DNA of 64,000 bases, taken from contig JAYFMW010000010.1 in the NCBI GenBank assembly GCA_042408215.1, positions 96,001 through 160,000 on the forward strand. Reading direction: 5' to 3'. Below, piece by piece: positions 1 to 64,000 of this stretch. The notes under the pieces were generated by a model. It saw only the letters and a program-made list of their open reading frames with translations. It had not been told where the DNA came from and ran no database searches. Every line of letters starts with the position of its first letter. Position 1 is the first letter of the stretch. Origin of the DNA: Microcoleus sp. (GTDB lineage: Bacteria > Cyanobacteriota > Cyanobacteriia > Cyanobacteriales > Microcoleaceae). Made by a program: the position numbers and the translations under genes.

Positions 1-1
1 G

Positions 2-133
2 AAAAAATTGATGGATCGTCGCGGGTTGGCTTCTGGATATGTACTATCTGAAACTGGGCCTGGTTCTGTTGATGTGGATAGATATCTGGAGGAGACACCG
101 GTTGAGGAAAATGTTTCTCCTATTTCTCCCTAG
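2..133 (+). CDS. 3' end of a probable COP23-domain protein (partial, runs off window)
   Basis: Frame 2 reads KKLMDRRGLASGYVLSETGPGSVDVDRYLEETPVEENVSPISP*, resembling the C-termini of the COP23-like ORFs in this window (e.g. LLAVRVRASGPLNESTSRVYIDMSEYLEQAAVE). Confidence 0.6.
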   Translation, partial: KKLMDRRGLASGYVLSETGPGSVDVDRYLEETPVEENVSPISP

Positions 134-189
134 GCGATTTGTATTCATTATGGGCGATCGATTCCCCTAGCGCGTGTTTTGAAACCCGG

Positions 190-785
190 AGATCCCCCCT
201 AGCCCCCCTTAAGAAGGGGGGGACAAGAGAGCATTCAAAGTCACCCCCTACTCCCCTTCTTAAGGGGGATTTAGGGCGATCGAACCCTGGATAAAAACGA
301 TAAAAACACAAAAAACTCAAAGTCACCCCCTACTCCCCTTCTTAAGGGGGATTTAGGGCGATCGAACCCTGGATAAAAACGATAAAAACACAAAAAACTC
401 AAAGTCACCCCCTACTCCCCTTCTTAAGGGGGATTTAGGGCGATCGAACCCTGGATAAAAACGATAAAAACACAAAAAACTCAAAGTCACCCCCTACTCC
501 CCTTCTTAAGGGGGATTTAGGGGGATCGAAACTTCGATACAAACGAGAGAAACCCAAGAAAACTCAAAGTCACCCCCTACTCCCCTTCTTAAGGGGGATT
601 TAGGGGGATCGAAACTTCGATACAAACGACGAAACCCAAGAAAACTCAAAGTCACCCCCTACTCCCCTTCTTAAGGGGGATTTAGGGAGATCGAAACTTG
701 GACACAAACGATAGAAACCCAGGAAAACTCAAAGTCCCCCTTCTTAAGGGGGATTTAGGGGGATCGAACCCTCGATACCAACGAG
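190..785. repeat. Tandem array of seven 82-83 bp units of the palindromic CCCCTTCTTAAGGGGGATTTAGGGGGATC repeat family
   Basis: AAAGTC unit starts at 237, 319, 401, 483, 566, 648 and 731. The same core is dispersed at about 7800, 9030, 10040, 19070, 22685, 25800 and 29440. Confidence 0.95.
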
Positions 786-846
786 ATTTCCGAAAGTACA
801 AATTAAATTAAGCTCAACTCATCTCTTCCATTCACCAATAAAATCA

Positions 847-2376
847 ATGAACTTCTCTAACAAAATTCCCATCGCCTTAATCGGTACAATTGCAACTATT
901 GTCATCGCCCAACCAACCGCAGTTTTCGCAATATCTGCTGATGAAGTTGGCAAAATAGCTAAATCAATCACAGTCCTGATTGACAGTAAAAATCCCGGTT
1001 CTGGAATCATCATCAAACGGAATGGCAACACTTACACCGTGCTCACAGCCCGTCATGTTTTCAAAGATCCTCAAGCTAAATATGAGATTGTCACGCCTGA
1101 TAATCAGCGCTATTTGCTCAATTATAGCAGCGTGAAAAAACTGCCAAATATTGACTTGGCTGTTGTCGAGTTTACCAGCAGTCAAACCTACAGTGTGGCG
1201 AAGATTGGTGACTCGGATTTGGCGACAGAAGGGAAAGCGGCTTATGTGGCAGGGTTTCCGAAGACTTCAGCGGCGATTAATACTTCGATTTACAATTTCA
1301 CCGATGGGCGGATTACTGCTAATGCTTCTCGACCTTTAGAAGATGGTTATGCGTTGGTGTATAGTAACAATACGCTGCCGGGAATGAGCGGGGGGCCGGT
1401 GTTGAATGAGAATGGTGAGGTGGTGGGAATTCACGGGAGGGCGGATACGAGGGCGGCGGAATCTAGCAGTATTAATCAGGATATTCAAATTGCGAAGACT
1501 GGTTTTAATCTGGGGATTCCGATTAATACGAGTTTGAGATTGTTGGCTTCGTCTCAAGTGGATTTAGGGGTGAAGGTTCCGAGTGCGCCTGTGGCGACTG
1601 GGCCGAAAGCTGATGATTTTTATATTCAGGGTGGGGATAAGTATGAAAAAGGAGATTATCAGGGTGCTTTGGCGGCTTACGACCAAGCTTTACGAATTAA
1701 TCCTAATTATGCCAAGGCCTACTTCACTCGGGGTGCTACCCGCTATAATTTAGGAGACAGCCAAGGTGCGATCGCCGATTACAACCAAGCTTTGCAAATT
1801 AATCCTAACGATGCCTATGCCTACACTAACCGGGGAGCTGCCCGCTCTAACTTAGGAGATAAGCAGGGTGCTATAGCCGATTACAATGAAGCTTTGCGAG
1901 TTAATCCTAATTTTTTCCTAGCCTACAATAACAGGGGTGTCGTACGCTATGTTTTAGGAGATAAGCAGCGAGCGATCGCCGATTTCAACCAAGCCCTGAA
2001 AATTAACCCTAACTTTGCGAATGCCTACATCGGTCGAGGAAATGCCCGCGATGACTTAGGAGATAAGCAGGGAGCGATCGCCGATTTTAACCAAGCCCTG
2101 AAAATTAACCCTAACTCTGTTGATGCCTACGGCAGCCGGGCTGCGGTCCGCCTCAAATTAGGAGACAAGCAGGGCGCGATTGCCGATTGCAACCAAGCCC
2201 TGAAAATTGACCCTAACAATGCTGGTGTCTACGCGCTCCGCGGTGGAGCCCGCTATGGCTTAGGAGACAAGCAGGGTACAATTCAAGACTTGCAAAAAGC
2301 AGCAGAATTATTTCAACAGCAAGGAGATCGAGAAAGCTATCAAAAAGTCCTTAACACTCTTAGGAAACTTCAGTAA
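847..2376 (+). CDS. Secreted trypsin-like serine protease with TPR repeats
   Basis: Signal-like N-terminus; triad motifs LTARHV, DLA, PGMSGGP; about seven 34-aa TPRs (AIADYNQALQINPN). Confidence 0.9.
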   Translation: MNFSNKIPIALIGTIATIVIAQPTAVFAISADEVGKIAKSITVLIDSKNPGSGIIIKRNGNTYTVLTARHVFKDPQAKYEIVTPDNQRYLLNYSSVKKLPNIDLAVVEFTSSQTYSVAKIGDSDLATEGKAAYVAGFPKTSAAINTSIYNFTDGRITANASRPLEDGYALVYSNNTLPGMSGGPVLNENGEVVGIHGRADTRAAESSSINQDIQIAKTGFNLGIPINTSLRLLASSQVDLGVKVPSAPVATGPKADDFYIQGGDKYEKGDYQGALAAYDQALRINPNYAKAYFTRGATRYNLGDSQGAIADYNQALQINPNDAYAYTNRGAARSNLGDKQGAIADYNEALRVNPNFFLAYNNRGVVRYVLGDKQRAIADFNQALKINPNFANAYIGRGNARDDLGDKQGAIADFNQALKINPNSVDAYGSRAAVRLKLGDKQGAIADCNQALKIDPNNAGVYALRGGARYGLGDKQGTIQDLQKAAELFQQQGDRESYQKVLNTLRKLQ

Positions 2377-2721
2377 ACTGCAACAAATTCCCAAAGATCC
2401 AGCGCATTACTAACCGCTAATAGATCATTAATACCTGGTAAATCCTCTGCCCTTCCCTCTGACGGAAGTCTGTACGAGCAACATACCTTTCAAGGTCGTG
2501 CTGGTCAATCAGTTACAATTACCTTAGAAAGCCGTGATTTTGATACTTACGTCGCCATTTTTAGCCCTGATGGAAAACTGTTAGCAAAAAATGACGACAT
2601 CAGCAAATCAAGTTCCAATTCTGGCCTCACCGTCACCTTACCCGCCAGCGGTCGCTATCGCGTGATTGTCAATGCTTATAAAAAAGGCGAAGGAGGCCGA
2701 TACACTTTGACAGTCCGCTAG
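2377..2721 (+). pseudogene. Start-less PPC (pre-peptidase C-terminal) domain in frame behind the protease stop codon
   Basis: 114 open codons follow TAA 2374-2376 in the same frame: ...DGSLYEQHTFQGRAGQSVTITLESRDFDTYVAIFSPDGKLLAKNDD...LPASGRYRVIVNAYKKGEGGRYTLTVR*. No ATG. Confidence 0.75.
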
Positions 2722-2750
2722 TACAAATTACATACAGACTTTGCAACGAC

Positions 2751-2988
2751 CAAAGAAACCGGGTTTTTTACCGAATCTGCGAGTAACAACCAAGTATTTT
2801 CGGAAAAACCCGGTTTCTGAGCCCCCAAAACTCTCAAAGAAACCGGGTTTTTTACCGAATCTGTGGGTAACAACGAAGTATTTTCGTAAAAACCCGGTTT
2901 CTGAGCCCCCAAAACTCTCAAAGAAACCGGGTTTTTTACCGAATCTGTGGGTAACAACGAAGTATTTTCGTAAAAACCCGGTTTCTGA
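2751..2988. repeat. Three tandem 84-bp units with GAAACCGGGTTTTT...AAAAACCCGGTTTC inverted arms
   Basis: Units start at 2751, 2835 and 2919. Related copies at about 6800, 19795, 47300, 61160 and 63275. Confidence 0.9.
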
Positions 2989-3063
2989 ACCCTCATGCGT
3001 AAGTCCTAATTCTGTAACTTTCGCGTCCAATCTCACCATAATCTGACAACTGCCTCAATAAAT

Positions 3064-4524
3064 TTATTTGCTGTCTTGAACTTCCAGCGACTTAATCATC
3101 TTCTCAACAACCGGCAAAAACTGCTCGTACTTCCCCGCTTCCGCCTCATAGGTAATCAAATAAGCCTTGTCATGTTTCATCGTCCAAATATTCAACTTTT
3201 TCAACTCTCGATTCCCGTCTTTGGTTGTATAAACAACTCTATACCCATTTTTGCCTGCCAGAGTAGATGCACCCTCTTGAGCTATCTTAGCATTTTTATC
3301 TAACTTCAGTATTTCTTCTTTAGATAACTTCGTATATTCATCAAGGGTTTTATTATTCGTCGTAGGTTCAACTGTCACAATCAGCCGTTCTTGAAATTTA
3401 TCGCCCTCGTTTTCTTTCGATGAAATAAATTGAACCACCTCTTTAGTAATGGGGTTAGACTCTTCTTGTTTGTCCCAATTATCGGGATATTTGATTTTAA
3501 TGCCTTGGGCTGTATTGTCATAACTTGCCAGATTATCCGCAGCCTCCAATCCCACCATTTTTCTAATTTCTGGTGTCAATAATGCTGCTACACCAAATAT
3601 GGCAGCCAAACAAAGCCCCGCCAAACCAATTTTATGATCTCGTGTCCAGTTACTCATTAATGTCAATAAGTTAGGAGATGATACTACAGTAGAAGATGGT
3701 CGAATTCTCCTCAAATTGTTGAAAGCTTGCAACACCTCTGCGGCTGACTGGTAGCGATCGCGAAAATGATAGCGCACCATTTTGTTTAAAATATTAGCAA
3801 AACCATCGCTAACTTGAGCCCGATCGCGCCAAACAATTTCACCATTAGCATCCTTTGGCAACTCGTGAGGAAGTACGCCCGTCAGCCATTCAATCCCAGT
3901 CATTCCCACAGCATAGATATCGCTGCCAAAGTTAGGATGTCCGTTGTTTTGTTCCGCTGGCGTATAACCATTTGTACCGATGCCAATAGTCGGCGGTATT
4001 TGCCCTGTGGTGTTAACTATGTGAGTGCTAATTTGTTTGACCGCCCCAAAGTCAATTAAGAATATTTTGCGATCGGAATTGCGCCTCATTAAATTAGCAG
4101 GTTTAATATCCCGGTGGATGACTTTGTGCTGCTGAACAAACACCAATATTTCGATTATCTCCTGCAAAATAGCCACAACTTCCGACTCGCTAAGCCGCTG
4201 GCCAGGGGTAATTTCTTTACTTAAATCTATCCCCTCAATCAACTCCTGAACTAAATAAAATTCCTGATTTTCCTCAAAGTGATCCAAAAGTTCGGGAATC
4301 TGACGATAAGTGCCTAGATTGTGGAGGGTGTCTGTTTCTGTTTTAAATAAACGTCTAGCTATACTTAGAGTTTGTGGATCGGTAGATTGGGGCTTGAGTT
4401 GCTTCACGACACACCGAAGATTACCCGATCGCCTTTGATCTTCAGCCAGGTAAGTCTGACCGAAGCCACCGCCTCCCAAGTGTTTTATGATGTAGTAGCG
4501 TCCTTCGAGTGTTTTTCCTTGCAT
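3064..4524 (-). CDS. Hanks-type Ser/Thr kinase with TM helix and C-terminal PsbP-like extracytoplasmic domain
   Basis: LGGGGFG, HRDIKPAN, DFG; TM segment; C-terminus GIKIKYPDNW...YLITYEA...KMIKSL typical of PsbP/DcrB-like folds. Confidence 0.85.
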   Translation of the reverse strand: MQGKTLEGRYYIIKHLGGGGFGQTYLAEDQRRSGNLRCVVKQLKPQSTDPQTLSIARRLFKTETDTLHNLGTYRQIPELLDHFEENQEFYLVQELIEGIDLSKEITPGQRLSESEVVAILQEIIEILVFVQQHKVIHRDIKPANLMRRNSDRKIFLIDFGAVKQISTHIVNTTGQIPPTIGIGTNGYTPAEQNNGHPNFGSDIYAVGMTGIEWLTGVLPHELPKDANGEIVWRDRAQVSDGFANILNKMVRYHFRDRYQSAAEVLQAFNNLRRIRPSSTVVSSPNLLTLMSNWTRDHKIGLAGLCLAAIFGVAALLTPEIRKMVGLEAADNLASYDNTAQGIKIKYPDNWDKQEESNPITKEVVQFISSKENEGDKFQERLIVTVEPTTNNKTLDEYTKLSKEEILKLDKNAKIAQEGASTLAGKNGYRVVYTTKDGNRELKKLNIWTMKHDKAYLITYEAEAGKYEQFLPVVEKMIKSLEVQDSK

Positions 4525-4703
4525 GATATTTATGTTGGCTAGCAGTAGTGTGCTGGCGGAACTATTGATAGTTTAGTTTAGTTCGGGAAACCTGTCATCT
4601 TTAACGGCTAGGTTGAGACTATCTCAATTTGGTAGGGTATTTTTGTCAAAAAAACTAAAAGTACGATCGCCCCCAACATTCTCAAAGGCGCGATCGTACA
4701 AAA

Positions 4704-6290
4704 CTACACAACCACTTCGACTTTCACCTCATCTTCGAGCGCGATTTTCTCCTGCAAAAACAGTGCGACTTGCTCCTCAATTTCTCGCCTCACAATATCG
4801 CGATACTCCACAAAGTGCTCGATTTGCGCGCATACCGCCAGATAACTACTCACCCCACCTAAATTGTATCGGCACATATTCCAGAGATTGCGCCAAAACT
4901 GCCAACGAGTTTTGCGGATGAAACCCTGCCGCCAACAGATAGTCAAAAAGGCACGAATCACGATCCAATCGATCGGTTTATTTGCCCTTTTCCCTTTATT
5001 TGGATAAGTCGCTTCGCCCAGAATACGGTAGTGTCGATAAGCGCGATCGAGAAATTTTTCTGGATCGTACAATTCGTCGAATGCCTCGACAAATTCGCGG
5101 GCAATTTCTTCTAGCGGGCGAGTCGGGACAAAATTCATCAACGTAGTTTGGTTGATATTAGCAGATTTACTGCGAAGCCGCCCTTCCTTTGCCAGTCGAT
5201 GCCAGAGTGCTGTATCCGGCAAGGCTTGCAGCATACTAAACAGTGCAGTCGGAATTGAAGTTTGCTCGACAAACTTGACAATTCTCGCCCCAGCACCTGT
5301 TTTCTCGCCATCAAAGCCGATGATGAAACCAGCCATTACTCGCAAGCCCGATCGGGTAATTGCTAGTACGGCATCGCCGAGAGAATCTCGCGTGTTTTGA
5401 TGTTTTTGAGTCAGCTTTAAACTCTCTTCATCTGGTGTTTCAATTCCCAGAAATACAGCACCAAAATTGCATTGCACCATCATATCCATTAATTCTTGAT
5501 CCTGTGCTATATCGACAGATGCTTCCGTCGCAAAGGAGAAAGGATATTGATGCTCTACCATCCAGGGTAGGAGCTCTTTTAGAAACAGTTTGACATTGCG
5601 TTTATTCCCGATAAAATTATCATCAACCATGAAAATGCTGCGCCGCCAGCCTAACTCATAAAGGCGGTTGAGTTCATTGAGCAATTGTTCTGGTGCTTTG
5701 GTGCGCGGTTTGCGGCCGTAGAGGACAATGATGTCACAGAATTCGCACTGGAAAGGACATCCCCGCGAAAATTGTACCGACATTTCGGCATAAGCATCAA
5801 ATTGCAGCAAATCAAATCGAGGAATCGGGGTGGTGGTAACATCTGGCCTTTCGCCGTTGGCGCGGAATATGCCAGATTGTTCACCTCGGGCGATCGCATC
5901 CACAAACATTGGTAAAGTAATTTCACCCTCATCTAGAATCAAATAATCTGTGCCAACATCTGTCACTTCGTTGGGTAAAGCGGTAGGATAGGGGCCGCCC
6001 ACAGCAACTCGTTTACCCCGCCGTTTTGCTTCCTGAATCTGAGCTAATAAATCTTCCTTTTGGACGATCATCGCAGACAGAATCACCAATTCTGCCCAAT
6101 CCCAGTCAGCTTCTGTCACTGAACTTACATTGCGATCGACTAACTTGAATTCCCATGCTTGGGGTAAAATAGCGGCTACTGTTACCAATCCTAGCGGGGG
6201 TAGCATGGCTTTGCGATCGAGTAATGCTAGGGTTTTCTCAAACGACCAAAAGCTTTTGGGAAAGAGAGGATAGAGGAGTAAAACATTCAT
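4704..6290 (-). CDS. B12-binding radical SAM protein (DUF4070 C-terminus)
   Basis: PPLGL, GGPYPT, SRGCPFQCEFC (CxxxCxxC), DDNF, GIETP, GFIIGFD. Confidence 0.9.
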   Translation of the reverse strand: MNVLLLYPLFPKSFWSFEKTLALLDRKAMLPPLGLVTVAAILPQAWEFKLVDRNVSSVTEADWDWAELVILSAMIVQKEDLLAQIQEAKRRGKRVAVGGPYPTALPNEVTDVGTDYLILDEGEITLPMFVDAIARGEQSGIFRANGERPDVTTTPIPRFDLLQFDAYAEMSVQFSRGCPFQCEFCDIIVLYGRKPRTKAPEQLLNELNRLYELGWRRSIFMVDDNFIGNKRNVKLFLKELLPWMVEHQYPFSFATEASVDIAQDQELMDMMVQCNFGAVFLGIETPDEESLKLTQKHQNTRDSLGDAVLAITRSGLRVMAGFIIGFDGEKTGAGARIVKFVEQTSIPTALFSMLQALPDTALWHRLAKEGRLRSKSANINQTTLMNFVPTRPLEEIAREFVEAFDELYDPEKFLDRAYRHYRILGEATYPNKGKRANKPIDWIVIRAFLTICWRQGFIRKTRWQFWRNLWNMCRYNLGGVSSYLAVCAQIEHFVEYRDIVRREIEEQVALFLQEKIALEDEVKVEVVV

Positions 6291-6690
6291 CAGAAAAATG
6301 GGTTGAAACCCCGTCCTTTTAGGACGGCTTTACGATTTCACTACCGCCTTGGGGCTGTTTAATTTGGTGTACTTTTGTAATGTACTTTTGGTGGGACAGT
6401 TACCACCTCAAATTTCGCAGCCCTGTACGCATAGTGATTTGCTACCGAAGTAGCCTCCCTTTCGGGGTAAGGTTAGCTTGTCGGTCAATGTTATAAGAGC
6501 TTGTGCCGGCCGAAAGCACTGTTCCAGTGACCTTAGAACTGTTTAACCTTCAGCGACAGAGCGGGGAACTAGCTTCGCATTCCGGGGTGTCGTGACTCAA
6601 ATAACGTAGACCTCTAAAGTCTTAGGCTGGTCAGAATGGCTTGTTTGATTACTCTTACAAGCCCCGTCTCTTAAGAGCGGGGTTCCTGAC
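6291..6690. mobile_element. 400-bp non-autonomous IS200/IS605 (IscB-type) element carrying only a HEARO/omega RNA
   Basis: Left end TTCAT|CAGAAAAATGGGTT-GAAA-CCCCGTCCTTTTAGGACGG; right end CAAG-CCCCGTCTCTTAAGAGCGGGG-TTCC-TGAC|. No long ORF inside. Confidence 0.8.
6450..6690 (-). ncRNA. HEARO / omega RNA scaffold
   Basis: Minus strand reads GTCAGGAACCCC...GACCAGCCTAAG...CTACGTT...GACACCCCGGAATGC...CTAGTTCC...CTCTGTC...GGTTAAACAG...AACATTG...TTACCCCGAAAGGGAGG, the ordered HEARO hallmark blocks. 3' boundary approximate. Confidence 0.8.
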
Positions 6691-6794
6691 AACAGAAACT
6701 CAAAGATAGGACATCCCCTCGTGAGGTAAAATATTAGGATTTAAGATTATCCTAAAACATTGATATTTTAACACTTTTAGGACTTACGATGGGG

Positions 6795-6870
6795 AGCCAG
6801 AAACCGGGGTTTTTTTACGAAAATATTTCCTTCGATCCCGCAGATTCGGTAAAAAACCCGGTTTCTTTGG
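6795..6870. repeat. Dispersed copy (reverse orientation) of the 84-bp GAAACCGGGTTT palindrome family
   Basis: Matches the reverse complement of the units at 2751-2988. Confidence 0.85.
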
Positions 6871-7068
6871 TGGGAGTGCGTCCAAGACTGACTTTAATGG
6901 AGCCGATGTCGATCGCTCTTTAGGCAGGAATTACGCAAGTTTTTAAGTTTTACACTGTCTGTAGTAGTAAGGGCTTGTGGGCGGCACCCTACCTATGGAG
7001 GTTCTGCGTCCAAGACTGTTTCAGAGATGCTTCGCTGCGCTCATAATGACAAAACTATAATGACAAAA

Positions 7069-7761
7069 TTATATTGAAAAGATTGTTTTCCAAGCAATAA
7101 TTGAGAGGGCAAAATCGGCGATCGCGTGACTGATGTAACTCGGCAAAAGCGAACGATAGGTGAGATAACACCAGGACCAAATTACCCCGGCTAGGAATAC
7201 AGCTAAGGAGCCTAAAATCACCCCGCGCCAGTCGGTATAAGCTGCTAAAACAATGATATGATGGAGCGTAAACAACAGCGCGCTCAGAAATATCGCTCCG
7301 GTTCCAGGTATGAGAATCTCGCACTTTCTGTAGACAAACCAGCGCCAAATATATTCTTCAATAAACGAGTTGATTAGTACAAAATATGCTTGGACTATCC
7401 AGAAAATAGTGGGATTGCTCAGCCCCATTTGTTGCACCTTTGATTTGGCATCAATCCCATCGATCCAGTGCTCACCGAAAAGCCAGTATGTACCCAGAAT
7501 AATGCCGAACATTAACAGTCCCAAAACCGTGCCTGCTAACAATTCTTGATGCTTCGGTTGGGATAAATGCAGTTGGTAGCGATCTCCCCAAACAGACCAC
7601 GCGATGGATAGCCCTAGCAACCAAACCCCGCACAATACTGATACTATTGTTCCCACAATTCCGGGAGCAATAAATAAGGACATTGCTACACCAATGCTAG
7701 CAGCAGGTACTAACAGAATTAGCGCTAATTGTGCATTTTGGCGATCGCTATCTTCGAGCAT
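7069..7761 (-). CDS. CPBP (CAAX/Abi) family intramembrane metalloprotease
   Basis: EEYIWR, FTLHH and YISHAIAD motifs; multiple TM helices. Confidence 0.85.
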   Translation of the reverse strand: MLEDSDRQNAQLALILLVPAASIGVAMSLFIAPGIVGTIVSVLCGVWLLGLSIAWSVWGDRYQLHLSQPKHQELLAGTVLGLLMFGIILGTYWLFGEHWIDGIDAKSKVQQMGLSNPTIFWIVQAYFVLINSFIEEYIWRWFVYRKCEILIPGTGAIFLSALLFTLHHIIVLAAYTDWRGVILGSLAVFLAGVIWSWCYLTYRSLLPSYISHAIADFALSIIAWKTIFSI

Positions 7762-7794
7762 TATAAATCCTCATGGCTAGGGTGTGTTTTTAAA

Positions 7795-7905
7795 CCCGGA
7801 GATCCCCCCTAGCCCCCCTTAAAAAGGGGGGAACCGGAGCATTCAAAGTCAACCCCTACTCACACCCTACTCCCTTCTTAAGGGGGATGCGAGGGGGATC
7901 GAAAC
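7795..7905. repeat. Dispersed CCCCCTAGCCCCCCTTAA...AAGGGGGAT palindromic repeat
   Basis: Same family as 190-785. Confidence 0.85.
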
Positions 7906-7935
7906 TCGGGGATCTAACAGAAAAGCGTTTTACCT

Positions 7936-8844
7936 TTAATTAGGTTGACTTTGCAATACCCCACCTGCGATCGCAGTCCAAATCGCCACACCAAATGCCA
8001 GCCTATACCACACAAAAATCCACGTATTCTGAGTTTGCAGAAACTTCAGCAGCCACGCGATGGAAGCATAGGAAAATATAAACGCTGAAATTGTTCCCAC
8101 TATCAAAGCTACAACAGCACCTTCGCCTAATCCTTCTCCCAAAGCACCCTTCAATTCCACTAAACCAGCCAGAGTAATTGCCGGAATTCCTAACAAGAAA
8201 GAAAACCGCGCCGCCGCTGCTCTTTCCAATCCCATGAACAATCCTGCTGTTAGCGTAGAACCCGATCGCGAAACACCGGGAATTATTGCCATTGCTTGAG
8301 CTAATCCCATTATAATACCATCTTTGACATCTAATTTTTCGTACTCCCGTTTATGCTTGCCAGTTTTTTCCGCTATTGCTAACAGCAACGACATGACGAT
8401 GGAAGCAGTGGCGATCGCCCCCAAACTCCGCAGCGGCGAGTTGTCAAAGTCTTTAACCAATATCTTGATTAACAGTCCAAAAAAGATAATCGGTATTGTC
8501 CCCAAACCAATCCCCAGGGCCATCCGAAACTCTTGGGAATCGTAGTCTTTGCTGGTAATAGCTTTAAATGCACCAATAGTTATAGTTGTCAAGTCTTTCC
8601 AAAAATATAACAGCACTGCCACAATGCTGCCCAATTGAATTACAGCAACATAAGCAACGCCGGGATCGTGGCCCCATAGGGCGATCGGCACGACTTTCAA
8701 ATGAGCGCTGCTGCTGATGGGCAAAAATTCTGTTAATCCTTGGACAATGCCTAAAACAATCGCCTCAAACACATTAATTTGAGCAGGCCCAGAAACATCA
8801 GCAGCGGGCGTTTGGGCGAGGAGTACATCAAGCAAAGCAATCAT
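7936..8844 (-). CDS. uppP: Undecaprenyl-diphosphate phosphatase (BacA/UppP)
   Basis: LGIVQGLTEFLPISSSAH and PGVSRSG signatures. Confidence 0.95.
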   Translation of the reverse strand: MIALLDVLLAQTPAADVSGPAQINVFEAIVLGIVQGLTEFLPISSSAHLKVVPIALWGHDPGVAYVAVIQLGSIVAVLLYFWKDLTTITIGAFKAITSKDYDSQEFRMALGIGLGTIPIIFFGLLIKILVKDFDNSPLRSLGAIATASIVMSLLLAIAEKTGKHKREYEKLDVKDGIIMGLAQAMAIIPGVSRSGSTLTAGLFMGLERAAAARFSFLLGIPAITLAGLVELKGALGEGLGEGAVVALIVGTISAFIFSYASIAWLLKFLQTQNTWIFVWYRLAFGVAIWTAIAGGVLQSQPN

Positions 8845-8966
8845 TTTTTGTCAGTTCCTAGTTGTCAGTTTCTAGCAGTCAGTTTCTAGCAGTCAGTCAC
8901 CAGTTATCAGTTGATATCAAATCCGGTGGATTGTACAGGATATCTGTAGGGACACTCCAAGAGTCC

Positions 8967-9157
8967 ATTGGTGTCAACTTAACGTTAAACCCAGTCACAG
9001 ATTGCTGTTTGACCATTAAATCTAGATCCCCCCTAGCCCCCCTTAAGAAGGGGGGGACAGGAGTATTCTTAAAGTCCCCCTTCTTAAGGGGGATTTAGGG
9101 GGATCTGGACTCAGGTAAAAACGAGAGATACCAAGGCTTTCAGGCGATTGTTGACAC
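8967..9157. mobile_element. About 200-bp MITE-like element with ATTGGTGTCAAC/GTTGACAC terminal inverted repeats
   Basis: Close homologs at 9981-10197, 22628-22822 and 25739-25955. Nested within GTAGGGACACTC...GAGTGTCCCTAC arms. Confidence 0.7.
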
Positions 9158-9337
9158 TCCTTATGCACCCTTGAGTGTCCCTACCATAGTGCTTACTGTC
9201 GATCGCAACTAAAAGCAGATTAAAATAGTTTGTCAAAAACCAATTTAACCTACTCACCAGCATTTGCCGACATTGCTGATAAACTTAATCATGTTTTGCA
9301 CGCTTTTTCGCCACTTTACAGCAACCGCCAATAACCT

Positions 9338-9949
9338 ATGATATTTTCCGATACCCAAAATTTAATTGCTACTGCTGCTTCTGGCCAACGCTTGCTGCGG
9401 CGAATCTTGTCTGCTAGTCTTTTAACTGTGACGATCGCACTTAGCTTCATCCTGCTAATCGGCACACCACCAGCCTTCGCAAGTCTCACGGACGATCGCT
9501 TCGACGGTACAATTTATGCTCTCTACGCCGGCAACGGTTCCCTAGTCCCTCCCAAAGTCAAACTCACAGATTCTTTTCAACGCAAAAAACCTGCATTGCT
9601 AGTGTTTTATACAGACGATAGCAGCGACTGCAAGCAATTCGCGATCGTCGTCTCTCAACTTCAGGAATTTTACGGCCGCGAAGCCGATTTTATGCCTGTA
9701 TCCATCGATTCCCTGCCTCCCCAACCCTCACCAGAAATTACCGATCCGAGTCATTACTACAAAGGTTTTGTACCTCAAACTGTGATTCTTGACCAATCAG
9801 GAAAAGTAGTTTTTGATGCTAAAGGACAAGTGGCTTTTGAACAGGTAGATGATGCCTTTCGGAAAGTATTTGACTTGCTACCTAGAGAAAAATCTCTCCC
9901 GCTAAAACGCCGTGTTGTGAACGAACTTAATATCGAATTATCGAAGTAA
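9338..9949 (+). CDS. Thioredoxin-fold membrane-anchored protein, thylakoid photosystem I accumulation factor family
   Basis: DDRFDG-IYALYAGNGSLVPP and FYTDDSSDCKQ motifs; N-terminal TM helix. Confidence 0.7.
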   Translation: MIFSDTQNLIATAASGQRLLRRILSASLLTVTIALSFILLIGTPPAFASLTDDRFDGTIYALYAGNGSLVPPKVKLTDSFQRKKPALLVFYTDDSSDCKQFAIVVSQLQEFYGREADFMPVSIDSLPPQPSPEITDPSHYYKGFVPQTVILDQSGKVVFDAKGQVAFEQVDDAFRKVFDLLPREKSLPLKRRVVNELNIELSK

Positions 9950-9980
9950 ACTGTTGCAATAAGAGGACAGGACACGGCCC

Positions 9981-10197
9981 ATTGGTGTCAACAACCAGCT
10001 CAAACCCAGCCACAGATTGCTGTTTGACTATTAAACTTAGATCCCCCCTAGCCCCCCTTCTTAAGGGGAGTAGGGGGTGGGACAAGAACTTACTCAAAGT
10101 CACCCCCTACTCCCTTCTTAAGGGGGATTTAGGGGGATCTCGCAGTCGCCTATAATCCAGATTTTCTTAAGGGTTTTAGTCTTAAGTTGACACCAAT
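9981..10197. mobile_element. MITE-like element (same family as 8967-9157)
   Basis: Perfect 12-bp TIR ATTGGTGTCAAC...GTTGACACCAAT. Confidence 0.7.
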
Positions 10198-10322
10198 AAT
10201 CTTTGATTTTGACGAGGGAAGCGCGCAACGCGATACTTTGGGGAGGCATTTTCCGAGGTTGGGCGATCGAGGTTTGGGGAAAAATGAGATAGCTACAGCT
10301 AGCGGTGATTCGGGGGGGTAAA

Positions 10323-13300
10323 GTTTCAATCCCTGATAGGGTTTTAGGTGTTTTCCGGCATCAGCATCATAAACCCTCGAAATTCCATTCCGATCTAAAG
10401 TTTCAATCCCTGATAGGGTTTTAGGTGTTTTCCGGCGTAACCATAAATCCCATCGGTGCGAGTGCGACACCAGTTTCAATCCCTGATAGGGTTTTAGGTG
10501 TTTTCCGGCGCGAGGCTGTGACCCATTTGCTTCGCAGCCAGCGAGTTTCAATCCCTGATAGGGTTTTAGGTGTTTTCCGGCACGAAATTCCTTGTAGTAG
10601 TGGCTCTACATCCGGTTTCAATCCCTGATAGGGTTTTAGGTGTTTTCCGGCCAGTCCACCAGTTGGAATCCTTGCTGCACCTTGTTTCAATCCCTGATAG
10701 GGTTTTAGGTGTTTTCCGGCCGAGAAAGCGATCGCCCACCGTGAGCAATCGCGGAGTTTCAATCCCTGATAGGGTTTTAGGTGTTTTCCGGCTCGCCATC
10801 CTGAATTAGTTCCAATTGATGCAATTGTTTCAATCCCTGATAGGGTTTTAGGTGTTTTCCGGCCTGCGATCGCGTCGTACACTGTTCCCCATAAGTGGTT
10901 TATAGGAAAACCCCGGCGCTTAGTTAGCCTATCCCCTGCGATCGCGTCGTACACTGTTCCCCATAAGTGGTTTCAATCCCTGATAGGGTTTTAGGTGTTT
11001 TCCGGCACCAGAGCCGCAAAACGCGCGGGAAGAAGAAGCAGTTTCAATCCCTGATAGGGTTTTAGGTGTTTTCCGGCTGGATGAGCTTAGTTGCGCATCG
11101 CCAGATCGGTTTCAATCCCTGATAGGGTTTTAGGTGTTTTCCGGCGACGCTTCCTTCGTAGCCTGTTGCTGTATATTGGTTTCAATCCCTGATAGGGTTT
11201 TAGGTGTTTTCCGGCCAGCAACGGTAAAATCGCTAACAATTTATGAAGTTTCAATCCCTGATAGGGTTTTAGGTGTTTTCCGGCTTGGAATACGTGCCAC
11301 AGGAAGTGGGACCTTGCGCGTTTCAATCCCTGATAGGGTTTTAGGTGTTTTCCGGCCCAGAAAGTGATCGTTACTTGAGGCATTTGCTGCGTTTCAATCC
11401 CTGATAGGGTTTTAGGTGTTTTCCGGCACCATGCTTTCACATTCTGCTCAAATAATCATGTTTCAATCCCTGATAGGGTTTTAGGTGTTTTCCGGCACAC
11501 CCAACAAACACCGGCAAACCGAGGCGGGCGACGTTTCAATCCCTGATAGGGTTTTAGGTGTTTTCCGGCGGCACCGGCAACGACTTACACAACCTCGAAT
11601 AATGCAGCGTTTCAATCCCTGATAGGGTTTTAGGTGTTTTCCGGCGCGTGGAGTTGCAGCGGGACATAAAAGCCTCGAAGTTTCAATCCCTGATAGGGTT
11701 TTAGGTGTTTTCCGGCGTCAATCAGAACTTTGCCGAATAAGCTACTGCATATCGTTTCAATCCCTGATAGGGTTTTAGGTGTTTTCCGGCTACGTTGCCG
11801 CTGAGTTCGGCAAGTCGTCTTGTGTTTCAATCCCTGATAGGGTTTTAGGTGTTTTCCGGCTTGTCGTGGCTGATGCGCGCGTGGTAGAATCGATGGTTTC
11901 AATCCCTGATAGGGTTTTAGGTGTTTTCCGGCAAATCTGTAGCTTCTTCTCAAGGATGGGCTTTAGTTTCAATCCCTGATAGGGTTTTAGGTGTTTTCCG
12001 GCGCAGCGGGACATAAAAGCCTCAAAAACGCGACCGCGGGTTTCAATCCCTGATAGGGTTTTAGGTGTTTTCCGGCGGTCAGCATCTCTGTTTGGCGATC
12101 GAGATATGAGTTTCAATCCCTGATAGGGTTTTAGGTGTTTTCCGGCACATCAGACCTGAGAATATCCTGGAATAGTTTGGGTTTCAATCCCTGATAGGGT
12201 TTTAGGTGTTTTCCGGCAAGTGTTGTAACCTTCCTCAAGTTTTTTAGCTGTTTCAATCCCTGATAGGGTTTTAGGTGTTTTCCGGCACGATTGCAGTAAA
12301 TAACATTATGTCTGAATATGTTTCAATCCCTGATAGGGTTTTAGGTGTTTTCCGGCGATTCGTGCAGACTTATCGCGTCACCATTACGTTTCAATCCCTG
12401 ATAGGGTTTTAGGTGTTTTCCGGCCTGGTGAAAGCCTTAAGAGATGAGCTTTTGGTGGGTTTCAATCCCTGATAGGGTTTTAGGTGTTTTCCGGCGTGAT
12501 TCTGATAATTCAGATCAGTCAGCGGCCGCTGAACTGGATGCGTTTCAATCCCTGATAGGGTTTTAGGTGTTTTCCGGCGCTCTTAATGAATATCAGAAAG
12601 CTATTAAAGATTAGTTTCAATCCCTGATAGGGTTTTAGGTGTTTTCCGGCGCGTAGAGAGCTTTGGGTGCAGCCAAGTACCTCCGTTTCAATCCCTGATA
12701 GGGTTTTAGGTGTTTTCCGGCTGAATAGGGATAACGGTGATTTGGTTGTTGAAGTTTCAATCCCTGATAGGGTTTTAGGTGTTTTCCGGCACCGCATAGA
12801 CTCGTCGCCCCGCAAGGCTTTTAGACGTTTCAATCCCTGATAGGGTTTTAGGTGTTTTCCGGCCGGTAAATCCGGTCACAGCATTACCCGCAGTTTGTTT
12901 CAATCCCTGATAGGGTTTTAGGTGTTTTCCGGCGATTGGAGCTCAGAAAATCTAGCCTCTTTCAGATTTAGTTTCAATCCCTGATAGGGTTTTAGGTGTT
13001 TTCCGGCCCAAGCAGTACGATCGCCTAGAAATCCTCACCGGTTTCAATCCCTGATAGGGTTTTAGGTGTTTTCCGGCGATCGCCTCTGGAGTAGGTGTTA
13101 TCCCAGGGACACTAGTTTCAATCCCTGATAGGGTTTTAGGTGTTTTCCGGCCTGACCAAGTGGTCGGTAAAAAAGATCGCCAGAGAGTTTCAATCCCTGA
13201 TAGGGTTTTAGGTGTTTTCCGGCCGCGAACGATGGCGCTCAGGGCTACAATTCGGGCAAAGTTTCAATCCCTGATAGGGTTTTAGGTGTTTTCCGGCCTG

Positions 13301-16157
13301 CGAAGTATGCCGAGCTTGGCGCTTCTTACCGGCGTTTCAATCCCTGATAGGGTTTTAGGTGTTTTCCGGCATTTGACCATGATCTGCTTGGACTCTTCGG
13401 AGCACGGTTTCAATCCCTGATAGGGTTTTAGGTGTTTTCCGGCCCTCAGTGACTCGCAAACTCTGCTCAATTTAGTGTTTCAATCCCTGATAGGGTTTTA
13501 GGTGTTTTCCGGCCGCGAATAGCCGCAATCAGCTTATGTCAAACAATGTTTCAATCCCTGATAGGGTTTTAGGTGTTTTCCGGCGAGTCGCAAGACTTGT
13601 CTGCGTTCCATATACGCGTTTCAATCCCTGATAGGGTTTTAGGTGTTTTCCGGCTAGTGGATCCCGTGCCTAAATTGAGGTTCAGAATAGTTTCAATCCC
13701 TGATAGGGTTTTAGGTGTTTTCCGGCAGCCGTTGCTGATACTTTGCACAGGCTGAAATGGAGTGTTTCAATCCCTGATAGGGTTTTAGGTGTTTTCCGGC
13801 TCATAGCACGATACCAGGATACTAACTATCTGTTGTTTCAATCCCTGATAGGGTTTTAGGTGTTTTCCGGCTTTACCGCTAGTTCTTCAAGCCTGCTACT
13901 TGAAGGTTTCAATCCCTGATAGGGTTTTAGGTGTTTTCCGGCAAGTTTTCCTCTATTCTGCTGGGTTTTAGCTCGGGTTTCAATCCCTGATAGGGTTTTA
14001 GGTGTTTTCCGGCAAATAGGACAATACTACCATAGCATAAACCAATGGTTTCAATCCCTGATAGGGTTTTAGGTGTTTTCCGGCAATCTAAAAAAACCAC
14101 CCTCAAGAATAGCACTGTATCGTTTCAATCCCTGATAGGGTTTTAGGTGTTTTCCGGCCAGAGTAGATCCAAAAATTGCCCCATCCCCACAAGTTTCAAT
14201 CCCTGATAGGGTTTTAGGTGTTTTCCGGCGCAACCCCCGTTGGGTCTCCAGCAACCGTTACCGGTTTCAATCCCTGATAGGGTTTTAGGTGTTTTCCGGC
14301 AAATGTTTGTGAACCTAAACCACCAACTCCTTCTCCGTTTCAATCCCTGATAGGGTTTTAGGTGTTTTCCGGCATTTGCCGGCAAATACTTTGCTGGGTA
14401 GGGATACGTTTCAATCCCTGATAGGGTTTTAGGTGTTTTCCGGCCATTAGTGGACAAACAATTGCATACCATCCATAACTGTTTCAATCCCTGATAGGGT
14501 TTTAGGTGTTTTCCGGCTTAGAAAAAAATGTGCCTGTACCCGCCGGACTGCATGTTTCAATCCCTGATAGGGTTTTAGGTGTTTTCCGGCTGATTGAACG
14601 CCTACACTTGTCGCAAAAATAGCTAGTTTCAATCCCTGATAGGGTTTTAGGTGTTTTCCGGCAGAGTATTTGTCCTCTTTTTTGAATGGTTACAATCGTA
14701 AGTTTCAATCCCTGATAGGGTTTTAGGTGTTTTCCGGCATTGTATTGGGCGGTGGCAGAAGCAATCCGAGGTTGTTTCAATCCCTGATAGGGTTTTAGGT
14801 GTTTTCCGGCTCGATCGCAAAAATAATACAGGAGACTGGAATGAGTTTCAATCCCTGATAGGGTTTTAGGTGTTTTCCGGCCCGTTTTGGCCATATTATC
14901 GCCGTCAATGGTTTTGTTTCAATCCCTGATAGGGTTTTAGGTGTTTTCCGGCTTGCTGAAACCGACCGCCGGAAATGCTACTGCCGGTTTCAATCCCTGA
15001 TAGGGTTTTAGGTGTTTTCCGGCTTGTACTCTAGAATCAAGCCTTATACAGAGAGATTGTTTCAATCCCTGATAGGGTTTTAGGTGTTTTCCGGCGCAAA
15101 CCCATCACAATGCCACCAGATTCAATCAGTTTCAATCCCTGATAGGGTTTTAGGTGTTTTCCGGCTTAATTAAGAGTCGCGACGACGCTAAGGGTTGGGT
15201 TTCAATCCCTGATAGGGTTTTAGGTGTTTTCCGGCTGAATCCTTTCCTACCTTGAAGTAGTGCTGGCGTTTCAATCCCTGATAGGGTTTTAGGTGTTTTC
15301 CGGCAAAAAACTCGCTGCAATATTTGGAGAGCGCGTCAGTTTCAATCCCTGATAGGGTTTTAGGTGTTTTCCGGCGTCGATTTGTAATCAGAGTCTATTT
15401 CATTGGAAGTTTCAATCCCTGATAGGGTTTTAGGTGTTTTCCGGCGCGGTGGCAACTTCATTACCATTCAATGACCAAGTGTTTCAATCCCTGATAGGGT
15501 TTTAGGTGTTTTCCGGCATGCAGGCAAGAAATTTCATGAGGATAAAAATCTGTTTCAATCCCTGATAGGGTTTTAGGTGTTTTCCGGCACAACAACGGGG
15601 TAGCCCAACTAAATACGCTTGTCAGTTTCAATCCCTGATAGGGTTTTAGGTGTTTTCCGGCCTTCCTGTTTGAGTGCAAGCAAGACAGGATTTGAGTTTC
15701 AATCCCTGATAGGGTTTTAGGTGTTTTCCGGCTTGGGCACTGAGTGCAACACTCGGCTGTTAAAGGTGTTTCAATCCCTGATAGGGTTTTAGGTGTTTTC
15801 CGGCGGTTGATCGTGGGGGCGATCGGTGCGGCCGCAAGGTTTCAATCCCTGATAGGGTTTTAGGTGTTTTCCGGCGCGCAAGCCCAGCTGCAAAAACAGT
15901 CATACAAAGTTTCAATCCCTGATAGGGTTTTAGGTGTTTTCCGGCCTTTAATGTTCGGTCTAAGGCGCGCACGGATTCTGTTTCAATCCCTGATAGGGTT
16001 TTAGGTGTTTTCCGGCGCTAGCCCCATTACTCCCGGCGGGAGTCATCCGGTTTCAATCCCTGATAGGGTTTTAGGTGTTTTCCGGCTGCAAGTTGGCGCT
16101 CGGAATTCTGTAAACTCCGCGTTTCAATCCCTGATAGGGTTTTAGGTGTTTTCCGGC
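10323..16157 (-). CRISPR. CRISPR array, 81 repeats of 37 nt (GCCGGAAAACACCTAAAACCCTATCAGGGATTGAAAC on minus strand), probably subtype I-D family
   Basis: Manual count of 81 identical repeats from 10323 to 16121-16157. Spacers mostly 31-40 nt, one 46 nt, one 106 nt. The ATTGAAAC 3' end and CCCTATCAGGG hairpin indicate minus-strand orientation. Confidence 0.98.
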
Positions 16158-16400
16158 CGCCGGTGTTTGAAACCGTTGCTGTATTTGGTTTTCGAGGTTC
16201 GTTTGCGTCTGCATAAACTAAAAATACCATTTCAGCCTCCACCTGTCAATATCCTATTTTGACTTTTATCTTCAAACCCTTGTCAGACAAGGGCTTCAGC
16301 ATTTGCGTCTGCCCTGTATTCCCGGAATCGGCATCAAACCCTTACAGCAATTGCATTACAGCCCCAAAAATTAACCCCTCGATTTTTACACCTAGCAACA
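16158..16400 (-). promoter_or_regulatory. Probable CRISPR leader
   Basis: Non-coding stretch 5' of the first minus-strand repeat, with repeated AAACCCTT...AAGGG and TTTGCGTCTGC motifs like cyanobacterial leaders. Extent approximate. Confidence 0.6.
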
Positions 16401-16519
16401 GACGCAATTTTACAAAAAAATCTAGTTCGATCGCGCCAGGCACCCCCAGACAGCAAAACCTCATATCAATAATTATAAGCTGTCAGGCAAAATAGATTTG
16501 AACCGTTAAACTTCAAACC

Positions 16520-17581
16520 ATGACCAAAACCTTAATTCCCGTGATTCTCGCCGGCGGTAAAGGCGAACGCTTCTGGCCACTCAGTCGCAAACATCGCCCC
16601 AAACAGTTTTTGAGTCTCGATGGTAGCGGCAAAAGTTTGCTGCAAGTCACAGCCGATCGCCTGTTAACATTAGGTGGCGGTTGGGACGATTTGTGGGTAG
16701 TGACATCCGAAATGTTGGCTGCGGGAGTGCGCGAACAGTTGCCGCTGCTACCTCCTGAGAATTTGCTGGCGGAACCGGAGGGCCGGGATACTGCGCCGGC
16801 GGTGGCTTGGAGTGCGATCGAAATTGCGAAACGTTACGGTGAGGATGCGGTTGTCGGGTTTTTCCCGGCGGATCACTGGATTGGGGAACCGGAGGAGTTT
16901 GAGAAGACTTTGGCTGCGGCGGCCCAGTTGGCGATCGAGAAAAGTGCGATCGCCACTTTAGGAGTCAAACCGAGTTACGCTTCCACTGGCTACGGCTACA
17001 TCGAACAAGGCGAGGAAATTGGCAGTTTTGGCGGTTTTCCGGCCTATCGCGTCGCCCGGTTTACAGAAAAGCCCGATCGCGCCACGGCTGAGGATTTTGT
17101 AGCCAGCGGCAAATTTAGTTGGAACGGCGGAATATTCGTATTTCGAGTCGGAACAGTCTTGACAGAATTGCGAAATTATGTACCGGAAATGATGGCAGCT
17201 TTGGAGGCAAAAGGCGCCCAGGCTTACTCGCAATTGCCGAAAATTAGCATCGATTACGCGCTGATGGAAAAGACGGAAAAAGCCTGTGTTTTGCCTGTAG
17301 GCTTTAGTTGGGACGATTTGGGTGATTGGAATGCGATCGCCCGTTTGCTGCAAGGAGACAAGCCGAATGTGGAATTAGCAAAACACATCGGAATTGATAC
17401 GAAGGGCGCTATTTTTTATGCAGCGGATGAGAATGAAGTAATTGTCACCATTGGTTTAGAAGATGTCGTAGTTGTCAGAGATGGAAATGTGACTTTGATT
17501 GTCAAAAAAGACAGGACGCAGGAGATTAAACAGGTAATCAAGGTGTTGGGAGAAGATGAGAAGTTGAAAGATTTGCTGTAA
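16520..17581 (+). CDS. manC: Mannose-1-phosphate guanylyltransferase
   Basis: VILAGGKGERFWPLSR..PKQF, EPEGRDTAPA, PADH, FTEKP, SIDYALMEK, WDDLGDW. Confidence 0.92.
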   Translation: MTKTLIPVILAGGKGERFWPLSRKHRPKQFLSLDGSGKSLLQVTADRLLTLGGGWDDLWVVTSEMLAAGVREQLPLLPPENLLAEPEGRDTAPAVAWSAIEIAKRYGEDAVVGFFPADHWIGEPEEFEKTLAAAAQLAIEKSAIATLGVKPSYASTGYGYIEQGEEIGSFGGFPAYRVARFTEKPDRATAEDFVASGKFSWNGGIFVFRVGTVLTELRNYVPEMMAALEAKGAQAYSQLPKISIDYALMEKTEKACVLPVGFSWDDLGDWNAIARLLQGDKPNVELAKHIGIDTKGAIFYAADENEVIVTIGLEDVVVVRDGNVTLIVKKDRTQEIKQVIKVLGEDEKLKDLL

Positions 17582-17632
17582 GCAACGGAGGACACGGCGA
17601 TGCCGTTTCCCTACCCCAAAACGATCGCGAAT

Positions 17633-17740
17633 TATATCGTTTCCGGTTGCATCGGAATGGTTTAACCGCAGAGAACGCAGAGAACACAGAGGGAGATAAG
17701 AGAGATGAATAATTCCGATGAAGAGTGGATTTGATATTAA
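17633..17740. repeat. Dispersed ~105-bp palindromic repeat (TATATCGTTTCCGGTTGCATCGGAAT...GATTTGATATTA)
   Basis: Reverse-orientation homologs at about 18925-19030, 23885-23990 and 34291-34398. Confidence 0.85.
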
Positions 17741-17824
17741 TTGTAGGGAAACGGCACTGCGTGTCCTCATTTTGGGTAATATCTCGGTGGTTGAAAGTGC
17801 GCGGACTAAGCAATAAAGAGCAGA

Positions 17825-18907
17825 CTAAAGCTGAGTGCAACTTTTGGCCGCCGCCGCCTGTTGCCGCATCAGCTTAGCAGTGTTACAAGCAGGTTGGGAA
17901 ACCGTTAAACTCGATGTCCCAGCCCCCTGAGCCAACAACTGAGATGGTGGCTTTAAACTGATATTTTTAGGCTGTTTCTCTGCCATTTTAGTCGAAAACT
18001 GCGGTGCTGATTGCAAAAACTTTTCGATGGGAATTCCCCAACTCGATCGCACCATTAACTCCCGCATTGGTTCACAAGGTTTCGAGCCATCCTGAAACAC
18101 ATAAGGATCTCCCCAAAGCGGATAAGCGTGCATTCCATTGACAGCTACCACCTCACCGGCCAAATTCAGCACCGGGCCACCGCTCATCCCTTTTTCAATC
18201 TGATTGTCATAACCCAGTTGATAGCCATCTTCGAGGGATTTTTCAGGTATGAGCGATACTCGTCCGTGAGTAAATTTCCATCCTGCTGAATCTGATTTGT
18301 TAGCCTCAAAAGGAAACCCGGCAGCATATACTTTGTCCCCTTCTTTAAGCGCTGAAGAACTTCCCAATATACCTATTTTATAGTCGGATTTGGTACTGCT
18401 AAACTGCAAAAGTGCTAAATCTTTACCCGCAAATTGAGTTGGCAAAAATCGGGTAGCAGAGTGAATTTTACCGTCTGGAGTTTGGATGCGATAGGTTTCT
18501 CCTGACTGCAATACGTGGTCGTTTGTAATCGCAGTATAAACTTGTTCTTCCCGCTGAATGATAATCCCCGATCCCCAATTATCTCCCGAAAACACTTTCA
18601 CAGTAATGGAACGAGCTTTCTGAAACATCGCTGTTTTGGCTAAATCTTCCGCCCTCTGGGGAAGCGGTTGTTTCTGGTTCTCCCCTGACAATGGTTTTAG
18701 GGGTTTCGCGGGCAAATTCAGCGGTTGAGTCGCTGGCGACTTCATAGGTGGCTTGCTGAGTTGAAATGTCGATCCTTGAGGTTGCTGTGGTAACTCTGTG
18801 CGGACAATTTCTGCGGCAGAGAAACCTCGACTGTGTACTTGAACTGCTAGGACCGTCAACACACCAGCAGTACAACTAAAAAATACTAGGGAAACCCAAT
18901 TCATCAA
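17825..18907 (-). CDS. Secreted/membrane-anchored trypsin-like serine protease
   Basis: WGSG, ITNDHV, DLA, KGMSGGP, NGMHAYPLWG. Confidence 0.88.
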   Translation of the reverse strand: MMNWVSLVFFSCTAGVLTVLAVQVHSRGFSAAEIVRTELPQQPQGSTFQLSKPPMKSPATQPLNLPAKPLKPLSGENQKQPLPQRAEDLAKTAMFQKARSITVKVFSGDNWGSGIIIQREEQVYTAITNDHVLQSGETYRIQTPDGKIHSATRFLPTQFAGKDLALLQFSSTKSDYKIGILGSSSALKEGDKVYAAGFPFEANKSDSAGWKFTHGRVSLIPEKSLEDGYQLGYDNQIEKGMSGGPVLNLAGEVVAVNGMHAYPLWGDPYVFQDGSKPCEPMRELMVRSSWGIPIEKFLQSAPQFSTKMAEKQPKNISLKPPSQLLAQGAGTSSLTVSQPACNTAKLMRQQAAAAKSCTQL

Positions 18908-19191
18908 AGTTACATAATTTAGGTAATATCAAATCCGGTAGCATCAGAATTATTCAGATCTCTATTCTCTCCCTCTGTGTCCTCTGTGTTCTCTGCGGTT
19001 AAATCATTCCGATACAACGGTCAACGATCTAATACCAATTTAATAGGTCGTTGCACATATTCCAATCCCCCTAAATCCCCCTGAATAAGGGGAGTAGGGG
19101 TTGACTTTGAGAAGAATCTTGTCCCCCCCTTATTAAGGGGGGTTAGGGGGGATGAAATTCTATGGAGCCTCACAAAAAATTGGTATGAGTC

Positions 19192-19752
19192 TTACCAAAC
19201 AGGAGTATCAGACTGCGAATTCGGCTGACTTTCTACAGCAGCCTGTTCGAGATATTCGCTCATATCTATATAAACACGAGACGTGCTTTCATTGAGCGGC
19301 CCAGAAGCGCGGACGCGCACCGCCAGTAGACTGTTTAATACTTGAGTTGGATCGCTACCTCCTTTGAGAGTGAATAGCAATCCAATGCAATTACCTCCTT
19401 CGCGATCGGCAACACAAACTACTTGCTGGTTGTTCATCATACCAGTAGTCAGGTAGTTCAGTTTTTGATTTCGGAAGTATTGCTGAAATCTTGCAGATAC
19501 TTCAATACAGCGCCGTTCTGGACTGTAGCCCGCATCGCGGAAACGATCGGAAGTCCACCGAATCACAGGTACGTCACCCCGATTAGTCCGAGCAATGGTG
19601 GTGGGAGCGCCGTTGCTCGTACCGCAGACAAATGCTCTGGTTTGAAGGGTGGTTTGAGCGCTAGCATAAGTCCCGATCGCACTTACAGCAAATGCGATCG
19701 ATCCAGCGGCAAAAATCGATCTCAATAGCTTGTGTTTTTCAATCATTATCAC
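19192..19752 (-). CDS. COP23-domain secreted protein
   Basis: Signal peptide; FVCG...PTTIART..GDVPVIRW...YSPERRCIEVSARFQ...LNYLTTG.MN.QQVVC...LLFTL. Confidence 0.85.
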   Translation of the reverse strand: MIMIEKHKLLRSIFAAGSIAFAVSAIGTYASAQTTLQTRAFVCGTSNGAPTTIARTNRGDVPVIRWTSDRFRDAGYSPERRCIEVSARFQQYFRNQKLNYLTTGMMNNQQVVCVADREGGNCIGLLFTLKGGSDPTQVLNSLLAVRVRASGPLNESTSRVYIDMSEYLEQAAVESQPNSQSDTPVW

Positions 19753-19955
19753 AACTCCTTGTGTTCAAAATTAACAGTTATAGGACGGCAAAAAAAAACC
19801 GGTTTCTCGGAAAAAACGTCGATATATGCGAGAGATACGAAGGCAGAAACCGGGTTTTTGACCGTGGGTTCAGGACTGAGTTAAAAACTTAAAGGTAGAA
19901 ACAATAATTTTTTTGAATTCTACCTTCTAAATCTCTAGTTTTCTGCATTCAAAAG

Positions 19956-21803
19956 CTACCATTCCTTTTCGGAAACAGGCGGGTTATTGATGAGAGACTC
20001 AGGAGTTCCTGACTGCATATTTCTCGCATCCACCGGCGAAGTACCCGGACGGCAAATCGGCTTACCCTGCACGTATAGTGGATCTGGCGGGCGGATGTTG
20101 CTGGCTTCATCGGTTTCGCAGACGATCGATACTGTGACAGGATTGTTATTATTAGCAGTTTCCGTCAAAAACACCGCTCCCACATAGGCTTTCTGGTTGG
20201 GGTTCAGAGGAATAGCATAGTGAAATGCTCCCCTAGTAGTGGTGTGAATCGCAAAGTTGAACTTCGCCATCGGAAGTTGAATGTTAAAAGAGCGTTGCAG
20301 CAAACTGATAGTACCGGTAAATGCACCATTGCGCGTGCGGAAGGTTTGCTGGGCGCGAATTAAGGCTTGAAGTGCTGATTCCGCTCCTGGCGATGTAGCC
20401 TGTCGCACCGCTTGAGGTGCTGGCTGACTGCGCGGCTCTGGTTTTGGCGCTGGTGTGGGCCTTGGTTGCTTTGCTTCTAGGGAGTTATTGGGTGCTGGAC
20501 TTGTTTGAGCAATAGTCGGGGCTGGCCGCTGTGGCTCCACTCTATCAACTGGGTTTCTCGGTAAAGATATTCCCAGTCCGCCGTTGAGCGCCTGTTGGAA
20601 GCCGTCTTCATTCCCCGATGCTCCATCCAGGGATGCTGCTTTTTGAGCGTCCTCATTGGCTCCTTCGCTGTCCCCGACTATGCGGCGCACTTCGCTGCGA
20701 CGGTTGTACCCAACGCTGCTGTTGGGAGCTAGGCGGATGGCTTGGGCTATGTCGGTGTTGGCTCCTATGTAGTCTTTGATTTGAGCTCGGCTGACGCCCC
20801 GCAGGCCGTAGGCATCTGCAAAGGTAGAATTGATTTGGATAGCTCGATCGAAATCGGCGATCGCTTCTTTATGATTTCCCAATTGAGCGTTGCTAGCACC
20901 ACGAACGCGGTGAGCTTCGGCTAATTGGGGATTGTTTTGGATAGCTTTGATGGCATTTTCTAGAGCTGCTCTATAATTTTTTTGAGCGAAATTGGCGTAA
21001 GCTAAACCGTTGAAAACATCGGCGGAGTTTTGATTGAATCGCAGTCCTTGGCTGAAGTCTGCGATCGCCCCTTGATAATTTTGCCGTTTGAGTTTTTCTT
21101 TGCCTTGTTCGGCGTAAGCTTTAGGAGCGAGTTCGACAAAGGTGTTGATAGGAATTCCCAAGTTCACCCACGCTTTCGTGATTGTATCTTCTGTACTCCC
21201 CTCTGTACGTCCGTGAATGCCAATCACACGGCCACGAATATCGAGAATTGGCCCTCCGCTCATTCCCTGACGAGTTGGGTTTGTATAGATTAATTCATAG
21301 CCGTCATTTACCCGTTCGCGAGCTGAAATTTGTCCTGCTGTCATCTGACGGATCTGTCTTGTAATAGTTTCCCCTGGCTTTGGCCAGCCGGAAACGTAGA
21401 TTTGTTCTCCTACGGTAGCTGTTTTAGAATCTCCCAATTGTGCTATCTCGTAAATGCGGTCGCTGACAAAGGGCACGATCGCCAAATCGACTCCCGGTAA
21501 TTGGATAATGTTATTGCTGTCCACTCGGTAGGAAGTGCGATCGGGCGCGACAATCTTTGATTCACCCCCACCCACCATTACGTGTTTCGCAGTCAGCACA
21601 TAATAGGTACTTCCTTCCCTAGCAATAATTATCCCTGAACCCTGATTTTTTCCTTCGATTAATACTGTAATTTGCTCAGCAATTTTATTGACTTGTTCTG
21701 CTGTTTGTGCTACAGCATTTTGACTTTGTACGATCGCAATTGTTGCACCGATCAGGGCTGCTGAAAGTCCGTATTTAAACCTAATTGTCATATGATTCTC
21801 CAT
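19956..21803 (-). CDS. Secreted trypsin-like protease, TPR, Pro-rich linker and type IV pilin-like G/H domain fusion
   Basis: LTAKHV/DLA/QGMSGGP; about five TPRs; C-terminus RAQQTF...KAYVGAVF...IVCET...PICRPGT. Start probably 21803 or 21791 rather than 21872. Confidence 0.8.
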   Translation of the reverse strand: MENHMTIRFKYGLSAALIGATIAIVQSQNAVAQTAEQVNKIAEQITVLIEGKNQGSGIIIAREGSTYYVLTAKHVMVGGGESKIVAPDRTSYRVDSNNIIQLPGVDLAIVPFVSDRIYEIAQLGDSKTATVGEQIYVSGWPKPGETITRQIRQMTAGQISARERVNDGYELIYTNPTRQGMSGGPILDIRGRVIGIHGRTEGSTEDTITKAWVNLGIPINTFVELAPKAYAEQGKEKLKRQNYQGAIADFSQGLRFNQNSADVFNGLAYANFAQKNYRAALENAIKAIQNNPQLAEAHRVRGASNAQLGNHKEAIADFDRAIQINSTFADAYGLRGVSRAQIKDYIGANTDIAQAIRLAPNSSVGYNRRSEVRRIVGDSEGANEDAQKAASLDGASGNEDGFQQALNGGLGISLPRNPVDRVEPQRPAPTIAQTSPAPNNSLEAKQPRPTPAPKPEPRSQPAPQAVRQATSPGAESALQALIRAQQTFRTRNGAFTGTISLLQRSFNIQLPMAKFNFAIHTTTRGAFHYAIPLNPNQKAYVGAVFLTETANNNNPVTVSIVCETDEASNIRPPDPLYVQGKPICRPGTSPVDARNMQSGTPESLINNPPVSEKEW

Positions 21804-21947
21804 GCCTAATCTGAAGGAATATTTTTTGTGCTTGAGCGACTTATAGCATTTCTCAGAGTCTGGTAGGGACACGGCTCTTGGAGTGTCCCTACAGCCGTCT
21901 GCTGTATTTCATCCGATTGAAAACCGCTATATTTATCCAGATAATTT

Positions 21948-22514
21948 TCACCACAAAGGACGCTCAGGCTCAGGTTCGCCTTTGATGCTGCTGGGAGATG
22001 CGGGAGTCGCGAAAATATTTCGATCGCCTGGAACTGCGACTGTTGGGGGAAACCCGTTTAGCCAATGAATATAAACAGGAAATATTGGCACTTTTTCATG
22101 GGATTGTGAGAGTTGAATGTCCGAACCCCAAAGAGGTGGCAATTGCTCATACAAATCACTTCCTAATTCAGGATTTAGCACCTTTTCCGCAGAGAAACTA
22201 CCACCTTGAATGATGGTGCAAAAAGCTCTTGGCTGGCTGCTATCAGTAGGTTGAACGCAATCTTTCTGCAATTTCTCTGCCATGTTTTCGCATTGCGAAC
22301 GAGAATTAATTCCTAAAACTTGGAAATCCTCGGACACCCACCTAATTACTGGTATATTGCCCTGGGCTGTTTGAGCTATGATTGCTGGCTCCTCATTAAT
22401 TGTACCGCAAAAAAAACTTAATTCTTGAGCGTAGCTGACACTACTCAAACTAATTGTGATTCCCAAAGTAAATGCTAATGTTGTGGGAATTGAATTTAAT
22501 ACTTTAAGTTTCAC
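21948..22514 (-). CDS. Divergent COP23-like secreted protein
   Basis: N-terminal half FFCG...PAIIAQT..GNIPVIRWVSEDF matches COP23; C-terminal half diverged. Confidence 0.65.
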   Translation of the reverse strand: MKLKVLNSIPTTLAFTLGITISLSSVSYAQELSFFCGTINEEPAIIAQTAQGNIPVIRWVSEDFQVLGINSRSQCENMAEKLQKDCVQPTDSSQPRAFCTIIQGGSFSAEKVLNPELGSDLYEQLPPLWGSDIQLSQSHEKVPIFPVYIHWLNGFPPTVAVPGDRNIFATPASPSSIKGEPEPERPLW

Positions 22515-22627
22515 AAATCACCTCCTTTGCCCTAAACAACTCTCTCATATTTCAGGATATTTGAGAAATACAGCAGATGGCAGGTTTATAGGTACTATTA
22601 ATATCCCCGTAGGGCAGGGCACTGCCC

Positions 22628-22822
22628 ATTGGTGTCAACTTAAGCCTGAAAGCCCTGAGAAATCTGGTTTTTACCTGAGTCTAGATCCCCCTAAATCCCC
22701 CTTAAGAAGGGGGACTTTGAGAAGACTCTTGTCCCCCCCTTGGGAAGGGGGGCTAGGGGGGATCTAGATTTAATAGTCAAACAACAGTCTCTGACTGGGT
22801 TTGACCTTAAGTTGACACCTAT
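22628..22822. mobile_element. MITE-like element (8967 family, reverse orientation)
   Basis: ATTGGTGTCAACTTAAG...CTTAAGTTGACACCTAT; nested in GTAGGG...CCCTAC arms. Confidence 0.7.
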
Positions 22823-22887
22823 GGGCACTGCCGTGTCCCTACCATATTTCATCCGATGAAAAACTGCCATACCACCCAAAACTCATC

Positions 22888-23502
22888 TTAAAAAAGTGGG
22901 TTGCTAGCATCAGATTCCACAGGCTGCGGGGATGCAGATTCTGCGGGTTGGGTTTGGAGATATTCGCCCATGTCGATGTAAAGTCGATCGTTCATTTCGA
23001 CATAAACTCGGCGAGAAGGCGCGTTTTCGTTGAGTGAATTTGCGCTAGCTCGCTCGCGCAAATTCACCAGTCGTTTTAATGTATCTCGCGCATCGCTGCC
23101 CGGTTTAATTGTAAATAACAAGCCGTTGTTTGGCAAGTCGCTGGCACAGTCGCCGCCCTTGGTCTGGGAAACGCAAACTACAGGTTGTCGGTTGATAACT
23201 CCTGTTGTCAGGTATTTGAGCATTCCGGCTTTGTGATACTGTTGAAATCTGCCAGATACCAGTTCGCATCGGCGCTCAGCATCGAATCCAGACTCTGAGA
23301 AACTATTAGAAACCCACTTAATTACTGTGACATTGCCGCCTTCTGGTCTTTGCAAAATAGTTGCTGGCTGACCTCCACTTTGGCCACAGATAAAAGAGCT
23401 TGCGGTTTGGGCGGGAGTCGGACTGCTAGGGACAATAGTTGTAGCAAGTGCGATCGCACTTCCAGTAATTAGCGATATCAGTGACTGAAGTTTCATTGGC
23501 AA
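22888..23502 (-). CDS. COP23-domain secreted protein
   Basis: FICG...VTVIKWVS..F..SGFDAERRCELVSGRFQ...LKYLTTG.IN.QPVVC...LLFTIKPG. ATG start probably 23496. Confidence 0.85.
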   Translation of the reverse strand: MPMKLQSLISLITGSAIALATTIVPSSPTPAQTASSFICGQSGGQPATILQRPEGGNVTVIKWVSNSFSESGFDAERRCELVSGRFQQYHKAGMLKYLTTGVINRQPVVCVSQTKGGDCASDLPNNGLLFTIKPGSDARDTLKRLVNLRERASANSLNENAPSRRVYVEMNDRLYIDMGEYLQTQPAESASPQPVESDASNPLF

Positions 23503-24004
23503 TTTTATTCCTGATTTATTTGATGGATTTGTTGGATAGAAATGATTGCTGATTCTGATTAGGTGGATATTAACTCAAGGTGACAAGTCGCAATGGGTTT
23601 GAGAATGGATAACTGACTCGCAGCCAACATCCTGATTCAACCTGCTATCCCTGTCCGCTGACTATTTTTTTATATCTACCTGTTGAGTGTAATTATAAAC
23701 CAAAACTTCAAAAGAAAACTTAAAGATTTAGAAAAGAACAGAACGAACTAAAGTATGATAATTCTTGAACGTAACATCTTGTACCACCGTCAAAAACCTG
23801 TAGGGGCGGGCGATGCCCTGAGCGTAGCCGAAGGGTTCACCAATAGCCAAGGGGGGTGCAAACAGGTTAAATAAACCCGCCCTCATATCAAATCAGTTGG
23901 TATCGAAATTATTCATCTCTCTCTTCTCTTACTCTGTGCCCTCTGTGGTCTCTGCGGTTTAATCATTCCGAAACAACCGTACTTGATATTACCTAGATTC
24001 GAGA

Positions 24005-25696
24005 TTAGAACAGGGGTTCCAGTTTAGGAGTTGGGGCATTGGGGAGAGAGGGCGAGGGTTGTGGCGTTGCTGCCGGCTCGCTACTATCAGATGGGGGTCT
24101 AAAAAGGTCGTCAGGAGCTGGTGTTGGTTGGGGGCTGGGGGCTTGGCGGATGGAAATTTCAATGTCTTGAATTTGACGATCGCACTCTGCTAAACGAGCT
24201 TTCACTTGGTCAGCAACGAAGGAATCGGGAGCAATTGCTTTGAGTTTGTCTGCTGCTTGAGTCCACGCAGCTTTCTGTTTTGATAATTCGGTTTCTTTTC
24301 GCGCATTGGCTGCGATCGCCAGAGCTTCTTCTAATTGCTTCTGAGCTTGTTGTTCTCTGGTCAAATGCGCTTCCATCGCCGTCAACTCGCTTTGATAGGA
24401 AGGTAACAGCTTTTGGGCGTCGGGGTAGACTTTGGCCGTTGGCGGAATACTTGATAGTTGGTCGATCGCGTTTTTCAGGCGATCGCGAGCCGTCTGCAAC
24501 TCTTGGTCTGTTTGAGCATTTTGCCCTAAAACACGGGCGTCAGCAGCCTGTTTGACCGCGCTGTTGTAACTTTCGTTAAAGGGTTTATCCGCAGCACAGT
24601 TGTTCAGAATCCCGCATAAAAAACCGATGCGAGGCGACTCCAGACTAACAATCCCACCTACTAGCAGCAGAGTTGGTAGGACAATCAGGGCGATCGTTTT
24701 CCATCGAGATGTACGATCGGGGATTGGAAGCTGTGGATTTCGATGATAATTTACAGGCTGGTATGGATTGACGGGATTTTGACTCTCAGTAGAAAGTTGA
24801 GTCGGAGGTAGTCCAGGATCGGAACTCACTTCAGTTTTTGATGAACTCATAATAGTTTTTCTTTGTGTTTGGCTATTATCGAGAGCATTTAATACTTCTC
24901 TCGCTGACTGATAGCGATCGCTCGGTTTTTTCTCCAACATCCTATCAAGTATCCCAGCCACTGTGTCGCTGACATTCGCGTGCGATCGCCACTCCCACTC
25001 CGCATCATAATTAATCAAACTATTTGGTTCTTTACCAGTTAACAAGACGATCGCCGTCACAGCCAAAGCATACAAATCGCTATTCGGGTAACACTCGCCA
25101 CCCCGCAACTGTTCCGATGGACAATAAGCTGCTTTTCCCACCTGGGTAGGTTGGTGAGAATTAGCAACACCACCGCCAGTTGCGAGCTGTGTTTCCGCAT
25201 ATTTAACCACCCCGAAATCAATCAGCACCGGTTTTGGTTTACCATTTGGCAGCATGATATTATCCGGCGAAATATCTCGGTGAATAATCCCTTTTCCGTG
25301 AATATATTGGAGGACTTCCAGAAGTTCCCGTAGCCATTCAACGATATCTTTTTCAGAAAATGTTTGACCTTTCCGTAAATCTCCGTAAGTTTGACCGTTG
25401 ACAAATTCCTGAACAATAAACAAGCGGCTATTTTCCTCAAACCAATCCATAAACTCTGGGATTTGGCGGTGATTTAGCTTGGATAAAATCTTGGCTTCTC
25501 GCTCAAATAATTCCCTAGCTTTTCGCAATTCCTCTGGATTAGTATTTCTAGGAGCAAACTCCTTGAGAACGCAGTTATTTCCTTGTTGATTATCTAACGC
25601 TAAATAAGTGCGACCAAATCCACCTTGACCCAGAATGTGGTCAATTAGGTAGCGGTTTTTAATCAAAGTTCCAGCCGATAGTTCTGGTAATATCAC
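24005..25696 (-). CDS. Hanks-type Ser/Thr kinase with TM helix and helical extracytoplasmic region
   Basis: LGQGGFG, HRDISPDN, DFG, SDLYALA; TM at about aa 335-353. Confidence 0.9.
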   Translation of the reverse strand: MILPELSAGTLIKNRYLIDHILGQGGFGRTYLALDNQQGNNCVLKEFAPRNTNPEELRKARELFEREAKILSKLNHRQIPEFMDWFEENSRLFIVQEFVNGQTYGDLRKGQTFSEKDIVEWLRELLEVLQYIHGKGIIHRDISPDNIMLPNGKPKPVLIDFGVVKYAETQLATGGGVANSHQPTQVGKAAYCPSEQLRGGECYPNSDLYALAVTAIVLLTGKEPNSLINYDAEWEWRSHANVSDTVAGILDRMLEKKPSDRYQSAREVLNALDNSQTQRKTIMSSSKTEVSSDPGLPPTQLSTESQNPVNPYQPVNYHRNPQLPIPDRTSRWKTIALIVLPTLLLVGGIVSLESPRIGFLCGILNNCAADKPFNESYNSAVKQAADARVLGQNAQTDQELQTARDRLKNAIDQLSSIPPTAKVYPDAQKLLPSYQSELTAMEAHLTREQQAQKQLEEALAIAANARKETELSKQKAAWTQAADKLKAIAPDSFVADQVKARLAECDRQIQDIEISIRQAPSPQPTPAPDDLFRPPSDSSEPAATPQPSPSLPNAPTPKLEPLF

Positions 25697-25738
25697 TCTC
25701 TTGATTAACCTCTTGTAACTGGTTCCTAGGCTGTGCCC

Positions 25739-25955
25739 ATTGGTGACAACTTAAGACTAAAACCCTTGATAAATCTCGTTTATATGCCGAGCCTAGATCC
25801 CCCTAAATCCCCCTTAAGAAGGGAGTAGGGTGTGAGTAGGGGGTGAGGAAAGAGAAGACTCCGGTTCCCCCCTTCTTAAGGGGGGCTAGGGGGGATCTAA
25901 GTTTAATAGTTAAGCAGCAGTCTGTGGATGGGTTTGAACTTAAGTTGTCACCAAT
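25739..25955. mobile_element. MITE-like element (8967 family, reverse orientation)
   Basis: ATTGGTGACAAC...GTTGTCACCAAT (compensated TIR variant); nested in TTCCTAGGCTGTGC...GCACAGCCTAGGAA arms. Confidence 0.7.
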
Positions 25956-25991
25956 GAGCACAGCCTAGGAACGAGTAGACTACAAAAACCT

Positions 25992-28900
25992 TTAACCAAC
26001 TTGAGTTAGCCGCGTACCGCACTTAGCACAGAATTTCGAGCTAGTTGGATTTTTGTGGCCGCAGCTAGTACAAAACACAAAATCTTGCTGAGGTACTGTC
26101 GGCGGTTGAATTGGCGCTGGCGAAACACCGCCAGGAGGATTAATGACAGTAGTAGTAGTATAAATTCCGTCCAATTTCTGAGTGACTCCGGTTTCATTTG
26201 CTAGAGGCGAAGTTGGATTTAAACTACCAGCCCCCGGTGGCAAAAACTTGTAAGTTTCTATCACCTCTTGAATAATCTTGACCTCTCGTTTATAAACAGG
26301 ACTATCTTTTCCTCCTTCTTTATCTAATTCCGTCTCCCGCACATCAAGATATGCTGTCAATTGACCGTATAACTGTTGTTTTTGTGGCACTGTTTCCGCC
26401 CCATTCAGGATTGCAGTCACCTGTTTTTGAATCTCTTCCTTATCAGGACGACAGGCCACAACTGCCAAAACTTGCACCGTTTCTTCCCAGCTAGAAGCAA
26501 GATCTACATTCTCTTGACCCAGCACAGTTTTTACCGTGTAGCGGATCGCTTTTTCCTTCGTATTGCGGTTTTCTTCTGGTCGCAAAACCCGTAATGCTCG
26601 TGCTTGCACTACCAATTTTAAAATTTTCTCATCCTCTGGAAATACATCCCAAAAAGGCGCTTCTTTTTGAATATGAACTGGGATAGGAGCATCTTTGCTT
26701 TCTCCCCGTGCTTGTGCTCTTTTTGCTTGGATTGATTGGCCTTTCCAATCTTGATAAGATTGTTGCAATTCCCGCATTCCTTCAATACAGCGCAGCGAAA
26801 AACCGCCAACTTCTTGCACAAAAACAATCCGGTGGCGTTCCGCTTCTCCCAGCGGGGTAATTGCATCGCTACTACCCACCCGTTCTCGGATCAAAGGAAT
26901 TAATTTGATGGCGGCTGCTTCAGTGCTGTTACGCCCACCAACCAGGGCTGCTTTGGTATTGAGTGCTGGCGTAAAGCCCGCATCTTTGCCCCTCATTATC
27001 GGCTCGGAAAGCAAAATTAGGGGTTTAGATTTATTGTAGGCGATCGCCAATTGACTGCGGATGTCTGTTTCATCATTTTTAAACATTTTGTACAGTCCAT
27101 CACAGGCTGCCAAATCTCGCTTCAAGCGACTGCTGTTAGGTGCATTATTGATGACTAACCGCGTTTTTTCATCAATAATTTCCTTGAAATCTGGATCTTG
27201 CACATCCTGCAATTGCGGCAAATCAAACAGTCGCATCACCTCATCCGCCTCCCGGTTTTGTTTCCACATCGGACTAGCTTCTGCGAGCACTTGCTTCGAC
27301 AAATTGCTGCAAGTTCCGTCCATCCCCAATTCATACTTGCTTTTCGCACCTTCAGAAGCACCTGCTAATTGCTCGATCGCATCTCGGTACAAATCATTTA
27401 GCTGTTGACGGTCAAACAATTTGATACCATTAATTACCAACACATCAGCACTACTTGCTTGTTGGTCTGCTGCTTTTTGAAAGTCATCACGATTTTGGCG
27501 CAACTTTTGATTTAAGCGAGCCAAACGGCTTTCTAACTCTGTTAAATGCTCTTGCAGCCTGACAATTACTTCCAATCCCAAGGATCTCGATTTGCGCTGA
27601 ATAATTGCAATCAAACTCCCCTCTAACCCGCTGATAGCCGTAGCACAATACTTTTCCATAATGTCTTGTTTGCTCAAACCAAACTGCTCTTGGGAGTGTC
27701 TAATATCTTCCAAACCCTTTTGGTATTGTTGCTGGAAACGAACCTCATTTGGCTCCCAAACTTTTTCGGCTTCCCGGCGAAACTTTTCCACAGCATTTTG
27801 AAAAATCTGTCGCACTGTGGTGATAAAAGCATCAGCAAATTTCGGCCCTTTGTTGCGGTCTTCAAGAATCGTATAAAACTCAGCTTCTAGGGTTTTGCGT
27901 CCTTCTTTGATAATCCGGTTGCGGTTGTCATACATTTTTTGCAAGTAATCGCCATGTAGTCGCTCGTCGGGACTCATTTCACGCAGGTGATCGTTGCGAT
28001 ATTCCTCAACTTTTTTCTGCAAGTAATTGACAAATTCTAGAATTTTGCCTTTTTCCGATCCGAAAATACCCAAGAATCCTTGTTGAGTGGATTGCAGTTT
28101 GTTATCTGCATTAATTTCATTACGGATACTGTTTACCCAGTTGGAAAGTTCTGCTAAATAAGACTTATCGCCCGCAGCACTCAAATCTGTCAACATTTCC
28201 ATTTCTGTCAGCCGAATCCGCTTGAGGTCACTTTGTACAACCTCCAACAAATTGGGAACTAATACCACAGATTCGTTCAGCCACCAACTCACAAAATCCG
28301 CCGCTAGCCGATTGGATAAAGATGTGCGAATCTGGGCGATGGGAATTTCAATTGTGGACAGCCCAAAACTCATAAATTGTTTGGAATAGCCGCGGCCACC
28401 AGGGTCTGCTTGGGCCCAAGAACCTTTAATATTATCTCGGATCGATCGCTTGTGGGGAGCAAAATCTGAGGTCAAGTCCAGAAAGATATTCTGACCGATC
28501 ATTTCCCGAATTTGGTCGAGGGGAAATTCAGTTTCACCGTTTTTAGTTCCGACTAAATAAGTGAAGTCAAAAGCAGGTCTTTTGTCGCGGATTTCATCGA
28601 TTAAACCAGCACTATACTGCACTGAATACTCTGTACGGTAGTCGGAGAAATAGCTCAATTCCATTAGGGCTGCGTAGCCGTTAGCTAAAACCCGATCGCC
28701 TACATTGATACCAGCAAAAGCATTAGGCATCGGCACAATGGCTGTAGTGGTAGGACTTGACTGTCCTTGTAGCCACTTGCGGACAGCATAGCCGATATCG
28801 ATGAGCATCCCGCTGCCGGTACCGCCAGAAATTGAGCCGGTGATAAACACGTTTACGGAGTTACTGTTTACCTTGACGTTATATTTGTCCAGCATAAAAG

Positions 28901-29345
28901 TGTCGTGACCTTTTACGCGATCGCACGCTGAATTAAATGCTTGTTTAATCTTATGATAGTTGTGAAAAAATGCAAATCGACCGCAGGCACGAATCTGTCC
29001 GGCTCCCGCTTCTAAAGCCGTCATATTTCGCTCTAATTCATTGGGAAACCAAGCTTCAATCCAGGGGAAGTTGTCCATGTTGGACATGATATTTTCAACT
29101 TCATTACCGCTGACTTTAGCAAAGTATTTCTCGTTGTCCTTAAATGGAGTTCCACCCGCACCAGGATTATTTAGTTTGTATTCTTTGTCTGTGTCAATTA
29201 CCAGAAAACTAATAATCGGAAAATTCTTCAAACTCCCATAAGTTTCTTCTACTAAACGGCGCACTCTTGCCAGCACTTCATTACCCGTTCCTCCTACTCC
29301 GATTAAAACAGTAGGAACCATACTTTTTTCATCAACAGTAGCCAT
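25992..29345 (-). CDS. Tubulin/FtsZ-like GTPase (Tubulin_2/FtsZl-type) with long coiled-coil region and C-terminal zinc ribbon
   Basis: IGVGGTG, IDTD, GAGQIR, GSISGGTGSG tubulin signature; C-terminal CTSCG...CAKCG. Confidence 0.85.
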   Translation of the reverse strand: MATVDEKSMVPTVLIGVGGTGNEVLARVRRLVEETYGSLKNFPIISFLVIDTDKEYKLNNPGAGGTPFKDNEKYFAKVSGNEVENIMSNMDNFPWIEAWFPNELERNMTALEAGAGQIRACGRFAFFHNYHKIKQAFNSACDRVKGHDTFMLDKYNVKVNSNSVNVFITGSISGGTGSGMLIDIGYAVRKWLQGQSSPTTTAIVPMPNAFAGINVGDRVLANGYAALMELSYFSDYRTEYSVQYSAGLIDEIRDKRPAFDFTYLVGTKNGETEFPLDQIREMIGQNIFLDLTSDFAPHKRSIRDNIKGSWAQADPGGRGYSKQFMSFGLSTIEIPIAQIRTSLSNRLAADFVSWWLNESVVLVPNLLEVVQSDLKRIRLTEMEMLTDLSAAGDKSYLAELSNWVNSIRNEINADNKLQSTQQGFLGIFGSEKGKILEFVNYLQKKVEEYRNDHLREMSPDERLHGDYLQKMYDNRNRIIKEGRKTLEAEFYTILEDRNKGPKFADAFITTVRQIFQNAVEKFRREAEKVWEPNEVRFQQQYQKGLEDIRHSQEQFGLSKQDIMEKYCATAISGLEGSLIAIIQRKSRSLGLEVIVRLQEHLTELESRLARLNQKLRQNRDDFQKAADQQASSADVLVINGIKLFDRQQLNDLYRDAIEQLAGASEGAKSKYELGMDGTCSNLSKQVLAEASPMWKQNREADEVMRLFDLPQLQDVQDPDFKEIIDEKTRLVINNAPNSSRLKRDLAACDGLYKMFKNDETDIRSQLAIAYNKSKPLILLSEPIMRGKDAGFTPALNTKAALVGGRNSTEAAAIKLIPLIRERVGSSDAITPLGEAERHRIVFVQEVGGFSLRCIEGMRELQQSYQDWKGQSIQAKRAQARGESKDAPIPVHIQKEAPFWDVFPEDEKILKLVVQARALRVLRPEENRNTKEKAIRYTVKTVLGQENVDLASSWEETVQVLAVVACRPDKEEIQKQVTAILNGAETVPQKQQLYGQLTAYLDVRETELDKEGGKDSPVYKREVKIIQEVIETYKFLPPGAGSLNPTSPLANETGVTQKLDGIYTTTTVINPPGGVSPAPIQPPTVPQQDFVFCTSCGHKNPTSSKFCAKCGTRLTQVG

Positions 29346-29577
29346 AAGACTCCTCCTTTTTGTTTTTAATTAACCTTGCTGTCAGCTTAATGTCAAACGT
29401 AGTACCAGCTTATTGTCTTCTTTCTACATTCCTCTCGATCCCCCCTAACCAAGAGGGCGGGCACGGGGGCACCGCCCCTACAAGGGGGGAACCGGAGCAT
29501 TCAAAGTCCCCCTTCTTAAGGGGGATTTAGGGGGATCGAGACTCGAATAAAAGCGACATTTATCGTTGATTTGAGGC

Positions 29578-30492
29578 TTAACAACCATCACCAAAAATTG
29601 GCAAACCAACTAATTTCCAGATAATGCTAGGCGTACTTGCAGTCCAGAAAAAAGCATTTCCCAAAGCCGCCTGACCTGCTACAGTCATGTTCATCTTCAT
29701 AGTGCCTTGAAACAACCACCGATCGAGCGGCATCGTCAGCGTCCACATCAAAGCAATCCAAGCAGCACCCAACCAAAAAATCACCCATTTAATGTTACTA
29801 TTGAGCTTGGGAAATATTTTTTCTGTAAATGAAGTATTGAGATTAACATCGGCACCGGAAATATAAATTCCTCCTGTTTCTAAAGTAGCTTGTTTTAGCG
29901 GCTCGAAACTTTTACCTCCGAAGGTAATGCCATTGATTTTAACTTTTTGAGCTGCGGCTTCGCTGACACTTTGCGGGGAAAGTTCAATGCCAGCATCGCT
30001 AACAATCACAATTTCGCGACAGCTATTTGGCACGGTTTTAAAAGCATTTAATGCCTGCCGAATAGGAACATCTAGGCTGTCTTGGGGAGGTTCTGGTTGG
30101 ATAGATTTAGGCAGATTGGGGTCTTGCAAAGCTCGGACTAATTCTGCTTCTACCTTTTTGGTATCTGAACTAAAGTTACTGGTTAATGCTGGAGCTTTGC
30201 CGCCGCCAATCCCAAAGACTTGAATTGTATTTGGGTTTGTTCCTAATTTAGAATTTACCTCTAAATAGGCTTTCACTGCGGCTACTTCTTGCTGCATAAT
30301 TGTACCCGGAGCATTGAAGGCTTGCGGCTGGTAGGTGCTGCTGCTTAAATCGAGGGCGATCGCCACGGCAATATTTGGTCTACCCAACCCGAATATGCCA
30401 AACAGTGCAGCAGCAATTAAACAGAAGCACAGCACAATTAATGGTCTCTGAAATAAAGGATTTTGCCACAGCGGGCGTTGATTTCTAATCAC
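29578..30492 (-). CDS. Membrane-anchored vWA-domain protein
   Basis: MIDAS DLSSS, IVIVSDA; N- and C-terminal TM segments. Confidence 0.8.
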   Translation of the reverse strand: MIRNQRPLWQNPLFQRPLIVLCFCLIAAALFGIFGLGRPNIAVAIALDLSSSTYQPQAFNAPGTIMQQEVAAVKAYLEVNSKLGTNPNTIQVFGIGGGKAPALTSNFSSDTKKVEAELVRALQDPNLPKSIQPEPPQDSLDVPIRQALNAFKTVPNSCREIVIVSDAGIELSPQSVSEAAAQKVKINGITFGGKSFEPLKQATLETGGIYISGADVNLNTSFTEKIFPKLNSNIKWVIFWLGAAWIALMWTLTMPLDRWLFQGTMKMNMTVAGQAALGNAFFWTASTPSIIWKLVGLPIFGDGC

Positions 30493-30528
30493 CGATCGAC
30501 CTATAGTAGTTTTAACTTAATTGGCAAA

Positions 30529-32148
30529 CTATTTAACAGCATCGAACTGATATTTAGACCCCGGAGGGCCGTCTTTACCTTCGACAGTTGTCACTAAGGG
30601 AATCTCTTTGAACAGGTCAAATTCCTTAGCAGTTCCCGATATCAGAGTTCCTTGGGTGAGGAACTTGACTGTTCCCTCGCGGGTAGGATTGCTGCTGATT
30701 GCTGCTGTTAAAGCTTGGGTGGCATCGAAAGCAGTTGCAGTTCGCCAACTGACTCGTCCTTTCCACATCTCGGAGGCTTGTTTGGAAAAAGGATCGTCTT
30801 TTTCCCACCTCCAAGGAACGGCTAGCACTAAATCTTTAATTGCATCTCCTCCTTTGATTAAAGTAGTAGGATTATACAGTTCACTGCCTCCCATTAATGC
30901 TAAAGGTGGGGATGTATCTTTGTTGGCTTGGGCGATCGCGATCGCCTGTTCTACTTGGTCTTTGCTCATCGCCATAAATACCACATTTGCTCCCGCTTTG
31001 CTCGCATCAGCGACAGCAGATTTGGCATCAAAAGTTGCACCAGCTTTGATGTCAACTTCTTTGACAATTTTGCCGCTAGCTTTTGGCACTTCCAGGACTA
31101 ATAGTTCCTTGAGTTGCTTGCTGTAAACGCTGTCGGAGTTGTAGAAAATTGCGATCGCGGCTGGCGAGTGAGTTTTATTAGCATAATTGGCGACTGTTTC
31201 CCCAAGTTTTTGGAGGTAAGTTTTCAGCATCTCATCGGTTTTTTCCAGCAACTTGGTTAGTTTCAAGGTCGCTTTGTTGGAAGAGTCGATAGAAACGCTG
31301 GAACTGACAGGCGAAATTGCTGCTAATCCTGCGGTTTCATAGGTTTTGATAGCATCTTGAGCACCGCTGTCAATGCCGTGTCCCAAAACTCCCAAAACGC
31401 TGGGAGAGTTAACCAAGTCTTGGGCGATCGACACAGTTTTGCCAACTTCGTCATTAACAATTACAATTTCTAATAATCGACCGGGAACCGTTGGACTTTT
31501 GTTGAATTGCTCTTGATATAAAGCTGCTCCTCGAAGCACTTCTTTAGCTGCATCAGCACTGGCACTGATGGGAACTACTACGGCTATTGTTAGGGGATTT
31601 CCTGTTTTTTGAGCCGTCGCATTGTTGAGGTAAATTTTAGTTTCTGGGTCGTTGGGGTCGGTTTTCGCAGCTTGTTGATACTTGGCGATCGCATCATCCC
31701 AATTTTTGCCTACAAATGCAGCAGCCCCAGCTTGTTTTTCAGCATCAGCTTTGCCGCCTGTTAGCAGAATTTTTTCCCCTTGACTAATCAGCGCGGCGTT
31801 GACTGCTTTAGAGCTGAGGAATTCACCTGATGGAGCAATAGTTGTTGTGGGACTAAAAGAAGGTGTGCCTCCACCCGTTGACCCGGAATACTCTGGCGTT
31901 TTGTCTGAAAACGCTTTGTACAAACCAAATCCGCCACCACCGACGACTAATACTCCTGCTACAGCCATCAGAATTTTTTTGATTGGCAATTCACGTCCTG
32001 AACCCCCATTTCCTGTAGGAACCATAGCCTCTTTCGGCAAGCCGCACATCATGCAGATTGACCCGTTGTTGTCACAGGGTGGGTGGGGGCCAGTACCGTT
32101 ATATTGGTCTGGACTATTTTTGGGTTCGCCGTCGCAGCTCCAACTCAT
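30529..32148 (-). CDS. Membrane-anchored LIV-BP-like periplasmic binding protein with TPR-like segment and Cys/His-rich N-terminus
   Basis: IS.GEKIL, PNDPETKIYLNN, IAVVVPI, EVLRG, VLGVLGH, VSWRTATAFDA; N-terminal WSC...H...CMMCG. Confidence 0.8.
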   Translation of the reverse strand: MSWSCDGEPKNSPDQYNGTGPHPPCDNNGSICMMCGLPKEAMVPTGNGGSGRELPIKKILMAVAGVLVVGGGGFGLYKAFSDKTPEYSGSTGGGTPSFSPTTTIAPSGEFLSSKAVNAALISQGEKILLTGGKADAEKQAGAAAFVGKNWDDAIAKYQQAAKTDPNDPETKIYLNNATAQKTGNPLTIAVVVPISASADAAKEVLRGAALYQEQFNKSPTVPGRLLEIVIVNDEVGKTVSIAQDLVNSPSVLGVLGHGIDSGAQDAIKTYETAGLAAISPVSSSVSIDSSNKATLKLTKLLEKTDEMLKTYLQKLGETVANYANKTHSPAAIAIFYNSDSVYSKQLKELLVLEVPKASGKIVKEVDIKAGATFDAKSAVADASKAGANVVFMAMSKDQVEQAIAIAQANKDTSPPLALMGGSELYNPTTLIKGGDAIKDLVLAVPWRWEKDDPFSKQASEMWKGRVSWRTATAFDATQALTAAISSNPTREGTVKFLTQGTLISGTAKEFDLFKEIPLVTTVEGKDGPPGSKYQFDAVK

Positions 32149-32431
32149 TTTTGCTACCTTTTTTTTACCCTTTTGGGTATTGTACAGCTTGACATCTGTC
32201 TTGAGAAAGGTTAGACGAGCAAAAATACTAAATCTTTAAAATATGCCGCAGGGAATCGCCCCTCCCCGTGAGTTATTCCCCAAGACACTGGTCAATCGAT
32301 TTTAGATTTGAGATTTTAGATTGGAGAATTGACCCCACGGATGAATCCGGGGGCTTGTGACCCAATTGATGAAGGTCAACAGCGCTATCCTAGTAGTTAT
32401 ATTCCTCAAACCCGATCGACCCGGAGGCCCC

Positions 32432-34084
32432 GTGTTCAGCCTAGTTCAAACCACTTCTCGCCAAGGAGAAATCCTAGAGGTCGTCTTCCGCAACGGTTGG
32501 GACTACATGAAAAGCCTTCTCACCGGCAGCAAAACCGACGCACCCAGTCTCCCAACCCCAGCAGTTCTCCGCAACATCCTCGTCGAATTAGGCCCCGTTT
32601 ACATCAAATTGGGCCAATTGCTCAGCACCCGTCCCGACCTTTTACCCGCCGCCTACATCGACACCCTCTCCTCTCTACAAGCGGATGTGCCGCCCGTACC
32701 GTGGTCAGAAGTAGAAGCAATCATCCGCAAGGAACTCAAACAGTCGATCGAAGAAACCTTCTCCAAACTTAATCCTAAAGCAGTCGCCGCCGGCTCGATC
32801 GCCCAAACCCACAAAGCCACACTAAAAGACGGCCGCCAAGTCGCCCTCAAAGTTCAGCGTCCAGGTATTGATATCATCATCGAACAAGATATCGCCGTCC
32901 TCAAAGGTTTAGCAGAACTCGTCAGCCTCACAGACTTCGGTCAACAATACGATATCATCGCCCTAGCAGAAGAATTTGGCACAGCATTAAGAGCAGAACT
33001 CGACTTCATTCAAGAAGCCACATACACCGACGAATTGCGGCGCGACTTATCAACAAGCCGCTGGTTCGATGCCAAACAAATCGTAGTCCCAGAAATTCAC
33101 TGGAACCTGACTACAAAAAAACTCATGGTAATGGAATGGCTCAACGGCATACCCATTCTATTAGGAGATTTGCAAGGCACTGCTTACCAAGGAAATATAG
33201 AAGCAGAACGTCAAGCAGTCAGCACACTTCTTTGTCGAGTATTCTTTCAGCAGTTTTTCATCACCGGCTTCTTTCACGCCGACCCCCATCCAGGCAATAT
33301 ATTTTATCTCAATGACGGTCGCTTAGCCCTATTAGACTGCGGTCTAGTCGGTCGCCTCGACCCGCGCACTCAGCAAAATTTGACAGAATTACTATTAGCA
33401 ATTGTCGATTTAGACGCTCAGCGGTGCAGTCAGTTAACCGTACAAATGGCAGAATCTGCCCAGCCAGACAGTCTATCTCAGCTAGAAAATGATTACTCGC
33501 GACTACTCCGCAAATATTACAATTTGAGCTTGTCACAAATCAATTTTTCGGAAGTGTTTTACGAGATTCTGCAAGTATCCCGCGAGAATAAAATCAGACT
33601 GCCGAGCAATTTGGGTCTATTTACCAAAACGATGGCTAATTTAGAAGGAGTAGCCCGCGCTTTCAACCCCAGACTGAACATTTTAGATCAGATTAAACCT
33701 TTAATGACTGATTTGTTTCGGCGTCAGTTATTGGGAGATGATCCGCTGCAAGCTTTGTTGAGAACAGCCCTAGATATTAAAAGTCTGTCTTTGCAATCTC
33801 CCCGGCAATTAGAAGTGCTGTTAGACAGAGTTACTTCGGAAACTTTGAAATGGAATTTAACTCTCAAAGACCTCGATCCGCTGCGTCGCAGTTTGGATGA
33901 TTCTGCGAACCGACTTTCTTTTAGTATTGTAGTTGGTTCCCTGATTGTGGGAGCGGCAATTGTTTCTGCTAATGCTCAAACTGCTCAGTTATCTTTTTTG
34001 AGCAATAGTTTGTTTGCAGCTGCGAGTTTTTTGGGTTTGTGGTTAATTATTAGTATTCTCAGGTCAGGGCGTTTGCGGGGATGA
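32432..34084 (+). CDS. AarF/ABC1/UbiB family kinase
   Basis: LGPVYIKLGQLLSTRPD, AAGSIAQ, ALKVQRP, FFHADPHPGN. GTG start at 32432 preceded by GGAGG. Confidence 0.9.
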   Translation: MFSLVQTTSRQGEILEVVFRNGWDYMKSLLTGSKTDAPSLPTPAVLRNILVELGPVYIKLGQLLSTRPDLLPAAYIDTLSSLQADVPPVPWSEVEAIIRKELKQSIEETFSKLNPKAVAAGSIAQTHKATLKDGRQVALKVQRPGIDIIIEQDIAVLKGLAELVSLTDFGQQYDIIALAEEFGTALRAELDFIQEATYTDELRRDLSTSRWFDAKQIVVPEIHWNLTTKKLMVMEWLNGIPILLGDLQGTAYQGNIEAERQAVSTLLCRVFFQQFFITGFFHADPHPGNIFYLNDGRLALLDCGLVGRLDPRTQQNLTELLLAIVDLDAQRCSQLTVQMAESAQPDSLSQLENDYSRLLRKYYNLSLSQINFSEVFYEILQVSRENKIRLPSNLGLFTKTMANLEGVARAFNPRLNILDQIKPLMTDLFRRQLLGDDPLQALLRTALDIKSLSLQSPRQLEVLLDRVTSETLKWNLTLKDLDPLRRSLDDSANRLSFSIVVGSLIVGAAIVSANAQTAQLSFLSNSLFAAASFLGLWLIISILRSGRLRG

Positions 34085-34436
34085 ATGGCACAAGATTAGT
34101 ATATGTTCAGTCCTGGACGCATTTGAACGTAATTCTGTCATTCTGAGTGAAACGAAGAATCTCAAAGCTTTGCAACAGCGTCTAGAGTGCGTAAATCCTG
34201 TGTGTTGTGGAACAGGCATCTTGCCTGTTCCGTAAATCCTGTGTGTTGTGGAACAGGCATCTTGCCTGTTCCTAAGAATGCTGCAAGATGTAATATCAAA
34301 TCCGGTAGCATCGGAATTATTCATCTCTCTCTTCTCTCCCTCTGCGCCCTCTGCGCCCTCTGCGGTTAAATCATTCCGATGCAACCGGAAACGATATAAC
34401 ATATAGCCAAGTGCAACAAGCGAACAAATATAGCCT

Positions 34437-37400
34437 ATGTCACAGCATAATTATTCTCTCCCAAAGTCAGCAATTAGAGACAACCGCCACCGCGAAACTG
34501 TGGGCGATTTTTTGAAAGCCAAGGTTGAGGAAAACTCAACCTTGTCAATTGTTTCTGCTTACTTTACAATTTATGCATTTGATGCCTTGAAGGAACAACT
34601 TCTAGGCATTAAAAACTTGAAATTCCTGTTTGGCGAACCGCGCTTCATCAAGTCCCTTGACCCCAGTAAAACCGATAAAAAGGCATTCCAAATTGAGGAT
34701 GAGGGCTTGCAGCTACAGAATCGGTTGCAGCAAAAACGGGTTGCGAAAGAATGTGCAGAATGGATTGAGAAAAAAGTGCAGATACGGTCGGTCAAGCAAT
34801 CTAATTTACTGCACGGCAAAATGTATCACATTGCTCATAACGGAAGCGAAAATGCTATTATGGGCAGTTCTAATTTTACCATGCGGGGACTGGGATTAGG
34901 CAGGAAAAACAACAATATTGAACTCAATTTAGAAGTAGATAGTAAACGAGATAGCCACGACATTAAAGCCTGGTTTGATGAACTCTGGAATGATGCCGAA
35001 CTGGTCGAAGATGTCAAACAAGACGTGCTCCTGTACCTAGAGCAACTTTACCAGAATAATTCTCCTGAATTTATCTACTACAAAACTCTGTTTCATATCT
35101 TCGAGACTTTTCTAGATGACCTAGAAAAAAGCGATATTCTCAGCGAACAGCTACACCTATTTGATACAGAAATCTGGAAATCTCTATTTGAATTTCAAAA
35201 AGACGGAGTTAAGGCCGCTATCAATAAAATCCGACGATATAACGGGTGTATTATTGCTGACAGCGTTGGTTTAGGTAAAACATTTGAAGCTCTAGCGGTG
35301 ATTAAATATTTTGAACTTCGCAATCAAAAAGTTTTGGTTCTTTGTCCCAAAAAACTCCGCGAGAATTGGACTGTATATCTAGCACAGAACAATAGCGAAC
35401 TGAATCCTTTTCTTAAAGACGGCTTTAACTATGCAGTCCTATCTCACACCGACTTGAGTCGTGACTCTGGTTACTCTGGGGACATTAATTTAGCAACGAT
35501 TAAGTGGGGAAACTATGACTTGGTAGTTATTGACGAATCCCACAATTTCCGCAACAACATCAAGAGTAAACGGGACGAATTTGGCAATCTAATTAGAAAG
35601 AGTCGTTACGAAAGGCTGATGGATGATATTATCAAGAGCGGTGTCAAAACTCAGGTGCTACTCTTATCAGCAACTCCGGTTAACAATGATTTAAAGGATT
35701 TGCGGAATCAACTTTATTTTATCACAGAAGGTCGCGATGCTGCGTTTAGCGAATCGCTGGGAATTGCTAGTCTGCGCGATACACTAGCTGATGCTCAGCG
35801 GAAATTTACCAAGTGGGCTAAGAAAAGTCGCGATCGCAAAACTAGCGAACTCCTGGAAGAACTAAGTTCTGCTTTCTTCAAACTGCTTGACCAATTGACG
35901 ATCGCCCGATCGCGCAAGCACATTCAAAAATACTATAAAGATGCGATCGCCCAATTAGGCGGCTTTCCAGAACGGCTCAAACCCATCTCCGTATTTCCTG
36001 ACATTGACCTAGAGGGTGAGTTCATGTCCTACGAACAGCTTAACAGCGAAATTTCTAAATATCAACTCTCGCTATTCAACCCTTCAAAATATGTCCTGTC
36101 GCCATACCGTTCAGTGTATGAAAATAAAACAGGGCGAAATTTCAGACAGAGCGATCGCGAACGGTGTTTAATTGGTATGATGAAAGTCAATTTCCTGAAA
36201 CGCTTAGAAAGCTCCATTCGTTCCTTTTCGCTGACAATGGAACGCACAATTAACAAAATTGAATATCTAGAGAAAAAAATTCAAAACTTTCAGCAATTTC
36301 AGCAATCTCGCGAGGCTAACCAGACAGTTATTTTCAGCGATTTAATGATTGAAGACTTCGACGATGAAGAGTTGCAAGATGCCATGCAAGTAGGTCAAGA
36401 GCTGATATTTCAAATGGCGCACCTCGATGTCAAAACGTGGTTAAAAGACCTGAAATGCGACAAGGAACAGCTTAAAAAAATTTACAATTATGCCCAAAGC
36501 ATTTCTGTTGAACGGGATGCCAAGTTAGCTGAGTTAAAAGCACTAATCGCCGAGAAAGTCAAGCATCCTACGACTAACAAGCATGGCCAACCAAATCGCA
36601 AGGTTTTAGTCTTTACTGCCTTTGCAGATACGGCAGTTTATCTCTACGAAGGATTGCGGGAATGGGCAACATTAGAATTGAAAATTAACCTAGCTTTGGT
36701 GACTGGTGGTTCGGCGAAAAATAAGACTACCTTTGGCAAAAATGAGTTCAATCGCGTCCTGACAAATTTTTCGCCTTTCGCCAAGAAACGCGCTCAAATT
36801 CCATCTATGCCACAAGACGGCGAGATTGACCTATTAATTGCCACAGATTGTATTTCAGAAGGGCAAAATTTACAAGATTGCGATTATCTGATTAACTACG
36901 ACATACACTGGAACCCAGTCCGAATTATTCAGCGGTTCGGTAGGTGCGATCGCATTGGCAGCCCCAACCATACCGTACAATTAATCAATTTTTGGCCGAC
37001 AGAGGACTTGGATCGGTACATCAATCTGAAAAATCGAGTAGAAGCACGGATGGCATTAGCGGATATTGCTGGTACATTTGAAGATAACCTGCTGGAGGCT
37101 CTTGAGATTCAAGAATTGATTGAGAGTGATTTGAAATACCGCGACAAGCAGTTGCTGCGATTGAAAGACGAGGTGCTGGATATCGAAGATTTCACCGAAA
37201 GTGTCGCCCTAACGGAATTCAGTCTCGATGATTTCCGAATGGAACTAGCCAAATACATTGAGAGCAACCGCAAACTACTCCAAGATGCTCCTTTAGGACT
37301 CTATGCAATAGTTCCAACTAACTCGGAGTACCCGATCATTGCTCCCGGCGTAAATTTTTGCCTCAAACAGAAAGGCGATTCTCTTGATAATAAAACTGTC

Positions 37401-37748
37401 AATCTGCTGCAACCATATTTTGTAGTTTACGTGGGAGAAAATCAGGAAGTGCGATTAAATTTTGCTCAACCCAAACAAATACTTGAAATATACCAGTTGC
37501 TGTGCGCGGGATGTACTGTTCCCTATGAAGAGTTGTGCAACTTGTTCGATCGAGAAACTAATAATGGATTTGATATGAATTTGTATAACGATTTGCTTAA
37601 GCGGGCGGTTGATTCAATTGCAGGTATTTACAACAAGCGGCTCATCGACAATCTGCTGTCTAGCCGCCGTGCTGTGTTGGTTGAACAAGCGCATCAGGTT
37701 AAAGCAACAACGGATTTTGAACTGATTACTTGGTTGGTGATTAAATGA
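34437..37748 (+). CDS. SNF2-family helicase with N-terminal PLD-like nuclease domain
   Basis: HGKMY...GSSNFT (PLD HxK...GSxN); [40 protein letters not shown]. Confidence 0.88.
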
Positions 37749-39271
37749 GCGTCAGGGAACAACAAGCCAAAGCATCTATTAATCAAGCTTTAAATAGTTT
37801 TGCCAAGGGAAAACTAGCCGATAACGCCCGGAATTTGTTCTTTGCTCTTGGCTACCGCAGTGACAGAACGAGTCAATTTTATCCCAATACTTCGGATAAC
37901 TTTATTGCGACTTTTGACATAGATCAAAAGCTCAACTCCCAAAAAGCTCTCTTAGAGGAATGGCTGTCGGTTGATTTTCTCTTCCAGTTTACCGGGACAG
38001 AAATTGCAGATAACGATCAGTTTGTCGAATTTGATAGTAGCAGTGGTGAGAGTGCCTTTTTTACTTCCTACTTGTTTTTCGCGATCGCACTGCGGAGGAG
38101 CGCGTACACTATAGAACAACTTGACGGGATTATCCGCGAGATTAATCAACTTTTACCGATGCCTGCGATCGTTCTCTTTCAGCATGGAGAAACTCTGACT
38201 TTCTCCATGATAAACCGCCGCGCCAACAAACAAAATGAATCTGAAGATGTATTAGGAAAAGTCAAACATCTTAAAGATATCCCATTCGCCATTCCGACAA
38301 ACTCTCATTTAAAAATGCTCTTCGATCTTTCCTTAGCACAGTTGTATAAAAATCACGGCTTTAGCAACTTTGACGAATTTCATGAAGCTTGGCATCAAAC
38401 TATTCCTGACAGCATCAAATTTAAAGAAGATTCTCTGTGGCAAGATTCGCTTCGCGTTTACCTGCAAGAAATCGGTCGAATTCCCATGCTCAAAGCTGAC
38501 GAAGAGATTGAACTAGCTCGTAAAATTGCTGAATTAGAATTAGAGGGCAGCCGAAAAGCTAAAGACAAAATGGTAGAGTCTAACTTGTGGCTGGTAGTCT
38601 CAATCGCTAAAAAATATCAAAATAGAGGGCTGGATTTCTTAGACTTGATTCAGGAGGGAAATCTGGGTTTAATCAAGGCTGTAGAAAAGTTTGATTGCAG
38701 GAAGGGCCACAGGTTTTCCACCTACGCGAATTGGTGGATTCTTCAGGCAATTATGCTGGCGATCGACAACCATTCCCGCACCATCCGGCTACCAGTTCAT
38801 TTGTGGCGTACAATTTCCGAGGTTAAGCAAACTACCAAGCTGCTTTCTCAAGAATTTGGTCCCATTCCCAAGATGGAAGAAATCGCCAATCGTTTGGAAA
38901 TGACAACTGCAAAAGTGCGCTTGGTTATTCAATCGGCTCTGCCTATCATTTCTTTAGATACTAGAATGGGTGAGGAGGAAGGTTCTACATTGGGAGAGTT
39001 GATTGAATTCGATGGGGAAACACCAGAAGACCAAGTATCGAAAAATTTGCTCCGCGAAGATTTGGAAAGTGTTTTAGATACTCTCAGCCCCCGAGAACGT
39101 GACGTGCTGCGACTGCGTTACGGCTTGGATAATGGCCGCGAGAAGAGTCTAGAGGAAATCGGCAATAGATTTAATGTTACCCGCGAGCGGATTCGGCAAA
39201 TTGAGGCTAAGGCTTTACGAAAGTTGCACCATCTCAACCGCAACAGCATCTTAAAAGAATATATTCGCTAG
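37745..39271 (+). CDS. Fusion of an R-M-enzyme-like N-terminal domain (~230 aa) and a SigA/RpoD-like sigma70 factor (regions 1.2-4)
   Basis: [84 protein letters not shown] overlap with the helicase stop codon. Confidence 0.85.
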
Positions 39272-39573
39272 CTCTACAGCAATTGACTAAACTGAGACAA
39301 AAATACCGAAAAAAAAAGCAAGAGCTCATTACAAACATTTTCTGCTGTGCGATGTACTTAAGCACATCTCTGACTTAAGATAGGCGATCGCCCGCAACAG
39401 CTAAGTCTCAGCTAGAAACTGTTCGATCGACTATCTCTTCAGGAAAAACTGATGAGTAGCGGTTACGCCAGCCCTATGCTTCAGCAGCAATGACAGCAAA
39501 TCCCGTAAGTGCGATCGGTCAACAATCCAACCAAATAAAGCCGCCAGTGCATTCAAGCAATTGAATAAACGCA

Positions 39574-39732
39574 GTCATTAGTTATGAGTCAGCAGTCATT
39601 AGTTATGAGTCAGCAGCTAAAAACTAATAACTGTGGCATAAAGCTGGCGGAAAAATAACATCAGCTAACAGCTAGCAACTAATCACCAATAACTAATGAC
39701 TAATAACTAATAACTAATGACTAATAACTAAC
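39574..39732. repeat. Short tandem heptamer (STRR-like) tract, ACTAATA/ACTAATG
   Basis: Visible tandem heptamers downstream of the CBS-CP12 gene; similar tracts at 8860-8910 and 42120-42245. Confidence 0.8.
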
Positions 39733-40350
39733 TTAGCTGTCGTACATCCGGGCTTCGGCTGCGTCAGGATTTTCCTCGCAATACTCATCAAAAGCAGTTT
39801 TTTCAAGCTTCTGCGATCGCTGGTGAGAAGCCTCAGCCTGCATTTCCTCTACAATATCCCAAGCTACCGCGCACTCTTTGGAAGTAACTCCTTTTTCGGC
39901 ACAAATAGTCCTAGCCTCTGCGATCGCCTTTTCAATTTCTTCCTCAAATACAAGACTCTTCGGCTTCTCAAGAAAATCGCTTTTTGTCAAGATATCCGTT
40001 ACCGAAATAATGCCGACCAGCTTGTCCTTAATCACCGGAGCCCGTCGGATGCGGGTATTCGCGAACAATCTAGCCACGTATTCCACACCCAAGTCAGGAT
40101 TCACCGTAATGCACGGTTTGGTCATAATCTCGAAGACGCGGACTTTTTTCGGGTCTACTCCGTAGGCTGCTACTTTATAGACAATATCCGTTTCAGTCAC
40201 AATGCCATAGGCATCTTGTTCGTGGCGGCGTTCCACAATCAACGCGCGCAAACACAGGTCGTTCATCATCGCCACCGCTTCAGCTACCGTTGCTGAACCG
40301 CGAATGGTGACCACTTCTGTGGTCATAATATCTTGGGCTTTCATCATCAT
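39733..40350 (-). CDS. CBS-CP12 fusion protein
   Basis: Tandem CBS domains; C-terminal CP12 motif C........C..AWDIVEEM...YCEENPDAAEARMYD. Confidence 0.9.
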   Translation of the reverse strand: MMMKAQDIMTTEVVTIRGSATVAEAVAMMNDLCLRALIVERRHEQDAYGIVTETDIVYKVAAYGVDPKKVRVFEIMTKPCITVNPDLGVEYVARLFANTRIRRAPVIKDKLVGIISVTDILTKSDFLEKPKSLVFEEEIEKAIAEARTICAEKGVTSKECAVAWDIVEEMQAEASHQRSQKLEKTAFDEYCEENPDAAEARMYDS

Positions 40351-41081
40351 TTCCTATTGCTCCAACACGATCAACTGCTACACAAAACTTGGCTAAACTT
40401 ATTTAAGTCTCACTATTCAATCGGGATTGCTCCGGTCGGGTCTGCTTCCTGCTTCACCCAAGGGAGTCGGCTCCTTGTTGTCCACAGGCGTTAATTCGGG
40501 TGGAGCATCGCCCTAATCGAATTAATTTTAGTTGAAGCTTTTAGCCATGAGTCATCCAATATTTTCAACCAATTTAAGGAAACGCGGACTCCCGTTCGAC
40601 CTTGTAACAGGCTGGTCAGTTTTGACAAAACTGTGGTTTACAAACCAGATAATTAAGCCTTGGTTTTCGGCACTTATGTAATTATACCACCCAGAATGGT
40701 TAACCAGTCAAGTTAAGTATGACTAACTTTAGTAAACTTTTTTGCTATTTAGTCCAACTCTAGTTTTCCCCGAACTTGGGACGAGAGAAAGGTTTCTTGC
40801 GATCTGGAATAATGATCTGACGAATTTTAACCGATTTAACCGCACTCTGTCTGGCGACTTGCCTCAAACAAGTCGATCGCCCTTGTAGAATCCAAGCATT
40901 CGAGGACTCAATCCTTGAGCTTGTTTGACCAAGTTTTGCAGCCCCAGGCTCAAAGAAGCAAAAGTTAACACAAACTGAGCGACTGATCGAGCTCGCACAG
41001 ATCCCCGCCTCTGATAAACTTGATGGCTGGGAGTGCAAAAAAGCACCAGGCACGCAGGACTCAGTTGGGAGGATATAGTTT

Positions 41082-42119
41082 GTGGACAATGTAATCGGTT
41101 TAGAGATTATCGAAGTAGTTGAGCAGGCCGCCATCGCCTCAGCTCGATTGATGGGCAAAGGCGAGAAAGATGAAGCCGACAGAGTGGCTGTAGAAGCCAT
41201 GCGGGAGCGGATGAACAAAATTCATATGCGCGGCCGCATCGTGATCGGCGAAGGCGAGCGCGATGACGCACCCATGCTTTACATCGGGGAACAAGTAGGT
41301 ATTTGTACTCGCGAAGATGCCAAAGATTTTTGCAACCTAGATGAATTGATCGAAATTGACATCGCTGTTGACCCCTGCGAAGGTACTAACCTGGTTGCTT
41401 ACGGTCAAAACGGTTCGATGGCAGTTTTGGCAATCTCTGAAAAAGGCGGTTTGTTTGCTGCTCCCGATTTCTACATGAACAAATTGGCTGCTCCTGCGGC
41501 TGCCAAAAATCATGTAGATATTCGCAAGACGCCAACCCAAAACCTACACATTATCTCTGATTGCCTCGGCCGCAGTGTTGAGGATTTGGTGGTGGTGGTG
41601 ATGGATCGCCCCCGGCACAAAGATTTAATTAATGAAATTCGGCAAGCGGGAGCAAGAGTTCGACTGATCAGCGACGGCGACGTTTCAGCAGCGATTTCTT
41701 GTGCGTTTTCTGGTTCTAATATCCACGCACTGATGGGTATTGGTGCAGCACCCGAAGGTGTGATTTCAGCAGCAGCAATGCGCTGTTTGGGCGGTCACTT
41801 CCAAGGGCAGTTGATTTACGATCCGGCTGTTGTGAAAACTGGTTTGATCGGTGAAAGTAAAGAGAGCAATCTCGCTCGACTTAAAGAAATGGGCATCACA
41901 GACCCAGACAAGATTTACAATGCTGAAGAATTGGCATCTGGGGAAACAGTTCTGTTTGCGGCTTGCGGAATTACTCCCGGAACGCTGATGGATGGAGTTC
42001 GCTTCTTTGGTGGCGGCGCTCGTACTGAAAGTTTGGTAATTTCTTCTCAGTCGAAAACTGCTCGGTTTGTGGATACAATCCATATGTTTGAGCAGCCGAA
42101 ATCTCTGCAATTGAATTAG
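41082..42119 (+). CDS. glpX: Class II fructose-1,6/sedoheptulose-1,7-bisphosphatase
   Basis: [47 protein letters not shown]. Confidence 0.95.
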
Positions 42120-42261
42120 TCATTAATTAACAGTTAACTGTTGGCTGTTGACAGTTGATGGTTGGCTGTTGGCTGTTGACTGTCACCAGTTATTAGCAAT
42201 TAGCGATAAACTAATAACTAATAACAGGTGACTGTTGACAAGTAAAAATAAATAGTGACAA

Positions 42262-43563
42262 ATGACAAACATGAATATTGCAGTCGTAGGTCTTAGCCAC
42301 AAAACAGCGCCGGTTGAAGTTCGCGAAAAACTGAGCATTCCAGAGCAGAAGATTGAAGGGGCGATCGCCCAATTGCGTAGCTACCCCCATATTCAAGAGG
42401 TTGCTATTCTCAGCACTTGCAACCGCTTAGAAATTTATATTGTTACCAGCGAGTCAGAACCTGGTGTGCGGGAAGTCAATCAATTCCTTTCCGAATGTAG
42501 TAAAGTTCCTTTGCAGTCTTTGCGACCTCACCTGTTCATTTTGCTGCACGAAGATGCGGTGATGCACCTGATGCGAGTTGCTTCTGGCCTCGACAGTTTG
42601 GTGCTCGGAGAAGGGCAAATTTTAGCTCAGGTCAAACAAACTCACAAACTCGCTCAGCAGTATAAAGGTGTCGGCAGAATTTTGGAGCGCTTGCTCAAGC
42701 AAGCTCTGACAGCAGGGAAACGAGTTCGGACAGAAACTAGCATCGGTACCGGTGCAGTTTCGATTTCTTCGGCGGCGGCGGAACTGGCTCAACTCAAAGG
42801 TCAGCATTTAGCAAGCAGCCGAATTGCGATTATCGGTGCTGGCAAAATGTCCCGACTTTTGGTGCAGCATTTGCTTTCCAAAGGAGCTAGCCATATTGCG
42901 ATCGTCAATCGATCGATGCGCGGTGCTGAGGAGTTGGCAAGTATTTTTAAAGATGCTCAATTACACTTGCATCTGCTCTCGGAAATGATGCCAGTAATTG
43001 CTAGTTCTGACTTGGTTTTTACCAGTACGGCTGCTACCGATCCGCTGTTAAATAAAGCTAAATTAGCAACTGTTTTAGAACCCGATCGCCCTTTGATGTT
43101 GGTGGACATTTCTGTGCCGCGCAACGTCGATTCAGATGTGAAGGAACTCGCTAATGTGAAGTCGTTTAATGTGGACGACTTAAAAGCAGTGGTCGCTCAA
43201 AATCACGAAACCCGCCGCCAAATGGCAATGGAAGCTGAGGGCTTGCTAGAACAGGAAGTAGAGGCTTTTGATGTCTGGTGGCGCAGTCTGGAAACTGTTC
43301 CCACTATTAGCTGTTTGCGGGATAAGATAGAATTGATTCGCGAACAAGAATTAGAAAAAGCTTTATCACGTCTGGGCTCTGAGTTTTCTGAGAAACATCA
43401 AGATGTGATTGAATCTTTAACAAGAGGGATTGTGAATAAAATTTTGCACGATCCGATGGTGCAGTTGCGCGCTCAACAAGACATTGACGCGAGGCGACAA
43501 GCAATGCAGACTTTGCAATTGCTGTTTAATTTGGATGTGGATGTCAATCAGCAGTATAGCTAG
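42262..43563 (+). CDS. hemA: Glutamyl-tRNA reductase
   Basis: [52 protein letters not shown]. Confidence 0.97.
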
Positions 43564-43580
43564 TTGATTTTTTGAGATTT

Positions 43581-43610
43581 TTCCCAGGCTGAGCCTGGGA
43601 ATTATTTTTC
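43581..43610 (+). terminator. Possible intrinsic terminator after hemA
   Basis: TTCCCAGGCT-G-AGCCTGGGAA hairpin followed by TTATTTTT. Confidence 0.5.
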
Positions 43611-43795
43611 TTGGCTGTGGCAATTTTTCTTGATTGAAATAAAAAAAAACGCCATTTTTTTTAGGGTTAAATGCTTGACTTTGAGCATTTAATGAAGTAC
43701 AATCTAATAATGGGAGTGGTGGCAAAAATAAAATTTTTGCCACCACTCCCATTATCTAAAATATACCATGAAAAATCCACCAAAGTCAATAGGTA
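43610..43795. promoter_or_regulatory. Pair of convergent sigma70-like promoters flanking a 23-bp perfect inverted repeat
   Basis: Plus: TTGACT(43675)-17-TACAAT. Minus: TTGACT(43789)-18-TATATT. Inverted repeat 43707-43755. Confidence 0.6.
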
Positions 43796-44095
43796 ATCCT
43801 TCTTTTTTAGGGCCGAGCAGTTATTGACAGTAACGTAGATAGCCTTTCTCAGTAACAGGAGGTGCCATTAAGGTGCATAGGGCATAATCAATTACGAATT
43901 AATCAATTACGAATTACGAATTTAGCACTTCAAAAAGTCAACTCGTAATTCGTAATTCGTAATTATTTCCCATAGGGCATACCTCACTTTCTTGAGAACC
44001 GCTATAATTCAAAAAGGAATTATCAACCGCAGATGCACGCAGATTAACGCAGATGAACTTCGGCAGATATTGATAGTTGCGATCGGTTTAATATT

Positions 44096-47000
44096 ATGAC
44101 TTTGAACAGGCGAATTTATCAAGTAATTTTACTGGTGGCGGGGCTGTGGCTAGTTTTAGAGTTAGTCTCCCGCGCTGTGGCAGAAATTCTCTGGTTTCAG
44201 GAAGTTGGATATCTTCAGGTTTTGCTGTTGAGGCTGAAAACTCAAGGGTTGCTGGGGGTAATTCCCACTGCTATTTCTGCTGTTTTTTTGATGGGAAATT
44301 TGGCTTTAGCCCACAGCCTCAAACATCCCACTGAGGAAACCAAATCGCCGATTTCGGGGGGATTATTCGCTTCAGTAAATCTGAAAAAAACGGGGAATAA
44401 TTACCAATTATCTGTGGCTAAACCTCAACTTGCTTTTCCCTGGCTGCTGTTGTTGTTATTCGGATTGAGTTCGATCGCAGGTTTCATGGTAATTCACTTG
44501 GGGCTGTTAGCTGCGGGCGGCCTCGCCGATTTCAGTATAGCGCCACCAATTCAGTTGGGATTGGAGTCAATTGGGCCCATAGCCGTGCAGCTATTTTCTA
44601 ATTGGTGGCAGTTTGGCGTAATGCTGGGGCTGATGTTAGCTGTGACAATTAAGCCGGATTTTTGGCTGCGGGCGATCGCCCTTTTTCTCAGTTTGGCGAT
44701 CGGGCTAATTGCCGCCAGTCGTCTGGACAAAAGTATTGCCATATTTTCACCATCTTAATTTTAACATAAACGATCCTATTTTTAGTCAAGATATCAGTTT
44801 TTATATATTTGTTTTGCCAATTTTAGAGTTGCTAGCATTATGGCTGACAGTTATATTTTTGTACGGCTTAGTATCAGGCACTTTAACATATGTACTTTCG
44901 GGAAACAGCTTGAGTCAAGGGATATTTTTGGGGTTTTCCCGATCGCAGCAGCGGCACTTGTATGCCTTGGGTGCAGCTTTGATGCTAGCCTCCGCATTCC
45001 ACTATTGGCTAGCCCGTTACGAATTGCTGTACTCACGGGGAGACGTTACTTACGGGGCTAATTATGCTGACGTGACAGTGCGGCTGCCCTCCTATGGATT
45101 TTTGAGTATTTTAGCGGTGGCGATTCCCTTCGGGATAGCTTCGCTTCACGCACTTTTGACGCTGTGGCCAGTTTTGAATTTAAAACTGAAAAACCACAAC
45201 TTAAACCAGATTATTTTTGGCTTTTTAATTTTCAATATTTGCTTAGGATGGCTACTGCCAAAAATTGTCCATAGCCTGATTGTTGAACCGAACGAACTAG
45301 CGCGGGAACGGCCCTACATCGAACGCAGCATCGCCTTTACCAAACAAGCATTCGACCTCAAAAAAATAGAAGTAAAAACCTTCGATCCAGCAGGCAAACT
45401 TACCTATGCAGACTTGGAAAAAAATCAGCTTACTATCAGTAATATCCGCCTGTGGGACAAGCGACCACTGCTACAAACCAACCGGCAATTACAACAAATT
45501 AGACCTTATTATAAATTCTTAGATGCCGATATCGATCGCTACACAATTAACAACGAATTTGCAAAACAGGGAGATACCCAAAGCCAGCAAGTGATTCTCG
45601 CAGCGCGAGAATTAGACTACACAGCAGTTGCGAGGGAAGCTCAAACATGGGTAAACGAACACCTGGTTTACACTCACGGTTATGGCTTTACTCTTTCTCC
45701 TGTAAATACTATCGGTGCCGGCGGTTTGCCCGATTATTTTGTTAAAGATATTGGAGTTGATGCGGGCTCTGGCGAAAGTGCTTTAGAAATAACTAGCGAT
45801 CGCATTCGGGCCAGTATTCCGATCGGAAATCCGCGCATTTATTACGGCGAAGTCACCAATACCGACGTGATGACATCGACAAAAGTTAAAGAATTCGACT
45901 ATCCCAGCGGCGAAGAGAATGTTTACAATACATACAACGGTAAAGGCGGAATTGCGATCGGCTCTATGTGGAAGCGCTGGTTATTTGCTAATTATCTCAA
46001 AAATTGGCAAATGGCGCTCACCCGCAATTTTACGCCAGAAACTAAGTTACTGTACCGCCGCAATATCCACAAAAGAGTGCGAGCGATCGCTCCTTTTTTG
46101 CGCTACGATTCAGATCCATACTTAGTAGTAGCTAACGCCCATCTCAGTCCAGGCGATTTAATAGAAAAAGAACGGGATAAAACTGCCAATAATATTCAGC
46201 ATTTACCCTCCGTAACTCATAGTTCTCCCAACTATCTTTACTGGATTATAGATGCCTATACTACGAGCGATCGCTACCCGTATTCCGACCCAGGAAAAAA
46301 TAAATTTAACTACATCCGCAACTCAGTAAAAGTCGTCATAGATGCCTACAACGGCTCCGTTGACTTCTACGTTGCCAACCCATCCGACCCGATAATCAAC
46401 AGTTGGATTGCGATCTTTCCCGGACTGTTCAAACCCCTTGAACAAATGCCTCCGGCTCTCCGCAAACATATTAGGTATCCAGTAGATTTATTGAGCATTC
46501 AATCCGAACGCTTGCTAACTTATCACATGGAAGACCCCCAAGTATTTTATAATCGGGAAGATTTGTGGCGAATTCCCAAGGAAATTTACGGCAACGAACA
46601 GCAGCCTGTGGAACCGTACTATTTGATTACAAAACTGCCAACAGAAACCTCAGAAGAGTTTATTTTGTTGCTTCCATTTACCCCTGTAAGTCGGAATAAT
46701 CTAATTGCTTGGTTAGCAGGTAGATCCGATGACGATGATTACGGAAAATTGCTGCTGTACCAGTTTCCCAAACAGCGATTAGTTTATGGCCCAGAACAAA
46801 TAGAAGCTTTAATTAACCAAGAACCAGTCATTTCCGAACAAATATCTCTCTGGAATCGCCAGGGTTCAAAAGCAATTCAAGGAAATTTATTGGTAATTCC
46901 AATTGAACAATCGTTACTGTACGTTGAACCTCTGTACTTAGAAGCCGATCGCAATAGTTTGCCCACTTTAATAAGAGTCATTGTTGCCTACGAAAACCGG

Positions 47001-47117
47001 ATTGTCATGGCAGAAAATCTCGACGAGGCGCTCAAAGCACTTTTTCAGCCTCAAGCTACCAATAAACCCGCGATTGTTCGACCTGTAGAAGGAACGGCAC
47101 CGGCTTTGAATCGATAA
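44096..47117 (+). pseudogene. UPF0182 family membrane protein, split by a frameshift near 44720
   Basis: ORF1 (EILWFQEVGY) and ORF2 ([41 protein letters not shown]) overlap; AGT CGT C TGG ACA AAA has one extra base. Could be a sequencing error. Confidence 0.8.
45125..45148. mobile_element. 24-nt small dispersed repeat inserted in frame into a HIP1 site
   Basis: GCGAT|TCCCTTCGGGATAGCTTCGCTTCA|CGC; two mini-hairpins with TTC loops. Confidence 0.7.
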
Positions 47118-47334
47118 TTTATATCATGTCTGGTTGATTCGTTCTTGTATAATTTGCGCGGACGTAGGGGCGGGTTTTACCAACCATCTATGTTTAAAAC
47201 TAAGTATCTCGTAAACCCGCCCCCCCATGTGTTCAGGATGCCACCGGAATTGATATTATATCAAGTTTAGTTACATCATTAATAGTCCTGGACGCAAAGA
47301 AACCGGGTTTCTCTGAAAAATCCAAGATTCTCAA

Positions 47335-47978
47335 CTAGAGATCTACAAAGAAACCCGGTTTCAGTACAGGAGCAGCCTTTACATCCTGCCACCAAACCCT
47401 CTCTTCTTCTCCAGAATCCAGTTGGACAATTACGTGATAAAAATTAATCTGTTTGAGCCTGCCTGTTTTTCCATTCAAATACAATTGTTTGGGATGATCG
47501 GTACGAATTTCCACCCTTTGATTAAACAGCGGTAGCGTCTCCGTAGCAGAACCCTCAAACAAATTTTTGCCTCCCAAAAGATAGCCCAAACCAATCAAAA
47601 ATAAATTGAAGCTGTAAAAAATACCGTACAAATACCCAAAAATAGCAAATTTTTTGCTTGTGAAAAAGTTGTATAATGACTAACAATTGCTACCATCAAA
47701 GTTGCCAACCACCAGAAAGTAGCCACGAAAATTCCATCTCCTGGCAAAACATTGCCTAGGAATCCTAAAGTTGCCATCTGCGAAGCAAATGCAGTCGCAA
47801 CAATCCACTTAGTTGGCAAAAATGATGACAGCAGCCAGTCAATAGCTACAGTAAAAATGAACATAATTGCTGTCACCCAAAATGGACAGTAGGAAATCAG
47901 GGTAAAACTGACTGAAGCATAAGCAAAACCAGCCAAAACTAATCCCAATCCACTAAAGATATCGTTCCAGTTCAGCAT
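47335..47978 (-). CDS. Hypothetical membrane protein, probably one gene split by a frameshift (ORFs 47595-47978 and 47335-47631)
   Basis: Overlapping co-oriented ORFs whose hydrophobic character continues across the frame change; the second has only a TTG start. Confidence 0.45.
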
Positions 47979-48074
47979 TATTCAAACATCACTACATCTG
48001 CGTTAATCAGCGTACATCTGCCTACATCTGCGGTCAAAAAATCTCAATTTCCGAAGCGGTCAGATCGGTATGAT

Positions 48075-49025
48075 TTATCGAGGATCGATCGACTTAACAA
48101 ATTGTTGCACCGGCTGCGGTAAAGCCGGAACAAAAGTCTTTCTAAAACCTTTAACATCCAACACCCGCCACATAATACCCACCGCTACCGTCAAGAAAAA
48201 TAATGCTCCCAAAAAATTTAGCGTGTGAGAAATCCAATTGTCGCCCCTTTTTTTGGGAGGAGTAAAGTGTTTCATGCGATATACAGCCGGCAGCATTTCC
48301 GGCGGTTCCTCCCGACTGCGAGGCGGCTTTTTCGGGCGCGAACTCGAACTGCGACTCCCAGGAAAAGCCGTTTTATTAGTTTTACTAAAATTGCTGACCG
48401 GCTTCATTTCAGAACCGTCGCGCGTCCCCGTTAACCTGCTAGTAGAAGTCCCCGTTTTGCTAACAGCATCATCCTCAATGCTGCTGCGATTGGGCTGAGT
48501 CGATTTGCGTTCCGCGAGGGTTCGCATCAAACTTTGCAATTGCTGAGTTGCCGCGGCCGGACGTTCCACCTTCCTAGCCCAATTTAACAGCATCGCCCCG
48601 GTAATTCCGCAGAGATTCGCAGCCCCCACAGAAGCCATCCGCTTCAGCAGTGGCTGGCTGTTGGAAACAAAAACTACGAGTGCGTCTGGGCGTTCCTGAG
48701 CCAAACCGTAAACGCATTGAGCAGTCGCCACCACGAGCATTGCTTGTTTGCTTTGATTTTTAATAGAAGGTTCCAGCGCTCGGTGCGTTTCTTGAGCATC
48801 AGTTATGATCCAGCCACTGTCGGCAAAAAAGCGCATAAACTCCCTAGCCACTTGCTCTTGAGATTTTTCTACTGCTTTCCCTGTCAAATAATCTATTTCG
48901 TCATATACTACTTCTGGGAGATAGCAACTTCCCACTTTGGCATATTCTTGCCATACTTGGGTTCTGCCAGCCATCAAAACATCTGCATCAAAAGTTACCA
49001 ATACAGGAGGAAGTTGATTAGCCAT
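48075..49025 (-). CDS. PIN-like domain protein with C-terminal TM helix
   Basis: LVTFDADVL...YLPEVVYDEI...VFVSNSQ pattern; low-complexity linker; TM. Confidence 0.65.
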   Translation of the reverse strand: MANQLPPVLVTFDADVLMAGRTQVWQEYAKVGSCYLPEVVYDEIDYLTGKAVEKSQEQVAREFMRFFADSGWIITDAQETHRALEPSIKNQSKQAMLVVATAQCVYGLAQERPDALVVFVSNSQPLLKRMASVGAANLCGITGAMLLNWARKVERPAAATQQLQSLMRTLAERKSTQPNRSSIEDDAVSKTGTSTSRLTGTRDGSEMKPVSNFSKTNKTAFPGSRSSSSRPKKPPRSREEPPEMLPAVYRMKHFTPPKKRGDNWISHTLNFLGALFFLTVAVGIMWRVLDVKGFRKTFVPALPQPVQQFVKSIDPR

Positions 49026-49162
49026 AACTTTACCTTAGATGCTCAGATAAGTGATTTTTACTCGATACATTAAGTTTAAACAAATTGCGAGCTTTCCATT
49101 AGGTCAATCGATCAGAATTTAGGGTGCGCTGAAGCGCACCCTAGTGGTAACTAGCCTGATGA

Positions 49163-50695
49163 TTAGTTTCCAATGCCTAAACGCCCAGCTAAAGCTGGAG
49201 TCAACGGCAACAGTATAGCAATCATCAAAAACAAAGCCAACAAACCCAAAGCTGCGCGAGCGTCGTCAGGTTCAGTTAGCTCGTTGAGCGTCGGCCGCTC
49301 CAAATTCCGCTGTAAAATCAGAATTACGATCGCCCAATACAGAGCCAAAGGATTAACTAAAGAAGCGATCGCTAACACTGCAAAAGTCGCCAAAGTCGCC
49401 AGATTAGCTGTTTTCCGGCCGTAGATTGCTTGCAGAATTCTACCCCCGTCTAACTGTCCGGCCGGCATCAAATTAATCGCCGTGATTACCAAACCCAACC
49501 ACCCGATCACCACCAGAGGATGAACGTCTACCAATTGCTGCTGCAAAGCCGAACCCAAAACCACTTTTGCCAAAGTTCCCACCAAAACTGAACCCTTAAA
49601 AATTTCTGCGGGAATTTGAAACAAACTGCCGGTGTGAGAAAGTAGCAAACCCAGTACCAGCATCGACAGAGCAACTATTCCCCCGGCAGCGGGCCCGGCG
49701 ATGGAGATGTCAAATAGCACTTTGCGGTTGGGTAGCAGGGACTCAAAACGGTCGATCGCCCCAAAAGAACCTATTTGCCAAGTTGGTATAAAAAACGGCC
49801 AACTCAAGCCAACATTGTACCGACTTGCCAGCACTCGGCGAGCAATTTCACGAGAGCCTAAAACGGCCCAAATGCCTGCTGCGATTGGCAGCACTTCTAG
49901 ATATCTAGCCGGCGAGCTAAAGAAGTCGAAACCCCGGAGCAATCCACCGGTTTCCAATGTAGTAGCAAAGGTGGCCAGTAGCAGCACTACGGATAGGATT
50001 TTTTGAGATACGGTAGTTGGCTGCGGGTCGTTTTCGCTGGGTAAGATGATCGCTACCGGCTTGTCGTCCTGATTTTCTACTAAAAATAGTCGGTAGCGAT
50101 CGCCCAATCTTGCTTGTAAACTTGCCGACAACCGCGAGTGTACTAGTTCTGGATCTCCCCGCAGATTTCCTTTGAAAATCAACCCATCTTGATAGGGAAT
50201 AGTTTCTGTTGCAAAGAAAGTATCGATGCCAAAGATACCTTGAATTGCTTTTAAGTCTTCGGCGGGAACCGGAATTATTTCTAATTGATTAGTTGCCTGG
50301 GACGATGTTACGATTTTAACTGGTTCTCTGGGCGGTGTCGGCTGGGACTCAGGGGCAGAATTCCCATCGCTTGGGGACTTGATCTCAGTAGTATCGGGGG
50401 GCGAGCGCAACTCTGCATCGACTGCGGCCGATCGCAGTTCCCTACCCAGATAGATGTACAATCCTGTTGATGCCACCAGCATCAACAATACCGCCACCAG
50501 ATTTAGGTAAATCCCAGCAGAGAACAAACTAAAGAACAGCAGCCAGGGACTGAGGAGCACAACTGACTGCAACCAAGCCAAAATTCCCAGTTTGCCAAAA
50601 GGTCTGGCGCGATAAAATCCCCAACCCAGAATTCCCACAGCCACCAGTACAAGTGCGATTGTTGCCGTATTTTCCGATGAAGCAGGAGTTGACAT
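49163..50695 (-). CDS. Site-2 protease (M50, EGY-like) family protein lacking HExxH
   Basis: GSFGA, AGPAAG, NLMPAGQLDGG, GIDTFFATE. REIAR at the HExxH position. Start probably ATG 50695. Confidence 0.85.
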   Translation of the reverse strand: MSTPASSENTATIALVLVAVGILGWGFYRARPFGKLGILAWLQSVVLLSPWLLFFSLFSAGIYLNLVAVLLMLVASTGLYIYLGRELRSAAVDAELRSPPDTTEIKSPSDGNSAPESQPTPPREPVKIVTSSQATNQLEIIPVPAEDLKAIQGIFGIDTFFATETIPYQDGLIFKGNLRGDPELVHSRLSASLQARLGDRYRLFLVENQDDKPVAIILPSENDPQPTTVSQKILSVVLLLATFATTLETGGLLRGFDFFSSPARYLEVLPIAAGIWAVLGSREIARRVLASRYNVGLSWPFFIPTWQIGSFGAIDRFESLLPNRKVLFDISIAGPAAGGIVALSMLVLGLLLSHTGSLFQIPAEIFKGSVLVGTLAKVVLGSALQQQLVDVHPLVVIGWLGLVITAINLMPAGQLDGGRILQAIYGRKTANLATLATFAVLAIASLVNPLALYWAIVILILQRNLERPTLNELTEPDDARAALGLLALFLMIAILLPLTPALAGRLGIGN

Positions 50696-51190
50696 TCCTG
50701 TGGCTTGTGCTAATACGGGTTTGTGAAGGTCGATCGCGCTGTGGTCGAACAATAGCATTAAATTCCTGGCAATATGAGATGTTGTCGAAGAGAAAGTTGC
50801 TGCGAACATATCCAAACATGAAAGGAAACTAGCCTGATTACTAAGGATAACCCCTCGATGCTCCTGGGCTGACAACCGGATGTGGCTGTTTTAACTTGAG
50901 TTGATTTAACTATTGACATAATAGTATTTTTATGATATGGCATCTGCTTTGACTGACCCAAAAGCGATGCAGGAAATACTCAGATACTCATGCATAGTAA
51001 CCCGATCGCAGAGGGGAAATGAGGAAGTACAGCTCAGCGTGGGCGATCGGGGGCTTTGTTGGTAGAGGTTTGAGTATGATTTGTGTTGGAGCGACAAATC
51101 ATAGTCAAATCATCGTCTAATCATCGTCAAAGACATAGGCTGTTGCTAAATCGCTACCTAGGTAATTGGTTAAAACCCTTGTGGTGTATA

Positions 51191-51891
51191 GTTTTCTGTA
51201 ACGGGTACGGCAGGACTCGAACCTGCGACTCGCTGCTTTAGAGCTACAAGTGCAGGCCTTGCAAAAAACTCTAGAAGCCTTGACAGAAACACTGCTGGGA
51301 AGGTCTGATGAGGAATTATGTAACCCGAATAACCCGATTGAGTTACCGACTGCTATAGGTAACTTGATGGTAGAGAATGAATCCCTCAAAACTGACTACG
51401 CCAAACTCCTAGAGAGCAGCACTCGTGTTACCAACAACCTCAGAGAGGAAGTGCAGAAATTGCGATCGCAGGTCCAGACAGAGAGAACTAAATGGGAAGA
51501 GCTACGGGAAGAGCTTGACGATCGCCCTGAGATTCAAAAATCTGTTCTGGCCGTCGCAGATTTTCCAGAACCAAGTGACTTACTCAACCAGTTGAGGACG
51601 CGGCGCAAAAAGTCGCGGGCGGACTTGGCGGATATAGAGGCGGTTTTGGACATACTAGGCTCGGAGAGTTGACCCGTGTCTACCTAAAGGATACCGGGAT
51701 ACCGCATGACTCAGATAGGCAGTGTTGTGCAATTGTCTTGCACAACAATTGCACAACAAATGCACAACAAATGCACAACAAACAAGGTTTGAGCCGCTCT
51801 CTACTTTGCGGTAAAGAACGGCTCAAAGCATTGATGCTATTAGGTTTTCTGTAACGGGTACGGCAGGACTCGAACCTGCGACTCGCTGCTT
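51191..51891. mobile_element. Vestigial tRNA-integrated island bounded by 48-bp direct repeats
   Basis: 51191-51238 is identical to 51844-51891 (tRNA 3' half plus flank); offset 653 bp. Confidence 0.8.
51250..51672 (+). CDS. Hypothetical coiled-coil protein, probably 5'-truncated island cargo
   Basis: Heptad-rich 140-aa ORF whose frame runs back into the att repeat. Confidence 0.5.
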   Translation: MQALQKTLEALTETLLGRSDEELCNPNNPIELPTAIGNLMVENESLKTDYAKLLESSTRVTNNLREEVQKLRSQVQTERTKWEELREELDDRPEIQKSVLAVADFPEPSDLLNQLRTRRKKSRADLADIEAVLDILGSES

Positions 51892-51928
51892 AGAAGGCAG
51901 CTACTCTATCCACCTGAGTTACGCACCC
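51855..51928 (-). tRNA. tRNA-Arg (anticodon TCT)
   Basis: GGGTGCGTAACTCAGGTGGATAGAGTAGCTGCCT-TCT-AAGCAGCGAGTCGCAGGTTCGAGTCCTGCCGTACCCG folds as a cloverleaf. Confidence 0.95.
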
Positions 51929-52286
51929 AACTCAAAAATTCAGACGTCAGCTAAAAATTTGCTAACAACATTATTGTATCGGTACAGTGTGCGATCGAGC
52001 AAGTAAACTTTTGAGAAAAGTTACTCTCTGGGTAGTTGACCCTCCAAAGCGGGCTGCTGCAAGTCCTGTTAGATGTTGTCGAAGAGTTGGAGCGAGTTTA
52101 CTCCAAAATGCCGATCGCCCCTGCCCCTATGAATCTTTTACCTACTGGTAGGAGGAGTCCAGAACAATGAAGTAGAACCGCATAGATGCTCTTGTCAAGG
52201 TTCAGGGTGCCTTTCCGCGGCAAGGTGTTTCAGTGGTTGGCTATTTGATACAGTATCAAAATACCACAAATTGAGGTAGTTTGATA

Positions 52287-52429
52287 GTGTCAAAACCAGA
52301 AATATTGATTACTTTTCGCGTCACCCAAGAAAAAGATCTATTGAAACAATACTGTGAAAGTCTGCCAGAAATCAAACAGATGTCCTGAGAGAACTAATCA
52401 GATATCTCAAGGGAAGGATAAAATGTTGA
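52287..52429 (+). pseudogene. Frameshifted CopG/ribbon-helix-helix gene
   Basis: VSKPEILITFRVTQEKDLLKQYCE / (frameshift) SARNQTDVLRELIRYLKGRIKC*. Confidence 0.6.
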
Positions 52430-52680
52430 CTCTGTGGCGAACCCGCCACGGGGGAGGTCTCACTACCTCCCACGGCGGTCGCGGGTGGGTGTTGCGGGTT
52501 CCCCTCCCACTTCTATAAAAACCAGATCATAGGACGTGAACTAGGGTAAGGTGTAAAGGTGAGCGCGATCGCAGCTCAAAAATAACCTAGTCCAAATAGT
52601 CCACCAATAGAATTACTTGTTTAGAGATTACAATTACAAGCACAGCACCTCGGCCATGACAGGAGTCAAATCGCAGTGTC

Positions 52681-53355
52681 ATGTTTATTCTGAAACGGCA
52701 GGATGTTGAAATCACCAATTTTCAACACCCAAAACGGGATCAGCAAATCCCCATTCTCAATTATCAGGGGCAGACATTCCGCCTAATCAACGCCTTCAAC
52801 GGCAAACAAGCAGAAGACGCCAGAGCCTTGTGGCGGGACTTAACCGACAACAAAGGCAAAGCCTGCGTGCTGCTAGAAGAGCCGGATAGATATAGCGTCT
52901 GGGGCAAAGTTCGTTTAGACCAGCTTGTCGGCGAAGAACCGACAGGTACGGCCTGTGCCAAAGCACCGCTGTTCGCACAGGGTTGTCTGCTGCTGCTCCA
53001 AGCTGTTTACTTCGATGTAGAAGACCTCCTAGGCGCAAGACAAGCCACATCGTTTCAGAAAGATATCGCCAAGGTATTTCAGCAGGGAAACTTCCCCCAG
53101 GCAGACTCCCCTGATGCCATCAAAAATTGGCTAACCGTTAGTCCCTTAAAAGGTCTGAATCTACCCCCTTGGCAAGAGCAGCATCTCAAGACATTGTTGC
53201 AAGAACTGCACCGTTTGGGCAAATCATATTTTGGCAATACCGGCTTCGCTGAGGGAGTGAGCGACGTGCTGGAAGATATGCCAGCACAGGAGCGTAATCA
53301 GTTTCTAGATTGGCTCAAACAATCAGCCCTCAACAAGTTGTGGATCGCATCATAA
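52681..53355 (+). CDS. Conserved cyanobacterial protein (Npun_F0813-like)
   Basis: MFILKRQDVEI...HPKRDQQIPILNYQGQTFRLI, WRDLTDNKGKACVLLEEP recognised from memory. Confidence 0.65.
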   Translation: MFILKRQDVEITNFQHPKRDQQIPILNYQGQTFRLINAFNGKQAEDARALWRDLTDNKGKACVLLEEPDRYSVWGKVRLDQLVGEEPTGTACAKAPLFAQGCLLLLQAVYFDVEDLLGARQATSFQKDIAKVFQQGNFPQADSPDAIKNWLTVSPLKGLNLPPWQEQHLKTLLQELHRLGKSYFGNTGFAEGVSDVLEDMPAQERNQFLDWLKQSALNKLWIAS

Positions 53356-53529
53356 AAAATCTTTGACAATTGCTTAGACAATTGGGCTTAGACAATTGTC
53401 ATGACTGTAGGAGGTACGCGATCGGCTGGTTGGATGGCCAACTGGTATTTGCAACCAAATTGTTAAGTTGGTTTGGATGCCACCTACTTTCTGGCAATTG
53501 AACTGCTAGTTAGGTCTCTTGGAATCCCT

Positions 53530-54600
53530 ATGAGTAGCACTTCAGAAAAGTCATCTACATCTCCATCTTTATTGTCAGCTCAGACCCTAGTCATTGTCGG
53601 CATTGTCTGGGCGGTCATGGCGCTGCTGTTTTTTTTGCTGTTCAGCGTCCCCGTCCCTGGAGAGGGTCTACCGCTTTGGTACTCGATCGGCACTTATGTT
53701 TTTGAATGCGGGGCATACTTCGGAGCTGCCCTAGTTTGTTTCAGAAACTGGCAAAGCCCTCAAATGGTCAGCGGGCGCAACGTCTGGCTGGGCATTGGTC
53801 TGGGGATGCTGTTCTACTTTATCGCCGGCGTGATATTTGGCATTTGGGAACTCTACTTCGGGATGGATCCGGACGTGTCCCCAGCAGATGCGTTTTATCT
53901 GGGCAGCTATGTGGTACTGATCGGGGGCATGGTTGTGGCTGTTACCTCCAAGCGGCTGAATCTAGAAATTTGGCAGTGGGGTCTGTTATCGGCAATAGCT
54001 GCCTTCGGGATTGCGATCGCGCTCTGGGTGGTGGCACCTGACTTTTGGAGGGTAAAGCTAGGACTGGCTCCGGCATCGACTCAGGAAGTAGTGACAGAAA
54101 CTGCACCGGACTCAACTAAAGAAACAGCGAAAGCCCCTGGTTTGAAGGACTCGCCGACCTCAAAGGGAAAAGGATCGACCCCGCCTGTGGCTAAGTCGGC
54201 ACCAGAAGCAGCAGAAGCAGAAGAAACTAAAGCTCCTGGATGGGTTTTGGCGCTAGACAAGCAACTGTCACCCTATGCCTACGCCATCAATCTGTTTTAC
54301 ATCGTGGGGGACGTTTTTCTGCTGATTATTGCTACTGCACTGCTGCTGGCTTTTTGGGGAGGACGTTTTTCCCAATCTTGGCGGATGATTGCGGCTGCAA
54401 CTTTTTCGCTGTACATCGCGGATATGTACTTTAAGTGGCGAGATACTCAAGGGGATGGTACTTACCAAAGTGGCAATTTGTTGGAAGTCTTTTTTGTTTT
54501 CAGCGCCATTTTGTTCGGAATAGGAGCTGTCTTGGAACATGACATCTCAACCCGTTCACGGCAGAGCAGGCGCAGTCGGCGCGCTGAAACAAGGATTTGA
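53530..54600 (+). CDS. Hypothetical multi-pass membrane protein
   Basis: About eight TM helices and a Pro/Ala/Lys-rich loop; ATG at 53530. Confidence 0.75.
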   Translation: MSSTSEKSSTSPSLLSAQTLVIVGIVWAVMALLFFLLFSVPVPGEGLPLWYSIGTYVFECGAYFGAALVCFRNWQSPQMVSGRNVWLGIGLGMLFYFIAGVIFGIWELYFGMDPDVSPADAFYLGSYVVLIGGMVVAVTSKRLNLEIWQWGLLSAIAAFGIAIALWVVAPDFWRVKLGLAPASTQEVVTETAPDSTKETAKAPGLKDSPTSKGKGSTPPVAKSAPEAAEAEETKAPGWVLALDKQLSPYAYAINLFYIVGDVFLLIIATALLLAFWGGRFSQSWRMIAAATFSLYIADMYFKWRDTQGDGTYQSGNLLEVFFVFSAILFGIGAVLEHDISTRSRQSRRSRRAETRI

Positions 54601-54745
54601 GATTGAGGATTGCTGGCAAGCCCTTGGGATGCAACAGCTTTGTAGCCCTAGCCAACATTTCTCAGATGCAAATTCACAATCGAAATTCACAGTTCGTTGA
54701 CGGTTAGCCTGCGCTTGGACAGGTCTTTTTGCTGGAAAACTTGGC

Positions 54746-55756
54746 ATGACGCCCACAAAACTCTCGAATTCTGATCGACGCGAAATCATCAGGCTGTACC
54801 GACAGTCGGACGAGAATACTATTACTCTGGCAAAGCGCTACGGGGTAAGTAGTTCTACGGTGAGGCGCCTCCTTCAGAGTGCTTTATCGGAGCCGGAATA
54901 CGAATCTTGTGTCCAGCAAAAACAAAAGCGTTTGCCCGATCGCACCAGTGTTGCTCTACCTAGGGCCCGGACTGTTGAGTCCTCAGTAACTGACTCGGAG
55001 CTTGATGCTGTATATGCCCCAGTCTCCCAGTCAGTCCCTGTTGGGCCGTCGTCAGTCGCAAATTCGAGACCGACAATCCGGCAGCGTTTTTTATCGGCTG
55101 CTCAACCAGTTGCCCAGAAGGAAGTTCGAGGAGCTCTACAGTCAGATTTGGATGTTTCTGACACAGCAGAAGCCGAGGGACTTAATCTTGCTAATGGCGG
55201 TGATTACGTTGCTGTGAGTGGGGAATTAAAGGCAATGCTGCCAGAAGAAGGACTGCTGGCTGGTGAAGATTTTAGCGATTTCGACGAGGGTGAGGATGAA
55301 GATGAGGACGAGGATGAGGACGAAGATGAGGATGATTTAGATGATTTTGACGGGGAGGATTTGGAGGATGAAGACTCTCTGTTTGAAGGAAGTCTGCTGG
55401 GTGTGCGATCGTCCGGTGAATCGACGAGCGAGCTTGGGGCGCAAACGCTGATTCAAGTTTTGCCATTAAGCCAAGCGTCTCTTCCGAAAATTTGCTATTT
55501 GGTAGTCGATCGGGCTGGGGAGTTAATCACTAGACCTCTGAAAGATTTTGGCGAACTGGGTCAAATTCCGGCGCTCGAAACTCGGGAGAAAACTCTGCCA
55601 GTTTTTGATAACCACCGAGTTGCTGGGCGATTTGCGACTCACCATCAAAGGGTTGTGAAGGTTCCTGATGGCAAGATGCTGGAAAAAGCTGCGCCTTATT
55701 TGCAAGCTAAGGGAATTACGAGGATGTTGATTGACGGTCAAGTTTACTCTTTATAA
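54746..55756 (+). CDS. Conserved cyanobacterial protein with N-terminal HTH and acidic tract
   Basis: TLAKRYGVSSSTVRRLL HTH; D/E run; C-terminal CYLVVDRAGELITRPLKDF domain. Confidence 0.75.
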   Translation: MTPTKLSNSDRREIIRLYRQSDENTITLAKRYGVSSSTVRRLLQSALSEPEYESCVQQKQKRLPDRTSVALPRARTVESSVTDSELDAVYAPVSQSVPVGPSSVANSRPTIRQRFLSAAQPVAQKEVRGALQSDLDVSDTAEAEGLNLANGGDYVAVSGELKAMLPEEGLLAGEDFSDFDEGEDEDEDEDEDEDEDDLDDFDGEDLEDEDSLFEGSLLGVRSSGESTSELGAQTLIQVLPLSQASLPKICYLVVDRAGELITRPLKDFGELGQIPALETREKTLPVFDNHRVAGRFATHHQRVVKVPDGKMLEKAAPYLQAKGITRMLIDGQVYSL

Positions 55757-57302
55757 TAAATACCCTGAAAACCCTGTGACTTTAGTCCAGGGATGAAAGG
55801 GCGTGGCAGGATTTATCCTGCCTGTTCGTAAGTTTCAATATAACATAATGTTTAACCGTCCCCGGACAAATCCTTCTAGCAATTGAGACCAAGGTAAAGA
55901 TTTGTTGAGGATTAATTAACTTGTTAATTCACGCTCTATACTAAACCTAGTGTCACCATAGCCAGTAATTTCAATGTACGCAGTACAAAAAGATGTTTGG
56001 CATTTAAAAGGACTCGACAAAACTATTGTCGAACAACTACTAAGATGGTCAAATAATCTGTTTAATGTCGGAACTTACGAAAGTCGGCAACAATACTTGA
56101 AAAACCAAAGCGTAGTTAAATATCCAGATTTGTATAAAATAGCTAAAACCAACGAAAATTATGGGTTGCTATACTCTCAAGTTGCCCAGCAATCTCTTAA
56201 ATCTGTTGCGGAATCTTTTACTTCTTTCCGAGCTTTAGAGAAGTTGGCAAATCAAGGAGAAATCCATCAAAAACCGAGACTACCAAGGTACAGAACCAAA
56301 GGGGGAATGTACCCCGTTTCATATCCCGGTCAAGCCTTAAAGGTGATTGAAAATAAAATCAGATTACCCCTGGGTAAAAAAGGAAAAGAATACTTTGGGA
56401 AAGATGCGCTTTGGGTTCCGCTACCTGAACGGATCAAGAATTGCCAGATCAAAGAACTCAGGTTGATCCCTAGGAATGGTGCGGTATGGGTCGAATATGT
56501 CTACGAATCTCTGACTGAACAAGCCCCTAGTTGCTGCTTGGAAGTGACAGGGATTCTGGGCATCGATCACGGCATCAATAACTGGTTAACTTGTGTCTCT
56601 AGCAATGGTAAACCTTTGATCATTGATGGACTTAGACTCAAGTCTTGGAACCAATGGTTTAACAAAGAAAAAGCGAGAGTTCAATCAGAATACACAATAC
56701 ATAAATTACCCAAAGGTTTCTCGTCAAAAAGATTGCAGCAGTTGTCGGAAATTTGCACTAGAAGGATGAGAGATGCTGTCAACAAAGCAGTTAGAAGTAT
56801 TATAGATTATTGCGAAAATAACCAAATAAATGTCTTAGTCTTTGGTTGGAATAAAGGACAGAAGCAAGAAGTTAATATGGGGGGAGTGACTAATCAGAAC
56901 TTTGTCCAAATACCCACAGCTAAAGTCAAAGATAGACTACAACAAGAGTGCGACTTAAGGGGATGGCGATTTTGCGAACAAGACGAATCTTACACCTCAA
57001 AATCAAGTTTTTTAGACCGAGACATTTTGCCAGTAAAAGTCGGTGAAAAACCTGACAATTGGCAACCATCGGGTAAAAGAATCAAAAGAGGATTGTACCG
57101 TTCTAGCGCTGGGTTGTTAATCAATGCAGATGTTAACGGTGCTGCTAATATCATTAGAAAATCAAAAGTAGCCATAGACTCAATTATTGAGCGAGTGGGT
57201 AGTGGGTTGCTGACTAATCCTTTGAGAATTAAACTTTGGGCGGATTCATCCCCCAAAGTTTGTCCTTAAGAATCCCCGTGTCTTCAGACCGGGGAGTGTC
57301 AA
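55755..57302 (+). mobile_element. IS200/IS605 family tnpB-only element, target TTAT
   Basis: Left end TTAT|AATAAATACCCTG-AAAA-CCCTG...CAGGG; right end GAAT-CCCCG...CGGGGAGTG-TCAA|. Confidence 0.85.
55974..57269 (+). CDS. tnpB: TnpB RNA-guided endonuclease (zinc-finger-less variant)
   Basis: LGIDHG (RuvC-I), FGWNKGQKQ, QDESYTSK, NADVNGAANI (RuvC-III). Confidence 0.9.
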   Translation: MYAVQKDVWHLKGLDKTIVEQLLRWSNNLFNVGTYESRQQYLKNQSVVKYPDLYKIAKTNENYGLLYSQVAQQSLKSVAESFTSFRALEKLANQGEIHQKPRLPRYRTKGGMYPVSYPGQALKVIENKIRLPLGKKGKEYFGKDALWVPLPERIKNCQIKELRLIPRNGAVWVEYVYESLTEQAPSCCLEVTGILGIDHGINNWLTCVSSNGKPLIIDGLRLKSWNQWFNKEKARVQSEYTIHKLPKGFSSKRLQQLSEICTRRMRDAVNKAVRSIIDYCENNQINVLVFGWNKGQKQEVNMGGVTNQNFVQIPTAKVKDRLQQECDLRGWRFCEQDESYTSKSSFLDRDILPVKVGEKPDNWQPSGKRIKRGLYRSSAGLLINADVNGAANIIRKSKVAIDSIIERVGSGLLTNPLRIKLWADSSPKVCP

Positions 57303-57528
57303 TAACTGGCTGTGAAGCAGAAAGTATCCATAGCGGTTGAAGAATTGCACCTCCGATCAATCCCGCACTAAGGCTGATGGCTAAGACTACTCCTACGGGC
57401 ATTGGTATGGATTGGAACAAGGTAAAGTTTAGGGATACTGGCGTGGCGTTCTGGACTGAGAGAATGCCGATCGCACTGACCAAAATTGCTAGTAAAAAAC
57501 TAATGGCGAGCAAAGGAATTGTTTTCAT
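57229..57528 (-). CDS. LapA/DUF1049 family small membrane protein, C-terminus read into the IS
   Basis: ILSVQNATPVSLNF..FQSIPMPVGVVL motif; last 24 codons lie inside the IS right end. Confidence 0.75.
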   Translation of the reverse strand: MKTIPLLAISFLLAILVSAIGILSVQNATPVSLNFTLFQSIPMPVGVVLAISLSAGLIGGAILQPLWILSASQPVIDTPRSEDTGILKDKLWGMNPPKV

Positions 57529-57529
57529 A

Positions 57530-57722
57530 AAAGGGGTTGACAAATCAATGATTAATCTGATATAGTTGCTTCATAATCGAAATCTGTGTCAAAATATTAT
57601 TTTAGCAAATATCCCATTATTAGGTAGCATACCACAAGAAGTTAGGAAAAGTCAAGGAAATATCCAAAATTTTGAGGATTTTTTTTAATTCATAAAAACA
57701 AAAATTGCCCAACTGCCAGGAA
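57530..57722. promoter_or_regulatory. Second convergent-promoter element, homologous (reverse orientation) to 43610-43795
   Basis: Plus: TTGACA(57537)-18-TATAGT. Minus: TTGACT(57655)-18-TATGCT. Confidence 0.6.
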
Positions 57723-57967
57723 TCCAATTGTATTACAAATATATAGTTTTTTGATTTTTTAAATAAACCGCGAAGACGCGAAGGACACAAAGAAAAGAAA
57801 AGAAAAGAAAAGAAAGAAAGAAAGAAAGAAAGAAAGAAAAGAAAGGGAGTGTAGATCGGAATTTATTTGGTATAAGGTGTGCAGTGCACACCTTATAATT
57901 TTGGCTGCCTAAATCTTGACATTTTCTAACTCAAGGGGCAAGCCTGGGTGTTGAAAAGAGTGGGAGT

Positions 57968-59410
57968 TCACACAGGTTCTAATTGAGCAATTACCTGTTT
58001 CATGTGTGCGGCGATTTTGGCTTCTTTTTCCACTGAATTTGTTTCCATGTAAACGCGCATCAAAGGTTCAGTCCCTGAAGGCCTCAAAAGTATCCAGCCA
58101 CCGTCTTCAAGATAGAGCTTGATTCCGTCTTTGCGGCCGATTTCCTTCACGCCAATACCAGCTACTTCCGAGGGCGGGTTGTTGGTAAAAGATGCTAAAA
58201 CGGCTGCTTTGTGGGCGTCTTCGAGGTGCAAGTCAAGACGTTGGTTGTACAGGGGGCCGTCGGCTTCGCGGATGGCTTCTTCGACTAGCTGAGAAAGGGG
58301 TTTGCCTTCGTAGGCGATCGCCTCTGCGACCAGCATATCAGCCAAAATCCCATCTTTTTCGGGGATGTGACCTAAAACGCTCAAACCGCCGGATTCTTCG
58401 CCGCCGATGAGTACGGCTGTTTCTCGCATTTTTTCGCCGATGTATTTAAAGCCGACTGCGGTTTCGTAGATTTTCAAGCCGTATTTGGCGGCCATATTGT
58501 CCAGCAAGTGGGTAGTGGCGACGGTACGGACGATCGCCCCTGTTAAGCCTTTATTCTTGACTAAGTGACGCGCCAGCAGCAACAGCACAGTATTTGGAGT
58601 CAAGACATTTCCCAACTCGTCAACAATACCAAAGCGATCGCTGTCGCCATCCGTCGCCAAGCCCAAATCCGCTGCATCTTTCTTAACAGCTTCTACCAAC
58701 TCAACCAATTGTTCGCCCTTGGGCTCGGGCATTCCGCCGCCAAACAGCACGTCGCGGTAGGTGTGAAAACTCTCCAAATCGCAGCCGCAGTGTTCCAAAA
58801 CCAGGTCGAGATAGCCGCGAGAAGTGGAATAGAGGGCATCGTACTTGACCTTCAATTTAGCCGATCGAATCCGCTCTACATCGATCAAGGTATAGAGAAA
58901 CTTGAGATATTCGGGTTTCGGATCAAAACTAGAGATTCGATCGTTGTGGCTGCCGATCGCTGGGGCATCAGAAGCACCAGCAATATTTGCTACAATTGTA
59001 TCAGTGATTTCCGGGGTAGCCGGGCCCGCGTAGTCGGGGATGTATTTGATGCCGCAGTAAGGTGCGGGATTGTGTGAAGCCGTGAACATCAGGGCTCCGG
59101 CGGAGTTTAAATGCTTGGCGCTGTAGGCGATGACTGGTGTGGGGCAATCTCGATCGACCACCATGACTGTCCATCCCAAATCTGCGAGGATCTCAGCGGA
59201 GGTGCGGGCGAATTCGTCTGCCAGAAAGCGGGTATCGTATGATACTAGAACTGGGCGGTCTTTTGTGTAAGCGGTTTCGAGATAACTGGCGATCGCCCGC
59301 GTTACTTTACGCACGTTAGCAAAAGTAAAGTCATGGGCGATAAGTCCGCGCCACCCGTCGGTTCCGAACTTGATTTCTGTTGAATTGCTGCTGGTGCTCA
59401 TTTTCGCCAC
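57968..59410 (-). CDS. Phosphoglucomutase/phosphomannomutase
   Basis: FGTDGWRG, TASHNP, DGDSDRF, GGEESGG, RPSGTEP. Confidence 0.93.
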   Translation of the reverse strand: MAKMSTSSNSTEIKFGTDGWRGLIAHDFTFANVRKVTRAIASYLETAYTKDRPVLVSYDTRFLADEFARTSAEILADLGWTVMVVDRDCPTPVIAYSAKHLNSAGALMFTASHNPAPYCGIKYIPDYAGPATPEITDTIVANIAGASDAPAIGSHNDRISSFDPKPEYLKFLYTLIDVERIRSAKLKVKYDALYSTSRGYLDLVLEHCGCDLESFHTYRDVLFGGGMPEPKGEQLVELVEAVKKDAADLGLATDGDSDRFGIVDELGNVLTPNTVLLLLARHLVKNKGLTGAIVRTVATTHLLDNMAAKYGLKIYETAVGFKYIGEKMRETAVLIGGEESGGLSVLGHIPEKDGILADMLVAEAIAYEGKPLSQLVEEAIREADGPLYNQRLDLHLEDAHKAAVLASFTNNPPSEVAGIGVKEIGRKDGIKLYLEDGGWILLRPSGTEPLMRVYMETNSVEKEAKIAAHMKQVIAQLEPV

Positions 59411-59502
59411 TCCTTTTGATTTTAGATGTAATCAATCGTACTAGAAGCCTATGCTGTCGAGGCGTATCGGCCTTGTACTTTTCGTACCAAGCCAGTACCT
59501 AG

Positions 59503-60841
59503 TTGACATTCTCACCGGGCTGAAGCCACGGTGATTCTAAACATCACTGTTTAGGCTTCCTCTTTCGGCGATCCGACTTATTTAAAAGAGTTTCCTCATT
59601 CAAACTCTTGTCGATATCTCCAGAGGCGTTTGAGGTTTCCGTGTGCCCCACGGTACGCAATCCAAGTTCTAATATGTTGCGAGCGGCGTTCCAATCTCGG
59701 TCTAAAACGAATCCACAATGTGGACAAATATGTGTTCTTTGACTTAATGACTTTTTCGCCACTTTCCCACAACTAGAACAATTTTGACTTGTATAGTGTG
59801 GCGGTACTGCAACAGTTGCCACCCCAAACACTTTGCCAAAATATTCAATCCAATTTCTAAAAGCTGTCCAAGCCGCATCTGATATCGACTTGGATAGCTT
59901 TTTGTTTTTGACCATGTTACGCACCTGCAAGTCTTCATAGGCTACCAAGTCGTTAGACTGGACTACGCACCTTGCTAATTTCACAGCAAAGTCTTTACGC
60001 CGCCTGCTTACCTTGAGGTGTTTTCTACTTAAACGATTTCGAGCCTTAGCTCTATTTTTAGAACCTTTCTGCGTTCGAGAAAGTCTACGATTAAGCTTTT
60101 TTAACGATCTTTCGGACTTTCTTAGATGGCGCGGGTTCTCTACGGTATTACCGTCAGAGTCTGTGTAGAAATGAGTTAGCCCTACATCCAAACCGATTGT
60201 TTTTCCGGTCGGCTCCCGCTTTTCGTTTCGTTCAGCGTCAATACAAAATTGCACGTAGTAGCCATCGGCTCGACGAACTACGCGCACTCGTTTAACTTGA
60301 CTTAGCTGATAGAAATGTAGGTCACGATTTCCCCATAATTGAAAAATTCCGGCTTTAAATCCATCAGTGAAAGTTATATTTCGTCGGTCTTCAGAAAGCT
60401 TCCACCCACAGGTCTTGTATTCAACAGAACCGTGCGTTTCATGCTTTTTGAAGCGCGGAAAACCTTTCTTTCCTGGTTTTGCCTTCTTGCAGTTGTCAAA
60501 GAATCGTGCAATCGCTGACCAAGCTCTTTCAGCAGAAGCTTGCCTTGCCATTGAGTTGAGTTTACTGGCCCAAGGAAATTCTTTGGCAAGAACTACGCAA
60601 TAAGCGCTTAAGTCGTAGCGACCTACCCCTGGGGTATCCATCCAGTACCTGATGCAGCTATTACGAATGAAGCGAGCAGTACGAATGGCTTCGTCTAGCC
60701 GTTCGTACTGCTCGCTTTTCCCTTCTAGCTTGGCTTCAAATACTAACATTTACGTCGAGTGAGTGAATATAAAGACTATAACAGAGTTCTGGAGAAATTA
60801 AAGCCGTCCTATAAGGACGGGGCTTTAGACCCAGCTTTTTG
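59503..60841 (-). mobile_element. IS200/IS605 family tnpB-only element, target TTAC
   Basis: Minus strand: left end TTAC|CAAAAAGCTGGGTCT-AAAG-CCCCGTCCTTATAGGACGG; right end GAAT-CACCG...CGGTGAGAATG-TCAA|. Confidence 0.88.
59544..60749 (-). CDS. tnpB: TnpB RNA-guided endonuclease (canonical D-E-D with zinc finger)
   Basis: IGLDVGL, VAYEDL, CSSCG/CPHCG, DRDWNAARNI. Confidence 0.93.
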   Translation of the reverse strand: MLVFEAKLEGKSEQYERLDEAIRTARFIRNSCIRYWMDTPGVGRYDLSAYCVVLAKEFPWASKLNSMARQASAERAWSAIARFFDNCKKAKPGKKGFPRFKKHETHGSVEYKTCGWKLSEDRRNITFTDGFKAGIFQLWGNRDLHFYQLSQVKRVRVVRRADGYYVQFCIDAERNEKREPTGKTIGLDVGLTHFYTDSDGNTVENPRHLRKSERSLKKLNRRLSRTQKGSKNRAKARNRLSRKHLKVSRRRKDFAVKLARCVVQSNDLVAYEDLQVRNMVKNKKLSKSISDAAWTAFRNWIEYFGKVFGVATVAVPPHYTSQNCSSCGKVAKKSLSQRTHICPHCGFVLDRDWNAARNILELGLRTVGHTETSNASGDIDKSLNEETLLNKSDRRKRKPKQ

Positions 60842-61396
60842 GTAAAACTATAAGCTGCTACGGAGCCTTATTGACTGATCCCTGCACAAAATCAGACAAT
60901 CAACAAAATTGCAACGATCGGTCTGTGATTAACATAAATCTTATCTTAATCCATAATTTAACTCTTTCTTTATAAAAGAATCGGGTAAAATATGTTAATG
61001 TTTTATCACAAATAGAATCCTCAGAATTTGAGATTTAAGATTTGAAATTTATTCGATAAGTAAATCCACCTAATTAAACTTAAGATACAGGGGGCTAAAA
61101 AGCTTGCTGTATGAGCATTTTTTATACTTAATTGAAGAATTAAAAAGTTAAATTTTCCTTGAGAAACCCGGTTTCTTGAGTCTTTCTGGGTAAGTCCTGA
61201 GACAAAGATATCTGCACGGTAGTCAAAACAGTGTTGCGTTTGCTAGCAATGTGATTTGTATTACAGCCATTTGGCCTATCGACTTAAGCACAATGGCGGA
61301 TGTTTGTCATAGAGATCGCGTAAATAATTGTAGTTAACCAATTGAAAAATTTGGAGAATCGATCGCCTGCTGCTGTACAAAAAAACGAGGTTTCAG

Positions 61397-62497
61397 ATGA
61401 CTAATCTTTCACAGGTAGATTTAAACGATTTATCTGCCGCCGACAAAAATAAACATCGGCAAACTCTACTGTCACAGGGTATCGCCGGATTAGACAGTCA
61501 CAAACTCTCTGAGGCTAATTCAGACGGCGTTAGCGCTAATTCCTTAGCAGTTAGCTGGGCAAAAAAATATTACAGTGTAGTGGGGGCTGGGAAAAACCAA
61601 AGGCTGCGCCTCATCCCCCAAAATCCAGACTCAATAAATTTTGAGGCAAATCGAGCCAAAATAGTTGACAAATTGACCGATACACTGAAAGTAGCTAGCG
61701 AGATAGCTTGGAATAGAGTAGAGGCTATTTTAGGAGAACAAATAGAGTGTCAGGGAATCGATCCGAGGTTAATTAATCCTTCAGAAATTATAGCCGACAC
61801 TCGGAACTTGTATCGTAAAGCAATAGACGCTTACGGCGATGGAGAATCGGTTTTCCGCTTGTCAGTGGTGGTGGGAAGATCTATTATTGAGGTGAGGCGG
61901 AAATATTCGCAAGTCGATGCGTTAGTTCTCGGATTTGTGACATTGGAGTTTCAATACACCAAAAAAATCTTGTTAGGATGTCTTTCGGAGTCAGAGCTTC
62001 CGCAATTTGCACCCTACTTAAAAATTGTAGACGACTACCTGCACATTCCCTACGGTGAGATTCACCTCGCTGCTGCGAATCTGGCCTCGAATTCAAAAGC
62101 CCTATTAGCGGTTGTACACTTGTTGCCACACACCACTCAGATTGCTAGTGAAGTGTACGATCGGGTTATTTCAAAACATCAAGGATACCGCAGCAGCAGT
62201 GGGTATTTGACAGATTCCGAGGTAAAAACTTCTGGGATTCGGGATATTGAGATTTTTCAAAGTTATTTGTGCTGGTGCGTTTTGGAAAGTAGCTTTCGCC
62301 CGGTACAGCAAGAATTGTTTCCAATGTGTGTGATGTTGTATCCGAAACTTCATGTAAGTTGGGAGTTAGTGCAGGATATGCTGCTGATTTTATTTGGGGA
62401 AATATCCGATCGCCTTGATGGGGAAGATTTAATGGTATTTTTACCTTATTTGCGTACTGTGACAGAGATGTTTTCTAGTGATGTGTTTGACAATTAG
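61397..62497 (+). CDS. Hypothetical alpha-helical cyanobacterial protein
   Basis: 366-aa ORF with GAGG RBS; no motif assigned with confidence. Confidence 0.7.
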
Positions 62498-62680
62498 GGA
62501 ATTGGGAATGGGGAATGGGGCATTGGGAATGGGGAATGGGGAATGGGGAATGGGGAATGGGGAATGGGGAATGGGGAATGGGGCATTGGGAATGGGGCAT
62601 TGGGCATGGGGAATGGGGAATGGGGCATTGGGAATGGGGCATTGGGAATGGGGCATTGGGCATTGGGCATTGGAAATTGG
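62497..62680. repeat. STRR heptamer tract (GGGAATG/GGGCATT) x about 25
   Basis: Direct tandem heptamers between convergent genes. Confidence 0.95.
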
Positions 62681-62693
62681 TAATTGCAACTTT

Positions 62694-63086
62694 TTATTTA
62701 AAACTCCAAGCTGCAATGGTTAAACATCCCCAACCGACAAGATAAGCAACTCCTCCCAAGGGAGTAATTGCGCCCAGCCATTTGATGTTAGTCAGACTGA
62801 GGGCGTACAAACTACCTGAAAAGATAACTGTACCGACAATAAAAGCCCATCCAGCAACTGCGAAAAAGGTTTGAGACTCCAGGGTACGGCTCAAGAGTAA
62901 TGCCACGAGTAATAGGGCTAGGGCGTGATACATTTGATAGCGTGCGCCTGTCTCAAAGATTTCTAAAGCGCGATCGGTCAATTGAGCTTTTAAAGCGTGA
63001 GAAGCAAAGGCGCCACCGGCGACGGATAAACCTCCGAAGAGGGCCGCGGTTGCGAGGAAGATTCGGGTGAGGATTAGTGTTGACAT
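62694..63086 (-). CDS. DUF423 (YgdD/TMEM256) membrane protein
   Basis: [35 protein letters not shown]. Confidence 0.9.
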
Positions 63087-64000
63087 ATTTTAATGATTAA
63101 TTGAATTTTATTTAATTTTACGGTTGGGTGGGGAAAGGCGATCGGGTTATTGGTTGGGTGGGGGCGGGTTTATGAAGATGCTCTGTGGGTGGCAAGATTC
63201 ATCGGTGAACCCGCCCCTACAGATTTTATTGAATATTTTAGCATGAACAGTCCTGGACGCACTATCAGCCGAAAAAAACCGGTTTCTCGCGATTTTCTTC
63301 AAGATAAAATGACGCAATTACGTTAATAAACCGGCTTTTTGCGTCCAGGACTAATGAGTTTTATCCAACATTGTACCATGCCTGTGGGGCTGGTTTATCA
63401 GGCGATCGCTCTTTTTTTACCGCAGATAAATGTGGAGGAAAGAAGGGCGATCGCGCATTTGTCCGACTTCATTGTTCCTGCGCCTGAACAGTCTATATAC
63501 ATAATATTGCGAATGGGTAATTACCAATATTATTACCCAATAATAGCCTGGTCGGTCAACCAATCAAATATTACTATTGTCAGAGCGATCGCGCATTGGG
63601 GGGCGGGTTTAGGAATCTGATCGGTGAGAATTGAATAGGGCTGGCGAAAGAGCCCCTGCAATTGATTAATCCTGTAGGGGTTCTTTCACCCGAATCTTTG
63701 ACAATTACCGACAGATTATCGAAACCAGCCCCCTACCCTGGCAAATTTTCACGATTAATGGGGGTGGTTTAGGAAGATTTACTTAGTTGTTCGCGCGTAA
63801 GTCATGTCAAGCTCAGAAATATTTTTCAGCCAATAGAGATAAAAAATTAAGCTGATCGAACTTTTTTTGATGAAAGTTCGATCAGCTTCAAATTATTAGT
63901 GAGACATTAAAACGGGCAAAAGCCGGGTTTCAATCATTCTTTAGAGTTCAAGGAATTACCCTAAATAAAAGTGGTAAAATCGATGGCTTTTGTGATTCCG

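Follow-up and report, generated by a model that had tools for sequence, protein, structure and literature searches.

A nuclease-helicase and sigma-fusion gene pair in Microcoleus is probably a reduced allele of an NLR-like giant ATPase module of cyanobacteria

The described systems closest to the locus analysed here include the type IIG/IIL restriction-modification (R-M) enzymes (MmeI, BpuSI, DrdV; PADLOC REase_MTase_IIG), in their two-gene form with an HKD+SNF2 helicase, and DISARM, which has an SNF2 helicase (DrmD), a PLD nuclease (DrmC) and a methylase (DrmMI). The helicase family C3a139 'HKD+Snf2' (PADLOC PDLC01075) appears in a table of Shah et al. (2018, RNA Biol, PMC6546367) among the neighbours of type III CRISPR-cas cassettes. 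A sigma-70 module that forms the C-terminal end of a larger protein linked to defence has a precedent in MzaA (NCBIfam NF041931, PADLOC PDLC02203), from the MZA anti-phage system, and the bacterial NLR-like STAND defence ATPases are a further point of comparison.

Here we analysed a gene pair in a 64,000-nt stretch of a Microcoleus sp. genome (the window), flanked by housekeeping genes for an ABC1 kinase and a CBS protein. We conclude, with a probability of about 0.7, that the pair is a reduced allele of an undescribed module conserved in cyanobacteria, consisting of an NLR-like giant ATPase and a nuclease-helicase. The gene pair probably has an anti-phage role; neither a phage-defence model in PADLOC nor a publication was found in support of a defence role. 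The parts of the locus are listed below by window position.

34437..37748, + strand: PLD(HKD)+SNF2 nuclease-helicase gene, 1103 aa
34716-34988, + strand: PLDc_2 of the helicase, aa 94-184 (Pfam)
35193-35732, + strand: SNF2-rel_dom (SNF2 N-lobe) of the helicase, aa 253-432 (Pfam)
36585-36959, + strand: Helicase_C of the helicase, aa 717-841 (Pfam)
37745-37748, + strand: overlap of the helicase stop TGA and the fusion-ORF start ATG, as ATGA
37745-39271, + strand: fusion ORF (N-domain and sigma), 508 aa
37745..38407, + strand: N-domain, aa 1-221 of the fusion ORF, homologous to the N-termini of type IIG/Eco57I-like methylases
38444..39268, + strand: sigma-70 module, regions 1.2-4.2, aa 234-508 (Pfam)
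38444-38536, + strand: sigma region 1.2, aa 234-264 (Pfam, above cut-off)
38570-38779, + strand: sigma region 2, aa 276-345 (Pfam, above cut-off)
38810-39034, + strand: sigma region 3, aa 356-430 (Pfam, above cut-off)
39071-39229, + strand: sigma region 4, aa 443-495 (Pfam, above cut-off)
39269..39271, + strand: TAG stop of the fusion ORF, inside a 4-nt insertion absent from the long alleles, whose frame continues (…YIRPTP…)
39272..39340, + strand: non-coding relic of the post-sigma linker known from long alleles, and the deletion junction
39330..39476, + strand: homolog of the sequence immediately 3' of the giant stop codon in long-allele genomes
39470..39553, + strand: remnant of the SRAP 3' end; UvdE and the bulk of SRAP have been lost by deletion at this place

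As the original prediction held, both ORFs are intact, overlap at ATGA and carry HIP1 sites (GCGATCGC), with four copies in the helicase gene and one in the fusion gene; the whole window has 53 such sites versus 0.61 expected. The overlap sequence, ATTAAATGAGC, is identical in 23/25 congeneric loci, the other two diverging only past the ATGA.

The window helicase fits the C3a139 model end to end (E 4e-125, 417 bits, model positions 18-947 of 948). Residues H126, K128, G143-S-S-N146 (GSSN143-146), GLGKT (278-282) and DESH (366-369) are invariant in 10/10 aligned helicases, and helicase dN/dS is ~0.15 (Nei-Gojobori). The locus differs from the C3a139 setting in having no cas gene, and the table passage in Shah et al. 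2018 (PMC6546367) mentions no partner like the sigma-fusion giant protein described below. It resembles DISARM in its SNF2 and PLD chemistry; a canonical helicase+methylase paralog of the pair also brings in a type IIG-like methylase. DrmD is the second-best match of the window helicase, at 160.3 bits versus an NCBIfam equivalog cut-off of 610, and we rejected this assignment. Unlike in DISARM, PLD and SNF2 stand in a single polypeptide here, and no DrmA, DrmB or DUF1998 gene lies between the housekeeping flanks.

The first 221 residues of the fusion ORF share 31-49% identity, across 94% or more of the domain, with the N-termini of PF02384/PF07669/PF12950 proteins, that is, of the N6_Mtase/Eco57I/TaqI_C (type IIG-like) methylases that come after this helicase type. 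The prediction that these first ~220 residues are R-M-like was therefore correct. Such helicases usually precede a type IIG-like methylase, as the prediction also held. We found a P0001-type helicase C-terminus directly upstream of the N-domain in 17/20 non-sigma cyanobacterial loci, and the window's own genome holds the canonical helicase+methylase paralog, which matches PADLOC REase_MTase_IIG and whose N-domain is 42% identical to that of the window. As also foreseen, Pfam, NCBIfam and PADLOC searches detected no methyltransferase domain, NPPY or TaqI_C in the 508-aa ORF, nor in the 2454-aa form found in a relative. The payload in this family differs from that of type IIG/IIL enzymes, being a sigma factor and, in long forms, a STAND ATPase; because the sigma-type module has no modification gene, self/non-self discrimination by methylation is not possible.

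An AF2 model of the N-domain (pLDDT 91.5) matched best the N-terminal domain of DrdV (Z 6.1) and also BpuSI (Z 4.3), both weak matches that hint at a restriction-endonuclease-like fold. DUF4391 (PF14335) scored 19.1 bits on the window protein, under the Pfam gathering threshold of 29.9; seven homologs (P0012, P0014, P0019, P0021, P0025, P0026 and P0042) have a precomputed PF14335 match. Complex prediction for helicase residues 560-1103 with the N-domain scored 0.51 (runs 0.46, 0.57 and 0.51; best of three controls 0.00), above a mark passed by 116/157 solved complexes and 2/215 mismatches but in the range up to 0.60, where passes comprise just 18/157 solved complexes plus both mismatches and are oftener wrong than right. 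Across runs, contact agreement was at least 87% and partner pLDDT at least 81. The complex prediction and the conserved adjacency weakly suggest that the N-domain docks the helicase. The earlier idea of a helicase-docking domain is thus weakly supported; the structure comparison hints instead at a restriction-endonuclease-like fold.

Judged by sequence identity, aa 234-508 reproduce regions 1.2-4.2 of the host's primary sigma factor. The module shares 66% identity with the primary sigma of its own genome (71% over aa 254-508), and with no other sigma paralog there more than 49%. Sigma-70 regions 1.2, 2, 3 and 4 are all present in order, the Pfam match to region 1.2 beginning at nt 38444, where the sigma-like part had been placed; region 1.1 and the non-conserved region are absent. 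The likeness to MzaA covers aa 237-507, the sigma part only (296.5 bits versus an equivalog cut-off of 800), and is generic, since host SigA scores higher on the same model (346 bits). The fusion ORF is therefore not an MzaA, its N-terminal part is unlike that of MzaA, and no other Mza genes adjoin the locus.

The window sigma carries R→W in the NLRLVV motif, R→L around WWIRQ and TR→ML (IMLAI where TRAI is conserved). We take the roles of NLRLVV, YATWWIRQ and TRAI in core binding and -10 recognition to be those of E. coli sigma-70. Some long alleles (L016, L033 and L036) carry substitutions in the W-W dyad of region 2.3, which would argue against normal sigma function in these three but does not separate a tether from a bait; in sigma-giants of other genera WWI(R/K)Q or SWIRQ is kept in 10/10. 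Since the core-binding regions 2.1-2.2 and 4.2 are the best conserved, binding to core RNA polymerase (RNAP) appears more likely than other roles for the sigma copy.

In most relatives this gene runs to ~2450 codons, of which the window ORF represents the first 508. Among 144 genomes searched, the N-domain occurs in 40 and the sigma-linked type in 27 (congeneric Microcoleus), with open frames of 2372-2457 aa in 15, 1882-1886 aa in four, 941-971 aa in three and 481-549 aa in four (window included), and one cut by a contig end. The helicase lies directly upstream, with the same ATGA junction, in all 25 congeneric loci with enough sequence. The full form comprises the N-domain, the sigma module, ~1270 mostly helical residues, a STAND/NB-ARC-like ATPase and a C-terminal domain; in the 2454-aa allele L042, sigma spans 234-496 and AAA_22 spans 1773-1910. 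GRQxGKT and LLLDEAD-type columns of this ATPase are invariant or nearly so. Foldseek on its AF2 model (pLDDT 79) gave NB-ARC of NRC1 as the best match (E 2.3e-6), with PAB2304 (TMt 0.57), ORC/Cdc6, CED-4 and Apaf-1 also found; E values to NB-ARC, PAB2304, ORC and Apaf-1 ranged from 2e-6 to 3.5e-5. The long-allele ATPase is thus a STAND/ORC-Cdc6-type P-loop ATPase with Walker A and B. A protein atlas groups it with AAA_22/nSTAND1 clusters, and its relatives number 4113 at E≤1e-3 and 2226 at E≤1e-30, most of 1800-2100 aa. The prediction that a sigma factor had replaced the methylase is not borne out as stated; the replacement is a sigma factor plus a ~1950-aa STAND-like ATPase.

As in the bacterial NLR-like STAND defence ATPases (Avs/AVAST type), to which the fold match links it, the ATPase of the long form, STAND/NB-ARC-like, lies centrally between large N- and C-terminal regions, beside a nuclease. 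It differs in that the nuclease-helicase is a separate protein, and the window allele is entirely without the ATPase. In PADLOC the long form matched no Avs or other STAND model, and there is no PADLOC model for the giant. Our literature search found neither an integrated host primary sigma copy in a STAND-type defence protein nor a description of the sigma-fusion giant and nuclease-helicase pair. In other cyanobacterial genera, sigma-giants carry a different N-domain, and a PLD-SNF2 helicase of another subfamily (27-33% identity), again matching C3a139 best (211-220 bits), is adjacent in 11/13 loci; in the remaining two the sequence ends at, or within 440 nt past, the giant gene. Sigma-less giants have an adjacent PLD-SNF2 helicase in only 3/46 loci.

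The change ran from the long to the short allele. Window 34393-39309 aligns with L042 4491-9403 at 91.7% identity (blastn) and then jumps to L042 15208, directly after the end of the giant ORF at 15207: window 39330-39476 matches L042 15208-15350, and 39470-39553 matches L042 17391-17473, within SRAP (16817-17488). Neither UvdE nor SRAP was found in the window region by tblastn. Of four congeners that lack the module, three have the gene order ABC1-UvdE-SRAP-CBS-GlpX at this site. The window, G071 and G082 share a single junction and the TAG position, at which G071 has TAG and G082 TCG; the window is colinear with both through alignment column 113, followed by a gap of ~310 nt. In the other short and intermediate alleles, giant residues ~1470-1657 survive as degenerate relics (59-65% identity). 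The G102 allele is frameshifted in region 4, and the G087 allele has an internal TAA. The window ORF itself is intact and ends exactly at the natural sigma C-terminus. What had been read as a whole fused gene is, in the window, a deletion-truncated remnant of the giant gene.

A misassembly or one-off rearrangement of this assembly can be dismissed as practically negligible: nothing was found in its favour, and the fusion occurs in 27 genomes and many metagenome protein clusters. Contigs from three independent studies (X1, X2 and X3) cover the N-domain/sigma boundary and bridge the 3' junction, spanning 39040-39714 or beyond, or 39040-39523, so the junction is not a misassembly; a contig from an RNA library spans 38774-39800. 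On each point that had been named beforehand as able to overturn the original prediction, the outcome was favourable, with R-M homology found, the fusion widespread, dN/dS below 1 and the junction bridged by contigs.

Selection was compared by pairwise Nei-Gojobori ω among long alleles (n=153 pairs) and among the four short alleles (n=6 pairs). In long-long comparisons median ω was 0.15 for the helicase C-terminus and 0.43 for sigma, versus 0.73 (range 0.52-1.21) for sigma among the short alleles; the N-domain median was 0.31. The best reading is that constraint on the short-allele sigma has been relaxed without being lost. All four short-allele genomes have a full-length helicase, with an ω of 0.11. 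Between the window and G071 or G082, 168-170 of 1521 sites differ. When 180 substitutions were placed at random in a simulation, the frame stayed open in only ~2/10,000 trials, so the truncated ORF seems to have been kept open. As a caveat to this simulation, the helicase, N-domain and sigma trees are incongruent, and recombination with selected long alleles may therefore have supplied many of the short-allele differences.

It is very improbable that the 508-aa ORF is no more than an additional, group 2-like sigma factor with an unusual extension at its N-terminus, serving ordinary gene regulation beside an unrelated helicase. All of regions 1.2-4.2 are there, including the 4.2 helix-turn-helix, NCBI labels the long forms 'sigma-70 family RNA polymerase sigma factor', and the closest NCBIfam model is cyanobacterial RpoD (NF005643). 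However, the score on that model, 455.8 bits, is below the cut-off of 500 (true SigA, 712.5), translation is coupled to the helicase in 25/25 loci, and most genomes embed the sigma module in the 2450-aa ATPase protein. The module is also a presence/absence island, found in 30/78 genomes of the genus, and its sigma ω of 0.43-0.73 is far above that of the adjoining helicase.

Rather unlikely, though with more in its favour, is that the window ORFs form a complete system in which an R-M docking domain and sigma tether a translocase/nuclease to RNA polymerase or decoy phage anti-sigma proteins. The open frame despite its many differences from other short alleles, the strong purifying selection on the helicase in short-allele genomes and the score of the N-domain-helicase complex prediction, itself a weak support, are consistent with a self-sufficient pair. 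The short allele is present in four species-level genomes, in contigs of the three studies and in the RNA-library contig; short and mid-length truncations recur in public data (nine clusters of 506-551 aa; 13/70 rows of 932-973 aa), so the short form could have a use of its own. Against this stand the derivation from the 2450-aa gene through an insertion and deletions, the rise of sigma ω in short alleles, the frameshift in one of them and the window substitutions at otherwise conserved sigma positions. Nor is there a giant ATPase elsewhere in the window genome that could act in trans (0 matches; completeness 99.98%).

We therefore return to the reading of the pair as a reduced allele. The N-domain of the second gene would come from the usual partner of this helicase, the type IIG-like methylase. 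In the window lineage, a 4-nt insertion would have created the TAG exactly at the sigma C-terminus, after which deletions took away the remaining ~1945 codons; later deletions would have removed leftover relic together with the neighbouring UvdE and SRAP genes, leaving only the 508-aa N-domain and sigma beside an intact helicase. In the full system, the N-domain may hold the nuclease-helicase effector, the sigma copy may bind core RNA polymerase or promoter DNA or bait sigma-targeting phage proteins, and the STAND ATPase would be the switch. Without that switch, the window allele is unlikely to work like the full system. It may have a residual or altered role, such as tethering the helicase to RNAP, which we keep in play because the ORF is held open despite relaxed constraint on sigma.

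A more specific proposal, which we regard as quite doubtful, is that the full-length gene encodes an NLR-like immune receptor with the host primary sigma copy as bait, and that the window allele has been retained as a bait or a tether only. The bait would be bound by phage proteins that take over or inhibit the host sigma or RNAP, and the STAND ATPase would then switch, releasing on DNA the PLD-SNF2 nuclease-helicase held by the R-M-derived N-domain. If true, prokaryotic immunity would have its first 'integrated decoy' drawn from the transcription machinery.

The window itself thus displays a striking two-domain fusion that is the remnant of a larger gene, and the alleles of 2450, 1880, 950 and 510 aa form a natural series for structure-function work. 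Hundreds of database entries called 'sigma-70 family RNA polymerase sigma factor' are misnamed. If the full module is a defence system, three elements not known together would be combined in it: a STAND switch of the NLR-like kind, a PLD-SNF2 nuclease-helicase as a separate effector, recruited by a domain of restriction-modification origin, and the housekeeping sigma factor as an integrated copy. It would then become possible to test directly a long-standing question, namely whether immune receptors in bacteria stand guard over the transcription apparatus hijacked by phages.

The helicase gene and the fusion gene that follows it were annotated with Pfam as follows:

34437-37748, + strand: PLD-SNF2 helicase ORF, 1103 aa, with PLDc_2 (aa 94-184), SNF2-rel_dom (aa 253-432) and Helicase_C (aa 717-841)
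37745-39271, + strand: fusion ORF, 508 aa, with Sigma70 r1.2, r2, r3 and r4 at aa 234-495

The stop codon of the helicase gene (TGA) and the start codon of the fusion gene (ATG) overlap as ATGA. No methyltransferase family of Pfam, NCBIfam or PADLOC was matched in the 508-aa ORF. There are four HIP1 sites in the helicase gene and one in the fusion gene (53 in the whole window, compared with 0.61 expected). The original prediction was accurate in its description of both ORFs, including their coordinates, overlap, PLD, SNF2 and sigma domains, lack of a methyltransferase and HIP1 sites. The pair sits among housekeeping genes: an ABC1 kinase gene precedes it, and genes for a CBS protein, GlpX and HemA come after it. 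A scan of 33900-39900 returned six promoter-like and five terminator-like sites, no excess over shuffled sequences (10.4 and 6.0, respectively). The leader region of the helicase contains a small local duplication at 34201-34292: two adjacent segments, 34201-34230 and 34242-34292, align to one and the same stretch of 30-50 nt that immediately precedes the helicase gene in relatives. Just upstream of the end of the CBS gene, a heptamer-like repeat run (TAACTAA / TGACTAA type) lies at 39672-39735; because the depth of metagenome contigs jumps there (186-1764, compared with 7-26 in adjoining bins, a 20- to 100-fold rise), this repeat is highly dispersed in these populations.

In a family sample of 144 genomes, the N-domain (aa 1-221 of the fusion) was found in 40 and its sigma-linked type in 27, with open frames of very different length.

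Length of the sigma-linked open frame
Open frame; number of genomes
2372-2457 aa; 15
1882-1886 aa; 4
941-971 aa; 3
481-549 aa, window included; 4
cut by contig end; 1

At the syntenic locus of one relative (L042), the gene order is ABC1 kinase, helicase (1103 aa), a 2454-aa ORF, UvdE, SRAP and CBS. The 2454-aa protein comprises the N-domain, a sigma module (234-496), approximately 1270 aa that are mostly helical, AAA_22 (1773-1910) and a further ~540 aa; NCBI names such long proteins 'sigma-70 family RNA polymerase sigma factor'. Judged by alignment, the window fusion gene is the front end of this giant gene. The alleles of 1882-1886 aa (L054, L055, L060, L063) lack ~570 residues of the helical region in frame (giant ~920-1493) and keep the ATPase, and this form recurs on close and distant N-domain lineages alike.

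Window 34393-39309 matches L042 4491-9403 (91.7% identical). Similarity then resumes at L042 15208, one base past the stop of the giant, and the match after this falls within the last 100 nt of SRAP. Where long alleles read YIRPTP at the sigma C-terminus, four extra bases in the window create a TAG stop. The junction is common to the window and two congeneric genomes, G071 (544 aa, same TAG) and G082 (549 aa, TCG), both of which retain a degenerate relic of ~105 codons from giant residues ~1553-1657; the window has lost this relic by a further deletion of ~310 nt. A third congener (G098, 971 aa) keeps residues 1-847 and a relic of 1506-1657, and the short allele of a fourth (G102) has a frameshift in sigma region 4. 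Furthermore, of four congeners that lack the module, three have the empty site ABC1-UvdE-SRAP-CBS-GlpX. Taken together, the alignment, the shared junction, the giant relics in short alleles and the empty sites show that the change ran from long to short, the window being the most reduced stage observed. The opposite course, a short ancestor lengthened by insertion, is ruled out by the giant relics (~1470-1657) in short and mid-length alleles together with the single shared junction.

The original prediction had set a chance rearrangement or misassembly, unique to this assembly, against its own reading. This is ruled out, since the same fusion is present in 27 genomes and contigs of three independent studies bridge the 3' junction, from 39040 to 39523-39717. 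A contig from an RNA library (X14) covers only 38450-39800 and bridges 38774-39800 with the stop kept; it may come from DNA in the library and is no measure of transcription of the pair. Congeners have UvdE (UV-damage endonuclease) and SRAP (SOS-response peptidase) downstream; in the window both have been deleted apart from ~84 nt at the 3' end of SRAP (39470-39553).

The nearest own-genome paralog of the sigma module (aa 234-508) is a 435-aa protein (66% identity overall, 71% over aa 254-508), itself the primary sigma factor (NCBIfam RpoD, 712.5 bits, cut-off 500); the remaining sigma paralogs reach at most 49%. The fusion sigma has neither region 1.1 nor the ~36-aa non-conserved region, and at otherwise conserved sites the window has the substitutions NLRLVV to NLWLVV, WWIRQ to WWILQ and ITRAI to IMLAI. 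Sigma-giants of other genera retain the canonical YATWWI(R/K)Q, RTIRLPVH and TRERIRQ motifs; the WW dyad has gone from some Microcoleus long alleles. Comparison of dN/dS, a check that the original prediction had proposed, gave medians of 0.11-0.73 across the three regions.

Median pairwise ω (Nei-Gojobori, recombination ignored)
Region; long-long (n=153 pairs); short-short (n=6 pairs)
helicase C-terminus; 0.15; 0.11
N-domain; 0.31; 0.39
sigma; 0.43; 0.73 (range 0.52-1.21)

The higher short-short ω of the sigma module, together with the substitutions at conserved sites, indicates that constraint on sigma is relaxed in truncated alleles. Between the window and G071 or G082, 168-170 of 1521 sites are different, none of them giving a stop, and in simulation 180 random substitutions left the frame open in only ~0.02% of trials; the open frame counts against a dead relic, as does the intact helicase of all four short-allele genomes, with heavy recombination as a caveat. 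Trees of helicase, N-domain and sigma are incongruent, and short alleles group together in the sigma tree only.

Searching with aa 1-232 recovered the same N-domain in sigma fusions at 57-91% identity and, at 41-49%, in carriers with N6_Mtase and Eco57I domains, with TPR repeats or with a DUF4391 match alone. The longer non-sigma carriers are enzymes of 986-1337 aa with N6_Mtase, Eco57I and TaqI_C, sometimes also MmeI_Mtase, a type IIG-like layout. Across a sample of 401 cyanobacterial genomes together with the family search, 17 of the 20 non-sigma loci have a window-type helicase C-terminus immediately before the N-domain. This verifies the rule stated in the original prediction, that such helicases usually precede an Eco57I/type IIG-like methylase starting with a domain of this kind. 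On another contig of the same genome, a 1117-aa PLD-SNF2 helicase (68% identical to that of the window) overlaps an N-domain+Eco57I ORF, labelled REase_MTase_IIG by PADLOC, whose N-domain is 42% identical to that of the window. This canonical paralog pair (L010, contig C6, 7316-14000, minus strand) has an intact helicase and a broken methylase, with a stop four codons past the methyltransferase motif NPPY and the Eco57I remainder in other frames (218-aa ORF). Both helicase paralogs of this genome are intact and both partner genes damaged.

The N-domain was modelled with confidence (pLDDT 91.5). Foldseek found nothing in the PDB at E≤0.001, and the best match in a VIA wide structure search was the N-terminal domain of the type IIL enzyme DrdV at Z 6.1, a value in the common range for this search, with BpuSI and several restriction-endonuclease-like folds ranked behind it. 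These matches suggest, as a lead only, an endonuclease-like module, possibly inactive, rather than a pure docking domain.

The part missing from the window is a STAND/ORC-type switch ATPase, giving the long protein an NLR-like layout. With the C-terminal 1155 aa of the long form as query, 4113 relatives were found at E≤1e-3 (2226 at ≤1e-30), mostly proteins of 1800-2100 aa matching at their C-terminal part and named, where at all, 'AAA family ATPase' or 'hypothetical protein'. In the protein atlas the ATPase region falls among AAA_22/nSTAND1 clusters, and the AF2 model of this region (pLDDT 79) matches the NB-ARC of plant NRC1/2/4 (E 2e-6 to 3.5e-5 across matches), the archaeal ATPases PAB2304 (TMt 0.57) and SSO1545, ORC/Cdc6, CED-4 and Apaf-1. 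No PADLOC model matched the giant.

Of 80 loci with a gene related to the ATPase, 21 are of the Microcoleus type, 13 encode sigma-giants of other cyanobacterial genera (Scytonema, Brasilonema, Aulosira, Dolichospermum, Phormidium, Floridaenema, Okeania-like and others) and 46, from many phyla, are sigma-less. The 13 are 2158-2439 aa long (L074 and L095 are broken or partial) and bear a different N-domain of ~180 aa. Eleven adjoin a PLD+SNF2 helicase of 1089-1115 aa, 27-33% identical to that of the window, and the remaining two loci end at or ≤440 nt after the giant gene; only 3 of the 46 sigma-less loci have a helicase match. The sigma module and a PLD-SNF2 partner therefore travel together.

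In Microcoleus, the partner would have been exchanged for an R-M-type helicase and the N-domain for that helicase's usual one, while sigma stayed. That the N-domain changed along with the helicase type is the best argument for a helicase-specific adapter, a role that complex prediction weakly favours. Helicase 560-1103 with the N-domain scored 0.51 (runs 0.46, 0.57, 0.51; best of three controls 0.00). On this test 116 of 157 solved complexes pass the mark, as do 2 of 215 mismatches, passes at ≤0.60 being only 18 of the 157 and both mismatches; the runs share ≥87% of contacts, with partner pLDDT ≥81. Homology between the two N-domain types was not supported: hhalign gave a probability of 1.6% (E 0.033, 61 columns) and the ~180-aa domain had no match in Pfam and no usable match in the protein atlas.

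At five sigma-less loci examined, the giant gene is followed, often with overlap, by a protein of 372-396 aa without Pfam or PADLOC match (hosts Cyanobacteria, Acidobacteriota and Betaproteobacteria), forming a second widespread two-gene module:

L083, 13431-14594
L097, 13314-14480
L122, 13318-14508
L093, 13420-14538
L090, 13493-14611

Phormidium sp. R1S1 has two sigma-giant + PLD-SNF2 pairs, on the chromosome and on plasmid pPhorR1S1_1 (L066, L073), and the helicase gene of [Phormidium] LEGE 05292 is directly followed by one for a phage-type integrase (L072, 16908-17876); both are hints of mobility.

The window helicase belongs to the C3a139 'HKD+Snf2' family (PADLOC PDLC01075), first listed beside type III CRISPR loci (Shah et al. 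2018, PMC6546367). Its identity as DISARM DrmD is ruled out (160 bits, cut-off 610), as is that of the fusion as MzaA (296 bits, cut-off 800), a model on which SigA itself scores higher (346). In the openly accessible full-text literature, no account was found of a PLD-SNF2 helicase with a sigma-STAND ATPase fusion next to it.

The function of the module we infer throughout: the full system would most likely be an NLR-like switch, in which the STAND ATPase responds to a signal or oligomerises, with the PLD-SNF2 nuclease-helicase held by the N-domain. The sigma copy may attach to core RNAP or to promoter DNA and so bring the complex to DNA that is transcribed or invading. Alternatively, it may act as bait for phage factors directed against host sigma. 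Because there is no modification gene, self/non-self discrimination cannot be by methylation. The module is patchy (30 of 78 genomes of the genus), and this distribution, the clean empty site, the plasmid copy and the integrase neighbour would fit an accessory defence-type island. The window allele is without the ATPase switch, and no copy of it was found in the rest of the genome (0 matches). A STAND ATPase with a nuclease effector is a known kind of pairing; the integrated sigma copy is what is unusual here, and the window carries a truncated allele of it.
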